Shown piece after piece: positions 1 to 64,000 of a stretch of 64,000 nt of DNA. The stretch is from Podarcis erhardii (taxonomy: Eukaryota). Location of the stretch: assembly GCA_964252035.1 (NCBI GenBank), contig OZ176201.1. The stretch is one strand, 5' to 3'. Below the pieces are notes generated by a model that did no database searches, was not told where the DNA came from, and saw only the letters and a list, made by a program, of their open reading frames with translations. Position 1 is the stretch's first letter, and the number at the start of each line of letters is the position of its first letter. The position numbers and the translations under genes were made by a program.

Positions 1-3000
1 GGTGTGTTTGCTATCTTCAGACAGAGCTTGTGTTTATGACCATGTTATATATCTGCAGAGAGCCCAATAAAGCATGTAAACGCCATTATTGAAGGAATTT
101 CGAGTCTGCAGCATCAGGTGGGTGGTTGGGGAGTCAGGAAATGCCAATAATAAGTTTGCTTGTGTATTTAGCTTCCTTGTGTATAGTGCTGTCATCTGAT
201 CATCTTTTCCAAAATGACATAGGAAGTTTGTAATGCAGCCAAGAGATAGTAGGCAATAACAGCAGGGACAAAGGGCTAAAATCTTTTTATCCAGCATAAA
301 ATAATTGATCTGTTGAATTACAGTTCGGTGGAGTCTCAACACAGTGGGAAGTGGGTCAAGTTGTTGTCCTTTCAGAATATGAACCTGATAGAATTGTTCA
401 ATTATCCATGAATACACGAGTGGTAAATAGCAGCATCAAACAAAAGAATAGTATTTGCTGCCAGTGATTTACCTAACCATTTGGGGCAGATTGGCCACTA
501 GCCACCATCTATTTGTGGCAGGAAGCTCTGGATACAGATACCAGTTCATGGGAGGGCTTTCTTTTCTTGGCAAGGCAAGTCTGTTTGTTTAGTTGCTATA
601 GTCTGGAAAGATTCACATTTAAGATTGAAAATTAGTCGCAGGACAATCCTATGCATGTTACTGAGAAGTAAGTCCCACAGATTTTAATGGGACTTACAGG
701 CAGTCAAGACTGCAATCCTGAATGCACTTACCTGAAAGTAAGTTCTTCATAACATGTACAGGAGTGCACTGTGCAGTCTACTTGATGCCATAGAGGTGTC
801 CATGCTAATATCACTTCTGAACATGGGTCATTCTCCAGTTTCTAGCATTCACAGGTGTTTATTGTACTTCTCCAGCTGTGCTAGTTGGCAGAACTGTCTG
901 TGGCTGATGGGAGTTGTTGTTTGGAACATCTGGAAGGTACCAGGTTGGAAAAGCTGGTCTACACTAACACCTATTCATCCTTTTGCAAGTTCCATCCTGA
1001 GTTTCTGAACTTCCCAAAGGTGATTTGTGCTTTTGTTAGCTGATGCTTGGGAATTTTTTCTTTATGAGATAGCACCTCTTGTAGAGCAGGTTGCTTGTGT
1101 CTGATGGTTAGCCAACACCCAACTGAATTTCTTCCCTGTACAAGGGGATGGTGTCTGACTTCCTTCAGAGCAGCACTAACATTATGATGACCTCTTTTTA
1201 CTGGGTTGAGTCAGGCCCTTTTACTGATGGTTTGTATCTCTTTTAATAGCTGCGTTGTTTTTAACACAGAAAGTTTTCACCTTTATCACTGCTTATTGTA
1301 CAGCTCTTACAATTTCATTGTTGAGTTGTGTGTTTTTGTTTTTCTCATAATAATCCATGTTGCATGTCATGTGAGCAGCGGAGAGGATGTCTTTTTGTGT
1401 GCTCTTCCTTGGGAAGGAGTATTACTTGTGGGTCAGCACTTCATTACCCATGTTATGCAATCACTCTGCAACTCACTGTTTGCTACTCCAGACTTGACCT
1501 AGTTTACATGATTTTCCCTGGGTTTCATTTGTGGGCCATCTTAAGAGTCCATTCTGTTTTCTGAATCCTCCTGCTGTATGTCTGGGACACATTTAAGGCA
1601 AGTGTGTTCCCATAAGCTCAAGATTTCTAATTTGGAAAGAAGTCCAGAGCTACAAGTAAAGAAACCAGAAAATTGTTTGCATGGAATAATAATAATTTGA
1701 ATGCTAAGTGAGGAAAGAATTAAGTAGCTATTTACACATGGCATCAGAATGATCTTTTTGCACCTGTGTTCTAGGTGTATAAATGAAAACTCCATGCTAC
1801 TGAGTTGTGTAACATGGTTTTAAAGAGTTTTTCCCTTTTATAAATATCAGGTTTGAATTTTCTTCCTGTGTTCTTCTGCAAAGCTACTGCTCAAGTTTGG
1901 CCTACACCTATGGTTAATAAATCACTGAGGATGCTCATCAGTGGCCAGGATGTGTAAGCCAGGAACACATTATCATCTTATCTCCTGTTTTTATATTGTT
2001 GTATATTCTCTAACCATGTTACATTTTAAGATTCTTCCCTGAATAATCCAGCCTAGTGCTGTGACTGACTTACATGAGATGGAGTGAATATGAGCAGAAT
2101 TCTCAATGAGAAATTAGCTAGAGTAATTATTAGTATTTGAGTAATTAACAGCATCAGGATAAGGAGAAAGGTTAATAAGGGGCTTTTTTTGGTAAATGTT
2201 TATTCCCCTGGGTGGAAGTGTGGAGGGCAGGAAGGAGGATGTTTCTTAGGAGTGTTGCTCTGATTTACAGATACCCTTCTTCACATCTCATGCCTCTGTA
2301 CCTTCCCACACCTGGTGGGAGATGGGGTGTGGAAGAACCTAGATGGATAGGACTCCTTCACAGTGCCACTGTGCCTTAATAGTTGCTTTCAAATAAGGAT
2401 CAAGAAACTGTCAAATTCCAGCTGTGTTAGAGCCCTACCCTGCTTCAAGCAGGTGAAGGTGGAACAGTCCTGGAGAGGTGTGAGCTGTAAGTCATTTACT
2501 GCATCTCACCCCGTGCTTCTGGTACTGAATTTGGTGTATATATATCCTTCTCAAATGCATTGTAGTTCCCTGTTCCTTCCTCTGCTTAAGAGGCCTGTTT
2601 CCTTAGTTTCCTACTGAAAGTGTTTTTGCCTACACTGCAAATGAAGTTCTAGGAGATAAAACCAGAATTCCCTCTGGGACAATAGGAAAGAGACCAAAAC
2701 TGTTAACACATTGTGGCAGGTGTGCCCACTCCTCTATGAATGCCTGGAGGAAAGCAAATACGAAGTGTGGCAAAAGCATCTACAGCTGTCCTTAACACTT
2801 TAACGAAAACAAAGAACAAAAAGCATCTTGTCCATGGGTTTTTGTAATCTGACTCCTTGAGCAGGAGCAGCTTGCACAGCACATATTTGTCGGTGCTCTT
2901 ACTGTGCCAGAAGTCTTCTGGTTTTTCCTGCGCAAGACTCTCGGTCCCCACCATATCTAGCTTTCTTTTCTTCTTTTTGGAAGTATAGAGGTGCAGACTT

Positions 3001-3202
3001 GCAAACAGCCATTCACTTTCCCCCCACAGCAAGTAAGAATCATTGCTGCACAACCAGTCAGAGCAACTCTGTATAGTAATGAGATCTTGCTGAACATGTT
3101 GCAAAAGCATCATGTTTGTTGCTTGGTTGTTGCCACTATTGCATGATGATAAACATGCACCTGATCGTATGCATTGACAATTCTATGACCCTATGAAACC
3201 AC

Positions 3203-3395
3203 AGGAACACAGGAAGCTGCTTTATGCTGAGTCAAACAATTGGTCCCTCTAGGTTAGCATTGTGTACATAGACTGGCAGCAGCTCTCCAGGGTTTCCGAA
3301 TGGGATCTCTTCCAGGCTTACCTGAAGATGCTGGGGATTGAGCCTGGGACCTTTTGCATGCAAAGCAGATACTCTGCTGCTGAGCAGCAACCTTT
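3203..3395 (-). mobile_element. tRNA-derived SINE (Squam3-like)
   Basis: gggattgagcctgggaccttttgcatgcaaagcagatactctgctgctgagc is a reverse-complemented tRNA-like head; tail aggaagctgctttatgctgagtc. Confidence 0.7.
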
Positions 3396-4079
3396 CTCTC
3401 TGGCCCTGTTTATTTTTCCAACTTTCTTACCTGGGCAATTACAAACTTCCCATGAAAGTGATTACTCTTAAAGGGTATTTCTGTCTTCAGCATGGGTCTC
3501 TATACTCACCCCAGGGCTCCCTAGTAAAACCCACCCCCGCAGATGTTGCCTTTGTTCTAATGTGAATAAATCTGAATAAATCAGAATATTACCATGGTAG
3601 CCAAACTCAAGTCCAAATCTGGACTAATTCCACTCTAATGTGCAGAGTTTGCCTACACTGCATATGAATTTCAAGAATAACTGCCAGAATGCCCTCTGGT
3701 TCCATAGGATTGCCCCCACTTGTCCCAAGCAGTGGCTCTCTATTCTGCTTAGCTAGAGAACAGGCATCAGCACAGCACTGGAGCAGAAGTCTAGTTTTTG
3801 ACTTCCATAGACAGATCCTTCTCCTGTTCAGGTATAGTAAGTCACTATTGCCTTTGCTACCTCTGCTGCAGGTTAGACACCTGTGGAGTAACATAACCCT
3901 TCTCTTACAGGCCACTCTTCTCTTACAGGCCACTCAGAGGTAAGTTCCATTGTGTCCAGTAAGTGTGTTTAGATTTGGGGCCTAAGTTCCCTATGGACAT
4001 TACGGGAATTTCCTCCTCTTACGGAACAGGTACCTAAGCTTAAAAAACAAGTGTCAGTTTGTGCGATGTCCCACAGACC

Positions 4080-4645
4080 CAGAGCTTGGAAAGTTTATTT
4101 CAAAAAGTAACTAGTTATAGTTCAACATATAAAAAAAAACCCCACCCCACCCCGGCCCTCCCCTAATTGCACTTGATGTTTGTCCCTTTGCAAAATAGAC
4201 TAGTTCAGTTCACATTCAGTTCAGATTCATCCAAATAATCCTTGGTAAGTTTTTTCAGCATTTAGAATGTTACAAGCTTCTGAGCTGAAGTGTAAGATAC
4301 AAAAACTAAGAAACTAAGAAAAGAAACACATAGTGAAATGTGAATTGTTTATAAAAATCCCCCCCCCCCATTTTTGCTCTTTCAGCTTTAAGGCCCAAAG
4401 AGTCTATAGAGGTTTTTTAATAAATAAAAATAAAAAATCAAAGGGAGGAGCCACCCAAAATTATCTCACCCTTTTGTCAGGCTTTAGACTGAACTAGAAA
4501 TCGTTCAAGTTCTATCCCAATATGAACTTAATTAATGTACACTTCACACAGGCAATTATGGGAACTGCTTTCAGACGCAGTTCAGAGATTTTTGAACTAA
4601 TTCAGTGAATGTCATTAAAACCGAACTAGTTCCTACTAAGCACTG
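4080..4645. mobile_element. Possible degraded DNA transposon with actagttc/agttcag subterminal repeats
   Basis: Ends cagagcttgg / ctaagcactg (8/10 inverted); many (ga)actagtt and agttca motifs. No TSD. Confidence 0.3.
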
Positions 4646-4729
4646 AGCACACAGCAAGTCAGTTCAGATCCATCATATTTGTATTCTGCTTGGGGATCAG
4701 TGTGACACAGATGGAGTTCCCTCCCTATA

Positions 4730-4868
4730 CCCTCAGAACAGTCTTCTGAGGAAGGTTAAGCTGAGAGAGACTGTGGTTGACCTAAGGTCACCCAGTCAGC
4801 TTCACGGCTGATCAGGGATTTGAGCCCAGCCCCAAACACAGCATGCTATCTTCTGTGCCACCCTGGCT
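4730..4868 (-). mobile_element. CORE/MIR-like SINE fragment
   Basis: gaggaaggttaagctgagagag..cctaaggtcacccagtcagcttc..gggatttgagccc. Confidence 0.6.
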
Positions 4869-5349
4869 CTGATAGCTGCTTTATTGATGCCGTTGTACAG
4901 GCTTTTTATGTTTTGCTATTGGAGATCTCATCCACTTACCTAGCACTACATGGCGGATTAATATAATTGTAGAATTACCCCAGTAGTTAAATGTTACTGC
5001 TGGAATGACTTAACACACCCACAGATCGATTTCAAAACTAGGGTAAGAGTGTATTGATCGATTGTGCTGTGAATACAGTCCATAAAATGACCGGAAGGGT
5101 GCATTCGACATGACAGTGCATCTTAGGTGAAATTGTTGCCATGTTGAAGAAAAGAAGAGCCTATATCCAGCTTCTCACAGGTAGTGCCTGTAGCTGAAAA
5201 AGCCACCAATTATAGTCCCAGATAATAACAAGTATAAAATAGGTATAATAATGTATTTTTTAGCAAACCAGTGGGTTTTTATAGAAGTATGCAATGTTTA
5301 GAGTCGTAATGAGTTCCTTATCAGATATAATGGACTCTCTTTATAACAG

Positions 5350-5470
5350 ATGTGGCTAACGTGGCCCTACAGTTGTGGACTTCGGCTCCCATCAACTCTA
5401 GCCAGCAGGACCAGTGGTGAGGGATGGTGGGAGTTGTAGTAGTCCAGGTACCTCTGGAGGGCACAGGATA
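5350..5470. mobile_element. Degenerate palindromic hAT MITE (family of 47666-47801); further remnants at ~860-960, 12760-12850, 18715-18810, 33010-33180, 37795-37985 and 54310-54440
   Basis: Recurrent motifs ggactacaactcccatc / gatgggagttgtagtcc / gccctccag. Confidence 0.55.
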
Positions 5471-5494
5471 GCTATCCTTTTCAGAATGAGAGAC

Positions 5495-5600
5495 AGAAGT
5501 GAGCTACAGTGGACAGAAAGTCAGACTTGGACCAGGGAGAACTGGGTTCAAGTCTCCACTCAGCCACAAGGCTCAATGGCTGAACTTGGTCAGTCTTAAT
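5495..5600 (+). mobile_element. CORE/MIR-like SINE head
   Basis: agtggacagaaagtcagacttggaccagggagaactgggttcaagtctccactcagccac. Confidence 0.55.
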
Positions 5601-6959
5601 CTTCTTTTGGCCACAACTGAATACTTTTTGAATTCTGAAGGTGTGTTGGGCTTGGGATGGAACATACCTTCAGAAACAGGTTCCATCTCTTACGTTCTAC
5701 TGCTGATTTCTTCAGAGGACCAAGGAGAGCGTCTTAGTTGTGCCCCAAGTATCTTCAAGACATCAGCTCACACGCAGAGAGTCAACTCCACAACAGCATT
5801 CCCCTTGGAGTGCTGCTAAAGCTTGGAATCCGAACAGCTTCTTTTTGGACTAGGGCAACTTTGTGTTACACTTGTAAGCTACTTTGGATGTTTTAATAGA
5901 AAAGTGGTATGTATGTAAATATGGACAAGAATCTTTCGGAAGTATTCATAAGGCTTTTCATTTGGGCTGGTTTTGGATGTTTTGTGTGGGTGTTTATATT
6001 AGTTGTATCTGTTTTATATATTCTCCATTCGTATACGTTTTAATGTAATGTTCCTGGCACAGAGTCTTCGGAATTGGAGAGGCTTAAAAAAGAAAAAAGA
6101 TAAATCTCAGTTGCATGTACAAAGCGAGGTTGATTGCTAATGCAGATATTCTAGTAACTTCAGGTAGTGGCCTATTGACAAAGCTTTTAGCATTCAAATA
6201 GAAATAATTGACCAGCAGGGGGTTACAGACTCTTGTAATGACCTATATTTGATATGCAGGAGAAAGAGCTTGCGGAATCAATGGAAACTCCCCTTTCAGG
6301 GCCTTGGATTTCAGGCTAACTCAAAGACTCCTACATGTTACAATAGAAGCATGTGTTTAAAATGTAGCATATATCTGCTTGCTTCTGTCCTGTGCTCTGT
6401 GGCACAGCTTCCTTTCACTGTGTTTGCACGGTGGGAGACATGCAGCAGGGAGACAGGTCAATAGCGGCTCCCTGCTGTATGTTTGTGTGGTATACATGCA
6501 GTGAAAAAAAGCAGGTATGCCTGCCTCTTGTAAGGATGGTGCACTGAGGGAGGGAGGGACAGGCCCCTAGGAAGGATGAGGAGGGAGCTGTTGGCAACAA
6601 GGAACTCCTAGAGACGGGCCTGTGAGTGAAATAGTGATTTTAGTCAACCTGAGGGTCAGGCCCATCCATGGACTGGGATACGTTTTAGCACAGTAATTGG
6701 AGGGACCATTTGCAGGACTTCCAGCAGGAATTGGCAGCTGCAGAGACGCATTCCAGTGCTTCCCTCCATTTTTGCTGTGCAGCTGTCAGGCCGCGTGTGA
6801 GGGCTCCTCACAATTGCACCTGCATTCCTGGACACCTTCACCACAGGCCCAGGCCCTGTTCCCTGTAGGGGGCCAACCTCCCCACGTCTCTGCCTCTGTC
6901 TGTCAGCCTTCCTTAGCTCAGGGGTGTCTCTCTTAATCAAATACATTTGTTTTGTAAAA

Positions 6960-7290
6960 CTGACTAAAAATAATCCGGGGCTGGTGTGTGCTGGATGTTG
7001 GCGGTGAATCAAAGGCGCCGCTCTAATTAAACGGGCCCCAGTTTGTTTGTGAGCCGCATACATTTCCATGCTAATCAGCCACACGCCAGGATCCTGCCTC
7101 CTAAGCCCCACTTCCTTTGCCTGATTGAAAAGTATGCAAATGGACGGATGGAGTCTATTTATTGCAACGAGGGAAATGAAGCTGCAATGCGCGCTGTGGG
7201 GCTTTATTTGGGGACTAGGGTGGGGAAGCGCTTTGGTTGGGGGCGGGTTGTGAAGATGAAGGATGTCCCAGTTATTAAACATTGCCAGTG
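6960..7290. promoter_or_regulatory. Candidate intronic enhancer (CpG-rich, clustered TF motifs)
   Basis: 13 CpGs in ~275 nt, no recognisable TE. TAATCC 6971, ATCAAAG 7008, TAATTA 7024, TGATTG 7122, ATGCAAAT 7134. Confidence 0.45.
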
Positions 7291-9220
7291 GAACTAGAGG
7301 AAACAAAATGAATTACTCATTTCCCACTAAGTAATAGCATAGCCAGGCACAAATTTGTTTTTGTTTTTATGTGGCTTTGAATCTGTCACTTAGACTTTTC
7401 TCCACGATTTACCTACTACTACTGAAATCCAGTGGGAATGAATGGAAGGCTCTCTGACCGAGGCCCTCTGTGCTTTTGCTTCCAAATCAGTAGATTATTC
7501 CCCTATACGGGGGCACCATGAGAAATTCTCCAAGAATGGGAACTACATGGATGGTAAAGTCAGGAGGTGGGGCTTGGTCAGGGCCTAAAATTGAACTATT
7601 GTTCTCTGTTGGACATTTGATGGGTGCTGTGTGGAAAGTGTTGCTTTCTATGTCTGGGGAAATAGAACTGCTATTTTCCTGGTTCCACTTCAGCTTTACA
7701 GACAGGTTTGTTTTGTGTAATGTAATGTGCTGGGTCCATCTTTTGGAGTGAGATTGAGGGTGATGGGTGCAGAATGAAGAATTCCCACTCTTACTGCCAA
7801 ATGTTGCACTTGCCTGACAGAAAGAATGGAGAAGCGGCTTCAGTACCAGGCGCAAGCGACAATGGTGTGATTTGGTGCGAATTTTATGTGCCCACATTTG
7901 GTTATCCAGGAAGCTGATAGGGTGAAATAGTTTCTGCTTTCCTATACACCTCTCTCTGTGTAGAAAAGTGCATACAACATGCATCACCCAGAAACATATA
8001 TAAAAGACAAACTGAATTTCTAGAGTCTGTTGGTAACTCATGTTAGCTACTGCTAGCATGGTCATAATAAATTAATAATAAATTTTTATTTATACCCAAG
8101 CAGATACTTTCTGGGCAAGTAAATGACTCATGCTCAGCAGCCAGGTGGCAGTTAACTTTAGAGAATTAACCCTATTGTATTTGCTCCCTGTCGTGGGTTG
8201 GCTGTGACCCTGGGGTGCCTTTTTAATGTGGTTATGGCTTCTATAGTGAAAGCAAGGTCTTTAGGATAAGCTTTATTGTCACTGTGAGTGGTAATGAGAT
8301 TAGAGCATTTACTATATCCCTTGCCTAGAACAAAGGTGCTGGTTTACCTTCTCTTCTGTTATGAAATACAGGCTATGGGGAGGCGGAACATGGGTCCTTG
8401 ATCATAAAACAAAGGTGATTATATGTGTTAACTCTCCACTAATGTTACATTAAATGCACTATGCCGTTGGTACTTAGGGAAAGTGTGCTAGGCTATAAGC
8501 TTTTTGATGCTCCACCTTTTTTCCACACCAGAGAACATTTTAAGAACGGCACAATTGCTAGGTTGCTGGGAAAGTTCAGCAGGGGAGAAATGCTGATCAA
8601 AACAAAGCTTAAATAATCCAGGTGTGTGACAAATGGGGTTGTAATAGCTGTCCTGCAAGTGCGTGGAGAGAGTTAATGTTAAGATGAGCAAAACATTGCA
8701 TACAATGACCATATGACAAAGAAGCTAGGTTGTGATGATTGTGTTCATACAGATATTTGGCAATATTTCTGTAGTTGCACATTAGGTGGGATGAAGTTCC
8801 CAGTAGATTAAACTCTTCCTCCTCCTAGTGCTCTCCCAGTCTAGATATGTCATGGAAGGCTCACCCCAGTTAAAACAGAGCTTTGTGTTTCATCTCCTCT
8901 GCAATGCCTGTGTGGCTACCACTATTTCTCTGCACACCCCTTACCAGCCATTTGCACTTTCTTTGGAGCTATTAACACATTATCCAGAAGTCCCCTGCTT
9001 CATTTAAAGTTCATTAGATTTAATTGAAGAGCATTAATGTGCACTGAAGTGCATAATGTAGTTTTATTTTAAATGGAAACCAGGTGGAGCTATTTCTTGT
9101 CCTAACTCTTTCTCAAGGAGTAGTTTGATAAATGAATGGAGGCAAAAAAATAAAATAAAGGCAACTTGGATAAGGGTTCTAAAGCAGCAAAGGGATTGGG
9201 AGGGGCTCTTGTTGGCTGGC

Positions 9221-9313
9221 AAGATTAGGTTGATGGTTCATTATTTCCCCTTAAATAAAATATTTAGAAAAATGCATGAAAGATGGGTTTCTGTTTTGGA
9301 GAATCATCCTGAC
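9221..9313 (+). repeat. 93-nt host sequence identical to 27744-27836 (source copy)
   Basis: Read base by base: aagattaggttgatgg...gaatcatcctgac, 93/93 identical. Confidence 0.9.
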
Positions 9314-9637
9314 CAGGGGTAGGCAACCTAAGGCCCTGGGGGCCAGATGCGGCCCAATTGCCTTCTCAATCCAGCCCACGGACGTTCTGGGAATCAGCGT
9401 GTTTTTATATGAGTAGAATGTGTCCTTTTATTTAAAATGCATCTCTGGGTTATTTGTGGCGCCTGCCTGGTGTTTTTACAGGAGTAGAGTGTGTGCTTTT
9501 ATTTAAAATGCATCTCTGGGTTATTTGTGGGGCATAGGAATTCGTTCATTTCCCCCCCTTCAAAATATAGTCCGGCCCACCACATGGTCTGAGGAACGGT
9601 GGATCGGCCCACGGCTGAAAAAAGTTGCTGACCCCTG
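9314..9637. mobile_element. hAT-superfamily MITE, copy 1 (324 bp, with internal ~60-nt duplication)
   Basis: TIRs CAGGGGTAGGCAAC / GTTGCTGACCCCTG; perfect 8-bp TSD ATCCTGAC at 9306-9313 and 9638-9645. Confidence 0.88.
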
Positions 9638-9993
9638 ATCCTGACTCAGCATTTCCTTCTCTGCTTCTACCTGTGGCAGCCAAAACATGCTGTTGGGATG
9701 GGGTTCTTGGGATTTCCATTGGGCTGATTTATCAAACATCAGCGCATGACTTTGGCCTAGTTGGAAGTCATGAAGTTTTAAGGAACATGGTGGTGGTTGA
9801 CAGGGTAAGGGCTGACTATCATATACTGTATACTTAAAGCTCCTCATAGGTTTTTCTTTCTTTCTGTTCCCCCACCAGCTAGCTATGGTGTGTATTGGCA
9901 CATTATTCCTTTGCCACCCAAAAAAATGTCTCCCATCTTGATGATACTAGGCATCATAACAGCAAATGCTGACGCTGCTGCCTTTTCTTTCAG

Positions 9994-10134
9994 ATCCTTG
10001 TGGACCCTGCCAATCCCATTGGACGTTCAGCATTGCAGTATGAGAATGTCATAGCCCATGATGGCAGCTCCATCCTGCGGGACTTAGTGCTCAGCCCTGA
10101 TCTCCAGTACCTCTATGCTATGACTGAGAAACAG
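9994..10134 (+). CDS. PLXNA1: Plexin A1 coding exon (141 nt, phase 0/0), end of Sema domain: [47 protein letters not shown]
   Basis: Acceptor ccttttctttcag|ATC, donor CAG|gtaaga; 47 open codons. Confidence 0.95.
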
Positions 10135-12963
10135 GTAAGAACTTGAGTTTGTCCACAGTTGGCCCTTTTACGTGATTTTAAGCTTAGCAGTAATGAGGCA
10201 CAGCCCTTTCTCTCTGCATAGTACATCTGTGTGATATTTCTCCAGCACAGTGTGAGGCAGGACTGTCAGATTCTCAGAGCAACCAAATAAAAATACTTTC
10301 TTCGAATACATCACTCCCTTTATTAGTACAGTTCTGATTAGATGTCGAGCTCATGGAGTGATCATGGAGCTCATTGCAATAAAAGTGCTTGTGTGAGTGA
10401 TGGCCTACACCTTTACTTGATCTAACACCAGAGCGACAGCTCTCCTGAGGGCTCCTTTTTAATGAACAAGCAGATTCCGTCATCTGATGGGTGACAGCTT
10501 AGGCAGAACTCTGTGTGCGTTGAGTTTCAGCACGCCCTGCAAATGGACAGAATCAGCCAAATGTGCAAGTGTGTTAAAGCTCAGTGTGCGCTGCCAGCCA
10601 TCACATGATTGCATATTCCTACACATATGGTACAAGTGGTCATCACAAGCAAGGGCCTTGGCTGGTCATGAAAAAGGGGCTCTTGGTCCACTCATCTTAA
10701 CTCCGCAAGAAACTTCTCTGCTTTTTCTTTGGCAGCACAGTGCAAGTGCTGTACTTTGCCATTCCCCCCACCAACAACTAAAGACCCAAACTCAGCTTTC
10801 CTCGTTAAACCTTGCCAAAATTGGTATGGTGTGCATTAGTCACGAAAACATTTGTATTATCAGTTTAAGCTGCTTAATCCTTCTTGGGCTGCTGCGCATA
10901 TTATTAGTTACTCTTTTCCAGAATAACTAATAATATATACTGAGTGTCCGATGCCAAAATTATTATTTTTCTTTGTTTTCTTAGTCAATATAATTATCTC
11001 ATGAATGTAATGTTCAAACTTGGCAGAACAGTAGCAGACCAGTCACATATAAAGTGAGATCTCATCCTTAGAGTAAGTAATACATGGGTGTGGGTGTGGG
11101 AAACTTAAGCCTCTTCATGCCTACCACTCCATGCTTGTTTAAAGTTTCCCACAAGCACCTTTTACCCAGTTGATCTCACTCATTGAAATCAGGGGAATGA
11201 GAAAGCACTCAGTGGTGGAGGCCATAGGTAGACGGACCTTAGGTAGGTAAGCCACAAACAGTGGAAGTGCCTGGAAGCTCTGACCCATCCACCTTGTGTT
11301 CATGAAGCAGTGGGCCCTTGCTTTATACACGACTGAGGGAGACCTGGGTGTAAATGAATAGGTCTGCTGCTACCATGTCTGGTTTGGCTCTAAGAGTCCC
11401 CCCTCCCCCCCCCCATTTTGCTCTCAGGTTTCTTTTCATAGAATGAATAATATCTATTTGAGTCTGTCCTGAGGGGAAACAAACTTACTATTAGGAAGCA
11501 GATGAATCATGGGGACATGCAACATCTCTTCTAAAGCAGACTCATTAGGTCTGTTTTGCAAAAGCTCTGTCATTTGACAGATTGTCTCTGCTACAGGTAT
11601 TGGAGAAGTTTCTTTTGCACTCCTCCAGCAAGATAAACTGGTGTTTATATGAGTTAGGAGCACTGTGGCTGAGTAGCCCAACCTTAATTCTGTTGGGCTG
11701 CAGTTTCTTTACCTTTATTTTCCTCTTGCAGTCTGTCCTGTAGCTAGGTCTGAGGATCCTAACTGCCCACTAAACCAGGAGAGGGAGGACTTCAGCCATG
11801 CATGATTTACTTTGTGTTTTACTAGAACTCTGCCAGCCGGAGCCAGGTGCAAAAGACATACGCTTATAATTAAAGAGCTAGGTTCCTCTTAGCAGCTGCT
11901 GAGGACAGGGATTGTTTTGAGTATCAGAGCTGTTCTGAGCTCACAGCCCTTCTACACAAAAATTCAATCCCCAGTTGCCCAAAGCATACTTCAGTGCAGC
12001 AGTCTAATTTCAGGGAGTCATTTTGCTGTCTCTGTTGTTAAAGAATTGGGACTGAGAACTGCTTGCCGATCTACTGCGAATCACCAAAAGGTCTCCCAGT
12101 AGATCCTGATTTACTTTCTGCCCATGCCTGCTCTAAATGAGTGGTTTGGATCATTTGGGGTTTTCCTTTAATTAGGGGCCATTGGACCACAGGGGGGAAA
12201 TGTTGGGGACCAAAAAAGGTACCCCTCCTCTGGATAGGTTCACACTGGGTATTCAGTGTGAATCAGACCATGGGTTGGATGACATTAAAAAATGAACAAG
12301 ATCCAGGCTGCAGACTCCTCATCCCTGCTCTAGACTGATTGTGTACAACTGGAATAAGTGGATCTTACAAATTAGCATCTAGAGCTGCTATCATAGGAGA
12401 TCCACCTCTCCCTATTTAGGCACTGTTCTAGGTTTCCTGAAGCATTGTTACTTATTTTTAAACCTGTTATCCCACATTTTGTCCACATAGAACTTTAGAG
12501 TGCTGAGCAGCATAAAAATAGAAAAAATAATCAAAGCAACATCAAGACAGCATAATGAAAACATAAAATAATTCAGAGTCAGAGAACTGGAAGGTCTTTG
12601 CCCTTCTCATCAGCAGATCAGGATCAGCATAGGTTCAGCCAACTCCAGAAGCCTCCACGAATAGCCAGATGTTCACATGCATATAACGATGGGTTCACAC
12701 AGGTGTTTGGCCAATGGCAGTGTTCTTCTTCCTCCCTCTTCCCACTGCCACGCCTCTTGGACAGGGGTAGCTAATATGGTGCCCTCCATATGTTTTTGGA
12801 CTCCAACTGCCATCAGCATGGTCAGAATGAATGCAAGTTGTAGTTCAGCCTTGTTGGCTACCCGTGATTTAGGGTCCTAAAGATAAAAACTAGCACCTTG
12901 GGTTGAGGCTGGAAGTGTACAGTATCACTGAAGATCAAACAGGACCAGATAGGTATGCTCTAT

Positions 12964-13344
12964 CAGGGTGGCTCTGTGGTCTAAACCACTGAACCTCTTG
13001 GGTTTGCTGATCGGAAGATTGGCAGTTCGAATCCACTTGACAGGGCGAGCTCCTGTTGCTCTGTCCCAGCTCCTGCCAACCTAGCAATTCGAAAGCATAC
13101 CAGCCTGAGTAGATAAATAGGTACTGCTGCGACGGGAAGGTAAACGGTGTTTCCGTGCGCTCTGGCTTCCATCACTGTATTCTGTTGCGCCAGAAGCATT
13201 TTAGTCATGCTGGCCACATTACCCAGAAAGTTGTCTGTGGACAAACGTCGGCTTCCTTGGCCTGAAAAGCAAGATGAGCGCTGCACCCCATAGTTGCCTT
13301 TGATTGGACTTAACCATCCAGGGGTCCTTTACCTTTACCTTTTT
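12964..13344 (+). mobile_element. Sauria-type SINE (Squam1-like), near full length
   Basis: tRNA-like head gggtggctctgtggtctaaacc..gcagttcgaatcc, characteristic body, and a Bov-B-like tail ending ggggtcctttacctttacctttt. Confidence 0.8.
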
Positions 13345-16300
13345 ACCAGGCCAGTTCTAGACAGTAATCTGACAACAACATTTTGAGTCAGCTGAAGCTT
13401 CTGCATCTTTTTCTGCAGCAGCCCACTTGTTCTACATTACAGTAGTCCTGTCTAGATGTTACTAAAATGTGAATGACTTGCTAGAACAGCTTTCTTTAGG
13501 GAAGTTAGGTCGAAGGCGCTCCTAGTCATACAGCCACCTAATTAAGCTCACCAGTTCTAATGCTGGCATTTTACGTGCAAGAGTAAATTGGAACAAAAGC
13601 ACTAGGTTCAGCCATTTAAAAATAAAAGGCAAAAAGACAGTCTATGACTCGGCAGCACAGCATGTCATTCGTTGAGTTTTGGTTTTTTTAGGATGCAGGC
13701 TAAAGGCATTCAAATAAACACACAACCTGCCTTTTATGTAAAATGTTATGTGGCAATTTGAGGTGTCTCACCTAACTTGGTCGATGCAGTTGTTGGCCAA
13801 TCACAACTACCTTTTTTGCGGGCACTTCCATGGGCACTGCCCTAATGCAGCAACGATGGAGGCATATATAAAGGTAAGGGATGCACACAGCATCTGGCAG
13901 AAACACTGCAGTGATAAGTCAGAATTAAGGAGTGAATGGACTACTTATCCCAAATGAGCCAAGGAAGCTGCCCCAAAGACCTTATCTGAGAGGCACCTGG
14001 AGGCTCTTTTACAGCAAAAGGCAACATATTATAACAAATATGGTTGCCCTCTAAACTAGAGAAATAGTAGAAGGAGCTACAATAGAAAATCTGCTCTACA
14101 TACCTTCACATACCTCCTTCCTTTTGAGCTCTGAGACTGTCAAATCAGATTTTTATTTTTTTTTAATATAACATAGAATTCTTTCCCCTTTCATCAATGA
14201 TTAGCAGCATTTACTGAAATCCCTGCTCCCCTTGGAATGCATGCCTGTCTAAACCTTTCAGGCTTGCCTGCATGGCTGCTAAATAGCTCTGTAAAAAAAG
14301 AGCTTTGTTGTTTGGTAAGGAACTGTGGAGTGGCACACCTGCTACTGATGGAAGCTGTTCTAATGGTCAAGCAGGGCTGGAAAAAACCCAGACACTTTGA
14401 TTGCCCAGGATCCTAACTTCTGATGCCACCACTAGCAATTTTCTGTATTCAGCTCTGTGCAAGACTGATTCCTAGAAATTTAATACTCCCCCCCCCCGAA
14501 CTGGTCAGGTACCCCCCAGCCCTGAAAGAGATCTCTGGATGATGTGATTATTTATTTATTTGTTTATTTATTTATTTATTGCCCCAGTTGCCTTTAGGTC
14601 AAAACAGCAAGCTATCCTAATGTGGTTGCAAGGCAAGTTGTCTCCATTGCATGCAGCAATTGAAGAAAGGTGTACCAGATATGGAGAGTGTAGCTTGAGG
14701 CTGCTTCATTAGCAAAGTGAGGTGCTTAGCAGCCTCACCCACCATTCAGGAGTGATCTTTGGGGTGACTAGTGGTGATCTTTCCCTCCCTTTCCCTTTCT
14801 ACCCTGGCCTCTTTTGGTAAGCATGAGAGTGAATATTGGACTGCTTGTCGTCTTCTGTTAGTGCTTAAACAGTACAGGTTTAAGTTTAGGTAAGATAGGG
14901 TTTGGAGAGTTCCTAGACAGGATATATTTAGAGATTCTTCTGCTTGTTTACAGTGTTAAATATATGTTGTTGTAGGAGTGATCTGGGAGGGAAAAAGTAC
15001 CTGTCCTTTCAAGATCATAGGAAGATGCAGACCTTTTTTATATATAGATCAGGCTATTCATCCAACGAGAGTAGTATGTCTCCTCTTGACTGTCATTGAC
15101 AGGGTCTTTTCAACTGCCTTTTGAACATGGGACCCTCTCAGATGTTTTGCTAGAAGTACAGTACACTGTAGTGGCAACATCCAATTGGGAGCAGCTGCTG
15201 AACAGCTATGGCCTGAGAGTTGTGGGCATGTTACACTTACTGTACAGAGACCACTTGAAATGGTCTCTTGGTACTGCTGGGAAGGTGTGGAGCGTCTTCA
15301 CATTAGCCACAGCCAGGAATGTGTTTTACATGTTACAACAGCAGGGCTAAGCAATCACATGGAGCCCACTTCCTAGTAAAAATGCAATGTCTAGACCCGC
15401 TGTGAAGAAAAGGGAAAAGGAGCATGAGTATTAGAAAGAACCACACAGGCCTCTTCTGAACCCAATATGCCAATCCAATGTAATGAGCATTGCTGTCCAG
15501 GACTCATTGGCTTCCCTGATGACGCCTGCATGTACCATGATGCATCATGACATGCATGTTCCAGAAGACAGGGCAAAATGATATGAAACCAGAGTGTTCC
15601 CCCCCTCCTGTGTTTGCATGTACTTCCTGTGAGGAAGGAGATCAGTGTGGGGACTTAGTAGGGAGAATATTTTTATTGGAAGGGCAGCACAAAGGTGGGA
15701 AGAAATTAAAAGATGGGGCAAGCTTCCCATTCCCTCTGTAACTGGTGGGCTTCAAGGCTTTTTTTCAACATGGACATCTCTGTTAAAGTCTTTTGACAAT
15801 GGGGCTATTTAATCCTCAATCTGGTGGCGATTAATTTTGCAGCCAGAGTCCAGACCACACTGGATATAATGAGGGGAGAGTTTGGAAGCTTGCTTAAATG
15901 GCTGTGAGGACATTGTTTCTGCCGTTTGCAGGTCCCCTTTCTCTCCCTTTGGCTTAATAAAAACCACTCTCATCCACAACTTACTGTTATCAGGTTGTTG
16001 GTGGAAAGTAATTAAATGAGCAGTTGTAACAGAGCTCAAAGGGCCTGCAGAATGAGGGGATTTTAATCAAATCTGGAGGAGCAATTAATAAAGAGCTTGT
16101 AGCCCTTTAAGGCAGACTCCTGCTGTCAGATTAAGAAGAAAATGGGTTATGACCAGTGTCTGGAACAAGGACAGGGCAATGCAGATGCCCCCAATATTTT
16201 TTTCTTAAACTAGGTTTCAACCGGCTGTGTGATGATTATCTTCAAGAGGGTGGTAGGTAGCTAGGGACGGAGATGCCTGAATGAGAGAGTTCTATGCCTT

Positions 16301-18923
16301 TTCACTGTTTGAAACTAGGTTTTGAATGCTGTACCTAAATCGGATGAGCTATCCAGCATGGCATATGACCCACCAAGTCAAATACTGCTCAACAGCCCTG
16401 CGTAACAATCCACCTGGCACTTCATTCTTGCCTGTCTAGACCCTGGAGGGAGGAATCAGCTGATTGTAGATGAACAGGTTGTTCCTCACCAGTTCCTTTT
16501 CTGATGGGTGCTTTGTGCAGTGCCATTCTTTTATCCTAGGCTTTGCTAGCCTGGTGCTCTCTATACGTTTTAAACTATAGCTCTCATCAGCTCCTGTCAG
16601 CTTGGTCAAGGTTTTAGGGCCCTCCAACAACCTCTGGAGGGCAGAGCACCCGGTTGGGGAAGCCCAGCTTATTCCATCACAGATGCTGTATAAAAGGAAG
16701 CTCAGTCTACTGTTCCTGGAGACCTCTGTGCTGATCATAGTAGCATAATAACAAACAGAAGATTAAAGTAACTCATCTGTCTTGGAAGCCAGTATAGTCT
16801 GTGCTGTAACTCCTTGAAGCTAGAGGGCAGCACAGAGGTTTAAGTGATGCCTTATGTACACTAAGATCCCAGGTAAACGAAAACTGTGAACCACAATGCC
16901 AGCTTGTGGCCCTGCACTTGCTGTGTTTGTGTATGCTTGTCGATAAGTTCTTTTCCAGCTGAGAAGAGGAACAATTTCTGCAGCTTTGAAAATACAGTCT
17001 GGGTGACTTCTGTTTTTGGTGTGGAGTTTTTGTTTTTGTTTTTGGTCTTGTTCTTGGATCATGATTCATCTTGTTCTGATCCATTTCTCTGCTTGGGTAA
17101 TTAAACCCACATAGATGCTGATCCATTCATATTCTCCCATGAATCACACTTAGAAGGTACCCCGTTGATATTTAGTATTAAAATTCAGCAAGTGCCCTAT
17201 TGCCCAGAAGCCAGCTTTCATTCCATATTTCTGCTGGCTGTCAAGACTATTGAGATCAGTAGCAGGCAAGAGTGCTGTGATAGAGATAGAGCTCAAGAGA
17301 GGGGTGTTGGTCTTCAGTGTAGTGTTCTCTCTTGTACACACAAATCTACATGCACAGAAGGCAGATCTCAGCCTCCACTGGGTAGCTGGAGGTTTTCATA
17401 GCCACAGGGTCAACTTCAAGAGGGGAAATTAGGGGAAGGGAAGATTGCACTCGAGTTCAAAAGCCATCTGTAGGCAGAACTTAAAAGCAGCTTTGTTAGT
17501 AAGTAGAGGAAGGGGCTTTGCCTCCTGAATGTCCCACACTGAAATGCAGGGGCTTGGTGGTAGAATCAAGAATAGTTCCATTCTTCCACAACCAGTCTGC
17601 TGCATTTGTATGCTTGTGAAGGACGAAGGTGAACAAGTTGGGGAAGGAGGGGCATAGCTTGGAGATGGTCAGTTTCCCAAATATGCCATTTGAAGGTGGG
17701 GAACATTTATGCTACCCGGCTCCCATTGTGTTGGTTTTGGACAAAATGGCTGTATAATGGCTAAGGAATGACACACATATTGAATATTACCATCCTGAGA
17801 GAGAGGCCTGAGACAGATTGCTGTAGTCCTGTCCCATGGAACCTTGAAGCCCTCTTCTCATGACACGCTCAGGGTGAGTGGGTGCATATACAAGGGAACA
17901 GGATCATAACTCCGGGCCCCACCTCCCATCTGTGCTTCGTAGATACACAGCCTGGAGTATTTCTGTGCGTAGAACAGATTTGCAGCACCTCCTTTTAGCC
18001 CTGTTCCCAGGCTCCCGCTGTTTCCTTCCTCCCCCTTCGAAGCTGCCATGGCAGATTTTGCTTCTCAGCAGATGTTCAAAGAGGCTGCTCTGTAGTGGGG
18101 TCTGGACTAATAGCCCCCGTGCTTAATTTCCTAGGCACAGGGATGCCTCTGGGGAATGGAGAGGGACTTGAAAGCTTAAGAGCAGGCCTCTGCATCCCCC
18201 CCTTTCCCCCTGCTCTGATCACCAGCCTCAAAGAAATAGCAGGACGCCTCAGTTAACACTGGGCTTAGAAAGAGCCTTGGGCTTTGACCTATATTTTGTT
18301 GACCCTTTCATGGCTACTGATGGTGTTTGGGTTTTTAATGTGGTGATAGCAAGGCATGGGATCTGGGGAAATTATTTTAATCCATGATCAAAGCGTGGCT
18401 CCTGCTCTTCTGTTTCTTCCTCCCCTTCCTCCACCACATGCACAGAAACAGCAGGGTCCTTGTGAGGTTTCCCAAATCTTTTGTTGCCCTTCCCACCTTC
18501 CATTGTACCTGTAATTTAGCTCTTTGTAACATTTGGAGCTTCCTTTTTTGCCCATTCGTGGTCCTACACCTTTAGTAATTTCAGTATGAGCTCCTTCAAG
18601 ACAGCAACCTCTGAATATGCAGTTCTACAGATATCTAACTATTCTGGATTTCTGCCAGTTTTGTATCATTGTATGCTTTGTGCCAATTAAAAAGTTGTGA
18701 CTATGCCATACTCACCAACAGCAGAGGCAGCCAACATAGTGCCCTCCAGATATTGTTGGACTACAATTCCTATCGTCCTGAAGATTTTCAGCCAAGCTGA
18801 CGGGATGTGTGTGTGATGGGAATCGTAGAGAAGGGACAAAGTTTCATACAGATGACAAAGGCTTGAGTAGCCTGGAATTTCCTGATAGGAAAAATAATTT
18901 AACTGCCTGTCCTTATCCCTCAG

Positions 18924-19024
18924 GTGACCCGTGTGCCAGTGGAGAGTTGTGAGCAATATACAACCTGTGCGCTATGTCTGGGCTCTAGGGACCCTCACTG
19001 TGGCTGGTGTGTCCTGCACAACAT
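18924..19024 (+). CDS. PLXNA1: Plexin A1 coding exon (101 nt, phase 0/2), PSI1: [33 protein letters not shown](I)
   Basis: Acceptor ccttatccctcag|GTG, donor CAT|gtaagt; PSI motif C..C..C..DPHCGWC. Confidence 0.96.
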
Positions 19025-19602
19025 GTAAGTACTCAATGCCCTCTTCATATCCCTACAAGACTGACAATTGCAGGAAGCCTTCTTTCTTACTCCTTGAATG
19101 CTTCTGAAGCTGCATTAGCAGGAGCTGGTAGCTAAGTTACAACTGCTGTTTTAACATCCTTTAATATGAATTATGTGCATTTGACAGAACACAAAAGTGA
19201 CATAGTTCCTGCCCAGGACACTTACAGTCTGCATGAAATGGACAGGATAGGAATTGGGAGAGATTGGGGAGAGATAAGTGAGAATTGGAGATGAGGGAGA
19301 GGGAGGGGATAATTCAGGCATAGCAAACAACATTGCAGATGGCACAGGGTAGGGAGTAGACAAAGGTGGCAATATGAACTGGCAAGAGGTGAGCTTGTAC
19401 GGAGTATATTTGTCATGGTGGCTATCCATGTTCCAAAGCAGTATATGCCACTGAATACCAGCTGTTGGAAAGCAGCAGCAGGAGAGGGTAGTTTTCTTGA
19501 AGCTCTGTGTGCGGGTTTCCTGGAGGCTCCTGATTAACCACTGTAGGAAGAAGAACACTGGACTAAATTGGCTTTTGGTCTGGCCTGTTCCACTAGAGGT
19601 AA

Positions 19603-19880
19603 TAAGAACATAAGAAGAGCCTGCTGTATTAGGCCAGTGACCCATCTAGTCCAGCATCCTGTTCTCACAGTGACCAACTAGATGGCTGTGGGAAACCTGC
19701 AAGCAGCATTCGAGAGCACTCTCCCCTCCTGGAGCTTCCAGCAAGTGGTATTCAGAAGTATTGCTGTCTCCAGCTGTGAAGGCAGAGCATAACCATCACG
19801 GCTAGTAGCCATGGATAGCTCTCTCCTCCATGAATTTGTCTAATCCTATTTTAAGACATCTAAGCTGGTGGCCAGGACTG
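19603..19880 (-). mobile_element. CR1 LINE 3' fragment
   Basis: taagaacataagaagagcctgctg..cccatctagtccagcatcctg matches the reverse-complemented 3' end of a reptile CR1. Confidence 0.7.
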
Positions 19881-19964
19881 CCATGATCTTCTTGCAGAAT
19901 TCCAAAAGGCAGATTTTGCCTTAATCAGGAACTCACCAAGATGTGTTTTTTTTTTGGGGGGGGG

Positions 19965-20125
19965 GGGAGCCACTGTCTCTTACCCTTGGTTGACCTGACA
20001 CACCCACACCCTGTCTGCAGTATGTGGAAAATTATACTCATCTACCTCACAGGATTGTTCTCAGGATTACTGTGATAATGTATGTGAAGTGCTTTTAGCG
20101 CTCATAAGAAGTGCTATAATTATGA
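19965..20125 (+). mobile_element. MIR-like SINE (core and tail)
   Basis: ctacctcacaggattgttctcaggattactgtgataatgtatgtgaagtgctt resembles the MIR core. Confidence 0.6.
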
Positions 20126-21939
20126 TTCTGTGATAAGGCATGACATATTTCCTACAAGGAGATTATCTCTTTATAGGAAAATCCATGTATATCATTGTGT
20201 GAGGTATGGTGTGATCATTGTATTTTTAAAAATACTTTTATGAATGCCACGGGTTGAAGAAGCTGCTATCTCTACTGACTTCCCAACCTGTATAATAAAC
20301 ATTCATGACATGCTTTAAATATGCAAGGGGGAAGTGTGTCTGATGTGGCTCATGGTTTGGTTTAAGCCTGAGGACTAGAAACCTTGTGAAGAGATTACTA
20401 ATAACTTTTGCAAGATATAATGAAAATAGATAAATTTTGGATCTGAAGCTCTTCTGTGACTTTCCATTTCTGGGCTCAACATATAATTCTGCAAAAACCA
20501 TTATTCCCGGCCTGCAGTTTTCTCTCATTCACTTATCTTCTGAAGTCTGCCCCCACTCCTCTCTCCTGCAGCTTTGAGTATCTTTGCCACAGATGCACTA
20601 TTGGCGAATTAGCTGCTTTGCTTGGGTGACTAGTCTTGTAGAGGTCTCAACCTGGAATCTCATGACTTGAAGGGAGGGGAGCGGCAAAAAGTCCAGCTCA
20701 GCAGATTTCACACTGACTGTACCAGTGTCTAATAGCAGTGTCCATTGCAGCTTCCAGTAGAGTGCCTTTCTTACCCTGCTGAGCTGCCACGAACCTTAAT
20801 GTGGAACTGGACACTGCAGGAGACCAAGAAGTGAATTGGCTAGTCTTTGGCAGTCTGCACCAGGCAGGGGCAAGTGGGCCTTATCTGTCCAGCGTTGCCT
20901 CTACAGTCCATCTTACATGCTGCAGAGCTGATTGACAGCAGCCTGCTCCAAGCTACCAGTTGTCTAGTGCACACACACATACGTGTGTGTGTCTGCACAC
21001 ATGTACGCATTCTGAATATCAGGCATGTAGGGTGGTTTGAGATCTAAAAATGCAGCTTCCTGTCCTGAAAAGCAGCAGGAATCTTTCCCGCTCAAAGCAT
21101 AGATGGACAAAAGCCATGCATTCAAAAGAGAACTGCTCATGTATATCATTGTCCAGCCTTTTTGTGAGAGACAGCATCATCTTAAGAGCGTTGTGTGTGT
21201 TTTAGTAAAAAACCTGCTCTGAGTCCATTGAATGGCATGAAACAGAAGGCGACCATTCAAGTCCATCAGCCCTTGGATTTGAAAACATCTTATTCTTGTC
21301 TTGCCTGTAGTTCAGAGGGAAACTTATTCAAATCTCCTTTAAACACATACCTACTTCTTGGCATGAAATGCCAAGGTTTCTGGCACTGGAATGTTTCTAG
21401 CTATGATGGCTGACAGCACCTAGCTGCAGATGCCACACTGCTCCCTGTTTGTCAGATGAGGAGAGAAGTCAAGGACTCTAGAGATTATTCCCTTTGACAA
21501 CTGCCCTGATCTGCGGAGATCTGGAGAGGCTGTCTTTCTTCAGAACTGCAACCCAGGACCATCTGGCGAGCTGATAATACCTTAGGAATGAATAGTAAGG
21601 AGTAATCCTGTTTTAGTTAGCTTGAGAAAGAGAATATGGGGGCTCTGTATCTCTAAATATTAACATGCAGTATGTCCCTTGCAGACCAACATCTATATAC
21701 TAAACCCTCTCTCTCATTCTCTCCCTTTCCTAATATTTGGTCCTCTTCTGAAAATGGCTTGCGCTTGCCATTTAGCTCCCTGCTAGTGTTCTAATTTGGC
21801 CTGCGACCCAAAGGCCCTTAAACCTAGCAAATGGGCCTCCCCACATGGGAGCAGAGTTGCAACTTGGAATAGAAGGAATGAAACATCAAGGAAAAGGCGT
21901 GGGGGAGGAGACGTTTCCTCTGGGCTAGAGGGAAAAACC

Positions 21940-22280
21940 TCCTCGGAAGCCGCAAAGCCCTGACTGTTTAGCCATGTGGAGCATTTTAATTAAACTCAGA
22001 AACATCTCTTTCCCTGAAGCACCTTGGGGAGATGGGTGGGATGCAGAAGTGGTTCAGGAACTCCACAGCGCGATGTCATGCTGGCACTTGCTCAGGAGAT
22101 AAATCACCAAGATTACCGGGACCTTGAAAGGCGCATGTGTATCTGCTCTTCTGTATTGCCCTCCGCTTAATTAAAATGCTTTTCCGTAATGAAATAATGT
22201 TATCGCAGATGCAGGGAGGAGAAATGAAGGAAACTCGTTTAAACTCATTAAATGGAGGCAGCGTTACCTGGATAGAACAG
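21940..22280. promoter_or_regulatory. Candidate intronic enhancer / conserved non-coding element
   Basis: About 11 CpGs; TTAATTAA at 21986 and 22167; no recognisable TE. Confidence 0.35.
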
Positions 22281-22524
22281 TGCTCTGGGGGCAGGGGAGT
22301 GCCACTCTCCCCCCCCCACCCCACCCTTGTAGTAAAGCAAGTGGGATGTAGGATGGCTTCCCATAGGGCAGAAAGGAAAGTGAAGCAGAACTTCATCTAG
22401 GATAAATTAATGCAAGGGATTAGAAGTGCATGGAGCCAGGGTGGTGTAGCCTGTTAGTGGGAGAGCCCTGTGATAAGCAGATTTGAACATACAAATGCAC
22501 AGGTACCTGCTTACATCTCTGGCA

Positions 22525-22765
22525 TACAGTAGTGGTTGAGAGCCTGAGCTATAAATTAGGAAGTCCCTGGTTTGAATCTCACCCCTAGGTGGCCTTAGGC
22601 AATCCAGTCACAGCCTCAGTTTTTCTGCCCCCCCCCCCCCATCTACAGTATGGGAGATATCAATACTGGCTTATCCTACAGGTTTATTGTAAGGGTTACC
22701 GCTGGAAAACGTATGCGAAGTGCTCTGAATACCTGCAAGTACCATACAAATGCTTATTATTGTTA
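22525..22765 (+). mobile_element. MIR-like SINE
   Basis: agtggttgagagc..ggtttgaatctcacc..gcctcagttttt..catctacagtatgggagat..gtgctctgaatac..aaatgcttattatt. Confidence 0.65.
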
Positions 22766-24058
22766 TCAGGCCTTTAAGTGTTCTGAATAGGTTTTTAGTT
22801 TAGTTTATTGTGTTAGCTAAAGGCCTTAATAACCAGCATAGAATTCAGCTGCTATATGCAGATGAAACAGATATCTCATAACAGTGCTGTCCAAATAAAA
22901 ACAATGTCCATTTTAACTAATTCAGTTTGGACCAGAGAAATCAGTATTTCAAGTCATTGGAGGGGGGCAGGGGAAAGAATATAAATAGTGATAAAAGTTC
23001 AAGAATAATGTGGTTTTTAAAAAGACTTGGTTTATGAAGAAAAGGGAACCAAAGCCTTTCAATTACCTGAGGCCAGAAGAGCAAAGCTGCCGCTTTTCCA
23101 ACAATTTAATTGCAGTAATATGCAGATCTCATAACTAGATAATAGCTTTCTGACAGCAGAGAGAACTTTTTCTGATGCCATTGATATGTTATACTTTTTC
23201 ACCCCACCACCAAGATTAATTTTCATAGTGGAAAAAGTAATGTGTAAAATAACCTTCAGATGCCCAGTTTTTATTATTCAGATATGTTTTGAGACATTGA
23301 AGTACAATAGCGAACCGCTATTATACTGCCCTGCAACTAAACAAGATGTTTCTTTGTAGTGTTAGAACCTGCTTCAAGCACCAGAATACGATATAGAAAT
23401 AAGAAGCTAAATTGCATGAGAGAGATGCTTACAGCAGGGATCACCAACATAGTGCCTGTGAATGAGCCTGCAGAAGACTTCCCTGGCGTCCACCAGAGCC
23501 TCCCACCCACCCCAGCTGAAGTTCAGCTTGAAAGAAGCATTCTGTTCTGTTGTGGCCAATAGAATAGGTTGCACCTTTGTCTCATTTCTTTAATGTAATC
23601 ATAGACCCGAACAAATTAAAAGCAACGACCATAAAATAAAATGGGTTGTGATGCATATATAGATATATGATGCAATATGTCAGGAATATTAAAATGTGGA
23701 AATTAAAAGCAAGTCAAAAGGAATGTTATAAATAAATAACATAACATAACCAAATTAAAAACTGTAACAGCAGCTGTACAGGATAGGTTTAATCAGGGGA
23801 GATTCTGCAGGCAGAAGGAGAAAACTAGTCATAATCCCTGTGGCTGGAAATCTTGAGAGGATCTTGAGAAAATAGGAGTAACCAATCTAATTTGGTCGTT
23901 AGAAGAGGCTGCTATTGTGTGGCACCCAGAAACGTTTGCAAAAAATAGGTAGCAAAGGAGCAAAGAGAGAACTTGGGGTGTTGAAGTAACACACACGTTG
24001 CTGCTCATAACCTAAAACCACAACAGTGTAATGGATGCTGCCTTCTGCTTCCCCACAG

Positions 24059-24182
24059 CTGCTCACGGAAGGACCGATGTGAAAGAGCTGATGAACCTCA
24101 GCGCTTTGCTTCAGATCTACGCCAGTGCGTCCAGCTCACCATCCAGCCCAAGAACATATCGGTCACCATGTCAGAAGTCCCG
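24059..24182 (+). CDS. PLXNA1: Plexin A1 coding exon (124 nt, phase 2/0): [41 protein letters not shown]
   Basis: Acceptor cttccccacag|C, donor CCG|gtaggt; the split codon AT+C gives Ile and keeps the frame. Confidence 0.96.
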
Positions 24183-24382
24183 GTAGGTGGCTTAGCTTCA
24201 CTTTGGTTGGCCTTGCTTAATACCAGTACATTTCTTTAGGATGTTGAGTCCGTCTGGAACAGTCTGGGCTTGGGAGAAGGTGCACTATGTGGTCTTTGTT
24301 CTTAGATCTTTTGTCTTAATGAACCATGGAGCAGGTGTTCGCTTGTTTTCTGTGTGTGACATTCTCCTTCCTGTTGTCTCAG

Positions 24383-24536
24383 CTGGTTCTGCAGGCCCGG
24401 AATGTCCCTGATCTCTCTGCTGGTGTGAACTGCTCATTTGAAGATTTTACAGAGTCTGAAAGTCGCATTGAAGATGGCAAGATCTACTGTAGTTCTCCTT
24501 CTGCAAAAGATGTCATCCCTATTACCAGAGGGCGAG
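24383..24536 (+). CDS. PLXNA1: Plexin A1 coding exon (154 nt, phase 0/1), IPT1: [51 protein letters not shown](G)
   Basis: Acceptor ttcctgttgtctcag|CTG, donor GAG|gtgagt; follows a 200-nt intron; overlaps ORF 24326..24631. Confidence 0.96.
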
Positions 24537-26257
24537 GTGAGTTTGGGGTTTCTTGTCAGCTTGCACCAATGGAATCCAGAGCAAAAGTTCTGGGGGGTAG
24601 GATATTTGATTACATACTTCAGAGAACATGAGTTTCCAAAAATCAAAACAAAAACAACCCCATTTGAGTAACACAATAGCTGAGCTAATATCTCTCAGTT
24701 TATTTATTGCCATGATGTAAGATGCTATGGATTATCCAGGTTATTTTTAAACCTGTTTGCTGCTGTGGGAAGGCTCTTTCTACTGTGCTTGTGTATGTGA
24801 TTTTGAGAGTATTCATATCCTATAATGCTGAGGGGGAATTGTAAGTTGTAGGCACCTTGGGGTGCACTTCCCCCTCCATTGGTATTTGTAGAGTGAAAAT
24901 AGACATTAACTTCCCTTGAAGGAGCTGAAGTGGCACAAAGGAGGAGCCATCTGCATCCTCTGCAGTGCGGTTGAATCTGGTATAAAGGCTTTCGCTCTGG
25001 ACAGCCAAGAATGTGAACTATGCAAAAGTATTTTTCTCTTTCTGTCTCCGCATGGAAGGCAGGCAGTCTAGACCTTTGTGCCATGGTAGGCTGTCCTTTG
25101 CTCAGTTCAGATAGCATGTCATATTTGAGGCACAGAGGAGTTCAAAATACCAATATCTATACCTCCTGTGAGAAGGATCAACATATTTGTGAGCAGGAGA
25201 GCAGAGACTGAGGCAGAGAATTTGAAGAAAGGAGAAGAAAGGGAGAAAGAAGGCAAATGACTGAAATGGGTGCATTTACAGAGTGGCAGGGAATATATTG
25301 TTACTATTCTATTTAGTAAGGAATGTATGTGCTACCCTTGGCCAAGGTGATTTACATGTCCTCACCATGGTTCGAAACTCCCACTGTTCTAGGCACATTT
25401 TGCGACAGGGAATTTCATTAGCGCGAGTAGTTTCTGAGCTCTGGGCGCAGTACTATGCCTAAGATTTCAGATTAAAACTGCAGAGTGGAAGGAGAGGAGG
25501 ACTTTTTTCTACCTCACCACATCCAGCTGCTCTCTGAAGACTGGAGAAGAGACCCTCTTAAGAATATTAGGGGGACGGGCAAGGGAAAGACTAGACCGTG
25601 TGAGAAATGAACATAATATTTTAGCTACAGTTCATTCATTTTCAGCTTTGTATTCTTGTTACAAAAAAGCATGCCTAGACATTCCGTTGTTGTGCCCATA
25701 ACCTAGGCTTAAGGTGCCATTTAGCTCCTAGCTTTCATATCTCAGTTTCTAACACTGGTTCTCACTATAACTGGGGATAGCAACATGAGACTGGTCCAGT
25801 GGTTTGCTTGGGCTGATTGCTGAGTAAGGCATAATTGTTACACACCTCCTAGATTCCTGGCCTCAAAATGATCGATAACCTACTGGTTTCCCAATAATTC
25901 CACAAGAGGCTCCTAAATTTGACAAAGTCAGATTCCCTCCTTACCTGTGGAGGTAGTAGAAAGCCAAATGTTAACTCTGAACTAGGCAGTTGGAGGCCTC
26001 TGGTACTCTTCTCCCACCTGTCATTTTACTTACATTCGGAGCAAGATCACCTATCCTCTGCTAGATTTTTAGTGCAGGTCAATCACACTTCTCTTCAACA
26101 TCAATAAACTAGTGTTTTTGTCTGCTAACTAGGATTCATTGGAACTGCCCCTCAGCTCAAACAAAGTCACTGCAAGCCTCACTCATTTGCGTGCTGCCAA
26201 ACCCTGCACTCTGTTTTCCCAGATGCCCATGCTGCTATTTCTCTCTTTAATATCTGA

Positions 26258-26386
<129 letters not shown>

Positions 26387-26767
26387 TAAGTGATATAAAA
26401 CAACTTCCCCTCCTCTGGTTTTTGAGCTTATTCTGGGAGAAAGCTGCAAATAGCATGTGGCAGACATAATAAAACTGGGGAGAAAGGCAGATGTGTGCAG
26501 TGTAAAATCTTGTTAAATACAGAGGGGGGTATTTGGGGGTTGCCACACTTATTGTAAGGAAAGCCAAGCCACCTTGCCTTGCTGTTAAAGTTTGCTTTGG
26601 GCAAGAAGCTGCTTGGGCATCAGAAACCACATCAAGCTGAGAGGATTATCCTTTTTTTTGTCTTGGTGAAAAGAAACTGCACTGTGTTCATTGACTACTG
26701 GTGTAAGAAATGGTTTAGTCAGGAGCATCTGAGTAAACAGGTTTAGCATAATTGCTGGACCTCAATG

Positions 26768-26769
<2 letters not shown>

Positions 26770-26805
<36 letters not shown>
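26770..26805. repeat. (TG)18 microsatellite
   Basis: Direct count. Confidence 0.95.
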
Positions 26806-26809
<4 letters not shown>

Positions 26810-26888
26810 GCTCTGCTTGCCAATTGGAAGTGTAATTTCGCCTGCAGAACCTTATTTATGAATTCTTACCCATGAGGAGAACTTGGGT

Positions 26889-27031
26889 ATCTCCAGTTGA
26901 AAGGATCAAATAACAGTTGGAGTGAAAGACTTCTTCCAGGGACCTTAGAGACCCCCTGCCTCTCAGATTAGACATTACTGGGCTAGATGAGCAAAGTGTC
27001 TGGCCTGCTAGAAAGCAGCTTCCTATGTTTC
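26889..27031 (+). mobile_element. tRNA-derived SINE fragment (Squam3-like)
   Basis: Body similar to 3203-3395, ending gcagcttcctatgttt. Confidence 0.55.
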
Positions 27032-27743
27032 CTGTGTAGGTGTGAATTGATGATTGGTAGCACTGTTTGATCTGACTGCATCTGCTAGAGGCCTAACCTC
27101 ATGTATAGCTTTAATACAGCCCATCAGCGCCCAGCAGGTTCTAATTTAGAACCTCATTTTCATATAAGCTGCACTGTAAAATAATAGCCAGTTTCTCATA
27201 TTGAAAACTATAAAAAACTAAATCTGTGATCTCCCAATGTTTATGCTTTACAGCAATCTGTAGAAGGGAGCGACCTCTGTGGCATCAAGTTTTTCTGTGC
27301 AGAAAGCAAAATAGGGCAAAACTGTCAGTGCTACCCAGAAGGGAGAGTTTGCATGCTGGGGATGCTGGATTCCAGGCTGCAATGGTGAAATGGAAGATCC
27401 TGGTTACCGAAGGCATTTGTTAAGAGTTTCTCCAAATGAAATAAACAAGGCCTTACCTTTGGCATCTGCTTTCATTGTGCCTTTGCATGCTATGGGTGCC
27501 ATATCTCATCCGTAATGGGGTTGTGGTATGATCTCTGAAAGGAAGGATTTTCTGTGCCCGAGTAACCGGTCTGAATGCTTCTACCGAACACTGCTACAGT
27601 TCAGTCATTTGGTTTTTGTTGCCTGTTTGTAGCTTTCATAGCCCCAGCCCTGTCCTACAGCCTCTAGGGCAGTGGAGGGTATGGCTATACTGAAGCCACA
27701 CCATGTCAAAGTAGATAAGCCAGTCTGGGAACAGCCAGCTGGA

Positions 27744-27836
27744 AAGATTAGGTTGATGGTTCATTATTTCCCCTTAAATAAAATATTTAGAAAAATGCAT
27801 GAAAGATGGGTTTCTGTTTTGGAGAATCATCCTGAC
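27744..27836 (+). repeat. 93-nt direct repeat of 9221-9313 (recipient copy)
   Basis: Identical to 9221-9313; GCTGG sits one base upstream of both copies. Confidence 0.9.
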
Positions 27837-28073
27837 CAGGGGTAGGCAACCTAAGGCCCGTGGGTCTTCTCAATCTGGCCCACGGACAGTCCGGGAATCA
27901 GTGTGTTTTTACATGAGTAGAATGTGTCCTTTTATTTAAAATGCATCTCTGGGTCATTTCTGGGGCATAGGAATTTGTTCATCCTCCACCCCCCCCCAAA
28001 AAATAGTCCAGCCCCCCACATGGTCTGAGGGATGGTGGACCAGCCCACGGCTGAAAAAGGTTGCTGACCCCTG
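27837..28073. mobile_element. hAT-superfamily MITE, copy 2 (237 bp, same family and orientation as 9314-9637), TSD missing
   Basis: Same TIRs and internal sequence. Left 8 nt are ATCCTGAC but right 8 nt are CCCTAAAC. Confidence 0.85.
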
Positions 28074-28789
28074 CCCTAAACCATGTATGAGATGGCCCTC
28101 CTTGCTCCCAACCAGGGGTGGGTTGGGCTGACTGTGGGTGCTGGCGCATGCTGATGACTTCATGCACAGGCATCGTGTGCTTACCAGCTAGCCCAGTAAC
28201 TGGCTGGGGGTGAGGGGTGTGCCCATTTAAATCCCACACAGAGAATGCACAATAGGGGGAAGAGTGTGATAGAGGAGAGGAAAAGAGAGGAGGAGAGAGT
28301 GGGGTGTAGCAATATTGTGTATTCAGACTATTTCTCGAATATAGGCCATCCAGGGAGATAACCAGAAGGGCAATAAATACAATCTTAACCACTTGGGTGT
28401 TTTGGTATTGCTTTTTTGTTTTCCAGATAGGAGTGCAGGTTAAGTACAGATTAAGGTGGTTTTGATGTGCCCCTCCCCAGGGAGCATATGTTAAAGAGCT
28501 AAAACATCCTATACTTTAAATGTGACTTTGTAGGCTTGCTAAATTACTTGACTGACCCTTGGGCTGTGTTCAAATGTAGTGGTTTGGAGAAAATGGCATC
28601 ACAGGTGTAATGGGGAGGACTAGTGAACCATATGTGGTCATCCTCCATCACACCTGGGTTTCCTATCCATGATTACAGTATTATGAGAATTAAGTTTCAG
28701 TGAGCTTTGTGCTTATGTGTTCTTCCATTCTCTGGTGCGACCGAGAGGAGGAGATGGGAATTTTCTTACGTTTACTTGACAGTTTAGTT

Positions 28790-29020
28790 ATTGCATACCA
28801 AACTGTGGTTTATTTTATCTATGGTTAGTTGAAATAAGTCAGCCTCATAAACTGTGGTTTGAAGTTGGCTTGTTTCAGCAAACTATAGTTATATTTAACC
28901 ACAGTTTGTCTGGATGCTGGTGACACAAGCAGCAATTGGTTGTAAAAAAATTGAAGCAAAAGCTTCCAGGCTCCAGGAGTTCAGGGTTTGCTGAGGCTTG
29001 TTATGATTTAGCATTACATT
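28790..29020. mobile_element. Degraded non-autonomous DNA transposon with aaactgtggtt/aaccatagtt repeats; relative at ~49510-49670
   Basis: Repeated AAAC(T/C)(G/A)TGGTTT motifs and a shared gaagttggcttgtttc / gaagttagcttgcttt segment. Confidence 0.45.
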
Positions 29021-29393
29021 GGAATTTAATGTTGAAGTTCAGATTACTGAGTAACCTATAATTCTAGTCATACAGTTACAGTGCGATAGGTTGGGAAGAT
29101 TAATGGGCAGGAGAAAATAATAATCAAACAATTAGAAGGGGTAGCCTGAAGCTATTCTGCATAAAATGGCTTCAAAGGCAGCTCTTCACACAAGATGAAT
29201 TCTTTAAACTTTAAAAAGGAAGGAGCAGCCAAGAGACGGAAGAATCCCAAAAGGTGCCAAGATACCAGAAGTGAAACCTGCTATTTCAATATTGAGGCCT
29301 GCTGGTGAAATGTCTGTCAGGAAAGGGGGGGGGAGAGAGCCTGCGGGGGCCTGCCTAGACTTATCTGCTAGGAAGATGCTCTTATCCAGCAGC

Positions 29394-30472
29394 ATGCTCT
29401 AGTCTAGGGTATAAAAGTTGGACAGCAGGTTGGAGCAGTCAGGACTCTGATCCGGGCAACAGAGTCTGTAATATGCACAAAGGAAAGTCCCATCAAGGCC
29501 CTTTCTGACATGGAGGAGATGCCAAGTCTGCTGCTGGGAAATTATTCCCACCTGCCGTTCCTTCAGAGAGCAGATCGGGGCTCCTGGGGGATGGGGGGAA
29601 GAGAGGAGGCGAGGATTCTCTTTAGCTAGATTTTCTGCCTTACCAAGGTTTTCTTACCTTGGTTTTCTTCGAAGGAGAGATTTCTTACTCAGTCTTTCAT
29701 GTTTGTTCGATCTTGACAGTTGGATAAGTTTTGGCACAGGCAGGGTTCCAGTTCAATTTGGTGTTCAGGTTCACGTCTGACCTGTTAAATCTGAAGCTCT
29801 CTTTCACCCACATTGGCTAAAATGCAGGATCTAAAAAGAAGTCATAATCTTTCCTTTCCTTTTCACATAAGTTGGTGAAATTTGCAGGAAAATGGAGCCT
29901 TTCTAGGGTGGGTTAAGCCTGCCAAATTTCAGGGAGATCCAGCCAGTGTTTTCTGTGTTTGCTTGCTGGGAACCTTTAAAGAGTTTTTTCTTAAAAATGG
30001 AAAAGTCTCTAACTTCTATATTTTCTGCCAGAACTGGATTCAATTTGTTGTCATAGCTGCCCCTTCTGAGGGAATGATGTATGCCAAATTTCAGAAAAAT
30101 AGGCACAGTGGTTCTCCTACAAGGGCTGACTGTTTTGAGGTGGGGATACAGAAATCGCATTCCCTTCCCTAATTTTGTTGCTGGACAATCAGGGGGACAT
30201 ATGAGAGAGGTTTCCCTTGGTCAAAACAAAACAAAACAAAACAAAACAAAACAAAACAAAAAACTTGCCAGAGTTCAGACAAATAAAGGTTATTGTGCAG
30301 CTAGGTTATTTTACCTCCTTTTTTTTTAGAAACTGAAAAAATCACCTAACAATTCGAGGTACACTCAGAGCCAGTACATATGCCTGGTATATACCACTGT
30401 TTGACACAAATACCCAATAAAAAAGTAAATGTGGTTTTAAAAAACCAAAAGTTGTCTCTTAAACTAGAACAT
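29394..30472. mobile_element. Possible old ~1.08-kb non-autonomous DNA transposon
   Basis: Degenerate inverted ends ATGCTCTAGTCTAGG / CTTAAACTAGAACAT (12/15); internal repeated gccaaatttcag. No TSD seen. Confidence 0.35.
30222..30261. repeat. (CAAAA)8 microsatellite
   Basis: Direct count. Confidence 0.95.
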
Positions 30473-31199
30473 TGCAGGCCAATTACGATGAGACATTTTT
30501 TTTTAAAATGTAATGTATGCAGAACATAAAAAGCAGAATAACCTGCAGTTAAGCAGGAACTGAGGCTGATTTATAGCCAGGTTGAATTTTAATTTTAGAT
30601 GAATTATTTTAAAAAGCAAATTATGGTTGTATTAATATTTATAAAATCATTTTAGAGCTATTGATGACAGTGGTTGTTTATAATCGGGTTTTTGCTTTGT
30701 TTCCTTCTTGCCTTGCTGTCTTTGGGGTTTAAAGGTCTTCACAAAGACCAATCATGGAAAAAAGAAATATTAGTCACCATGTACTAGATGCAACCAATTA
30801 GCAATCCGATTGGAACTGCACTTGCCTGCAAATAATTCCCCATGCCTGTTGCTAAGTGAATTGCTTAAGCAAAACTCTTCCTGTGTCTTTCCAAGCACAG
30901 TGGCCTACTAATGCCAGTAGTGTCTTTTTGTAACATTTTCTAAAAACCCAAACAAGATGCTCTGTTTCTTTAGCCTTAACTTCTCTCCCCCCTAAACTAT
31001 GTTAATCTTGGCTAGGCTTCTAAACTATGCACACGTACTAGCCTGTTTTCCAAGCTGCGGAATGTAGGGTCTGGCCTCATCTCTAAAAGGAGGCTTGTGG
31101 AGGAAAATCAGATTCTAAGTGATATTATGCCTCACATTTTCAGGGACCAATTCATTATCTGTTAGGCAATAACTAGTGCTATACATACAGAGTGGGGAA

Positions 31200-31400
31200 C
31201 GTAAGCAGAACTGTGGTTAACTGGACCAAAGGTCATCCAGTCCATCGTTGTGCTTCAAACAGCTGCCATCCAGATGTGTCTGAGTGCTTGCTAACATAGA
31301 TCAAGGCAACAGCACCCTTCTGTTGCTTGTCCTCAGCAGCTAGAATCCCAGTCATAACAGTCGCCATGGTTGATAACCATTAAAAGACTTACCCTTCATG
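31200..31400 (-). mobile_element. Degraded CR1 3' fragment
   Basis: ggaccaaaggtcatccagtcca..gccatggttgataacc resembles 19603-19880; boundaries approximate. Confidence 0.5.
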
Positions 31401-33278
31401 AATAGCCATGTGACTGTGTGTGTATATATATCTATATTTGTGTAGGCTCTGTGGGTATTAAAAGGCGCACCTGGCAGCAGTTGCAGGTTGGTCTTTGTCT
31501 GTGACCTACAAGTGCTACATGTTTCTTGGACATGTTTTGACACGGCCACTTTCCTGATGGTCCCGTTAGCACTTAGCGGCCACCTTTTTGGCCCGCTGCT
31601 GCCAAACCATTATTCGTGAGGTTTAGTTTCTAAAAGGTAGCTTTTCAGTGCCTTTGACAGAACCCCTGGGGTCCCCATGACTTCTGGCATGTTGGTTACT
31701 GACAGGTTAGTTTGTTCTGTTTCTTTTTTAGAATATTTGTTTATTGAGGTTTTCAATTAAGTACTGACAAAATGGATAATGTAAGAAAGCAATAGCACCA
31801 ACGTGCACGTAAATGGAAACATAAATTAACATGAACATTTCTGTTCGATCACTTATTTGCCATAGCATAGTGGTGGGGCATCCTGGAAAGCTGCTGTTAA
31901 GTGTAGGCAATACTGAACTGTATGGACCAGTGGCCTGACTGCATAAAGCAGCCTCCTGCATTTGTTGAATATTTCTGTCTCTGTGTGCTCACTTAGTTTC
32001 TTTGTTTTGATTTATTAGTTGCTTTTTTTTTTAATGATGTTTGGTAAATTAGTTATTTTTAAGTCTATTTAATACATTTTATAGTTTTGGTGTGGGTTTT
32101 GTTTTTTAATAATGTATACGCTACTTCTGTAAGCCGCTTTGAATCCCCGCACCCACCCTGGGCAGGATAGAAGTTTAAAAAATATTTGAAATCAATCATA
32201 AATAAAATTTAAGGGTTCAGAAGTTATAAAGCATTTTAAAATGTGGTTCCCACGTGTCAGAATTCTTTTTTTTTTGCCAAGAAACATGACAGTATGCAAG
32301 ATGATACACTACATTTAAACATTGTTTATGGGCAGGCAAACTCAGTGGGTATCTTTTGCGTTTAGTAGGCTTTTGAGATCGGGATCAAGAGCAGTTTGCC
32401 TCTCAATGAGGCTAATGTTCTTTCTGTGGAGTTTTCTGATCACTGGGCATTGTGTTTAACTTTTATTATCTGGGCAGCCAGGTGCATGAACGTTATCAAA
32501 TCACTTTTCTGCTCAAGACTGAATGTTTTATAAGTGATGTTCAAATGATTAAAGGGAATCAGAAAAATCAGAACCATCCAAATGTCTAATTTGGACAAAG
32601 CTGGCACTGTTAGTTGGCACCAGCTGAAGAACTGGCCTAGTATGTATTCATCAGTCCTCCCAAGCCTCCAAGTGTTTGCAAGGTAAATAGCTTTCAAAAA
32701 CTGGCTGCTTGCACGGTGTATCAAGCGGCCTTGCCCCCCCCCCCCCATTTTGGAAGACATGGGTTCCTTGTATATTTCACAGGACTGCCGGCAACGGCAA
32801 CTTAAAGGAATGTAGCAAGTTCTGTAGAAGATTCCCCAAAACTAATTCCAACAAACCTCTAAAAGCTCTTGGGACATAGGGTCAGTGCCTGAGAATGCTA
32901 GTCTGTATCGGATGTAGCACAGTGGAACAATTAGAAGGGTGTTCTTTTGTTGGTTTTAGATATTGTAGTGAGTTGTAGAGGAGAAAATAGTCTATTAGAT
33001 CTCATAGAACAGGAGTTGCCAATATGATGCCCTCCAGAAGTTGCGGACTACAACTGCCATCAGCCACAGCTTACATGTCCAGTGGAATGGGATGATGGGT
33101 GGCTGTAGGCCAGTGTTTCCTGACCTTTGGTCTCCAGCTGTTTTGGGGCTACAATTCACATAATCCCTGACCATAGTTAAATGCTAAGCACATGTTTTAG
33201 CATTATGTGTGAATCAGGCTACTGTTAGCATCTCCTGCTGGATAAAATTAAGATTTTTCACTTCCAAACCTTTTAAAA

Positions 33279-33758
33279 GTTCAAGAAGGACACTGACAAA
33301 CTGGAACGTGTCCAGAGGAGGGCAATCAAAATGGTCAAAGGCCTGGAAACGATGCCTTATGAGGAACGGCTAAGGGAGCTGGGCATGTTTAGCCTGGAGA
33401 AGAGGAGGTTAAGGGGTGATATGATAGCCATGTTCAAATATATAAAAGGATGTCACATAGAGGAGGGAGAAAGGTTGTTTTCTGCTGCTCCAGAGAAGCG
33501 GACACGGAGCAATGGTTCCAAACTACAAGAAAAAAGATTCCACCTAAACATTAGGAAGAACTTCCTGACAGTAAGAGCTGTTCGACAGTGGAATTTGCTG
33601 CCAAGGAGTGTGGTGGAGTCTCCTTCTCTGGAGGTTTTTAAGCAGAGGCTTGACAACCATATGTCAGGAGTGCTCTGATGGTGTTTCCTGCTTGGCAGGG
33701 GGTTGGACTTGATAGCCCTTGTGGTCTCTTCCAACTCTATGATTCTATGATTCTATGA
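33279..33758 (+). mobile_element. CR1 LINE, 5'-truncated and young; open ORF2 C-terminus and (ATTCTATG)n tail
   Basis: ORF 33331..33678 reads [61 protein letters not shown]; tail ctatgattctatgattctatga. Confidence 0.93.
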
Positions 33759-36448
33759 AAACATGGCCAACTGGGTTAAAACACCATAGAGTTTTGTTAT
33801 TATATATCCAATTCTGATTTCCAGCATACCTTCTGAAAAGGGGAGAATACTGATGTAGGGAAGAGAGGTTTACAGTAACTATGTCACTTTTGGAGGGGGG
33901 AAAACCTGTTCTAGCTATTAGACAAGGGAACTGGGGAAGCTTTGAGTTCTTCTTGCTAAGTACCTCATGAATCGAGGACAGGGTTACACTTTGGTTACAA
34001 ACCCCCCAGTGTGGTGCTATGTGTTGAGCTTGTCAATATTTTCTATATGCTGAAAAAAGAGAGGTGGAGGTGGAACAGCTCTCATGTCTTGCATTGTGCT
34101 TTCGGTAAGAGGAATTGTCATGGTGGTAGGAATTAGACTCCTATCACACCTCTAAATACAGATTATCCAGTTCCCACCAAAGGCTTGTTGCCTGTTGTGA
34201 CACGGTTACCCCACAAGAAGTTTGTCAAGGCCACACCTTTGCTACATGTAGGGAGCTTGTTGGAAATGATCTAGCTGTGTGTTAAAAACCTGGAAAAAGA
34301 GAAACCAGCTGTCTGATTTTAAGCATGGTTTGGCACACAAGATGTCTTTGCAAAGCCTGTTATGAATTCCCCCCGCCCTGTGTGATGAAGCCGTAACTAT
34401 TAGATGCTGCTTGATTAGATGCAACCAAGTTTCTCTGATGTTGCTGCTGCTATGATAATAATGATGGTGATGATGATTTCAATTTCTTGCCCACCATTCC
34501 AACAGGAGGTTCCAGAACGGGTTACCACAATTTAAAAATACAATATTGAAAACTGTTAAAGCAAATGACAAACAAAAGTTGCCAGTTAAACGACAGCTGT
34601 TAGTCAGAAAAGTAAGACTAAGTTCTGGCACTGTAGAATGTCCTAAGACTATTTGCTATGTATGCCTGTGTTTCTTTCAAACACATTTTCATTCTTTAGC
34701 ATTTGTACAGAAGTGTGCAGAGTTTGCTTGTGCTTACAGAGATGTCAGGATCTTCTGCAGCCCTCACTTTGATTAGATTTCTCTCTCCCACCATATCATG
34801 TAGAAAGTTGATCATATGCTATCACATGATTTGTTTGTTTCGGTCCCTGTTTGGTCTATAGTTTGCAGGACAATAATACAGCTGGGATGGCAGAGATATT
34901 AAGCAACCATACAATTGCTCTTGTCTTCACCAAACTATTCTGTTTTGTGGGTGGGAATATAGCCTGATCTTCAGGGAAATAAATCATGATGGTTTTGTCC
35001 ACCTATAAGTGCTTCCAATGGAGATAACTTTGTGGTTACTGAAGGCAGCTTAAAGAGGATCCAGTTGGGTTCTGATGCTCTGGTTCAATCACATCTTGTC
35101 CAGAATCTGAATGCCCAGGTGTAGTGATGCTCTTTGTTAAAGGCTTAAGCTTCATCTTCAGAGTGTCCTCCAGGAAACAGAGTCCTCTTTGTTGATAAAG
35201 GAACTTTAAGCTTCATGTCTTTTATCAGCCTTGCTAAAGACTAGCTGTGCTCTCCAACTAGGTAGGCAGATGAGAAAGATGTTTTGCGGAGGAGGCTGGG
35301 GTCCCAGGAAGAAAAGAAACAAGAGACTATAAATACACTATGTCCTGGGAGAGGTGCGTCTGAAAAGAGAAATCCTCAGAGCTCAAATAACTAGATTTGC
35401 AGGAGGAAAAATTAATCAGTATGAATACAGGGCTGTATCTAAGGTGAGCTTATAGAAACAGAGGAACTGCCAGAGCCTAATATCGGGTCTCTAAGGGTGG
35501 CCAGTCTCTAGCATTTCATGTGCAGATACTTTGGAGGAGTTAAGCCGTATTTTGTTTCCTTTAGGCACTTCAAATGTGTGCTTTTGGCACATAGCCAGAA
35601 AAATGCGGAGACATTGGAAATGTTCTATTTAAATACTGTGCTGGTGGTATTTTTAAAAACCACATGTATACACTGTCCCTTATAGGGTTCCCTTGTGTGC
35701 CTCAGTTGCCTTTTTGGGGTAAGCTGTTCTCTTCTCATGCCAGCTGCATGAAAAAGAAGGTGCAGGTCAGACCAGCCCTATGTGGTAGCCCATCACAATT
35801 ATGTTGTGTCCAGTACTTACTGGCAAGGAGGCTCAGAATGTCTCCATCCAAGCTAAAACTATGATACACATGGTGAGGGGCTTGGGTGCAACCTGGGCAC
35901 GGTGCAAAATGAAAGAGGATACGGCGGAGTCCCATGGGGGTTGCCTTTCGTTTTCCCTTAGGAGGGGCACTGCCAGAACTGGAAACAACAACTTTCCAAG
36001 AGAAGTTGCTCAGGGAGTGGTGCTTCCAAGCAGAAAGCAGCCCATGAAGTTCCTCGTGTACCACTTTTCATCTGGCTCTGGGAGGTGCAGAGATGGGTGC
36101 GACCTGTAGGCTGCCCATTTGGCCATGCCTGTATTGGAACAGAAATAAATATGGGGACTGGGGTGGGTGGGTGTGGTATTCAGCAAGCAAGAAAGCGGAA
36201 GAATAGCCATTAGGGGTGGGTTGGGATATAGGGATATATGTATTTCCAGCAACCACATCAGGGGAAAGTAGCCAAAGAGAAGAGTAGCTTACTGTTTCTG
36301 AATTTAGGGATGGGGAAGTGGGGGATGAAGATGCTGCATTTGAATTAAATAGATTTTTCTTACTAAGTTTTTATTAGGAATGTCAAATTCATACATCACT
36401 GGGGACTGTGTGGCAGCAACAGGAGTTGGTGAAGGGGCTACTCAAGAC

Positions 36449-36688
36449 TAGAGATGGGAAGGCCGGGGGGGGGGGGACAAAAAAATTGGGGAAAAACCAG
36501 GTTTTCCCCTGCCCCCATTTCCCCCCAAAGTCGCTTTTTTCCAGAAAAATTGAAAAAAACAGTTTGATGTAGTTTGAATATTCCACCACCCCCATTTCCC
36601 CCCAGAAAAAACGGCTTTGGAAAAAAAGCAGGAAAAACCTCCCCCCCCCCCAATTTTTCCAGTTTTTTCCCAGGCCTTCCCATCTCTA
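36449..36688. mobile_element. hAT (Ac-like) MITE, 240 bp
   Basis: Perfect 16-bp TIRs TAGAGATGGGAAGGCC / GGCCTTCCCATCTCTA; perfect 8-bp TSD CTCAAGAC (36441-36448, 36689-36696). Confidence 0.9.
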
Positions 36689-38169
36689 CTCAAGACATTC
36701 TTGAGTCTCTGCTCAAACCTGCTACATTGTTGCATTTATTTATTTTTTATAAGAAAAATGCTTTTGAAATAGAGGCAGACATGGTATGCTTTGCAAGGTT
36801 TCCTGGCAAGTGAATAATGACTTCTGAACTGTTCACATAACTTGCTATCTCTGTCCCAAGATGTCTTGGTTACCATTAGGTTTTCCACCACTTTTAAAGA
36901 GTAGTAGAAAAGCTCCTTGCCTATATTCATTTCCTGTCCCTTCGATTTTGTAGTGATGCAGCTCAGCTGACAAACCCACAAACTTACAACTAAACAAGAT
37001 GATTTAAAACCAGTCCTGTGATAACAATTGCTGAAGTCTCCCACTACCAAAAACAAAAAACAAAAAACCCTCTCTGCCTGGATGAGATAATGCTGATATT
37101 GTGTGTTTTTTTAATCAGAGCATAAAATTAGTATGAACTGGCATCTTAGAGCCATACATATGATTTACATACTTCTTATATAAGATTTTTATGCTGATTT
37201 TTCATGGCTATCTGGGCAAAGGTCACAAGCAACACAAAGAATATCTTCTAGTCTGAAATGCGTCACTTGTAAATGTTTAAGCAGGATAGAATTTAGATTC
37301 CATTTTTAATTGAGTTAATATCAACCCCCCCCCCAAGTGTAGGATGTGCGTGCAAAATCCAAAAGCGTTCAGGGGTGGGGTGGGCTTACCTCTAAACACC
37401 AGAGGTTCAAGCTTTTCCTTTTTCCTTTTTTGAACAAGTAAGTCGGCTTTGTCACTGTTTCAAGAAAAGGATTGACTTCTCTAGTGGCACTCCCTTTGAA
37501 ATTTGGGACAAATGTCTCATGGGAATGATCCCATGTCACAATGTAGTGTTGTATTCCCATGAATGTTCTTGCTGCAGCGGGGGGGGGGGGGGAGATGGCT
37601 GCTCCCATTGGCCAAGTCACTCTAGAAAAACTACAGTAGTACTTCAGAAATAAAACTATATTTCCCAGCATACCTGGCATAGCCGTGTCTGGCCCTAACA
37701 GTGTTGGATTTGGAAGAGGGAGTAAAGGATTGGGCAAGAAAAGAGGGACAGGAGCTTGTGTTTGATCTGTTACTGCTTTGGTTATGTTACTCTATAGCAG
37801 GGGCAAGCAACATGGTGCCCTCCAAAATCATAGAAACATTGAATTGTAGAGTTGGAAGGGCCCTGAGGGCAATCTGCTCCAATACCTGCAGTGCTGTTGG
37901 ACTTCAGTTCCCATGAGCATGGTCAGTAGCAAGGGAGGATGGGAACTGTAGTTCAATATCTGAATGATGCAACATCTGATATCCCTGTTTTATAGATTGT
38001 GCTTAGTGACCCTATAAGAATAATAAATCTCCATGGGGCTGTTGTTTCTGTTTGTTAGTATGCTATATATTTTTGTGTTTTTTTGTTGTGAAGTGTAAAC
38101 CATCTTGTGATCTTTGGGTGAAGGGCAGCATACAAATTTAATCAATAAAATATAAAAATACTTAAAATA

Positions 38170-38356
38170 CAGTGGAACCTCGGGTTGCGTACCTGATCCG
38201 TGTGGGAGGCATGTTCGCAACTCGCAGCGTTTTACTGCTTCTGTGTATACGCGAGCGCCGAAACCCGGAAGTAACCCATTCTGGTACTTCTGGGTTCGGC
38301 GTGTCCATAACCTGAAAACCCACAACCCGCAGCAATCGCAACCCGAGGTATGACTG
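38170..38356. mobile_element. Tc1/mariner (Tigger/pogo-like) MITE, 187 bp
   Basis: TA TSD on both sides; TIRs CAGTGGAACCTCGGGTTGCG / CGCAACCCGAGGTATGACTG (17/20); 16 CpGs. Confidence 0.85.
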
Positions 38357-41300
38357 TAAAATAAAAGATGTGTCACACGACTTTTACGTTTATACTCAGG
38401 GGTGATGTTCTCAGTACACACATGGTGTTCCAGATAGGCTGGGACCATACTCTGTAGCATATTCAGCATAATTTTGCCCTCCTTTTTAGAGAGATGGACA
38501 AATCCCCAGCAAAGATAAGGAGAACTATCTATATTCTCACATCAACTGGGACAGCATCTTGGACATCCTGGGGGGGCGGGCAGGGGGGGGATGAAATGCA
38601 TGCTAATTATGCTACCAGTTCCTGCTGCTAGTTCCTGGCACTAATTAAGGCTTCATCAGACCTTTCATCCTCCATCTATGAAAATTAATAGAAGAAAATA
38701 CAGTGATACTTATTGTTTCATAAGTACCTAAAAATATCCCAAGGCAGTATCCAAAATGGTCCTACAGTGCCACATGTAAGGTATAATGAAACGCTACAGA
38801 AAAATAGTCTTAAAAGAAGCGCTGGAGATCCTTAAAACCCTCTACAGCAGAGCCATCTATGCAGATGCTTTTTCCATCAGTATGCATCATGTATGTAATT
38901 TTCCTTTCCAGTACAGCTGTCGTGTTTAACATATGCTTGTTAAAGTACTTGCCCCTTTCCTCTCTGAATTTTTTCCTTCTCTGGCTTGGCTTGTATATAG
39001 ATATGTTGCTTCAGGCAACACACTGCTCCCTCGCCCCTTCACAGAGTCTTTGTAGCACCCAATACGACAGAACCGAAAATTGCTTATATTGCTTATGTAA
39101 AATACTCTTATTATTCCCCCAGTGCTCTTACCTTCCTCTTGTGTCCTCATTCTTTCTTCCAAGTCAGCTTTCAAAGCTTTCCGCATCCCCTCTCTCTCCC
39201 ATTTTACTTCCTTCCCCCTGCTTGTTTTCTTGCTTAGACTTCTCCTGGCTTATCTTGCCCCTGTGGATTCCTGTTTTGTTCATACACCCCACCAGAGCAC
39301 TGAAGTGCTCTCAGCTTCTAAAGCTGAAGATAAGGGTTCTTTTCCAGGCCATAGGAATATAAATGCAAGAGAGGCACATGGGGAGGGGGAGGTGGTGGTG
39401 GCAGTAGTGGCAGCTCCACAGGCTACAGAAGCAGGGAAGCTGGAAGCTAACATAGGACTATGTCCAAAGCATCCTGCCCTAGATGGGCTGTTTCCTTTGA
39501 CTTCAGAATTCTTTCACTGAGTGGCCACAGAGTTGTGCTTGCAAAATGGTCAGTGGTTAAGTTGTGGGATGCTGCTAACTTCACAGTATCATTTGCCGTT
39601 TGTTGGATAATGTAAATGTTGGCTATAGCCTTAAGCTTAAAATATTTCCTGCTTCAAGGACATATGCCTCTTCTGTAGGCAGTTGGAGCTGCAACCCTAC
39701 ATAGACACACTAGGCAGTAAGTCCCATTGAAGTCACTGAGTTGACATGTTTAAGATGACGCTCTAAATGCACTGTTTCATCTGGGGCTCAAGCTTTAGTC
39801 AGAGGCTGTGAATTAAGGGCACACTTGTGTATTTTCTGAGGCTGTTTCGGTCTTGGTTAGTTCCATTATAGCATGCAACAAAAATCAGTACTGAATTCAC
39901 TTTTCTTTCAACCAGTGCTTTTTTATGGGGTACTGAAGGGTATGCAGTACCTGCACCTCTTTTTGTTGTGGTAGTTACTGTAACAACTTCATGATGAGTA
40001 CCAGCACCTGTTTTTCTAGGGCGGAGGGGACTGCTTTCAACACTGGGTGGTAGCTTTTGTTTGCACAACTGTTGATTGTTTTACACTTTCTACAAGAGTT
40101 TCTGCAAAAACCTGGGATTTTATTAAAATTTATCAATGAAGATGCTTAGAAACAGCAGGTGCTTAGAAATCCTTTCATCTGTTGACAAACTTGGTTTCAG
40201 TGCATGCAACCCTATAATTCCCATTGAGTCAGTCTACATGCTCACCCATATTGTTGAATGGGGCAATTGTCAGATGACTACAGTCTCCACAGCCGTTTCC
40301 CTTACTTTTTATGCAAGTGAGCCTTGGAGAAAAAGGTTGGACTCTTCTTGTGTTCTCAGTTGCAATATGATACTTGGAACCTGAATGATACCATGGAGAT
40401 GTGCTCTTTGCATTTGGTAGACAAATGAAAATTGATGGGGGTCATTCTGAACAGGCATTGGAATGAGATGCAAATTAATGAGCAGAAAAACGGAAGACAG
40501 GAGAATGTGAAGAAAGAAACATGTATAGGATCAGGTGCCCAAGAAGCAGTTTTCTAGACTCCACATATAGTTTAGAGCCATAAAGCAGATAGAATGATTT
40601 TGTGAGGGACTCTAGAGCAATTCAGGAATCCCCTCAATGGCAGAGGAAGCCAAAACTGCTGGAAGTAAAGTAGACCGAACAAAGCAGTTGCAGTATGACA
40701 GGATACTCTGTGTCTGTGTCCCAACTGTGTAATTGAGGTTAGTGGGTCAAAAAAGCTTTTGCAAACCAGAGCATGTTGTAACTACCAATGTGCAGTAATT
40801 CCTTCTGCAAAAAAACAAATAAACACCCAGCTCCACAGAGGCAGAGTCCACTGCAGGACTTTTAAGGAGCAAACATCCCACAGCACCTACAGAAGTTACC
40901 AGTCTAATGCTTCTTCCCTTAAGTGGCCCTCTCCTCACAGTTGTAGGAATGGTTAGCTTCTGAAGATCTTGAACCCGTAATGAACAGGAATTGTATTTTG
41001 AGAGGAGATCCTGCTAGTTTAATTTCTTTTTCATGAAAGATACATAATTTGAACATTTTAACTGCTACTTCTTTTTATCTGTTTCTACCATAATGCTCAG
41101 TATGGAATGCCCATGGAAGCTTATTGATGCTATGTTTGCAACATCATAATTTTGTAAATGATGCATCTTTCCCTATATTTGTTAACACTCATTCCCACTA
41201 GATGGCATCATATCCTCCGCTTTCCCAAAAAATCCCATGAAGCTTTGGGAGTTTCGACTATTTCTACAGCGCTGCTCCAAAGAAACCACTCATGTTTGGA

Positions 41301-44300
41301 ACAGTGCCAAATTACATTAACCTGTCCTTGGGTTGGTGCGAGGATGAAGAATCATCATTAATTTGCAATATTCCGGATCCGTGGAGGGCAATTTCCAATG
41401 CTATGAAACCTGTTTAATGATGGCAGAATGGAAAGAAACAAAAGTGGCCCTAATTGAATCAAAATATAGGCCCCAAAGCTCTAAAGGTGCTGCTGTCGTT
41501 GTTGTTTATAGAGCATCTGAGATATAATAGTCAATTAAAAGTGGAAATTAAAACCGCTTGTCTATGCAGCTCACAATCCAAACAAACAATTTAATCATGA
41601 CCTCGAGTACCATTTTGTGACTGAGGTGCAAAACCCTTCTTCAGTTTAGATTTGTCTGGCCAATAAAACCTCACAAACCCTTTGTTTAGCTTGGGATTCT
41701 TAGGGAGAATTCCAAACCCAAGATTTGTCAGGATCGGCTGGGTTACTGGCTACTGTTAACAGAGTATACAGCTTCTGGCCATGATGACTATACTCTCTCT
41801 CTCTGGTTGGGGGCATACTAGTTCCAGGAGGCTGTAGGGTGGAGGTGGGGCGTGTTCTTGTGTTTGGGTCTTGCTTGAGAGTTTCCCACAGGCATCTTGG
41901 GTGGCCGCTGTGAGAATAGGATGCCATTGGCCTAGTCCAGAAGGCTTTTCTTACGGTCCTTGTTTATAATGGACAAATTATAAATGTCTGAGTCTCAGCT
42001 TAGCTGAGGCTGTGCTGAGTGAAGTCCTTCATCCCAGCTCAGCAGAAGATGTTCTGGCGCAAGTCCTCCATTTGGATAGCTCTGCTCCGGAGTTCATAAT
42101 GGGTGGTTTATAAGGCCCTGCCATGCATTGAAAAAGACACAAAGGGGGTACAGCCATGCTTCCCCAATCAATGCCCATATGTTCTGGGTACATTTAAAGA
42201 GTTATCTGTGTGAGAAGGTACCCTGGCCACATTAGGGCCCCTCTACGCATGGAGGAGCACCCAGCACATGCATTGGTATGTGTGGAGAACTCCTTCCCAC
42301 ATTCTTTGAACATGTCTATTTCAGTGTGTGTCTTGCTTTACCAGGCAGCAGCATCAAGGGATGAGATTAGCCAGTGTGGTACCCTCCCCAGCTTTTGCTG
42401 CTCATTAATTTGCACCTTGTTACTGTAACTGGCCTTGCTTGCCTGTCAGAAACACAAGTAATGAAGTCCTTATGGGAACCAGTGTTGAATGATCTGCGGA
42501 TTGTACCTGCACTTAGGTGTTTATTGTCGTTTCAAGCAAGCATGGGTTTCAGCCTATTTTGACAGACACAAACCAAGTTTGAACGGGGGTGCATTTTCTT
42601 CTCTAGCATTTAGTGTATTGTGGGAAAGGGCATCAAGAACAATGTTTAGCCCGCAAGTAATGAGAGTAAATTGTGCTCACCCAAGGAAGAGAGAGTCTTG
42701 GAGCAGATGGTATCATGCTGCAAAACAACCTGCCACTGAAACATAAACAGACAGCAATGACATATGGATATAGGGGATAAACCCCTCAAACAGGCTGTAA
42801 AGCCTTGGCTGAAACAAGTTAGTCTCATAACAGAAAACTGAAGAGCCTGCCTTCTTATTGTGCGCTGGATCTCACTGGATCCCTTTGAGGCAATAAACTG
42901 AGCTCAAAGTTGTTTTTCCTTTGAGCAGAGGCATGCTGTGCTCCAAGTTTGTTTGTTTTTACATTTATTTTAAAATATAATGATAAACTTTCAGAACAAA
43001 TGACAGATATTAATTGGTGCAGCAGTGGTACCTGCATAGGACTACTGTCTGCTTAATGAGAGAGCCCCAACAGAAAGAGCTTCTCTTCATCATTTCAAAG
43101 ATGGGAATATAGCTCTGAAGTCTAATTACCTCTGTATATGAAAGAGCTGACTGCATCTTTCTTCTTATCAGTAGGATATATCCTGTTTTTCACCTAGAAT
43201 TATTCAGTCTTGTTGACTAAAGGGTATGACAGGGTTGAGAACATTTTGGTGCCGGGCGATGCATTTTCATTTTCACATGATTACCCTCTCGACCACATGA
43301 GGACCACGGTTGCATTAAGCACAACCACATGGGTACAATTATTTCTTTATTATGGATTGTAGTCCATGCTAGCCCTACCCATTGATGTTAATAGACATGA
43401 CTAACTTAGCTTCATTAATTTAAATGGGTTTGCTCTGAGTAAAACTTGGCTGGATATAACCCTGTTTATATAGTGTTTCTAAAGTAGCATGCCAACCAAA
43501 GCAGTTTATGATTATCTTTTTTTTCCCCTCAACACCAAGATAAATTGAATGATTCCAAGGATTGTTGCCAGTTCTTATGAAGATCTCCAGATATAGTATT
43601 AAAGTTGCATGTTAATCCTTCTGTGAGGCAGTAGCATGCAGAGTTGAATGTGTGACGAATATGTTATTCATATTTTGAGGTGAACAAGTAGCCACCTCTT
43701 TCCCTGCAAAGAATGTGAGAATTCCAGGGATACTAACAGAATCTTGGCATTAAGATCAGTAGTTTGATATGATATGGCATAATGCTAGGTACCCCATAGG
43801 TATTTTTCATTGTTCAGGACACTGCCAGTTGAAACTTAACTTTAAAGTTTTGTCTCTGTTATCCTTGCCTGATCCTCACCATAGATTTCTGTTCTCATGG
43901 GTGACATGAAGCTTGTTTTCTGGCTGCTTCAGATTTCCCTACTGGTCTGATGCTTAATCGAGGGACTATGCATTGGGTTTAACACTGGGAGAAAGCACTA
44001 GGTTCTTGGGTAGTTCTGAATGGAAAGGAGGGGTATGGATTAACCAAAATAAATAAAGTATATGTGAGACACAGATCCAGCCTTTTCTAATTACTGTTCA
44101 TCTCTTGCCCCAGAGTTGGATGGTTCACTCTTTTTCCATGTTTACTCTTTTTGACTTGTCTGCTAAACCAGGCAATGACAGTCTTTATTCAAAATGATGC
44201 AACTAGAGTTGATAATAGAAACACAAGGATGCCTCGTACCAAGACAGGCGTGTTCACCATCTAGCCCAACATACTGTACTCCAGCTCTCCAGAGGTCATT

Positions 44301-44939
44301 CCCATCACCTAAAATCTTTGGGCTCTTTCTGCATTTTAAGTATATGCTCTTCCTTTGTGCTATGGTCTGTCCTCAAATAGTCCAGTTTTTCTGATATTTT
44401 TCTCTGGCAATAAGCACATCTGTTTCATATACATGGATTGCATTAGGAGTGTCTCAATACATTTATTTGTGTGTACCACTAAAATGGTGTTGTTTTTTTT
44501 TTTTTTTTTGAAGTGAAGATGTGAATGAAACATGGAAATGATTTCCAGCAAGCAGCCTATTAATTTTTTATGTGTGTTAGGCTATGAGAAGTTGCCATGA
44601 GTAGTTATTAGAGCATGAAACTCTAGAGCAAGAAGTTATTGGGTCACTGAGGTCCCAGAAGTAGATCTGGGAAAAGTGTGCTGCTGCTTTTTATTGGTGC
44701 TACAAGAGTATCACATACCTGCTTTTCTAGGCTTCGCACAACCAGGTTGGTGACACAAGCAGGTGTGGTGTGCATGTTTGAATCAGAGCTGTGCTTGCTA
44801 CATCCACAATTGGCAATTCAACTCATACTGATTTCACCACCGCAAAGCTACATAAAGTGGACTGGGCACATTAGCTGTGGGCTGAGTTGCAGTCAGGAGA
44901 AGCAGTCTTCTAGTTATTATTTTGTTGTTATAACAAAGA

Positions 44940-45560
44940 GGAAACCTGTCTAGCTATCCTGAATGACTGTGCCCTAGAACAGTGGGTCATGGAAGCAATC
45001 AGAGGGAGGGTGGTGACCTTGGATTTAATTTTAAATGGGGTCCAGGACCTGCAACTGTTGTTGAACCGACTGGGAACAGTGTCCACAGCGCGAAAGGGAT
45101 CCTGGAAGCTGCAGGCCAATTAGCTTAGCATCTGTTCCATGAAAACTGATGGAAAGCATTTAACGATAGAATTAACAAGTATATAGAAGAACAGGTCTTA
45201 CTGAAACAAATCCAGCATGACTTCTTCAAGGGTAAGTCCTGCCACACTGACCTTTAAGAGTTATTTGGGAGAGTTTCAGCAAGCATACAGATAGAGGTGA
45301 TCCGGTCAACACTGTGTAGTTAGACTTTCCAAAAGCTTGTGATAAAGCCCCTCACCAAAGGCTCCTTGCTAAGCTTAGCAGTCATGGGAGAAGAGGAGGG
45401 GTCCTCTTAATGATCTCTCTCAATGGAGGGCGTATAAGAAGTGAAGCCTTCCAACGGTTGGTATTGTGAGCTGAGCTCTATCACTTGTTCATGAATGGTC
45501 TAGTGTTAGGGACGAGCAGTGAGGTAATAAAGTTTCTCCACTACGTATTGTGGAAGGCAG
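44940..45560 (+). mobile_element. Degraded CR1 ORF2 fragment (endonuclease piece joined to reverse transcriptase piece)
   Basis: Translations resemble LNDCALEQ.V....RG...LDLIL (EN), then DPG..RP.SL.SV..KLMES, .QH.F.KGKSC and DRGDPV..V*LDF.KA.DK.PHQRLL.KLSSHG (RT); contains stops. Confidence 0.75.
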
Positions 45561-45882
45561 TGAGACTATGTGATGACGATACAGCGAAGGGACAGGGACA
45601 GCTAGTGTGGCCTTAACTACCCCCCCTTCACACAATTGTAATCACATTTGTTGTTGCTGTTATTTCATTTCATTTATGAATCACTTCTTATTAAGTATCT
45701 TGAAGCAATTTCACAGTGCAGTAGAAGCATGTATGAAACAAATTGCATGTATTGGAGCAGTTAAAACAATTGCATATATAAAAAACTATTTCATATCCAA
45801 TACAGAGCAAAATACAGATAAAAATCTCCACTTAGAAGGCTTATTGAAAGAGGAAGGAGAATGCCCCAATAAGGGAGGTAGA

Positions 45883-45950
<68 letters not shown>
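45883..45950. repeat. (GTCT)17 microsatellite
   Basis: Direct count; explains the DRQT/VCLS-repeat ORFs. Confidence 0.95.
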
Positions 45951-45954
<4 letters not shown>

Positions 45955-46559
45955 TGTTTTTGTGTGGGAGAGGGAGAGATGAAGTTGTTTTGGGCTTAGC
46001 TGCAAAATCTTCTCCCACCACAATCAGGAAGAAGGCTATTTTTGCCTTAATAGCAAAATGGTGAAATCTCTGTTTGTCTCTATACAACTGAAAAGGGAAG
46101 AGCTCCTGAATCCAACTTCTCCAGTGTGAACAGCTGGAGCCCCAAAGGAGAAGACTTTGCCAAAAGTTGCCTTGCTGTTCCATGTTGGAGAAAAGGGGGT
46201 TGGTTAGATTGCTAACTTGTGTCTCAGCAGACATAGCCAATGATGCTGGTGCTTCAAACACTGCACAGTTCAAAACGTGGCCCTTCTTAGTATTTGCTGA
46301 GCAGGACCTTAAGAACTGAGGAAATGATGTTCAAGGTCAGAAACTAGAGAAAATGGGAGATAAACAAGGCATTGAAGGAGAAGACTGTATGTATCAGAAC
46401 ACCAGGAAAATACATGGATCAAAACTTGTGACCAGAGGGAAGGGAGGAACATGATACGCACACAAACAGTGTGAGTGGGTAGGAGAGGAAGTAAAAGAAG
46501 GGAGTTGCAGTATGTGGCTGCATAAGCATATGAAAGACATTTACAGTCCCAAAATTTTA

Positions 46560-46950
46560 ATCTGACTCAAGCGTTTGCTCGCTGTATAAATTTCCTATGA
46601 ATTACTCGACTTTAAGACTCAAGGATTTTGCTTCCCGCAATGAAGGACTTTTGTTTTTCCTTCTGTTCATTAAAACTGCCTTTCATGAATCCAAAAATAA
46701 AGCTCACAAAGTCTGTGATTCAACCCACATGCAAATGGATGGCGAGGAAAGGATCTTGGTGTTGCCAAGTTAGGCGGAGAGGTCACAGGGGGTGCACATT
46801 TGACCACATGGAATGCATTATGGGGCCTAATGTGGGAGGAGGAGAAGGCGGTTGGCACAGGGATTAAGGAATGAGAGCATTAAGCTGTGACGTTTGTAAC
46901 GTTCTGTTTATGCAGGCGTAGGAGGCGGTGCCACAGTCCTAGAGATGCTC
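46560..46950. promoter_or_regulatory. Candidate intronic enhancer
   Basis: About 11 CpGs; ATGCAAAT 46729; AGGTCA half-site; no recognisable TE. Confidence 0.3.
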
Positions 46951-47665
46951 TCATCTTTGATTCAATAGTGACCTCAGCTGCTCCTGCATGGTGCTGAGGA
47001 GACAGTGCTGCAGGGTATGACATGGATGACCCAGTAGGGGACATTCAAATCTTTGATATTTCTCTCAGTTCCTCACTGTGACTCTAAAGCAGGGGTGAAC
47101 AGAAGGTAGTACAGGATTTTCTGGTAGATTTCCGGGTGATTTGAAGGTTTCTGACTCACCATTGTTTAACAATAGTAACAATTTGTGTGTGGGAAGACAG
47201 TGTGTTTGCTTATGGTACTCAGAACAAATTTCTGGGCTCGGCCTTCTCTAGTCCTAAGTGTGCATGCTTTGTACCTGGCTCCAGTTGGTGGATCTGGGAG
47301 TTCTAGTCCCACAAAATTCTTGTCTGCCCTGTATCCTCCTGGCTCCACATTGTGGCTCATCCTGAACGTTTTGCTGGAAAAGAACGTTGGGTGCTTTTAG
47401 AGAAATGCTTCTGGGCATCATAATGCTTATGGTATGGTATGTTCATATCCAAATACTTGTAAATCCACTCTTCAGCTCTGTAAAACCTTCTCTCCAACTG
47501 GGTTGGACAATGCAAGCTTTTCATTTCTCATCTTTGTCTAGTGTTCCCATGTACTGTTAAGCTGTCCCTGCCTCCGTCTTGCTCGTGAAACGTTGCACTG
47601 GACTTGGGGATAAATGCTCTCAATATTTATTGTACATGGAACTCTGGGGATCCTGTATCTTAAAC

Positions 47666-47801
47666 CAGTGTTTCCCAACCTTGTGCCTCCAGCTGTTTTT
47701 GAACTACAACTCCCATCATCCCTGACTAGCAAGACCAGTGGCAAGGGATGATGGGAATTGTAGTCCAAAAACAGCTGGAGGCACAAGGTTGGGAAACACT
47801 G
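47666..47801. mobile_element. Palindromic hAT MITE, 136 bp
   Basis: 58-nt arms (47666-47723 / 47744-47801) with 2 mismatches; perfect 8-bp TSD TCTTAAAC. Confidence 0.9.
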
Positions 47802-47891
47802 TCTTAAACAGCAACAGCAACAGAAGTATTGAATTGTTACATGGGATAGTTCCAGAAATATTTATGCTGATTTGACCTCTTTTTCTTGCAG

Positions 47892-48006
47892 TTGCCTGTC
47901 CTGTGTGAATGGATTCTTCCCTTGCCATTGGTGTAAATATCGTCATATTTGTACCCACAATGCTGCTGACTGTTCCTTTCTGGAAGGGCGTGTCAACATG
48001 TCTGAG
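47892..48006 (+). CDS. PLXNA1: Plexin A1 coding exon (115 nt, phase 2/0), PSI2: [38 protein letters not shown]
   Basis: Acceptor ttttcttgcag|T, donor GAG|gtaagt; motif CLSC..CHWCKYR; overlaps ORF 47872..48126. Confidence 0.96.
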
Positions 48007-48465
48007 GTAAGTTACCAAGACTGCCTGTGCAACTCTGTATTGTTTCTCCCCCCCCCAACCCTGGTTTTTGTATGCTACATACCCTGGTTTTTGTATGCTA
48101 CATACAAAAAGATCTGTACCATTTAAAAGCATCTGATCCAAGGTTCAGGTAGTAAAAAATAACAGCACCCTGTTTTGTACTGTGGTAATTTGTATATGGG
48201 GCTTTGTTCTGGGCATCACTGTTCAAAAATGTGGGAAATGATTTAAGAGAGCCACAAGGGTAAGAGAGAATATAAAAGGCAGGTCATACCGGGGAAAGTT
48301 GATTGCTCATTTTGATTGCTTATTTACTTTCCATACCACTTAATATATTAACAGAATCTCCAAGTGACATACAGAAAACTGAAGCAACAGGCATCTTAAA
48401 ATATTACAAATGCACAGTTACATATTAAAACATCACATTACTACAAAGTTACTGATATATCTCAA

Positions 48466-48538
48466 TGTGTCTGGGGAAGCCCAGCCAGATGGGCGGGGTA
48501 TAAATAATAAATAATTATTATTTTATTATTATTATTAA
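48466..48538 (+). mobile_element. L2-type LINE 3' tip with (TAA/TAT)n tail
   Basis: ctggggaagcccagccagatgggcggggtataaataataaataattattatt is a typical lacertid LINE terminus. Confidence 0.55.
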
Positions 48539-48879
48539 TCAGTATCAATTCATTTTCCTTCAGACATTCCTTATCAGCCCCCTGGGTTCTTACCCAGGGT
48601 CCAGACAAACGCTTAGCTCTCCCACAAAAGTCTCACAATGAGAAAAGTTCCTGGAAACCATGACTATCACCCTAGTTTCTCCCTCTGCACTTGCTTTTTA
48701 TGGGCAGGTATCAAGGTGGATGCTACTTCCTCAGCTATGTCTCATTCAGCTGCACTCTCCACACCCAGTTCCAGGTGCAGCAGGTTTGTTGTGTTTCCCA
48801 GGGGGTCCAGAGGAGGGGAAAGTGTCTCCCTCCTTTCACAGCTCTTTCTTCACCCTCTGTCCTCTCCTCCTTCTTCAGC

Positions 48880-49190
48880 TGCTTGAAGGACCTTGGTATG
48901 TTTAGCTATGGAACAAGATTGGAGAAAAGGCTTGGAGGTGTGGAAAAACAGTTAACAGGCTTCATTGTGGGAGAAAGAGAACAAATAATTGTTCATTCTG
49001 TTCACTTCTGTGAATTGTTCCGTCTCTGATAGTATAAAAAGTAATGGTTTAAAAGTATTTTGGCTAATCTTCAGGAAGACCTGCCTGGCTGAAATTCCAC
49101 AGTGTAAGAAACTGTCTTGGAAACTTGGTGGAATTTTCTCCCTTTTGAAGTTGTAAAAGAAAGGCTGGACAGGCATTTAGTGGAGCAAAA
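48880..49190 (+). mobile_element. Old CR1 3' fragment
   Basis: LKDLGMFS....LEK, and gaaaggctggacaggcattt (RLDRHL); boundaries approximate. Confidence 0.55.
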
Positions 49191-49687
49191 GAAGACAGAC
49201 CTTAACCTACTCTCCATGTTAATCAAGCATCTTGACCCTTTATGGAAGCAAGTCCCATTACTTTCCAATGAACTACTACATGTGCTTAGAATAGCATCAT
49301 AAAACTTCCTTAAATCTGATACAGAGAACAGGTTAGCAAGTCATGTTGTGCCATTGTTTCTCATGACTTGCATGAGCTGGAACGAACTTGTGCAAGCCTT
49401 GGGCTCACACGTCATATAACCTTGCTCCTAGCACCAACTCTTTTTACTTGCTACATGGTTGAGAGGAGAGCTTTCAGCAGTGTGGCTTTAGTTTCAGTTA
49501 ATCTTGGTGTGCTGTTGCCTGTGAACTAACAGTCATGGTTTATAACAAACTCTGGTTAGTTTAGCAAGCCAGCTTCACAATTCATGGTTTGAAGTTAGCT
49601 TGCTTTGAAACTGAACAGAGTTTGTTATGAACCAGAATCCCTTGTTCACATGCAATGACGAACCAAAATTCATTGGAAATGAAAGTA

Positions 49688-49928
49688 AAGTGGAACCTTG
49701 GTTCTTGAACCATTTAGTTGACGAAGAAATAGGCTCCCGAACACTGAAAACCCAAAAGTAAATGTTCCGGTTTTCGAATGTTTTTTGGAAGCCGAATGTC
49801 TGATGTGGCTGTCAGCTATTGTTTCTGGGGTGCCTGCACCAATTGGAAGCTGCTCCTTGGTTTTCAAACGTTTCGGGAGTTGAACAGACTTCCGAAATGA
49901 ATTAAGTTTGAGAACCAAGGTTCCACTG
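49688..49928. mobile_element. Tc1/mariner (Tigger-like) MITE, 241 bp
   Basis: TA flanks; TIRs AAGTGGAACCTTGGTTCT / AGAACCAAGGTTCCACTG (17/18). Confidence 0.82.
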
Positions 49929-52291
49929 TAAATGCTGCCAGGGGCCTCCTGCTCTCTACATGAAAGGAGAAGGGGGAGAGTGTATGAGCCCAGGGCTCAT
50001 TCTAGCTGTAAACTATGGTTTGTCATAGCAGTGACATACTTGCAGTCCCTGGTCCAGATATGGCCCCTAAGGCCTCCCAAGACATTTTGCTTTCAGTGGT
50101 GGTGACAAAAATTAAAGGCATAATGAGAGCAATACATGGCATGTAACTGTCAGTGGCTGGGCTTTGTAGGGATTACAAAGGACCCTACAGTTTTCTGGGG
50201 TCTCTGCATTGAGCTGTTGCTGCTTTCTGCTGCAACTAATGCTTCTGGAGCACTTGGAGATTTCTGTAAGTGCTTGGATTATATCACTGCTGTGAGCATC
50301 ACTGAGGACAGTGTTATGCAGAGGTTCTCAATGGTGCATTAGTGAAGAAGGTGCTGTTTTCCACCTCATGACTCTCAGCCCAGCACCATGATGGGGAGGA
50401 AATTTGAACAATGGTCACCAGTGAGAGGGAGAGCTGCAACACAGTGAAGTGGGGGAGGTGTTGTCACCTCATGGAGAGGCTTTTAAGCCTTAAACCCAAA
50501 GGCTGATGTTCAGAGAAAGAGGAGAATTTCAGTTCAGAGGTAGTAGAACAGGGCCCCTACAGATGGTGCTTTATAAAAGGAATTGTAGACTATCAATTGT
50601 ACTGAAGTGGTTGCCATTCCACCCTTCTCCTTATGCCCCAGGCAGGGGGAGCAATGACAAGTAATTAATTAATGTTTAAAGGTGGTGCTGTGGGGGAGAA
50701 TAATAATTGCTACAGACCACTAAAGTCAAGCAGTATTAGTTGTTGGTGACTGTAACAAACCATACCAGGGCAATGAATTAATTTCAATTAATGTTTTAAA
50801 CATTAATTCCAGTTAATCATATGCATTAATAAGATTTTCAAGCTGGCCTCAGTCATGAACACTTTACACTTCAGCCACACCAACTTGGGCAAGTGGTCCC
50901 CAGAAGGTTTGCAGTGGGACGGCGAGGCCCTTGGACTGGCAACGTTAGCCAGGCTGTTCAGAAGATAGGGGCCTGGCTTGTGAGACCTTTGTGTGGCGGG
51001 ATGCTCTGGAAACTTCAGTGGAGAGAAATCTTTCCGCACCAAGAGGATTTTGCTTCTTCATCCTTTTTTGATTTACCCTGGTTGCACAGTCAGTCTGCAA
51101 GCCATTAAGAGAGAAGCCTGCGGGCCAGAATGTCTGTTTCAGATAGGTCACTGTTGCATTCACTGGGGTCCTTCCTTCCTCTTCCTGTCTTATCTTTATT
51201 AGTCTGTCATTTCAGCCCTCAGGCACATCTTTAACTCCTTCTCTGCTGCATTGATTGAGTATTCCTCCCGTAAATCCGAGTTATGATTGCGACAGATTTT
51301 TCAATTGTCTTCTAAGCTACCTTGCAGGTGAGACACATGGAGATTTCCACAGTATATATGGTGAATCCTCCAGTGTCCTTAAGGATGACTTTAATATAAG
51401 AGCTGAGGAAACCACCCATTTCCTAAAATGCATACTTTATTTCATTTCTGATTTGGTTCATGTGATGTGGAGTTTGAATTGTCAAGGAGAATCAGTGATT
51501 CCAAGTGACAGATCACCTGCCCTGCAGAAATGAGCATTTGTATCCTGAGTGTCAATTCTTAGAGGCAAGGACAGAGTTTCACTTTTAGATTGCAAAGGAG
51601 CAAGGAGTGCTAAAATAATACAGTGCACTGGCTAATAAACTCAGGACAACAGAACAATCTCACTGTGTGCCTTTTTATTGCAATGAGGTTTTTTTTAGAT
51701 AATGTAATGTAATGTAATGCATCCTCCCAATAAAGTAACCAGTTACTGGCTTTTCTTGCATTTGCTCTGGAGGATTACACATTTTGAAGACTCCTTGTAT
51801 AGCAGCAATTCTTGTTATTCCACAGTGGCTAGTTGTCTGTCTAGCTACTATGAGCTGGGTGAGTAGTGAAGGCAGGGGCTGTCAACTCTGTACAGTGTGA
51901 CATCCCATGTTGAAAGAAAATAACTCCCCAGGAATGAGGTATAATTTGAGGTAGAGTAGCTCTGGAGTCTGTTTTCAATTCCAGCGTTTAGTTCTTGGAA
52001 AGAATGAAGTTAGAAAGAGAAGTAAAAAAGTGAATTGTTTCTAACATGTACAGAGTTCCTTTCTGTCACCACTTGCTGACCACAGCCAGCCTCATATGTT
52101 TAGGATCAGGGTGACACTTACAAGTATTCTGAGACAGACTTAAACCCCAGTTTGCAATTATTTTGGAAATTAAAGACATTCTGTGAACACCTACTGAATG
52201 TTTCAGTTAAATTCTACTGCCTGTCCAAAACAGTTCCATCCATCCTTCTACTTGGTTGATTTTCTCAGGGGCTTTTGCCTTTTTGGGAAGG

Positions 52292-52327
<36 letters not shown>
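52292..52327. repeat. (CAT)12 microsatellite
   Basis: Direct count. Confidence 0.95.
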
Positions 52328-53973
52328 TATGAGCATTTAAATTAAATGAAGTTGTAGAGGGCTCTCTAAAATATAGTTGAATGCATATAGAGAACTTTGG
52401 TGTATTTGGAGTCAAAGGTGATCTAGTAGAGAGCTGTGATCAACTTATCAGGGCTTAATTTTTAATCATATTGCTGCTGGAGATAAAGTCTTCCTAGAAG
52501 GCCTCTCTCCCCTCTGATTCTAGATATGTGGGCACTGGGGTTAATAACTGAACAATGAGTGAAATGTATGTTTTCATACATTTCATACAATGAGTTTCAT
52601 GTGAAGAGCATAGATTCATGTAAGAAATTATGTTCTCCACATGTTCTAGTGATGAATCATGGCACTGAAGACATACCTGAGAGTTAAGCCTTAGCCAAAC
52701 CTGGCTCAGGGCAAGTGCCATGTTATAGTTGTTTCATTAAAGGGTAACAAGTTACTTGATCATAACAGGCATTTGTAGCTAATTTAGATATGTTACTATT
52801 CTGATTGTGAGATCTGCTTTCAAATTGGAGGCTAAATCTAAAATGGTGGTTGATGAGAGATATTGAAACATGAAACACTCTGTCTAGAGAAAGTAGTTCA
52901 TAGCTACCTGTGATGCTCAGAACTGTTTCACTTAGAGGTTAGGGTGTGTTAAATATATGACCCCAACCAAGATGTACAAAGGGGGAACTATGGACAAAGA
53001 GAGGATGCAGGATGGATTTGCAGAGCCTTGATGTCAACAACTGTAGCTGAAGTTAGGTGACCTTTCAGACACCTTCTTTTGGTGGTTCCAAAGGCAAGTA
53101 TGTGATGTCCCTGATAAAGGACAGGGCTATTTTTGTGGTTTCTGCCTTGTAAATTATCACCTTCCTCCATAAGTTAGGCAGCACGCACTATTTCAAACAG
53201 TTTCCTGCCTTTTGTGGGGTGGGATGAGGGGACAAAAACCACCGCCTGAGTCTCAATGAACCAAGGGCAAACTGAGAACACGTAGCTATGTTGCCATCCG
53301 GCAAACTGTATTTGGAAAATACTGAAATTCATATCTAACTCCTGTTGTGAAAATGAGTATGCTCTTGGCAGGCTCAGATGACCATAAAATCCACCTCTGC
53401 CTCCACAGAAAGCACTATGGACAGACCATAAACAGTGGCACAATATCTTAAGAGGCATTTTGCTATTCAGCCCTGTCAGCAGAATGCAAAAGGACTTGTG
53501 TTCTTCAAAAGGACTTGGTGGGTCACAAAGGACTCCTGTGTCTAATCCCTAGAGAGCTCACACCACTCTGTGGCTCTTGCCCTTTAAGAGGCCAGCAGAC
53601 CTCGCTGCTGCCGTTCTGTTTCTTTTTTGCCGCAAGAGAGAAATAAGGATGCCCTTCCAGATTGTGTGTGTCAGAATACAGATTGACACCATTTGGAAGC
53701 AATTGCCCTCCACTCTGGTGGAGGGAACCGTTATATGTCAGGAGTGGGGAAACCGTTTTCAGCCCAAGGGCCACATTTGCTTCTGGGAAACTTTTTGAGG
53801 GCCACATTCCAGTGGTAGTGGGTGGAGCTAGAGGCAAAAGTAGGTGGAACATTTGATGCAAATGTTACCTTGTGTGGTAGGCTAGTACCCACACACACGC
53901 ACACACCCCTCTCTATCCATAAAAGCAACAGACACAACCAGAATTCAGAAACATCCTAGCCTGACAAAAACAC

Positions 53974-53978
<5 letters not shown>

Positions 53979-54012
<34 letters not shown>
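53979..54012. repeat. (TG)17 microsatellite
   Basis: Direct count. Confidence 0.95.
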
Positions 54013-54014
<2 letters not shown>

Positions 54015-54877
54015 GCAGGACCAGTGAGAGACTTCTGAGGACCAGGTTTAACCCGCAGGTTGGAGGTTTATAACCCACAGTTTATAAAGTGAGAGTTTTT
54101 TAAAAATGGATCTTGTTGATCCCACTAAGTGACAAAGAAATTTCTCACGCACACTATTTCCTTTTCTGACCCTCTTGTATGCAGTGCAAGATATGCCCAA
54201 CAGGCCTTTTATAGGGCTAATTGTCTGGTTTCAGCTAGGTGACACACTTGGCAATTCAAGCAAAGGAAACACCTCTTCTCTTCCCAGTAAGCAAAACTTC
54301 ACAATTCAGTACAGAGGTGGGAAACTCATGGCCCTCCAGATATGGCTGGACTCCCAACCCCCATCAGCTGCAGTCAACATGGCCAGGGATGATGGCAGCT
54401 TGTAATCAAACCACGTATGGAAGGCCACAGTTTCTCCACAGTGGATCTAACATCTTGACCAGAATGAAATGGAGAAAGGTTGCATTCTAGTAACTTTGCA
54501 CGTTTCACTGGCTGCCTAAAAGTACCCCCTTTCCCTTTTCTCTGGGCTTACAGAATACATTATGCTACACAACTGCCCTTCCCTCATTTGTAAGCATTTC
54601 CCAGCTGTCCTGTTGTATTTAAAGGAGATGGGAGAGGAAAGAGGTTATGACCCCTAAAGAAATCTTAAAACAGTACTCTTATGAAGGCCAAATGCCCATT
54701 GGTACCTATAGAAATGAATGTTCCTTAATAGCCATTTAGCTAAAGACATTTCAACAGAATCTTCTTCAGTGCCTGATATTTCTATTTAAAAATAAAACTA
54801 CTTTTTGTCATAGTTTTTAACCTTAACTCTTATTCTTTATAAGCTGAGCACCTTTAAGGATAAGCTAAAACATTTAA

Positions 54878-55052
54878 AAAATTCCTTCCAGTAGCACCTT
54901 AAAGACCAACTGAGTTAGTTCTAGGTATGAGCTTTCGTGTAAGAACTAACTCAGTTACCTAGAACTAACTCAGTTGGTCTTTAAGGTGCTACTGGAAGGA
55001 ATTTTTTATTTTGTTTTGACCATGGCAGACCAACACGGCTACCTATCTGTAA
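54878..55052. mobile_element. Short Penelope-like element remnant with fold-back (inverted) terminal structure
   Basis: Perfect 52-bp inverted repeat 54876-54927 / 54956-55007; 13-bp direct repeats CTAAAACATTTAA (54865-54877, 55053-55065). The sequence ggtctttaaggtgctactggaagg..ggcagaccaacacggctac matches recalled squamate Penelope termini. Confidence 0.7.
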
Positions 55053-57984
55053 CTAAAACATTTAAGCTATTTTGGGTCCATAAATGCCAGTTCCCACCTT
55101 TTCATAGGTACTCGTCTTTCCTTTCTCTGAGAAGCTTGCGTCTGGTCTCCTCAACGCTTAGCCACAGACCCTTCTTGGAGTGCCAGCAGTCATAAAAAGA
55201 GCTCCTCTGAACACATGCAGAACTCTTTCCCCCTCACTGCAGCAGAACCTCACAGTTCTGACAGTGAGGTTTGAGTCCTTCTATGTCATTTTTAAAAAAG
55301 GTGTGTATATCAGCAGCTACATCTCTCATCTTTCTCCTCTGACCTCCTCCTTCACTCTGCCCTAAACTCCTATGCACCTTTTAATCTCATTTTAAACCTT
55401 TCCAGCCATTCTGCATTCTAATGACTAACACATATTCCCCTCTGGCTTTGAGTAAGAAGCAGTCATGTCCTTTGGGCTCTGCCTCATATTAGCTCCTAGC
55501 ACTTGTTTGTTTTGGGTCCTCTGCTTTCATGGATTACTCTGGACAAGGCATTTTGTGCTGTGCTGCGCTACAGCCAGCTTGACAGCTCCCGTGTTGCATT
55601 AGATGAATCCCGCTCTAATCTTTTGCTGTGAGTGCTGGCATAGCGGAGGTGCCCTCAGCTGTATTTTTCGCTTCCTTCTCTCCCTGTGTCATTTCCCACT
55701 GTGACTCCTGTCTCGCAGCCCCTCCAGGCTGATGAGTGTCGGGCTCCACATCGAAGAGGTCGAGCTTCCAGCAACGAACAATTAATTCCCCTCCACCCCA
55801 CCCTTTATCATCTCTGGGAGTTTGGGCCCTCCAGGAAAAGGAACCATGGGAGATTGGCAGTTACTCACCCAGCACCCAGCCACCAGCAGCACAATTTCTT
55901 TTGCAAGGGCTGCTTACGTGGGAGGAAAGAGGGATTTATCTTATTTACGACGGGTCAAACTCTGTCAACTGTTATTAAAGGCAGAAGCTGTTGCTGGTGA
56001 GCCTGATCCTGTTGACCTGGGAAGAAATGGATGAGCAAGACAAGCAAGGCATCCCTTTGTACCCCCAAGAGCTGAAGGAGTAAGCTTGAGGAATAAGCAG
56101 ACACTCATCAGTATGGAGACTCCAATGTCTGTAAACTGTGAGACCAAAAGGCTGTGAAACAAAAGAGAGCGGTAGACTTTGAAAAGCCCTTAGCCTTGAA
56201 TGGCATTTAAAAAAAAGAAAGTGCCATTAAGCATTTATGTTTCTTTTACTCTGCCCATGTTGATGAGCGTTCATATTTATTGGCTGCTAGATGCGGAGTA
56301 CCTGAAACAGGAAGGGGAGTCACAGCTAGCAGGAGTGGCATAGTGTCACATTTTTTAAGCAGTTTGTAAGAGCTGTTGGGGGCATCCTTCCCCTAAAAAA
56401 GAAAAGAAAAAGCCAATGGGGAAAGGGGCCGTAGCCTTGGTAAACTCTAAATCCACAGGGTACAGGCATACAAAAGAAGAAGTGTTGGGATATATAGATA
56501 TATAGAGAGGTGAATGGTATAGTGGCATGCAAAAACAAGCAGGTGTAACCTAGTTTGGAAGAACATATATAGTGCTTGAATTCTTTTTCTTCTAAGCTGG
56601 GGCAGCATGTATGGCCCAAGTCTTTCAGGAAGACTCAACACAGGGAAGAAATAGCAAGCAAGCAACCTTGGCAGATGTAATTCTAAACCTTATGTGGCTG
56701 AAGCAGTGATCAGTGCATGACTGTGGCTGTATGCACATTCCCATTTACTCTGCATCCAGTGTGCTCCCACTGCTGGTTGGGGAAGCAGTGTTCACACACA
56801 TCTATCCTGCGTCTGTCCTGTTTTTTCTTGAAAAATACTGCATTTTGATGTGTCTCCCCCTAAAACAACTCTGATCCAAATTGAGAAAAAGCACAACCTA
56901 GCTGCATTTTAAGCTGTGAACACCTTACGTCTACTCATGCTCAGTTGAACTTGCCCAATGGGCAGCGGGGTGTCTTTAACAGAAGTGTGATATGCAGCAA
57001 TCAGCAGCTGAAGATTTTCATCGCATTGTGTTAAATTTTTAATCTCCTCAGCCAGTTGTATGATGTTTGGAGAAGCCTCCTCCGAACCTGCTTCCTTCCT
57101 CTTTGGATACTGCCTCTGCGGTTCTTGGTTCTGGAGGGAAGCAGAACAGACAAAATGCCATTGGACTCGCTGTTCTTATTGGCCCACTGCTCTGGGTGGA
57201 ACAAACAGGCCTTGGCTTTTACTCAGCTTGTTTTCATGTGGCTTCCAAAGAGAAGTGGTTAAAGAGGGACCTCTGAATGTGGTGAGGATGCCAACACACT
57301 CCCCTTTTCAGTGCCTCTTGCTTTCGTTTTGGGATGGGTTGGGGCCAGAGATGCATCCTACCCTTTGCATCCTACTATTCTTTTATGCATGTTAGATTAA
57401 TCCTTGGAGCTATTTTAGGCAAGCCTTGGGCTGGCTAAATTGCAAGTTTGTCTGTGTCTTGTGGGTTTTGGCCAGAGAGGTGTAATGGAAAAATCCTTTA
57501 GTGCAGCGCCCACACAGGCTCTTAACCCTTTTTTTAATAGTTTCTCATTCATTGCCTCTTAAATTTCTGCTGAGAACAAAAACGGATAGCAAGCAGCAGT
57601 ATGTGGAAGGTTTTTCTTGCTGCCTGTGGGAAAGTTAAAACATGCTCATGTGAAGTCATCCAGGAACATTCTTCTTCATTTCCTAATTCCACAGATTCTT
57701 CATTTTTTAAAAATAATTGCTGTTCAGTACTGAATTTCCCAAATTTCAATTTTTTAAGAAATTAAAGACTTTTGCATAACAACGGAATGTGATTGGCTAT
57801 TATAGCAAAATGATCTCCTAATTAAAAGCATGATTTGAGGAGGTTGAAGGCAGGGTGGGAGAGTGTTTGATGTTGAATAGATGAGCATGTGCTTTGAAGG
57901 CAGATGCTTACTGTGGAGAATTTCAGCACTAAGTCTGTTCATCTCTCCTTTACTCTGGTTCCCCCCATAGGTGAGCAGTGGAGA

Positions 57985-58070
57985 GCACAATCCTATGCAT
58001 GTATCTAAGGCAAGCCTCTTATTGGTTCACTGGGGCTGACTCCCTTGTAAATTTACATAAGATTGCAGTC
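57985..58070. mobile_element. Old palindromic element with CAATCCT..AGATTG ends; relatives at ~640-750, 39685-39760, 43375-43460 and 58130-58210
   Basis: caatcctatgcatgta..aagattgcag; imperfect arms around a central cccattga-like motif. Confidence 0.45.
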
Positions 58071-60787
58071 TGAAGGTTCCTATCATTCAATCACAATTTT
58101 GGAATAATGGATTTCATGCGTTGTTCTTAACTAACATTTACTCAAAATAGGCCCATTAATAGCCATTACTAACATAGGTCTGTTAGGTCTACTCTGAGTA
58201 AATATTAGTATTCAGAAGCCTATTATGCAAGTTAACTAAGCTGATTCGCATGTTTTCACTTACAGAAATTTTGGCAAGGCTTTTGATTGTGGACAAGAAA
58301 TGTAAGAGTTGTTTGGCATTATTTAGCAATAAGGTAAAGACAGGGGATGCTGAGCATGGGTAGAGAACTCCGATTCCTAAGGATACCTTTCCATGATCCC
58401 CTAAAAGGACACCCCACTTTTCACTTTTTAAAAATGTTCTTCTCTTGCAAACTCCTGTTCACTCAGAGCTCTGTTAACCACAGACCCCAAAAGTTGTGCT
58501 TTAGTTTTTTTGCACAGAGCAGAGCCCTCCCATCTTCTCAGCTGTTTCACGCAGGTGCAATTTTGCTAAATCAGGGATGTCCTTTAAAATGAGGGATATC
58601 CGAGAAGAGACCCCAGCAGATGTGATGTAGAGGCTTTCCTATTTATCTCTGAAATAATATGGCCTGACAGCTTGCTTTTCGAACTGGAGACTGGCATCCT
58701 GTGCGCTCAGAATTAGTTCAAAATTCCGTTGCTTGCAGTATCCATGAACGTACATGCTGAAAATATGCAGACCTGGCTAAGGAGATGACAGACCTGTGGA
58801 GTATGGGTAAGGGAGCGTTCTCATTAGTCCTTGGAATTGGCTGCTCCGGAAGAGGGAACAGCTGGGAAAGGCCTGGCCAGTGTCAGAGCCATTTCTGCTG
58901 TGTAGCTCCCAGCCCAGCATCACGAGTGCGGAACCATGAGACTCTTTAGGAAAGGCTCCTTAGCACCAGGTGTTTCCTGTTTTTGAGCGGGGCAAAATTG
59001 TTGCTGGATGACACACGGCTCCCTGTAGACGCCAAACATGTGACGTAGCAGGATTGAGCAGGGTCTGTCTCAAAAAGCCAGTCAGCAAAATGTGTGCATG
59101 TTTTGGGACAGAGGCTCTTAGCTCATGTACTCCATTTGCCGTGCACCCACATTTTGTATCCGTATGCTGGGTGTGTCCTTTTAGGCACTCTGTGTTTTGG
59201 GCTATGGTATTTAGGCATGTGCACCTAATCTGTTTGCCCAAGACACCCCAGAATTAGTGGATTTGATTCCAAAGGAGGACAAAGAGCTATGTGGGTGTTA
59301 TTTCCTGTATGTTAGTGAAATCATGGAATCTTGGGAGAGAAGTTAGTGCAACTCACCTTCTTAGAACCTCAAAAACTCAAGAGAACTTGAAACCTCAGGG
59401 TGTGGGTATGTATCTCCTGTACTGCTTTGACTTTGTGGTTTAATCCAGCGAGCAAAGCAAGTATTGTTCAAGGGTTAATGAGCTCCCATAAAGAACTTTG
59501 AGGTGTCCTGTTTTTGTGTAGTTGGAAACTGTTCCTGGAATAGACACACCCACTTCTGCTGTTCCTGCCTCTATTACAAGTTTGCTTACTGGAATTGGTG
59601 CTGGTGAGTTGGGCTGGGGGAAAGAGCTGGTCCGCCCCCTGTTGGAGTCTATGATGAATGTGTTTGCAGGCTCCTGAGCAAAGTTTCTGATCCTACCGCT
59701 GTTTGCTTCAAAACATGTTATTCTCCACCCTTTCCCTGTTATTTAAAGCAGGGATCCCTTCCCCCCCCCCCCAGGCCCAGTTTGACTCGCCTGGGGATTG
59801 CATCAGGCTATTGTTGCCAAAGTGGTACCCTCCTGGGATGCAGGGCTGTTTTCTTGCCTGGTCCTGTTTATTTTTATTCTCTCCCTGTGCTCTGCAACCT
59901 GGCTTTGGGGAGGTCAGGGTTGTCCTCTTGAGAGCAGCAAGGGATGCTGTACAGAGTTTTATGTGTCTGCTTTGCTAGGGTGCTGAACAGCCACTCAGTG
60001 AAGGAGACTGCGAAGGTTATGCCATGACTCAGGTGCTAGCTGAGCTCTTGGCTGGGTCAGCAAATAAACCCAGCCTCTGTCAGGTGCAGCTGCAACCTTT
60101 CCATCATGCATGCCCCTTTGCCTCCAGAGATGGGGCTGATGCAGCGATTGGTTGCCAGTGATTAGTGGGGACCTTGCAGATAAAGGAGCATGGGAGATAC
60201 TAGTGAGTACGGTTAGCAGGGCTGGATGCTGCTCTGAGAAATTCATCAGGATTGATTATTGGCTTCATTGAAATCCTAGAGGTGATTTCTTTACACTAGG
60301 ATAGGGCGAGTTTTCTAGGTCAGGCATGCTGAGAGAGCTGCAGTCAGAGCTATCATTTGGTTTGCAAGGCTTCATGTGCCAGCTTGGTGCTCTGCAGCTT
60401 GGGCTTGTTTACTTATTTATTATTTCAGTTTGTGTCCCTCCCCCCTTCGTCAAGTGCTGATGTCAGGGCAGGTCACAGAATAAAGTAAGGATATCCATTA
60501 ATTTCACAAAACAATAAAATTGCATAAAACAGGGATAGCTTCAAATGAAAGCATCATGCAACAATGCAGAAAGCAACCCCTTTACAGCTGGCAAATTGAT
60601 TCAATCCCCAACAAAGGCTTGAGTGAACATAGACTTTTTTACCTGGTGCTGAAAAATAAGCAACAATGATGCCAATCACACTACAAGGGGAAGGGAATTT
60701 CACTGCTGAAGTGCTACCATCTCACCTGACAAAACACACTTTCCCCTCTATCTGGAATGGCATGAGGACTTAAAATGGGGATAAAGG

Positions 60788-61126
60788 TAATAGTAGTGGT
60801 GGTGGTAGTAGTAGTAATAATATTAATAATATTAATAATATTAATAATAATAATTGTATACCACCATTCATTTGTACATCTCAGGTTGGCTCACAAAATA
60901 AAAATACAATATAAAACACACACCAATATAAAAACAATATAAAAACAAACCAAGAATCCCTCCCACAGCATATTTAAAAGGGCATCAGATGTTAATCAGC
61001 CCAAGGCCTGGTTGAAGAGGAACCTTTTCACCTGGCGCCTAAAAGTGTATAATGAAGGAGCCAGCTGAAGCTCCCTGGGGAGAACATTTGACAAATGGGG
61101 AGCCACTGCAGAGAAGGAGCATTCTT
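60788..61126 (-). mobile_element. L2 LINE 3' end, left part (interrupted by the ATP23 retrocopy), with TAA/TAG microsatellite tail
   Basis: Minus-strand translation AVAPHLSNVLPRELQLAPSLYTFRRQVKRFLFNQA resembles the L2 ORF2 C-terminus; A/T-rich 3' UTR; (TAATAATAT)n tail at ~60788-60853. Confidence 0.75.
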
Positions 61127-62205
61127 TTTTTTTTTTTAATGAAACAGCATTTATTAAACCAAGGATGAGAACCAAAGCATTTGCAAAATTAATTTCCAGT
61201 AGAATACTCACATAAACTTTTATGTGCACATGGGGGGGGGGCGCTGCTAGACCAATTTGTACACCAAACAAAACACAGAACAAAACACAGTTGTTTGTGG
61301 ACTTCCAGTTATCTTCACAATTAATCTTTTGAAAATTGTCCCCAAATGTTGTAGCAAGAAATGAACAGTTTTTGGCTAAAATTTTGCCTAGTACCGGTCA
61401 CAGTTTTGGAAATCTCTATGTGCATATTTTGCATCCGATCTGCTGTGAGGCACTCTGTCAAATGGCTCGTGGTCATTGAAACATGATTCAAAGACTTCAC
61501 CCACAGCTTTCTCGGCCATTTCTTTGCTGATGTTCCCAAGATGGAGCGAACAGCTCTGTCTTTTACACAAGTCTGCTGATGCTGCTTCAATCCAAATTTA
61601 AACCGGGTTATTTCATTTAGGAGGGAGCAATCACCACTAAGATTAACAGCTTGAATCTCCAAGCAAGCTAAATGCCTGATATTATTGAACCAGTCCACAT
61701 GTGCACGGCAGTGATCAGAAGCATGGAGAAGCTCATGTGCAACCACTCTGTTCATATGAGACTGGTGATGAATATTGTTTTGGCACAAAACAATCTGTGA
61801 TGTTGAAGAATCGAATCCTCCACTGACACACCCATCACACTCTTCACATGAGAAGTGTCGATCTTTGAAAACAGTGCAGCCAATATTCTTCATAGCATCA
61901 AGTAGCAGTTTAGCATATGCTTTCCAGGGCAATCTGCAGCATCACTGGCACCTGTGGTTCCTGGTGAAGACGGCCTTATAGAGCATGGACTGCTGCTGTT
62001 TCCCGCCTCTGTGGCTCCTCTTGGGAAACAGGCCGTACCCGAAGTCACTGTCCCACTCTCTGCCGGAGCCGCAGCTCCCCGGATCCTGTGGCTGCTCCGG
62101 AGGAGGCATCTCGGAAGAGCCTCCTTCAGCCATTCAAGCACGTCAGAAACAGCATGGCTTGGGAGGCCTCATCGGCCACCGCAGGTCACTCACCGTAGTG
62201 ATCAA
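61125..62205 (-). pseudogene. ATP23: Processed (intronless) pseudogene of ATP23, mitochondrial inner-membrane metalloprotease (XRCC6BP1/KUB3, peptidase M76)
   Basis: ORF pieces 61942..62133, 61321..61932 and 61388..61570 together give the ATP23 protein ([51 protein letters not shown]..; [16 protein letters not shown]). No introns. T13 at 61125-61137 (polyA on -), TTTATT at 61150-61155 (AATAAA on -), TSD AAGGAGCATTCTT 61114-61126 / AAGGATCATTCTT 62206-62218. In-frame TGA plus frameshifts. Confidence 0.92.
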
Positions 62206-62335
62206 AAGGATCATTCTTGTGCTGCCACCCTCAACCTCTTGTGGAGGAGGCCCACAAAGAAGGGACTCAGTTGGGTATGGATAGGTTCATATGAAGAGAG
62301 GCAATTCTTCAGGTATTGTGGTCCTGAGCCATGTT
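62206..62335 (-). mobile_element. L2 LINE, right part, continuing the same element beyond the retrocopy
   Basis: Minus strand reads GSGPQYLKNCLSSYEP.....SLLCGPPPQEV, the segment that precedes AFS.VAP.LWN.LP in L2 ORF2; it abuts the TSD. Confidence 0.7.
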
Positions 62336-63289
62336 AGCATCACTCCCAGTGCACTAGGGTGCATTGGTTCTTTTTTGACCTTTGTGCATTTAGTGCAGAC
62401 ATTTGAAGAGAGTTTCTGTGTGTGTTTGGTTGAGAACAGAAACCTTCTTTAGACCCCACACTCAACATTGTCACTATAGGGCTCAGGTGGTCCTGTTGAT
62501 GGGATGTGTGTCCACACCTGCCCAATGACATTATGACTGGGTGTATACCAATATTGCAATCTCCACTAACTTCTTTGTTCACTTAAGGCAGGACTTTATG
62601 CTTTATTCTGTTTTATGATCTGTATTACTATTTTTTATATGTGAATTATGTAGCTGCTTGGGTATGCTCTGAATGCAGACCCTGAAATAACAGTACAGAA
62701 GTACGAAAGGCTTTTGTGAATAACCTCTGCAGATATACCTAGTGTTTACTTGAGTTCATCTGAACACAGCCATAATAGCGTATGAACTGTTTACATCTAT
62801 TCTGAGGTCTGAATATAATGTTTACATAGACTAGAGAAACTGAGTGACAGATCATTTCTAACATAGCACTTACCATGGTTTGGAACTATGAAAGGGCTTG
62901 AGGAAATTGGGCAGGCAGTAGTCTAGTACTGTGCATGAGTTCCCTTTGGCAAGGTATATAGAGCCATGAAGAGGAGATTAATTGACAGAGATTTTAGAAC
63001 ATCAGAATCTGAGGGCAATCAACTGGAAGACGCATTAGCTAAGGTGGATTGATAGGAGCAAGAAGCTTATATTGAGAATATATCTGATTGGAGGTCAGCT
63101 TTTAGCCAATTCTTATCACCTGGTTGAGGAGCATATTTTATGAGTGCTCAATTTATTCTTGCAGAACTCTTATGTGTGGGGTAAAGTCTTTGTGCTGTGT
63201 GCTGCTTGAGACTATGATCTGTGGCTAATCATGACAATCTGAATTTGAAGATCTTAATGCTGACTGTTTTTCCCTCACCTCTCTCGCAG

Positions 63290-63490
63290 GACTGCCCACA
63301 GATCCTTCCATCTACCCAGATATATATCCCTGTGGGTGTGGTGAAGCCCATCACTTTGACTGCCAAAAACCTGCCACAGCCACAGTCTGGACAGCGCAAT
63401 TACGAGTGCATCTTCCATATCCCTGGCACATCCCAGCGTGTCACTGCCCTGCGCTTTAACAGCACCAGCATCCAGTGCCAAAACACTTCG
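63290..63490 (+). CDS. PLXNA1: Plexin A1 coding exon (201 nt, phase 0/0): [67 protein letters not shown]
   Basis: Acceptor ctctcgcag|GAC, donor TCG|gtgagt; overlaps ORF 63221..63520. Confidence 0.96.
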
Positions 63491-63622
63491 GTGAGTTTTT
63501 GGAATATAGTTATCTTTTGAGAAGGCTGCTTTGGGGAAATGCAGCAGAAATTCCCTGTTTGCCTCTTATGCATGTTTGGCCTCAACTGTGCATGTATCTG
63601 AGAGGAGATCACATGTTACCCT

Positions 63623-63809
63623 TGCTTGGGTGCAATCCCAGGGTTGCTTTCCCAAGCAGATCCAGTACCGGCAGCTGCAGGAGCTAATGCTCGGCTGCAT
63701 TGGCTCCTGCAGCTGCCGGTACTGGATCTGCTTGGGTGCAATCCCAGAGTTGCTTTCCCATTAACCAGTAATGGGAAAGCAACTCTGGGATTGCACCCAA
63801 GCAGATCCA
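63623..63809. repeat. Interlocking inverted repeats (40-bp and 41-bp stems) plus a 32-nt direct repeat
   Basis: 63651-63690 pairs with 63697-63736 (1 G:T). 63723-63763 pairs perfectly with 63769-63809. 63623-63654 repeats 63729-63760 with 1 mismatch. Confidence 0.9.
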
Positions 63810-64000
63810 CTACCTTGTTTGCCAGTACCTGCTTGCTTGTCTTTCTGCTCGACTTGGGATAGAAGCATGTTTTTACCTTGGATTGCTTACAACCCTCTCT
63901 GCACAAAAGGTGTCCATTCTGGGTCTTCCCCTCCCATCACACAGCTCCTTTGGTGAAACGGCACCCCAATCATTCCTGTTGTTTCGTGCTGCTTCCTTTC

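What the first reader, a model, noticed from the sequence alone, without database searches (positions are those of the whole stretch)
60788..62335. Near full-length ATP23 retrocopy inserted antisense in a PLXNA1 intron, splitting an L2 LINE
Seen in the sequence: the - strand has 72 nt of 5' UTR, an ATG at 62133, the whole ATP23 coding region without introns, ~250 nt of 3' UTR, AATAAA (61150-61155) 12 nt from a 13-nt poly(A), and a 13-bp TSD with one mismatch. L2 sequence on the two sides rejoins into one element, so the L2 came first and the retrocopy second. Established: poly(A) plus a TSD of this length is the signature of target-primed reverse transcription by L1-clade machinery; squamates have active L1 lineages, while CR1-dominated bird genomes have few retrocopies. 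Inference: this is a datable, lineage-restricted L1-type retrotransposition of a housekeeping mRNA. It is easy to miss because it is split across three ORFs.
Basis: partly seen in the sequence, partly recalled or inferred. Interest (0 to 1): 0.7.

Follow-up and report, generated by a model that had tools for sequence, protein, structure and literature searches.

The report
Dead ATP23 retrocopy in PLXNA1 intron
A lizard plexin-A1 intron holds a reverse-transcribed, intron-free copy of the housekeeping ATP23 mRNA that landed inside an older repeat and has decayed since, which makes it a clean but ordinary processed pseudogene.

Summary
On the minus strand, 62202-61138 matches all six exons of lacertid ATP23, and all five GT-AG introns are removed exactly. 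It carries 69 nt of parental 5' UTR, the coding region, the 3' UTR and AATAAA. A 13-nt untemplated poly(A) follows, and a 13-bp target-site duplication (12/13) flanks the insert.

The copy is dead. It has deletions of 1, 5 and 7 nt and a TAT>TAG stop. Its changes fit neutral decay: 21 of 50 are CpG transitions, and the nonsynonymous share is 0.62 against 0.69 expected.

Contigs from public runs show the same insertion at the same site in two related organisms, and less firmly in a third. The defects are nested: the stop and the 1-nt deletion occur only in the window and its nearest relative. A Podarcis muralis database protein (P0137) shares 11 derived residues, so a related copy probably exists there too.

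The flanks belong to one repeat family. Other copies of it run straight across the insertion point, so that repeat was there first. I could not test the name "L2" or the L1 agency.

The scan already noted this stretch and several other retrocopies in this genome. Interest is low.

The parts
62206..62218 (-). 5' copy of the target-site duplication (minus strand AAGAATGATCCTT)
   Evidence: 12/13 identical to the 3' copy
62203..62205 (-). 3 extra bases (TTG) between the TSD and the first base that matches the parental 5' UTR; origin uncertain (untemplated or cap-related)
   Evidence: exon 1 alignment
62134..62202 (-). 5' UTR of the ATP23 mRNA (69 nt matching the DNA upstream of the parental ATG)
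61376..62133 (-). ATP23 (Peptidase M76) coding remnant, ATG 62133-62131 to the original TAG 61378-61376. Exon junctions at 61918|61917, 61877|61876, 61795|61794, 61657|61656 and 61573|61572
61942..61945 (-). 1-nt deletion between 61945 and 61944, creating in-frame TGA (61944-61942); shared with organism A only
   Evidence: table 4
61917..61918 (-). 5-nt deletion exactly at the exon 1/exon 2 junction; shared with organism C
   Evidence: record 31 (356 letters on 355 places)
61535..61536 (-). 7-nt deletion (frameshift) in exon 6; shared with organisms B and C
   Evidence: table 4
61388..61390 (-). TAT>TAG nonsense change at codon 253; in the window and organism A only
   Evidence: table 3, place 61388
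61138..61375 (-). 3' UTR of the ATP23 mRNA, with a 19-nt deletion relative to the parents near 61289
61150..61155 (-). AATAAA polyadenylation signal, also present in the three parental genes
61125..61137 (-). 13-nt poly(A), untemplated: the parental genomic DNA continues tggtttggc at this point
61114..61126 (-). 3' copy of the target-site duplication (minus strand AAGAATGCTCCTT; its first two A's overlap the A run)
60799..61113 (-). 3' half of the older interspersed repeat, ending in a TAA/TAATAATAT microsatellite tail (60815-60854); summed contig depth about 1000-3000 times the single-copy level
   Evidence: table 2
62219..62352 (-). 5' half of the same repeat; pile-up about ten times lower than on the 3' half
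   Evidence: tables 2, 5, 5c, 7
63281..63499 (+). PLXNA1 exon (matches Plexin-A1 residues 667-739), context only
24377..24550 (+). PLXNA1 exon (matches Plexin-A1 residues 545-602), context only

Best explanation
This is a processed pseudogene. A mature, spliced and polyadenylated ATP23 mRNA, running from about 69 nt upstream of its ATG to its normal cleavage site, was reverse-transcribed into the genome. The mechanism was target-primed reverse transcription at a staggered nick, which gives the 13-bp duplication. The enzyme was most likely that of an L1-type LINE.

The copy landed antisense in a PLXNA1 intron, inside an older interspersed repeat of LINE 3'-end type. It brought no promoter. It was never under protein-level constraint and has decayed as methylated neutral DNA.

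The insertion predates the split between this genome and at least two related organisms, and probably also P. muralis. The disabling mutations accumulated stepwise afterwards.

Shown: the intron-free structure, the untemplated poly(A), the TSD, the split repeat, the sharing between organisms, and the neutral pattern of change.

Inferred: L1 as the enzyme source, and that the copy was non-functional from the start.
For: - Structure: the copy aligns to six exons of L002, L003 and L004, and the five introns are removed at canonical AG/GT borders.
- Tail: the poly(A) begins where the parental genomic DNA reads tggtttggc, 12 nt after a shared AATAAA.
- TSD: 12 of 13 alike, p = 6e-7 per offset.
- mRNA ends: a 1047-nt contig in a probable RNA run covers 61143-62154 with the parental states and all the deleted bases. 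The spliced mRNA therefore ends within 6 nt of where the retrocopy's A run begins (record 15).
- Same locus in relatives: records bridge the 5' junction in organism A (record 8) and both junctions in organism C (records 28 and 32).
- Decay: three frameshifting deletions and one stop.
- Mutation pattern: of 50 retro-only changes, 42 are transitions and 21 are CpG>TpG/CpA. The rate is 0.236 at CpG positions against 0.030 elsewhere.
- No selection signal: 21 nonsynonymous of 34 coding changes, against 0.69 expected from the observed mutation spectrum (p = 0.36). One stop is observed and 1.1 are expected.
- Early relaxation: five of the 11 replacements shared with P0137 fall at positions that never vary among the lacertid parents and the outgroup.
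- Split repeat: many contigs join 61117 to 62234 with 17-34 letters between. The family consensus behind 61117 is colinear with 61118-61126 plus 62219 onward, 21 of 30 bases with no indel (compared by eye).
Against: - The parent gene of this very assembly was not seen. Only parent-type short contigs in the nearest relative's run and full genes in three other lacertids were.
- The nick site on the sense strand, AC|AAGAAT, is only a loose fit to the L1 preference TT|AAAA.
- No L1 was examined here.
- P0137 from P. muralis is an open 246-residue model, which could mean the copy stayed coding for a while in that lineage.
- No empty site was found in any organism, so the order of events rests on the colinearity of the repeat, not on a pre-insertion allele.
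Confidence: 0.93

Rival explanations
1. The copy is, or was until recently, a working ATP23 retrogene. It would have been expressed from a borrowed promoter, and this genome would merely have lost it.
For: P0137 (UniRef A0A670IXP6, P. muralis) is a 246-residue open model with none of the three deletions and an HExxH motif (HEFLH). The raw pN/pS on the retro branch is 0.42.
Against: - The window copy has four disabling changes. Organisms B and C share the 7-nt deletion, and C also shares the 5-nt deletion.
- Once the mutation spectrum is taken into account, the nonsynonymous share is as expected for neutral change.
- Replacements shared by both copies hit invariant positions: S160L, R163Q, A165V, M177I and I138L. 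P0137 itself changes the invariant H143 and lacks an initiator Met.
- The only contig on the copy in the probable RNA run is of parental type.
Confidence: 0.04
2. The mRNA was copied by a LINE of another clade present in lizards (L2, CR1, BovB/RTE) rather than by L1.
For: Lizard genomes carry several LINE clades. The insertion lies within a CR1/L2-type repeat tail, and the nick site is not a textbook TT|AAAA.
Against: From established knowledge, CR1, L2 and RTE enzymes recognise their own 3' ends and leave microsatellite tails. A poly(A) tail at the mRNA's own cleavage site plus a 13-bp TSD is the L1-type signature. The TSD begins with a purine-rich AAGAA, as L1 sites do. Earlier notes of this scan report L1 and L1-dependent elements in this genome. 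Those are AI notes and I did not test them.
Confidence: 0.03

Closest known systems
L1-mediated processed pseudogenes (retrocopies) of vertebrate housekeeping genes
   Same: Intron-free and full-length, from the 5' UTR to the normal poly(A) site. It has an untemplated poly(A), a 13-bp TSD, no promoter, frameshifts and stops, and CpG decay.
   Different: The host is a lacertid lizard, not a mammal. The nick site is a loose variant of TT|AAAA. The enzyme source was not shown.
UniRef A0A670IXP6 (P0137), an ATP23-like model of Podarcis muralis
   Same: It shares 11 derived residues with the window copy against all parental ATP23 proteins, including the [24 protein letters not shown] block and the C-terminal AKF. 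It most likely comes from the same retroposition event.
   Different: It has no deletions or stops, carries 8 private replacements, and starts without a Met. Its genomic place could not be fetched, so orthology is inferred.
Parental ATP23 (mitochondrial inner membrane protease ATP23 homolog, Peptidase M76) of lacertids: P0131, P0002, P0130
   Same: 93-94% nucleotide identity over about 1040 aligned positions.
   Different: The parents have six exons and five introns next to an RPAP3-like gene, with an intact 256-codon frame.
Other retrocopies noted by this scan in the same genome (LSP1, PPDPF, RPS21, MCTS1, MHC class I)
   Same: The same kind of event in the same genome (AI notes, which I did not check).
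   Different: Different parent genes and ages. The MCTS1 copy was reported as constrained, and this one is not.

Membership tests
Processed pseudogene made by L1-type target-primed reverse transcription | Colinear with the spliced mRNA, with all introns removed exactly | tested here: met
   Five GT-AG introns of L002, L003 and L004 are absent at exact junctions
Processed pseudogene made by L1-type target-primed reverse transcription | A separate intron-containing parent gene exists | tested here: met
   Parent genes in P. muralis, Zootoca and L. agilis. Parent-type contigs sit beside retro-type contigs in organisms A and B. The parent was not seen in this assembly itself
Processed pseudogene made by L1-type target-primed reverse transcription | Untemplated poly(A) at the mRNA cleavage site, downstream of AATAAA | tested here: met
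   A13 sits 12 nt after AATAAA, and the parental DNA has no A run there
Processed pseudogene made by L1-type target-primed reverse transcription | Target-site duplication of about 7-20 bp directly flanking the insert | tested here: met
   13 bp, 12/13 alike, p = 6e-7 per offset
Processed pseudogene made by L1-type target-primed reverse transcription | Nick site resembling TT|AAAA | tested here: inconclusive
   The sense strand reads AC|AAGAAT: purine-rich after the nick, but not TT before it
Processed pseudogene made by L1-type target-primed reverse transcription | L1 reverse transcriptase was the agent | not testable with these tools
   Inferred from the poly(A) and the TSD only
Processed pseudogene made by L1-type target-primed reverse transcription | Non-functional: disabled frame and neutral change | tested here: met
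   Three frameshifting deletions and one stop. The nonsynonymous share is 0.62 against 0.69 expected. CpG sites change 8 times faster than other sites
L2-clade LINE (the flanking repeat) | Sequence match to an L2 consensus, or an L2-type reverse transcriptase upstream | not testable with these tools
   No repeat library was on hand. There is no RT frame in the about 130 nt of 5' half. No other copy lies in the window or in the three fetched loci. The Atlas and Rfam gave nothing
L2-clade LINE (the flanking repeat) | Microsatellite 3' tail instead of poly(A) | tested here: met
   A TAA/TAATAATAT array at 60815-60854 lies at the 3' end of the element
L2-clade LINE (the flanking repeat) | Multicopy, with copies thinning out towards the 5' end | tested here: met
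   Summed depth is about 1.2e5-2.9e5 at 60910-61131 and about 3e4 at 62242-62352, against about 100 for single-copy flanks. Depth is a rough guide, not a copy number. No tRNA-like head was found
Functional retrogene | Intact reading frame | tested here: not met
   Stop at codon 64, two further frameshifts, and a stop at codon 253
Functional retrogene | Transcription of the copy | tested here: inconclusive
   The one probable RNA run laid holds only the parental mRNA over this stretch. Contigs cannot show absence
Peptidase M76 / ATP23 | Match to the family profile, with the HExxH motif | tested here: met
   PF09768 at 3e-38 and 5.7e-06. HELLH is retained in the conceptual reading. This is membership by descent only, since the frame is broken

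The most novel reading that the evidence does not exclude
The same retroposition event gave a copy that remained, or still is, protein-coding in Podarcis muralis (the open 246-residue model A0A670IXP6). ATP23 would then have had a lineage-specific second, intronless gene in wall lizards, later lost in the lineage of this genome.
Probability: 0.04. Interest if true: 0.35.

Novelty: new member of a known kind. Interest (0 to 1): 0.12.

Why it matters
This is a textbook-clean retrocopy in a squamate. It has both mRNA ends, the tail, the duplication and a split older repeat, and its defects are nested across related species. That makes it a usable presence/absence and decay marker for lacertid phylogeny, and one more data point that poly(A)-dependent retroposition works on cellular mRNAs in lizards. 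A recent survey of 244 vertebrate genomes already reports that retrocopies dominate lepidosaur pseudogenes and are rare in birds (bioRxiv 10.64898/2026.06.26.734816). This finding therefore changes no view of the field.

Tried and rejected
- Other copies of the flanking repeat were sought in the window and in the three parental loci, at word sizes 9 and 7. None were found, so colinearity had to come from public runs.
- ARAGORN found no tRNA-like head in 60700-62900.
- Rfam gave no match up to E = 1 on 60600-62700.
- The ESM Atlas gave no usable hit for the 42-residue frame of the repeat's 3' half.
- The look-up of encoding contigs has no record of P0137, so its locus could not be read.
- Findings searches by sequence and by words for the repeat were blank.
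- The idea that the retrocopy predates the Podarcis/Lacerta/Zootoca split was rejected as unsupported. Only 4 sites show retro = outgroup against all three parents, and about 2-3 are expected from chance convergence (my estimate from the counts). The 4 sites where retro = L. agilis alone are too few to place it.
- P0134 (133 aa, P. muralis) was considered as a second locus. It is the parent read into intron 3, not the retrocopy.
All comparisons were made exon by exon against the natural window sequence, so no tree was made on a concatenated alignment.

Full report
**What is there**

The minus strand of 62218-61114 reads, in order:
- a 13-nt direct repeat (AAGAATGATCCTT);
- three extra bases (TTG);
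- 69 nt that match the DNA just upstream of the ATP23 start codon in lacertids;
- an ATG at 62133;
- an ATP23 coding region;
- about 238 nt of 3' UTR, with AATAAA at 61155-61150;
- 12 more bases, then 13 A's (61137-61125);
- the direct repeat again (AAGAATGCTCCTT).

A 12-of-13 match at one fixed offset has a chance of 6e-7. The translated pieces hit Pfam Peptidase_M76 at 3e-38 and 5.7e-06. Their best database relatives are lacertid "mitochondrial inner membrane protease ATP23 homolog" proteins at 89-90% identity.

**Host gene**

Two plus-strand exons, at about 24377-24550 and 63281-63499, match Plexin-A1 residues 545-602 and 667-739. Both score clearly better against A1 than against A2 or A4. 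The insert is therefore intronic and antisense to PLXNA1. An exon for residues of about 603-666 must lie somewhere between these two. I did not locate it, so the intron number is open.

**It is a copy of a spliced mRNA**

I fetched the ATP23 genes of Podarcis muralis (L002), Zootoca vivipara (L003) and Lacerta agilis (L004). Each has six exons and five introns with canonical AG/GT borders. The window sequence 62202-61138 aligns to the six exons in order. The junctions fall at 61918|61917, 61877|61876, 61795|61794, 61657|61656 and 61573|61572.

The parental genomic DNA shares the AATAAA and the next 12-14 bases, then continues tggtttggc where the window has its A run. The tail is therefore untemplated.

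A 1047-nt contig from a probable RNA run of a related organism (X15, record 15) covers 61143-62154. It carries the parental state at the retro-specific sites and all the bases that the retrocopy lacks. This is the spliced parental mRNA, and it ends within 6 nt of where the retrocopy's A run begins.

All comparisons were made exon by exon against the natural window sequence. I built and searched no joined parental model, and for that reason made no tree on a concatenated alignment.

**It is dead and changes neutrally**

Against the three parents, the window copy has:
- a 1-nt deletion between 61945 and 61944, which creates TGA at codon 64;
- a 5-nt deletion exactly at the exon 1/2 junction, which restores the frame;
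- a 7-nt deletion between 61536 and 61535;
- TAT>TAG at codon 253 (61390-61388);
- a 19-nt deletion in the 3' UTR.

Of 1040 aligned columns, 50 differ in the retrocopy alone. The terminal branches of the three parents carry 18, 29 and 13 changes.

Of the 50 retro-only changes, 42 are transitions and 21 are CpG>TpG/CpA. The rate is 0.236 at CpG positions and 0.030 elsewhere. This is the pattern of methylated, unconstrained DNA.

In the coding part there are 21 nonsynonymous and 13 synonymous changes. The raw pN/pS of 0.42 looks like constraint. Under the observed mutation spectrum, however, the expected nonsynonymous share is 0.69 against 0.62 observed (p = 0.36). The expected number of stops is 1.1 and one is observed.

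**Shared with relatives, with nested defects**

One search found 20 runs from nine studies that hold part of the stretch. Organisms are coded. I laid four runs.
- Organism A, about 0.3% different in the flanks: record 8 bridges the 5' junction (62107-63100).
- Organism C, about 1.3% different: record 28 bridges the 3' junction (61025-61178), record 32 bridges the 5' junction (62173-63100), and record 31 runs intron-free over 61848-62202.
- Organism B has retro-type contigs.

The defects are nested:

| Defect | Present in | Absent from |
|---|---|---|
| 7-nt deletion | window, B, C | not covered by a retro-type contig in A |
| 5-nt deletion | window, C (record 31 has 356 letters on 355 places) | not shown for A or B |
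| 1-nt deletion | window, A | B, C (they keep a C, reading CTG) |
| TAG stop | window, A | B, C |

Parent-type contigs lie beside the retro-type ones in A and B.

**A probable copy in P. muralis**

The 90% cluster of lacertid ATP23 proteins holds one odd member, P0137 (UniRef A0A670IXP6, P. muralis, 246 aa). It shares 11 derived residues with the window copy against all the parents: R21C, W27, R41H, K46Q, I138L, S160L, R163Q, A165V, M177I and the C-terminal AKF. It has 8 private changes, against 9 in the window copy. It has none of the deletions, reads CTG at the site of the 1-nt deletion as B and C do, and lacks an initiator Met.

I read it as a gene model laid on the P. muralis copy from the same retroposition event. 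Its locus could not be fetched, so that is an inference. Five of the 11 shared changes hit positions that never vary in the parents and the outgroup, and P0137 itself changes the invariant H143. This argues against a period of constraint.

**The flanks**

Summed contig depth is about 100 in the unique flanks. It rises to about 1.2e5-2.9e5 over 60910-61131 and about 3e4 over 62242-62352 (table 2). Both flanks are therefore multicopy, and the 3' half is about ten times more abundant.

Many contigs join 61117 to 62233-62235 with 17-34 letters between, where 24 are expected. The consensus of the loose ends behind 61117 is the same in three organisms. It is colinear with 61118-61126 followed by 62219 onward, 21 of 30 bases with no indel, and it carries only one copy of the duplicated 13-mer. 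I made this comparison by eye.

One repeat was therefore split by the insertion, so it is older. It ends in a TAA-type microsatellite and has no tRNA-like head. That fits a 5'-truncated LINE of the CR1/L2 type. No repeat library was on hand, so the name L2 is untested.

**Mechanism**

The poly(A) at the mRNA's own cleavage site, the 13-bp duplication and a duplication that begins with AAGAA form the signature of poly(A)-dependent target-primed reverse transcription, as done by L1. This rests on established knowledge and was not tested here. The nick site AC|AAGAAT is only a loose fit to TT|AAAA. Earlier notes of this scan report L1 derivatives and several other retrocopies in this genome, which other agents took for a wall lizard (Podarcis). 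Those are unchecked AI notes, used only as context.

**Age**

The retrocopy's position relative to the Podarcis/Lacerta/Zootoca split is unresolved. Four sites support an earlier origin, and by my estimate from the counts about 2-3 would arise from chance convergence. The non-CpG divergence of 3.0% on its branch suggests tens of millions of years under commonly assumed squamate rates. The rate is an assumption, not measured here.

**Verdict**

The kind is long known and common in lepidosaurs (bioRxiv 10.64898/2026.06.26.734816). It is a new member of a known kind, and of low interest.

Noticed in passing
window 33331-33678 (+): A 115-aa open frame that, from memory, looks like the C-terminal end of a CR1-type LINE ORF2 (…[30 protein letters not shown]…). 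Probably a CR1 3' fragment in the same PLXNA1 intron.
   Followed up: no
window 62464-62574: A second, smaller multicopy patch upstream of the split repeat. Summed contig depth is about 1400-1700 against about 100 in the neighbouring unique DNA (table 2). Family unknown.
   Followed up: no
window about 45880-45990: Overlapping ORFs on both strands read SVCL and RQTD repeats, so a (GTCT/GACA)-type tetranucleotide microsatellite lies here.
   Followed up: no
P0134 (XP_028572604.1, P. muralis, 133 aa): This annotated 'ATP23 isoform' is the parent read straight from exon 3 into intron 3 (…SQ|VGTE… equals CAG|gtaggtacggag in L002). It is an intron-retention model, not a second gene.
   Followed up: partly
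window 24631-63221: The two PLXNA1 exons found leave Plexin-A1 residues of about 603-666 unaccounted for. At least one more small exon must lie in this 38-kb span, and I did not locate it.
   Followed up: no
window 61944 versus L002-L004: At the codon after CQ, the P. muralis parent, the outgroup transcript, and the parent-type sequences of organisms A and H read GTG. Zootoca, the L. agilis parent and the retrocopies of B, C and P0137 read CTG. This may be an old polymorphism or a parallel change at the time of retroposition.
   Followed up: partly
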